Assembly (NCBI GenBank): GCA_003345555.1
Contig: PRDJ01000007.1
Coordinates: 1 to 5,822, forward strand
From: Candidatus Thorarchaeota archaeon
Lineage (GTDB): Archaea; Asgardarchaeota; Thorarchaeia; Thorarchaeales; Thorarchaeaceae
Direction: 5' to 3'
DNA: 5,822 nucleotides
Shown: piece by piece, positions 1 through 5,822 of the stretch
Position numbering within the stretch: position 1 is the stretch's first letter
How the letters are laid out: every line of letters starts with the position of its first letter
Translations under genes and position numbers: made by a program
Notes under the pieces: generated by a model
What the model saw: only the letters and a program-made list of their open reading frames with translations
What the model was told of the DNA's origin: nothing
Database searches by the model: none

Positions 1-333
1 ACTCAGGAGCTCATCATGTTCTTCGGGGCATTAGCAATGATTCTCCCTGCGGCGTTTGCGGTTGGAACCAGGGCAAACTGCCGATACATATGCTGGATGG
101 CACCGATCATGATCGCGGGGACAGCCCTTCGAAAGCGAGCCGGATGGGCCGCGTTACATCTGGAAGCACATACAGAACTGTGCGAACAGTGCGGGACCTG
201 CAATAAGAGCTGTCCTATTAACCTTGACGTGATGGAAAGAGTACTAGAGGGTGAACTCTACCATCGGGAATGCATCCTCTGTGGTAGCTGCATTGACGCG
301 TGTCCACACAAGGCTATCACTTACGCCATATGA
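1..333 (+). CDS. 4Fe-4S binding protein, NapH/MauN/polyferredoxin-like membrane protein; C-terminal part only (5'-truncated by window edge)
   Basis: Frame is open from base 1 (ACT CAG GAG CTC ATC ATG...) to TGA at 331-333. A hydrophobic segment (MFFGALAMILPAAFAVG) is followed by CRYICW (CxxxCP-like motif of the NapH/MauN family) and two ferredoxin motifs, CEQCGTCNKSCP and CILCGSCIDACP. Confidence 0.85.
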   Translation, partial: TQELIMFFGALAMILPAAFAVGTRANCRYICWMAPIMIAGTALRKRAGWAALHLEAHTELCEQCGTCNKSCPINLDVMERVLEGELYHRECILCGSCIDACPHKAITYAI

Positions 334-615
334 GTGAAGACCTCCTCACTCAGCATCATGTGATTCTACTCGGGACATGAGGCATCCGGGTGCAAGTGTC
401 AGCCTCAGGACGACTACATATGACAGGAACTTCCGACTATGCATAGTCCACAGGCACAAGTCGTGCTGCCGTATTATGCATTACTCTCGAAGTCCACAAT
501 CCGCCTTTCGCGTCCCAATCTTGTCTTGTGAGTGACTTTTCAGATAGTCAGGTAAGCAGCAATCCTGAGAGTTGGGACATGGCCCCCATCACCTGTATCT
601 CAATCACTCCTGATT

Positions 616-655
616 AAGAAAGAAACCGAGCTGGCAGTACGCAGACTGCCAACTC
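616..655 (-). terminator. Putative intrinsic terminator of the thiolase-DUF35 operon
   Basis: Stem GAG-C-TGGCAGT (628-638) / ACTGCCA-A-CTC (645-655) has 10 pairs, one mismatch and a 6-nt loop. It begins 11 nt after the DUF35 stop and is followed on the minus strand by GGTTTCTTTCTT (pyrimidine/U-rich tract, 627-616). Confidence 0.55.
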
Positions 656-666
656 TAGGATTGGAC

Positions 667-1392
667 TCATTTGAGAGTCTTGACCCACTCATAGACAGGA
701 GCACAAAGTTCCTTGATGCGCTCCTTCTCCGGGTTCATCGGTCCCGGCTTCCAGCCATCTGCCGGTTCGAAGTGAAAGTCGGTGATAACCCCACGTCTTT
801 CCTCCTTCGGTGCCCAGACGACCTTGACTGGCATCTTGAACTCGGGATCCCAAGGCTTCACACCTCTTAGCTCATTCGCTATGGCGGTCTTGCATCCGTC
901 CACGACCACATAGGCCAGCACGAATGGCAATCTCTTGAGCGATGATTTCCCGCTCCAGCCCGCGATAGTAAACGTATGCACGTGCCCCTGAGGCTCTAGA
1001 CGAACCCAGTCAGTGCGCTGGAGTTCTTCATCAAGCCGCCAGCAGTTTACCCTTGGCGGGAAGAACTTGTCCCCACACCTTGGACATTGTGTGCCCCATA
1101 GCTCTCCGTCAAGAAAGCCGCGTCCCATCTTCGATAGCTCTGCCAGCTTCCAGTAGTACAATTGATCATAGTGCAAATCGATCAAGAGCTGCTGTTCTTT
1201 GGAGGACCATTCGTAACCCGCAAAGTGAAAGCCAACTTCCTTGACGTCGCCGCGAAAGTCATTTGTATGCTTGTCATCGTATTCAACCTTCAAGGGGATT
1301 GGATGCATACGTGGATCGACTGCCTTCTTCGGGGCAGGCTCTGGACGAGGAGCTGGCTTCTTCTCTGGAGCCTTCTGTGTCTTCTTGCTCAT
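667..1392 (-). CDS. DUF35-family Zn-ribbon/OB-fold protein (thiolase partner, ChsH2-C/BbsA-like) with N-terminal extension, 241 aa
   Basis: LWGTQCPRCGDKFFPPRVNC rubredoxin-like ribbon, followed by the OB-fold signature W-x-x-L-x-x-x-G-x-V-x-TFT...PFVLAYVVVDG...MPVKVVW...EERRGVITDFHFEP. It lies directly downstream of a thiolase-fold gene, the usual DUF35 context. ATG at 1392-1390, TGA at 669-667. Confidence 0.9.
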   Translation of the reverse strand: MSKKTQKAPEKKPAPRPEPAPKKAVDPRMHPIPLKVEYDDKHTNDFRGDVKEVGFHFAGYEWSSKEQQLLIDLHYDQLYYWKLAELSKMGRGFLDGELWGTQCPRCGDKFFPPRVNCWRLDEELQRTDWVRLEPQGHVHTFTIAGWSGKSSLKRLPFVLAYVVVDGCKTAIANELRGVKPWDPEFKMPVKVVWAPKEERRGVITDFHFEPADGWKPGPMNPEKERIKELCAPVYEWVKTLK

Positions 1393-1395
1393 TTC

Positions 1396-2658
1396 CTACG
1401 GCCTCCTGAAAATGAAGTTCGAAATGCTTGTCCCCGTGCCTGCGTGGCTGTTGACTAGGCCAGTGTTTGCATTCTTGACATAGGTCTTCGAACTTCGGTG
1501 TTTCTTTGGCGTCAAATCAGTGAGTTGATAGTAGCATTCCACGGCAGACATGATACCGGTGGCTCCCACAGGATGTCCATAACCCATCAGACCTCCACCT
1601 GGATTGACCGGAAGGTCCCCGCCCATGAACGTGCGCTTCTCGCGTACGAACTCTCTGATGTTGTCCTTGTTGCACCAGTGAAGTGCTTTGTATATCTGGA
1701 CTTCAGAGCTGCTAAATGCGTCGTGAATCTCCGCCACATCGATTGACTTCAGTGCCTTGTCGTATTCGATGCCAGCCATGTCATACGCATCTTCACCAGA
1801 TTTCCTACATGCGGCGAACTCGGTCATATCAGGGTAGCCTTCACCATACATTTCTGTCCACCCCGGAAAGTTGAGTCTGTCACCAGCTCGTATCGTACAA
1901 CTGCTGAGACCAGCCCCATCGATTACGACGTATCTGCCGTCTGCGTGCTTCTTCGCCCATTCTTCGCTCGTGATAAGACAGAATGCGCCGCCACGGCTCA
2001 TGAGGCAGCAGTCATAGCGCTTGAGTGGATAGCTCATCAACCTGCTCTTCATGACGTCATCTATTGTGAGATCTCTTTTGTATTGCTGATACTCGCCACG
2101 GTACCATTGAGACTTTTCGTTGTCAACAGCGTTATTCCGGTTCTTCACTGCAGCGAGCGCAAAGTCCTCCTCAGTGAGACCGTTTTCTTTCATGAACTTG
2201 TGAGCCATCGCTGCGTAGTAAATCGGATAGATGCCGCCTGCAAGCGCCTCGTATCGAGTATCCGACGCGAGCGCAATGAATTCGGAGCCTTGTGATTGAC
2301 TGACATTGTCCATGGTTTCCCATCCGGCTACGCCGATCACATCGAACATACCCGACTTTACTGCTAGGAAAGCCGCGTACAATGCTGACCCTCCCGTGTT
2401 ACCTCCGTTCTCTATACGGAAATGCGGCACACCCACGAGTCCCAGATGATCATGCACAATCCACTCCGGAGCAAGCTGCTTGCCGAAGTGGACAGAAAAG
2501 TGAGAGTAGACCATGAACTGCAAATTCCTGAGATGGAAGTCAGGGATGTCATGCTGTGTTTCCACAATGCAGTTCGCAATCATTGACTCAGGTTCCAAGT
2601 GCATGGGGTAATCAAAGGGGGTAGCTGCGCCGCCAGCTAGACAGACTCGACGACTCAT
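1396..2658 (-). CDS. Thiolase-fold protein of the SCP2/archaeal (lipid-transfer-protein-like) type, lacking the catalytic cysteines, 420 aa
   Basis: Family motifs: RIENGGNTGGSA (nucleophile loop), AGWETM, AAVKNRNNA, DVMKSRLMSYPL..YDCC, DVAEIHDAF, PVNPGGGLMGYGHPVGATG, and C-terminal LVNSHAGTG. ATG at 2658-2656, TAG at 1398-1396. Confidence 0.92.
   Translation of the reverse strand: MSRRVCLAGGAATPFDYPMHLEPESMIANCIVETQHDIPDFHLRNLQFMVYSHFSVHFGKQLAPEWIVHDHLGLVGVPHFRIENGGNTGGSALYAAFLAVKSGMFDVIGVAGWETMDNVSQSQGSEFIALASDTRYEALAGGIYPIYYAAMAHKFMKENGLTEEDFALAAVKNRNNAVDNEKSQWYRGEYQQYKRDLTIDDVMKSRLMSYPLKRYDCCLMSRGGAFCLITSEEWAKKHADGRYVVIDGAGLSSCTIRAGDRLNFPGWTEMYGEGYPDMTEFAACRKSGEDAYDMAGIEYDKALKSIDVAEIHDAFSSSEVQIYKALHWCNKDNIREFVREKRTFMGGDLPVNPGGGLMGYGHPVGATGIMSAVECYYQLTDLTPKKHRSSKTYVKNANTGLVNSHAGTGTSISNFIFRRP
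1402..1407 (-). promoter_or_regulatory. Shine-Dalgarno AGGAGG for the DUF35 gene, embedded in the last codons of the thiolase gene
   Basis: Minus strand reads TTC AGGAGG CCG TAG GAA ATG. AGGAGG lies 9 nt before the ATG at 1392, which supports that start and translational coupling. Confidence 0.6.
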
Positions 2659-2818
2659 CTTTGATCCTGTTTTCCCCTAGGCGACCGTCATAACTACTCG
2701 GTCGTTACGATGCGAGTCGAGGGAAGGTGGTACTTAACAGCTTCGGATGGCTTCGCGAATCACCAGCTTTATGGGCTTTGAGTTGGCAGAACCAACCTAT
2801 CCTGGAGAGGAGTCATGC

Positions 2819-3628
2819 ATGGAAGAAAGAAGCGTCGCAGACCTTGATGACTTGGCCAAGACTTCCCTCGCAACCCTGTATGTCCGAGCCAAAGAGACCC
2901 AAAGTCAGAATCCCATCGTGCGAGACCCGAAAGCTGTGGAAATGGTGGAGAAGATTGGATTCGACTTCCGGGAAGTAGCAAGGAAGTTCCACAAACACGA
3001 TCTCATATGCACCGCGATGAGAGTGAGGCGCTTTGACGAATACGTTCAGGATTTCCTTGCAAGATTCCCAAATGGAGTGGTCGTGAGTATAGGTTGCGGT
3101 TTGGACGATCGCTTCAGTCGCATCGACAACGGGCAGGTCATCTTCTATGACCTCGATTTCCCGGGGGTGATTGCCATGCGCAGAAGGTTCCTAACAGAAT
3201 CAGCCCGCAACCACTGCATCCCATCCTCTGCCCAAGACTTCACTTGGATGAACACACTCGAAACACTCAAACCCCGACCCTTCCTGTTCATTGCGGAGGG
3301 GGTCTTCCAGTATTTTTCGGAGGATGAGGTGAAGACCTTGATAGAGCAGCTCAGAAGTCGATTCCCCGGAGCAGAGATGGCCTTTGATGTCTGCAATACG
3401 TACATGGTCAAGAGAATGTCCCATCACAGTGCTCTGAAAGAAACGGAGGCAAGCCTTCGATGGGGAATCAAAGACAGCCGGGACATTGAGATTCTCTGTC
3501 CAGGCGTCAAGTTCTTGGATGATTGGTACTACTCCGATAAGTGGGAACGAAAACTAGGATTGTTCAATCTGGTGCTCAGGGTGCCGTTCTTCAAGAAGAT
3601 GATGTGGGCCGTTCGATACCAACTATGA
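2819..3628 (+). CDS. Class I SAM-dependent methyltransferase, TcmP/YktD/leucine-carboxyl-methyltransferase (LCM) family
   Basis: Motifs TSLATLYVRAKE, R..RFDEYV..FL, VVSIGCGLDDRF (motif I), FYDLDFP, FLFIAEGVFQYF and MAFD. The ORF track starts at 2747, but the ATG at 2819 (MEERSV...) follows GGAGAGGAG at 2804-2812 and better fits the family N-terminus, so it is the preferred start (inference). Confidence 0.88.
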   Translation: MEERSVADLDDLAKTSLATLYVRAKETQSQNPIVRDPKAVEMVEKIGFDFREVARKFHKHDLICTAMRVRRFDEYVQDFLARFPNGVVVSIGCGLDDRFSRIDNGQVIFYDLDFPGVIAMRRRFLTESARNHCIPSSAQDFTWMNTLETLKPRPFLFIAEGVFQYFSEDEVKTLIEQLRSRFPGAEMAFDVCNTYMVKRMSHHSALKETEASLRWGIKDSRDIEILCPGVKFLDDWYYSDKWERKLGLFNLVLRVPFFKKMMWAVRYQL

Positions 3629-3638
3629 AGCAGCTGAA

Positions 3639-4175
3639 TCAATGCTCCTTCCACCCGAGGCTTCTGAGCTCTGTTGACTCAAGATAGCTGTCCATCGCGA
3701 ACATGGTGAGAGTCCTATCAACTGCGGGCTTGTGCCTGAGGAAGTCGACAATGAAGTGGTTGATTTCATCAATGTCCCTAGCTCGGATTTTCAATAGCAC
3801 ATCGTACTCGCCGCTGAGGACATGAACATCCTGAACAAGTGGATGCTGCGCGATATCTTTGCAGAAGTCTCTTTGGGACAGCATTCCTTCCTGACCTGGA
3901 GCATAGTACCTTATTCTGATGAGCACGAAAGCAAGGGTCTGTCGGGATAGCTTGCCAGAGTCAAGTATGGCAGTGTATTTCTTGATGATACCAGAGCTTT
4001 CGAGCGCCTTGATCCTTGCATGAACTGTCGAGATTCCCTTGTCAACTTCCTTCGAGATTTCCATGATGCTCATCTTGCAGTTCTCTTGTAGCAACTGGAG
4101 TATTCTGATGTCTGTCTCGTCAAGTTCAGTTGCGCTTGGTGTCATAGACGACTTCTCCGAAATTCTTTCGGCCAT
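3639..4175 (-). CDS. Lrp/AsnC family transcriptional regulator
   Basis: N-terminal wHTH LDETDIRILQLLQENCKMSIMEISKEVDKGISTVHARIKALESSGIIKKYTAILD. RAM domain contains VHVLSGEYDVLLKI and VDRTLT. An alternative start at 4145 (MTPS...) is possible. Confidence 0.93.
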   Translation of the reverse strand: MAERISEKSSMTPSATELDETDIRILQLLQENCKMSIMEISKEVDKGISTVHARIKALESSGIIKKYTAILDSGKLSRQTLAFVLIRIRYYAPGQEGMLSQRDFCKDIAQHPLVQDVHVLSGEYDVLLKIRARDIDEINHFIVDFLRHKPAVDRTLTMFAMDSYLESTELRSLGWKEH

Positions 4176-4217
4176 ATGATATTTCTGCCGTACAAAACAG
4201 AAATACTTTCTTGTTTT
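4157..4217. promoter_or_regulatory. Candidate Lrp operator pair: CCGAAA-TTC-TTTCGG (4157-4171) and AGAAA-TAC-TTTCT (4199-4211)
   Basis: Two palindromes share the core GAAATWCTTTC (4159-4169 and 4200-4210), centres 41 bp apart, at the divergent lrp/glnA junction. The 5-3-5 architecture with an AT-rich centre resembles known Lrp-family sites such as E. coli Lrp AGAAT-TTT-ATTCT. Confidence 0.5.
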
Positions 4218-4221
4218 AGCG

Positions 4222-4237
4222 GCAAATGCTTATACTA
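4222..4237 (+). promoter_or_regulatory. Putative archaeal BRE/TATA promoter for glnA
   Basis: GCAAATGC-TTATAC-TA: purine-rich BRE-like element directly followed by a TTATA box (4230-4235), 47 nt before the glnA ATG, at the end of an AT-rich stretch (4176-4237, about 32% GC by hand count). Confidence 0.4.
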
Positions 4238-4282
4238 GGTTGAGGGTCACGCTAGCAAAACTCTTAGACGTGGACATAAGCA

Positions 4283-5581
4283 ATGACTGAACCTGGACAG
4301 AAGCCAGAATTCCTCAGACTCCTCTTCACCACTCCACTGGGTACTACTCGCTCTGTTGAAGTCCGCTATGATACGCTAGACGAAGTAGCCAGAGATGGAG
4401 TGTACTTTGATGGTTCATCGATTCCGGGATATGCTGATGTCAACTCAAGTGACTTGCAGTTGCGTCCAGCTACAGGCACACCCTTGACTGAGCCATGGGA
4501 TACAAGGGCAGCAATTCAACTCTGCAGTGTATACGAAGCCACAGGGGAACCACACCCGTGTGATCCCAGAGAGGTCCTGAGAAAGGTACTAGACGAAGGC
4601 TCCAAGCGAGGACTGTATCTGAAGGCAGGTCCTGAAATCGAGTTCTTCTTGGTTATCGTGTCACAAGACCGTCGCATTTCTCCAGCAGACCAAGGGGGAT
4701 ACTATGCTACCCGACCGGCAGACGGTGGACTTGAGCTCAGGAGGGAGATGATGACGTCTCTCACCGGATTGGGGATTCCCACGACTTCGCATCATCACGA
4801 GGTCGCATCGGGTCAGCACGAGATTGGTCTTGCCTTTGACTCGGCAATGGAGATAGCAGACCGCGTTCTCCTAGCAAGACTTGCGATTGCAGAAATTGCT
4901 TACTCGAAGGGCTGCATGGCGACATTCATGCCCAAGCCATTTGCGGAGAGAAACGGCAGCGGCATGCATATACATCAGAGTCTCTGGGACGGCAAAGGGA
5001 CAAACCTGTTCGCCAATGAATTACCGGGCACGGTCTCGGAAATGGCTCACCACTATGTCGCGGGTATAATGAAACACGCACCAGCTTTGGCAGCTATTGT
5101 CGCGCCCACGGTGAACTCATTCAAGAGACTAAGGCCAGGGTTTGAAGCGCCAACGCGCATCGCATGGGGACCGAGAAACAGGACGACAATGATCAGAGTC
5201 CCAGAGTTCGACGGTTCTGATGAAAAGGCAAGGATTGAATTCAGATGTCCAGATCCTTCATGTAGTCCACACCTTGCTCTTGCGGCGGTCATGGCGGCCG
5301 GTCTTGATGGAATATCTCACGGGCTTGAGCCACCAGAACCCACATGCGAAGACCTGTACCATACTGAGGACAAGACGCCTTCTCTTCCGGAGTCTCTGAT
5401 TCAAGCGCTGCATTATCTGGAAGAAGATGACACCCTAAAGCAAGCGTTGGGAGAGAGAATCGTAGGAAGCATCATCAAGTCTCGCACTGCAGAGTGGTAC
5501 GAGTATCTGAAGACTGCGGGAAAGTCGGGCGTTGTCGACATAACAGACTGGGAGATCGATAAGTACCTGCGAGCTAACTAG
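4283..5581 (+). CDS. glnA: Glutamine synthetase type I (GSI-alpha-like), 432 aa
   Basis: FDGSS (D43), GPEIEFF (E118/E120), DQGGYY, HHHEVASGQHEI (E173/E180), FMPKPF..RNGSGMHIHQSL, NSFKRL.PGFEAP (R282, flap E288), WGPRNRTTMIRVP, RIEFRCPDP and C-terminal TDWEIDKYL. The canonical metal, glutamate and ammonium-site residues checked are present. Confidence 0.93.
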   Translation: MTEPGQKPEFLRLLFTTPLGTTRSVEVRYDTLDEVARDGVYFDGSSIPGYADVNSSDLQLRPATGTPLTEPWDTRAAIQLCSVYEATGEPHPCDPREVLRKVLDEGSKRGLYLKAGPEIEFFLVIVSQDRRISPADQGGYYATRPADGGLELRREMMTSLTGLGIPTTSHHHEVASGQHEIGLAFDSAMEIADRVLLARLAIAEIAYSKGCMATFMPKPFAERNGSGMHIHQSLWDGKGTNLFANELPGTVSEMAHHYVAGIMKHAPALAAIVAPTVNSFKRLRPGFEAPTRIAWGPRNRTTMIRVPEFDGSDEKARIEFRCPDPSCSPHLALAAVMAAGLDGISHGLEPPEPTCEDLYHTEDKTPSLPESLIQALHYLEEDDTLKQALGERIVGSIIKSRTAEWYEYLKTAGKSGVVDITDWEIDKYLRAN

Positions 5582-5695
5582 GACTTGATCCGGTCCAGTT
5601 CCGACTCGCCTCCGACAATCAGGGCAGATAGGTAAAGGCTCAAGTGCATGGCAGCCTACTCACACTTCGCAAGGAAGATGGCCGTGGGAGATGTG

Positions 5696-5822
5696 ATGGC
5701 TACGAAACTCAGACCAGTCGATTCATTAGAGATTACATTCTTGGTTGACAATGTTGTTGAACTCGGGCCCGACAATTCGGCATCGGAAGTGCGGAAGTCC
5801 TGGCAGTGGATTAAGGAAAAGA
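5696..5822 (+). CDS. Probable metallo-beta-lactamase-fold protein of the COG1237 type (annotated 7,8-dihydropterin-6-yl-methyl-4-(beta-D-ribofuranosyl)aminobenzene 5'-phosphate synthase-like); N-terminus only, 3'-truncated
   Basis: Not in the ORF track. ATG at 5696 follows GGGAG (5686-5690) and the frame is open to the window end: MATKLRPVDSLEITFLVDNVVELGPDNSASEVRKSWQWIKEK. The L.PVD.LEIT.LVDN pattern is the characteristic first strand of COG1237 proteins. The frame is also open from ATG 5648. The HxHxDH motif lies outside the window, so the call is unconfirmed. Confidence 0.6.
   Translation, partial: MATKLRPVDSLEITFLVDNVVELGPDNSASEVRKSWQWIKEK

Follow-up and report, generated by a model that had tools for sequence, protein, structure and literature searches.

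The window analysed here, 5,822 nucleotides that make up an entire 5.8-kb contig of Candidatus Thorarchaeota archaeon, carries on its minus strand two intact open reading frames encoding a thiolase-fold subunit of 420 amino acids (1396-2658) and a long DUF35 subunit of 241 amino acids (667-1392). Direct reading of their junction on that strand gave TTC AGG AGG CCG TAG gaa ATG. The stop codon of the thiolase-like gene (1398-1396) is followed by a gap of 3 nt (1395-1393) and the DUF35 start codon (1392-1390), and an AGGAGG (1402-1407, minus strand) lies within the last thiolase-like codons, 9 nt upstream of that ATG, a position that would fit translational coupling of the two genes. Upstream, a divergent intergenic region of 88 bp (2659-2746), presumed to be the promoter region, separates the operon from an LCM-type methyltransferase gene on the plus strand (2747-3628). 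The short spacing, the embedded AGGAGG and the divergent gene had been described in an earlier note on this DNA and were confirmed by reading the sequence. A terminator-like hairpin with a T-rich tract was found 12 nt past the DUF35 stop (618-655, minus strand), its stem-loop of 11 pairs (6 G-C) spanning 655-628 and being followed by GGTTTCTTTC. The terminator-like hairpin that the note had pointed out is thus present, but the window contains 5 terminator-like sites as against 3.9 +/- 2.2 in shuffles, so the hairpin alone is weakly suggestive of termination.

No gene for HMG-CoA synthase, a hydratase or a CoA ligase was present in the window, in agreement with the earlier note; the neighbourhood visible at the locus is short because the window is the whole contig. 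An Rfam search of the window returned no match, and a sigma-70 promoter scan was disregarded since the host is archaeal. The GC3 values of the two genes, 0.59 and 0.62, do not exceed those of the neighbouring genes (0.52-0.62). Two identical 151-nt contigs from a wetland metatranscriptome mapped inside a gene of the pair, a weak hint of expression; uncovered parts of the window do not mean silence.

The first protein, automatically annotated as 'acetyl-CoA C-acetyltransferase', matched the Pfam models Thiolase_C_1 (92.5 bits), Thiolase_N (29.5 bits) and Thiolase_C (28.5 bits) and has the thiolase superfamily fold, with N- and C-terminal domains in five alpha-beta-alpha-beta-alpha layers. For its AF2 model (pLDDT 82), the first two Foldseek ranks were taken by the archaeal thiolases 6esq and 7yvy (TM 0.82-0.93). 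In the alignment to these two structures, RIENGGNTGGSAL stood opposite KIEAACASGGAA, and ENGGNTGG opposite the EAACASGG of catalytic thiolases. Because of this pairing of the loops, Gly86 (codon 2403-2401; all codons given here are on the minus strand) is assigned to the position of the nucleophilic cysteine of the E-x-A-C-x-S-G loop, which is missing. HDAF was paired with the HDCF of 6esq, placing Ala314 (1719-1717) at the cysteine, and the C-terminal loop N-S-H-A-G-T-G has no cysteine in place of a CxG motif, leaving the protein with neither form of the acid/base cysteine. The label of a Cys-less thiolase given in the earlier note was therefore borne out. Both thiolase histidines are retained, namely H312 of HDxF (1725-1723) and H362 of GHP (1575-1573), the latter within GHPxGATG. 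Ten residues were invariant in all 26 family members, among them the polar H57, Y144, R257 and H405 (the last encoded with S404, another key residue of this subunit, at 1449-1444), and an eleventh family-specific residue, Y275, occurred in 25 of the 26. All eleven were missing from the five canonical paralogues compared. On sequence grounds, such new family-invariant residues would suggest that the active site has been rebuilt rather than lost.

The second protein scored slightly below the Pfam cut-offs for OB_ChsH2_C (26.6 bits, cut-off 27.1) and zf-ChsH2 (22.4 bits, cut-off 23.2). Its membership in DUF35 (PF01796 + PF12172), with an OB fold after a rubredoxin-like ribbon, follows from a match of 29.4 bits in the whole-genome scan, which is above the cut-off, and from its fold. 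Foldseek matched it to all solved DUF35 chains (E 1e-7 to 4e-5), and its core corresponds to the partners of Sal (9myr_B), archaeal thiolase and Ltp2 (6ok1_B). A Lys/Pro-rich tail (residues 1-27) and a beta-strand N-terminal extension (about 40-82) precede a helix, the zinc ribbon and the OB fold, and a C-terminal helix occupies residues 221-240. The ribbon reads CPRC...CWRLDEE, in which C103 (1086-1084), C106 (1077-1075), C117 (1044-1042) and W118 (1041-1039) are followed by E122 (1029-1027) at the fourth zinc-cysteine position. With three cysteines and E122 instead of the four-cysteine C-x2-C-x10-C-x2-C site, the DUF35 is indeed atypical, as had been proposed.

In related long DUF35 proteins the ribbon is mostly C-x2-C-x10-C-W-x3-C, with cysteine at the fourth position in 22 of 23 (alignment A2), and short DUF35 partners have the canonical CxxC...CxxC ribbon. 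D or E replaces the last ribbon cysteine only in one Thorarchaeota subclade, whereas the Cys-to-Gly/Ala changes of the thiolase-like subunit are family-wide; the two deviations therefore do not co-vary. This contradicts the view of the earlier note that both subunits deviate in parallel, and its question whether both deviations always co-occur among homologous pairs is answered in the negative. A search for fused (longer) DUF35 forms gave none, which is weak evidence.

A homolog survey showed that GG and SH[AG]GTG were present in all of about 110 homologues of full length, the most distant of which had 38% identity. HDA[FY] was found in nearly the whole family, three divergent members being without H312, and H362 was invariant in alignment A1. 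The Cys-less proteins formed a single well-supported clade with members in Thor-, Hod- and Bathyarchaeia, Thermoplasmatota and several bacterial phyla, and their substitutions were shared across at least eight phyla. Thorarchaeota and Thermoplasmatota members were 67-71% identical. Where a locus had room for it, a DUF35 gene almost always came next, at gaps of -11 to +12 nt in almost all cases (one was called at 240 nt). In the comparison with the nearest relative (L049), the thiolase-like gene had a dN/dS of 0.022 and the DUF35 gene one of 0.038; purifying selection on both is strong. The deviations are thus neither unique to one genome nor accompanied by elevated dN/dS, the signs of incipient pseudogenes that the earlier note had named. 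Given this selection, the cross-phylum conservation and the lack of a characterised match, the reading of the pair as a functional module that does something other than thiolysis, and not as a product of decay, was upheld.

The best NCBIfam model for the window protein was PRK06365 (NF004982), at 319 bits with a cut-off of 695. Bacterial and Thermoplasmatales clade members with the same GG / HDA[FY] / SHAGTG signature scored up to 709.8 bits (P0106), whereas the entire ENGGNTGG subclade from Thor-, Hod- and Thermoplasmatota, including the window protein, fell far under the cut-off. These scores and the tree indicate a sister subfamily within the clade of PRK06365, a model named merely 'thiolase domain-containing protein' and given no function. 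No characterised member of the Cys-less clade was found in NCBIfam or in the literature searched, which included few subscription journals. The pair may accordingly be called undescribed in that it matches no characterised enzyme, but the family is partly modelled by PRK06365, and a thiolase fold with glycine at the nucleophile position and a DUF35 partner is already known from the Ltp2/Sal aldolases (PMC12329534). The family probably acts on short acyl-CoAs in a reaction that differs from that of thiolases.

The host genome contains four thiolase/DUF35 pairs, and a preprint gives a mean of 3.8 such pairs for Asgard genomes (bioRxiv 2024.07.05.601840). Contigs C2 and C58 carry Cys-bearing pairs, and C56 carries a classical thiolase; on C2, the Cys-bearing thiolase and DUF35 genes come after a 354-aa gene, a candidate HMG-CoA synthase. 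About nine aldehyde:ferredoxin oxidoreductase paralogues gave strong phmmer matches (E <= 1e-20). In the same genome, no canonical HMG-CoA lyase scored over the cut-off, an acetoacetate-CoA-transferase query had no match, and an acetoacetate-CoA-ligase query gave a weak 39-bit match to a generic AMP-ligase. A role of the pair as an analogue of HMG-CoA lyase was considered in this connection, but it is not the reading preferred here.

The genetic context differed between lineages. Among 19 Thor-like relatives (9 of them flanked on both sides by three or more called genes), no member of the gene clusters for acyl-CoA dehydrogenase, CoA ligase, CoA-transferase, 3-hydroxyacyl-CoA dehydrogenase, thiolase or mutase was found within three genes upstream or four downstream. 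Linkage to genes for CoA ligase, CoA-transferase, (short-chain) acyl-CoA dehydrogenase and 3-hydroxyacyl-CoA dehydrogenase, as well as to further acyl-CoA genes, was seen in Thermoplasmatota, Hodarchaeota, Bathyarchaeia and bacteria. The description of the pair as stand-alone thus applies in Thorarchaeota only, and the neighbourhood survey proposed earlier did return recurrent pathway genes outside this group. Thermoplasmatota have, immediately before the pair and in the same orientation, a gene for an acetate/acetoacetate-type CoA ligase or for a fused family-I CoA-transferase; such a transferase gene or one for an acetyl-CoA-synthetase-like ligase was counted upstream in 22 of the 26 Thermoplasmatota-type loci. 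A butyryl-CoA-dehydrogenase-like acyl-CoA dehydrogenase gene also adjoins the pair in this group, and a carboxyltransferase gene recurs. All eight acidophilic Thermoplasmatales loci had a 3-hydroxyacyl-CoA dehydrogenase gene no more than three genes upstream or four downstream. Classical or Cys-bearing thiolases were often neighbours of the pair (6/8 Thermoplasmatales loci and tandem pairs in Bathyarchaeia). The tandem arrangement with a second thiolase/DUF35 pair was shared by Bathyarchaeia and an Asgard family (f13), the second pair being Cys-bearing only in the former. Methylmalonyl-CoA-mutase-like genes were near the pair in three of six Bathyarchaeia loci and one Chloroflexota locus. Directly downstream of the Hodarchaeota pair L092 lies an acetoacetate-CoA ligase gene (TIGR01217, 746 bits, cut-off 521), and loci L106 and L089 include genes for a beta-keto acid cleavage enzyme, among whose products is acetoacetate. 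Bacteria had tight ligase-THL-DUF35-dehydrogenase operons. Furthermore, a deltaproteobacterial operon (L107) with the order dehydrogenase-THL-DUF35-MaoC hydratase-3-hydroxyacyl-CoA dehydrogenase-THL2-DUF35 ends in an aldehyde:ferredoxin oxidoreductase gene, and a second such gene adjoins the pair in L045, making two of about 98 loci with this adjacency. Taken together, the gene context in other lineages points to short acyl-CoA metabolism.

As the best explanation, which we put forward tentatively, the pair may work as a heteromeric enzyme, an acyl-CoA carbon-carbon lyase that would be a counterpart of the Ltp2/Sal aldolases with a different set of catalytic residues. Complex formation, reaction type, residue roles and substrate are all inferred here. 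The two subunits would probably form a thiolase-fold/DUF35 heterocomplex, alpha2-beta2 like every solved thiolase-type/DUF35 complex. It would bind a short acyl-CoA and make or break a carbon-carbon bond via an acyl-CoA enolate, with no covalent acyl-cysteine intermediate of the kind formed by thiolases; the likeliest reaction would be the reversible retro-aldol cleavage of a 3-hydroxyacyl-CoA to acetyl-CoA and an aldehyde or ketone. H312 of HDAF and H362 of GHP may polarise the thioester and stabilise the enolate, with H405, Y144, H57 and R257 as putative sources of acid/base groups and substrate contacts, and the altered DUF35 ribbon loop (C-x2-C...C-W-x3-C/E) and extensions could shape the acyl pocket. 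Several observations count against a lyase. The window protein is nearer to true archaeal thiolases than to Ltp2/Sal in both sequence and fold; in Thorarchaeota, the pair has no hydratase or aldehyde-oxidising gene as a neighbour; adjacency to an oxidoreductase gene is rare, and such enzymes have many paralogues per genome; and the context of acetoacetate-CoA ligase, CoA-transferase, 3-hydroxyacyl-CoA dehydrogenase and beta-keto acid cleavage enzyme would suit an acetoacetyl-CoA thiolase equally well.

A related proposal, which is unlikely, is that the whole family represents cysteine-independent thiolase-fold enzymes at the acetoacetyl-CoA/3-hydroxybutyryl-CoA node of anaerobic archaea, acting either as aldolase or as ternary-complex thiolase. 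An aldolase would join acetyl-CoA with acetaldehyde or another carbonyl compound to a 3-hydroxyacyl-CoA, bypassing the uphill Claisen condensation and providing a link to the aldehyde:ferredoxin oxidoreductases, of which these organisms have many. A thiolase would rely on direct attack of CoA on acetoacetyl-CoA in a ternary complex, for which the long DUF35 might provide the second CoA site.

For the pair itself, a Cys-free enzyme that cleaves or forms acetoacetyl-CoA (or another 3-ketoacyl-CoA), for example through attack by a second CoA thiolate bound at a DUF35 site, would agree with the context centred on the four-carbon node (the L092 ligase, 22/26 ligase or transferase genes, 8/8 dehydrogenase genes, L106 and L089) and with genuine archaeal acetoacetyl-CoA thiolases being nearest in sequence and fold. 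The archaeal thiolase/HMG-CoA synthase/DUF35 complex is also said to share a CoA site between enzymes, as cited in PMC12329534. We nevertheless consider this improbable: no thiolase is known to function without the nucleophilic cysteine, Cys-to-Ala/Ser variants serve as inactive forms (PDB titles 3zbk, 3zbl), the neighbouring classical or Cys-bearing thiolases in other lineages argue for a different job, and the host genome already has its Cys-bearing pairs (C2, C58) and classical thiolase (C56).

Loss of the nucleophile with retention of both oxyanion-hole histidines would also be expected of a decarboxylase of a beta-carboxy acyl-CoA (malonyl-, methylmalonyl- or related), in which the histidine pair stabilises the enolate after CO2 loss. 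Ketosynthase domains with a Cys-to-Gln change (KSQ, chain-length factor) decarboxylate via a histidine-stabilised enolate. The family-invariant Arg257 could hold the substrate carboxylate, and the mutase-like genes in Bathyarchaeia and Chloroflexota and the carboxyltransferase gene in Thermoplasmatota are compatible with such a substrate, but these genes are non-adjacent in most lineages, and no decarboxylase of the thiolase fold is known to require a DUF35 partner. The Cys-less trypanosomal SCP2-thiolase-like protein TbSLP does decarboxylate malonyl-CoA, yet very slowly (kcat just 0.005 per s); its authors now suspect an aldolase, and CtSal was without such activity (PMC12329534). A decarboxylase is unlikely.

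There is likewise a low probability that the pair is a non-catalytic pseudoenzyme, acting as a module for acyl-CoA binding, scaffolding or regulation through which other enzymes are recruited or controlled. Both catalytic cysteines are gone, and the tandem second pair in Bathyarchaeia and Asgard f13 could be a catalytic partner. DUF35 scaffolds are documented in thiolase/HMG-CoA synthase and archaeal fatty-acid-synthase complexes (bioRxiv 2024.07.05.601840; PMC12960953), and the DUF35 protein Sso2509 acts in translation recovery (PMC6996347). However, the very high conservation (dN/dS 0.02; 67-71% identity between Thorarchaeota and Thermoplasmatota), the retained active-site histidines and the new invariant polar residues argue against a pseudoenzyme, and the Thorarchaeota pair stands alone with no catalytic partner adjoining. 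Finally, decay of a thiolase pair into incipient pseudogenes specific to the host genome, for which nothing but the catalytic cysteine losses and the single lost zinc ligand speaks, is ruled out by the family-wide substitutions in homologues of at least eight phyla, dN/dS of 0.02-0.04, intact reading frames and a single well-supported clade.

Thiolase/DUF35 pairs are multiplied in Asgard archaea, and there is discussion of whether archaeal fatty-acid synthesis, and with it the 'lipid divide', is founded on them (bioRxiv 2024.07.05.601840). The Cys-less protein is counted as a thiolase when the metabolism of Thor-, Hod- and Bathyarchaeia and of Thermoplasmatota is reconstructed; as the clade cannot act as a classical thiolase, such reconstructions contain too many thiolases and miss the reaction of the clade. 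A short acyl-CoA aldolase-type lyase would carry the Ltp2/Sal principle from steroid catabolism into the central metabolism of anaerobes and would offer a Cys-free biocatalyst for carbon-carbon bonds. If the family does work without cysteine at the C4 node, in either of the two versions given above, the central carbon metabolism of Asgard, Bathyarchaeia and Thermoplasmatota archaea would have gained a new reaction mechanism or a new step in a pathway. Being compact and highly conserved with clean gene contexts, the family is directly testable.

Among known systems, BbsAB benzoylsuccinyl-CoA thiolase and the PhlABC/MucABC acyltransferases combine thiolase-type with DUF35 zinc-ribbon/OB subunits whose folds match the window pair. 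Unlike the window protein, BbsB keeps the nucleophilic cysteine in the alignment, as do PhlC and MucB (PMC12960953), and PhlABC and MucABC also require a third, HMG-CoA-synthase-like subunit. The ketothiolase/DUF35 pair Saci_1121/1120 of archaeal fatty-acid synthase exists besides the mevalonate pair, as in the host, and is an active Claisen-condensing ketothiolase; a Cys-less clade is not singled out in the available text (bioRxiv 2024.07.05.601840). The archaeal thiolases 6esq and 7yvy are closest in both sequence and fold, at 27-28% identity when aligned by Foldseek, and share the HDxF and GHPxGATG motifs and the thiolase-then-DUF35 order. Compared with them, the window family carries specific insertions of about 8 and 14 residues, the window DUF35 is about 90 residues longer, and no HMG-CoA synthase gene adjoins the pair, the presumed canonical three-gene set of that module being on C2.

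The steroid side-chain aldolases TcLtp2-ChsH2 (6ok1) and CtSal-Shy (9myr) were more distant. Ltp2 scored 60 bits as against 124 bits for 7yvy, Foldseek ranked Ltp2 and Sal 28th and 33rd, and 'lipid-transfer protein' models gave 105-158 bits against cut-offs of 424-469, with no clustering with Ltp2/Sal. The catalytic tyrosine of their YDHF/YDCY motif is replaced by histidine in H312-D-A-F, and Cys304, the second catalytic residue of Sal, corresponds to Ala314, so the known aldolase mechanism is not simply transferable. By offset, the equivalent of Ltp2 Tyr344 may fall near H362, and the window protein, unlike Ltp2/Sal, retains the GHP histidine. The DUF35 domain of Ltp2/Sal systems is the tail of a MaoC hydratase, whereas the window encodes its DUF35 as a protein of its own, longer and extended at both termini, and the hosts of the window family are anaerobic archaea with no steroid context. 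Nevertheless, both aldolases have, like the window protein, a thiolase fold with glycine in place of the nucleophilic cysteine. In CtSal and TcLtp2, the backbone amide of this glycine has been proposed to bind the substrate hydroxyl, and in Shy, the DUF35 partner of CtSal, a variant zinc finger gives the substrate cleft its shape (PMC12329534). Their DUF35 partner is obligatory; in the window, the DUF35 gene is adjacent, conserved and fold-matched, and its product is predicted to bind. The L107 order of acyl-CoA dehydrogenase, hydratase and then candidate lyase follows the same genomic logic as the Ltp2/Sal systems.

The thiolase-like protein (THL; 1396-2658, minus strand; 420 aa) and its DUF35-like partner (667-1392, minus strand; 241 aa) are encoded 3 nt apart, with a junction that reads TTC AGG AGG CCG TAG gaa ATG on the minus strand and places AGGAGG (1407-1402, minus strand) 9 nt 5' of the DUF35 start codon. 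On the same strand, 12 nt past the DUF35 stop, a terminator-like hairpin of 11 pairs precedes a T-rich tract; across the window, the number of such sites does not exceed that in shuffled sequence. Upstream, an LCM/TIGR00027-type SAM-dependent methyltransferase gene (2747-3628, plus strand) is divergent from the operon. The operon described in the earlier note (ORFs, 3-nt gap, AGGAGG, divergent gene and hairpin) was thus borne out in all particulars. Beyond the methyltransferase gene, an Lrp/AsnC regulator gene (3639-4175, minus strand) is divergent from a type I glutamine synthetase gene (4283-5581, plus strand), and the contig end cuts a NapH/MauN-like polyferredoxin gene whose 3' end (1-333, plus strand) retains two 4Fe-4S motifs. 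The whole window is contig C7 (5,822 bp) of a 2.28-Mb genome, 93% complete, and its nearest relatives carry the label Candidatus Thorarchaeota (95% protein identity). Wetland metagenomes of two studies contained near-identical DNA. Two 151-nt contigs in one wetland metatranscriptome were identical to 1575-1855, a weak hint of transcription of the THL gene.

THL was aligned by phmmer to solved archaeal thiolases without gaps around the active-site loops. RIENGGNTGGSAL of the window THL was placed opposite KIEAACASGGAA of 7yvy and RVEAACASGSLA of 6esq, and the position of the nucleophilic Cys is therefore Gly86; similarly, AEIHDAFSS lay opposite AEVHDCFAI of 6esq, so that the SCP2-type acid/base Cys position is Ala314. 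Two histidines, H312 (HDxF) and H362 (GHPxGATG), were retained. The C-terminal loop, which bears an acid/base Cys in classical thiolases and reads N-[IV]-G-G in archaeal thiolases, is N-S-H-A-G-T-G in the window THL. The AF2 model of THL (pLDDT 82) matched 6esq and 7yvy best (TM 0.82-0.93), and the steroid side-chain aldolases Ltp2 and Sal ranked only 28 and 33 among its structural matches.

In a search of 5.8 billion proteins, G-G occupied the nucleophile loop in all ~110 full-length homologues, from 83% down to 38% identity, and HDA[FY] and SH[AG]GTG occurred in nearly all of them; the same signature was present in ~90 genomic copies retrieved together with their neighbourhoods. A maximum-likelihood tree, whose alignment retained the trait columns, placed 45 sampled members of this GG family in one clade (SH-aLRT 99), apart from the Cys-bearing thiolase/DUF35 paralogues and from other, independently Cys-less paralogues. 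Compared with the nearest relative, dN/dS was 0.022 for the THL gene and 0.038 for the DUF35 gene, at a dS already above 1. The GG family is an old family, and decay of the pair, which the earlier note had named as one outcome that would refute its reading, is excluded by the family-wide loss of Cys and the low dN/dS.

More than 590 loci of the GG family were present in a species-representative genome set. Its archaeal hosts comprise Thorarchaeota, Hodarchaeota, other Asgard lineages, Thermoplasmatota, Bathyarchaeia, Methanolliviera and Thermoproteota, and its bacterial hosts include Verrucomicrobiota, Acidobacteriota, Bacillota, Chloroflexota and a deltaproteobacterium. Members were encoded in 34 of the 151 genomes sampled across the Asgard phylum; 20 of these 34 belong to the window's own family, which contributed 26 genomes to the sample. 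The Thermoplasmatota copies, with 67-71% identity to the window THL, nest beside the Thorarchaeota ones on a long stem (0.98 substitutions per site), and this nesting together with the sequence identity suggests a transfer from one phylum to another. Short contigs binned as Deferrimicrobium and Thermodesulfobacteriota carry near-identical copies and may be mis-binned, and a single in-frame TAG was observed in an orthologue (G143:C8:10502-11776) from a genome of the window's family. The best curated model for the window THL was NCBIfam PRK06365 ('thiolase domain-containing protein'), at 319 bits against a cut-off of 695; a Peptococcaceae member of the clade scored 709.8 bits, and the family is therefore partly modelled already, without a function. 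No published work on it was found in the literature searched. In one Asgard family, tandem thiolase/DUF35 pairs were observed (L047:7321-10821 and L048:8784-12297) in which neither pair has the Cys; one is a GG-family pair, and the other has EAVGATGG and a YD[IM]S motif recalling the Ltp2 Tyr motif.

Three further thiolase/DUF35 pairs are encoded in the source genome. Two bear Cys, one (C2) directly after a 354-aa gene for a putative HMG-CoA synthase and the other (C58) inside a beta-oxidation cluster; a classical beta-oxidation trio lies on C56. The third pair (C22; L130:455-5582, minus strand) is Cys-less and accompanied by acyl-CoA dehydrogenase and carboxylase subunits, in the order biotin-carrier protein and PYC_OADA/HMGL-like carboxyltransferase, THL, short DUF35 and acyl-CoA dehydrogenase, all on one strand. 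Its THL has the nucleophile loop ETGPSAGS, keeps HDAF and GHP, and falls outside the GG clade, and has therefore lost Cys independently. Elsewhere in the genome, a 1221-aa fusion (C36:96080-99745; L129:581-4246, minus strand) joins a complete aldehyde:ferredoxin oxidoreductase (AFOR_N and AFOR_C) to a complete AMP-binding acyl-CoA/adenylate ligase, an unusual arrangement that may couple the activation of acids to aldehyde chemistry.

The DUF35 gene came next after the THL gene, at a gap of -11 to +12 nt, in nearly all loci with a continuing contig; with simple ORF calling, a few loci had no called partner and one called gap was 240 nt. The genetic context differed by lineage. In 19 Thor-like loci, the span from three genes upstream of the pair to four downstream contained none of the recurring clusters of acyl-CoA genes (dehydrogenase, ligase, CoA-transferase, 3-hydroxyacyl-CoA dehydrogenase, thiolase or mutase). 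Their sole recurrent context was the synteny with Lrp/AsnC and glutamine synthetase genes, found beside THL in several same-family genomes (L031, L033, L035, L049, L050 and L053), and the methyltransferase adjoined the pair in none of the 18 related Asgard loci of a first survey. Within the same span, 12 of 26 Thermoplasmatota-type loci contained an acetyl-CoA-synthetase-like ligase (684 bits on an acetate-CoA ligase subfamily model, 503 bits on acetoacetate-CoA ligase) and another 10 a fused family-I CoA-transferase; the ligase or transferase was immediately upstream in 16 loci, on the same strand and 60-270 nt away, and a butyryl-CoA-dehydrogenase-like acyl-CoA dehydrogenase was near the pair in 8 of the 26. 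The 'stand-alone' character proposed earlier thus holds for the Thor-like lineage but not elsewhere. A Hodarchaeota pair (L092) is followed by a bona fide acetoacetate-CoA ligase. Acidophilic Thermoplasmatales have a 3-hydroxyacyl-CoA dehydrogenase (8/8) and a classical thiolase (6/8) within a few genes, and in Bathyarchaeia a Cys-bearing second pair follows the GG pair, with mutase-like genes upstream. Verrucomicrobiota, Acidobacteriota and Peptococcaceae have tight ligase-THL-DUF35-dehydrogenase operons, and the deltaproteobacterial order (L107) is dehydrogenase, THL, DUF35, MaoC hydratase, 3-hydroxyacyl-CoA dehydrogenase, THL2, DUF35 and aldehyde:ferredoxin oxidoreductase. In L045 the pair is next to a further aldehyde:ferredoxin oxidoreductase gene, and in L106 and L089 genes for beta-keto acid cleavage enzymes are near the pair. 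The shared theme of these contexts is short-chain (about C4) acyl-CoA metabolism.

The AF2 model of the DUF35 subunit (pLDDT 87.5) comprises a beta-strand N-terminal extension (~40-82), the usual helix, a zinc ribbon, an OB fold and a long C-terminal helix (221-240). Solved DUF35 chains, the best being partners of Sal, archaeal thiolase and Ltp2, matched only the ~130-residue core, and among these matches neither extension had a counterpart. In 23 long partners C103, C106, C117 and W118 are invariant, and position 122, Glu in the window, is Cys in 22; the family ribbon is therefore C-x2-C-x10-C-W-x3-C, not the canonical form ending in C-x2-C. The last ribbon Cys is replaced by Asp/Glu only in a subset of Thorarchaeota, and in the Thermoplasmatales and bacterial branches the partners are short (148-169 aa) and keep all four Cys of the canonical ribbon. 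The earlier note's idea that both subunits deviate in parallel is therefore only half right: the THL change defines the family, whereas the zinc Cys was lost late and locally. In the DUF35 partner of Sal, a variant (Cys3His) ribbon reshapes the substrate cleft (PMC12329534). The long DUF35 had 5 relatives at E <= 1e-30 and 38 at E <= 1e-10 in a library of 1.84 billion representatives; no fused forms of it were found, which is weak evidence. Residues 1-27 (1312-1392, minus strand) form a Lys/Pro/Ala-rich low-complexity tail that is longer in L038 and L089 and absent from most orthologues.

Comparison of 26 GG-family members with five Cys-bearing paralogues identified ten residues invariant in the former and absent from the latter (F54, H57, G85, G86, F127, I128, A129, Y144, R257 and H405), and Y275 showed the same pattern in 25 of 26. 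Several of these positions are polar and, judged by homology, would fall in segments lining the SCP2-type active site. H405 probably maps to the loop bearing the acid/base Cys in classical thiolases, and Y144/Y148, which share the spacing of Gln161/Tyr165 in CtSal, may correspond to that pair. The new invariant polar residues and the kept histidines argue for a different catalytic activity and against a dead scaffold; a non-catalytic scaffold or regulator is given a low probability.

The likeliest reading, a tentative one, is a lyase of the (retro-)aldol type with a short 3-hydroxyacyl-CoA as substrate, because H312 and H362 are kept, both catalytic Cys are lost and Gly stands at the nucleophile position as in the Ltp2/Sal retro-aldolases, for which the backbone amide of that Gly has been proposed to bind the substrate beta-hydroxyl (PMC12329534). 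The two histidines would polarise the thioester and hold an acyl-CoA enolate as in thiolase, and the loss of Cys removes the means of covalent catalysis. Candidate acid/base residues are H405, Y144 or both; R257 and H57 could contact the substrate, and DUF35 could form one wall of the pocket. In related complexes, subunits on their own are insoluble. A cysteine-independent acetoacetyl-CoA thiolase is an unlikely alternative that would agree with a gene context centred on acetoacetate, and a beta-carboxyacyl-CoA decarboxylase is equally doubtful; the remaining share falls to some other function. The aldol-type reading concerns how the enzyme would work, not membership of the Ltp2/Sal group, whose defining Tyr motif is absent from the window THL, which clusters with true thiolases. 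The thiolase fold with DUF35 architecture, and Cys-less, non-thiolytic chemistry as a principle, are known already; the GG clade, its catalytic residue set, its long DUF35 partner and its central-metabolism context are uncharacterised.
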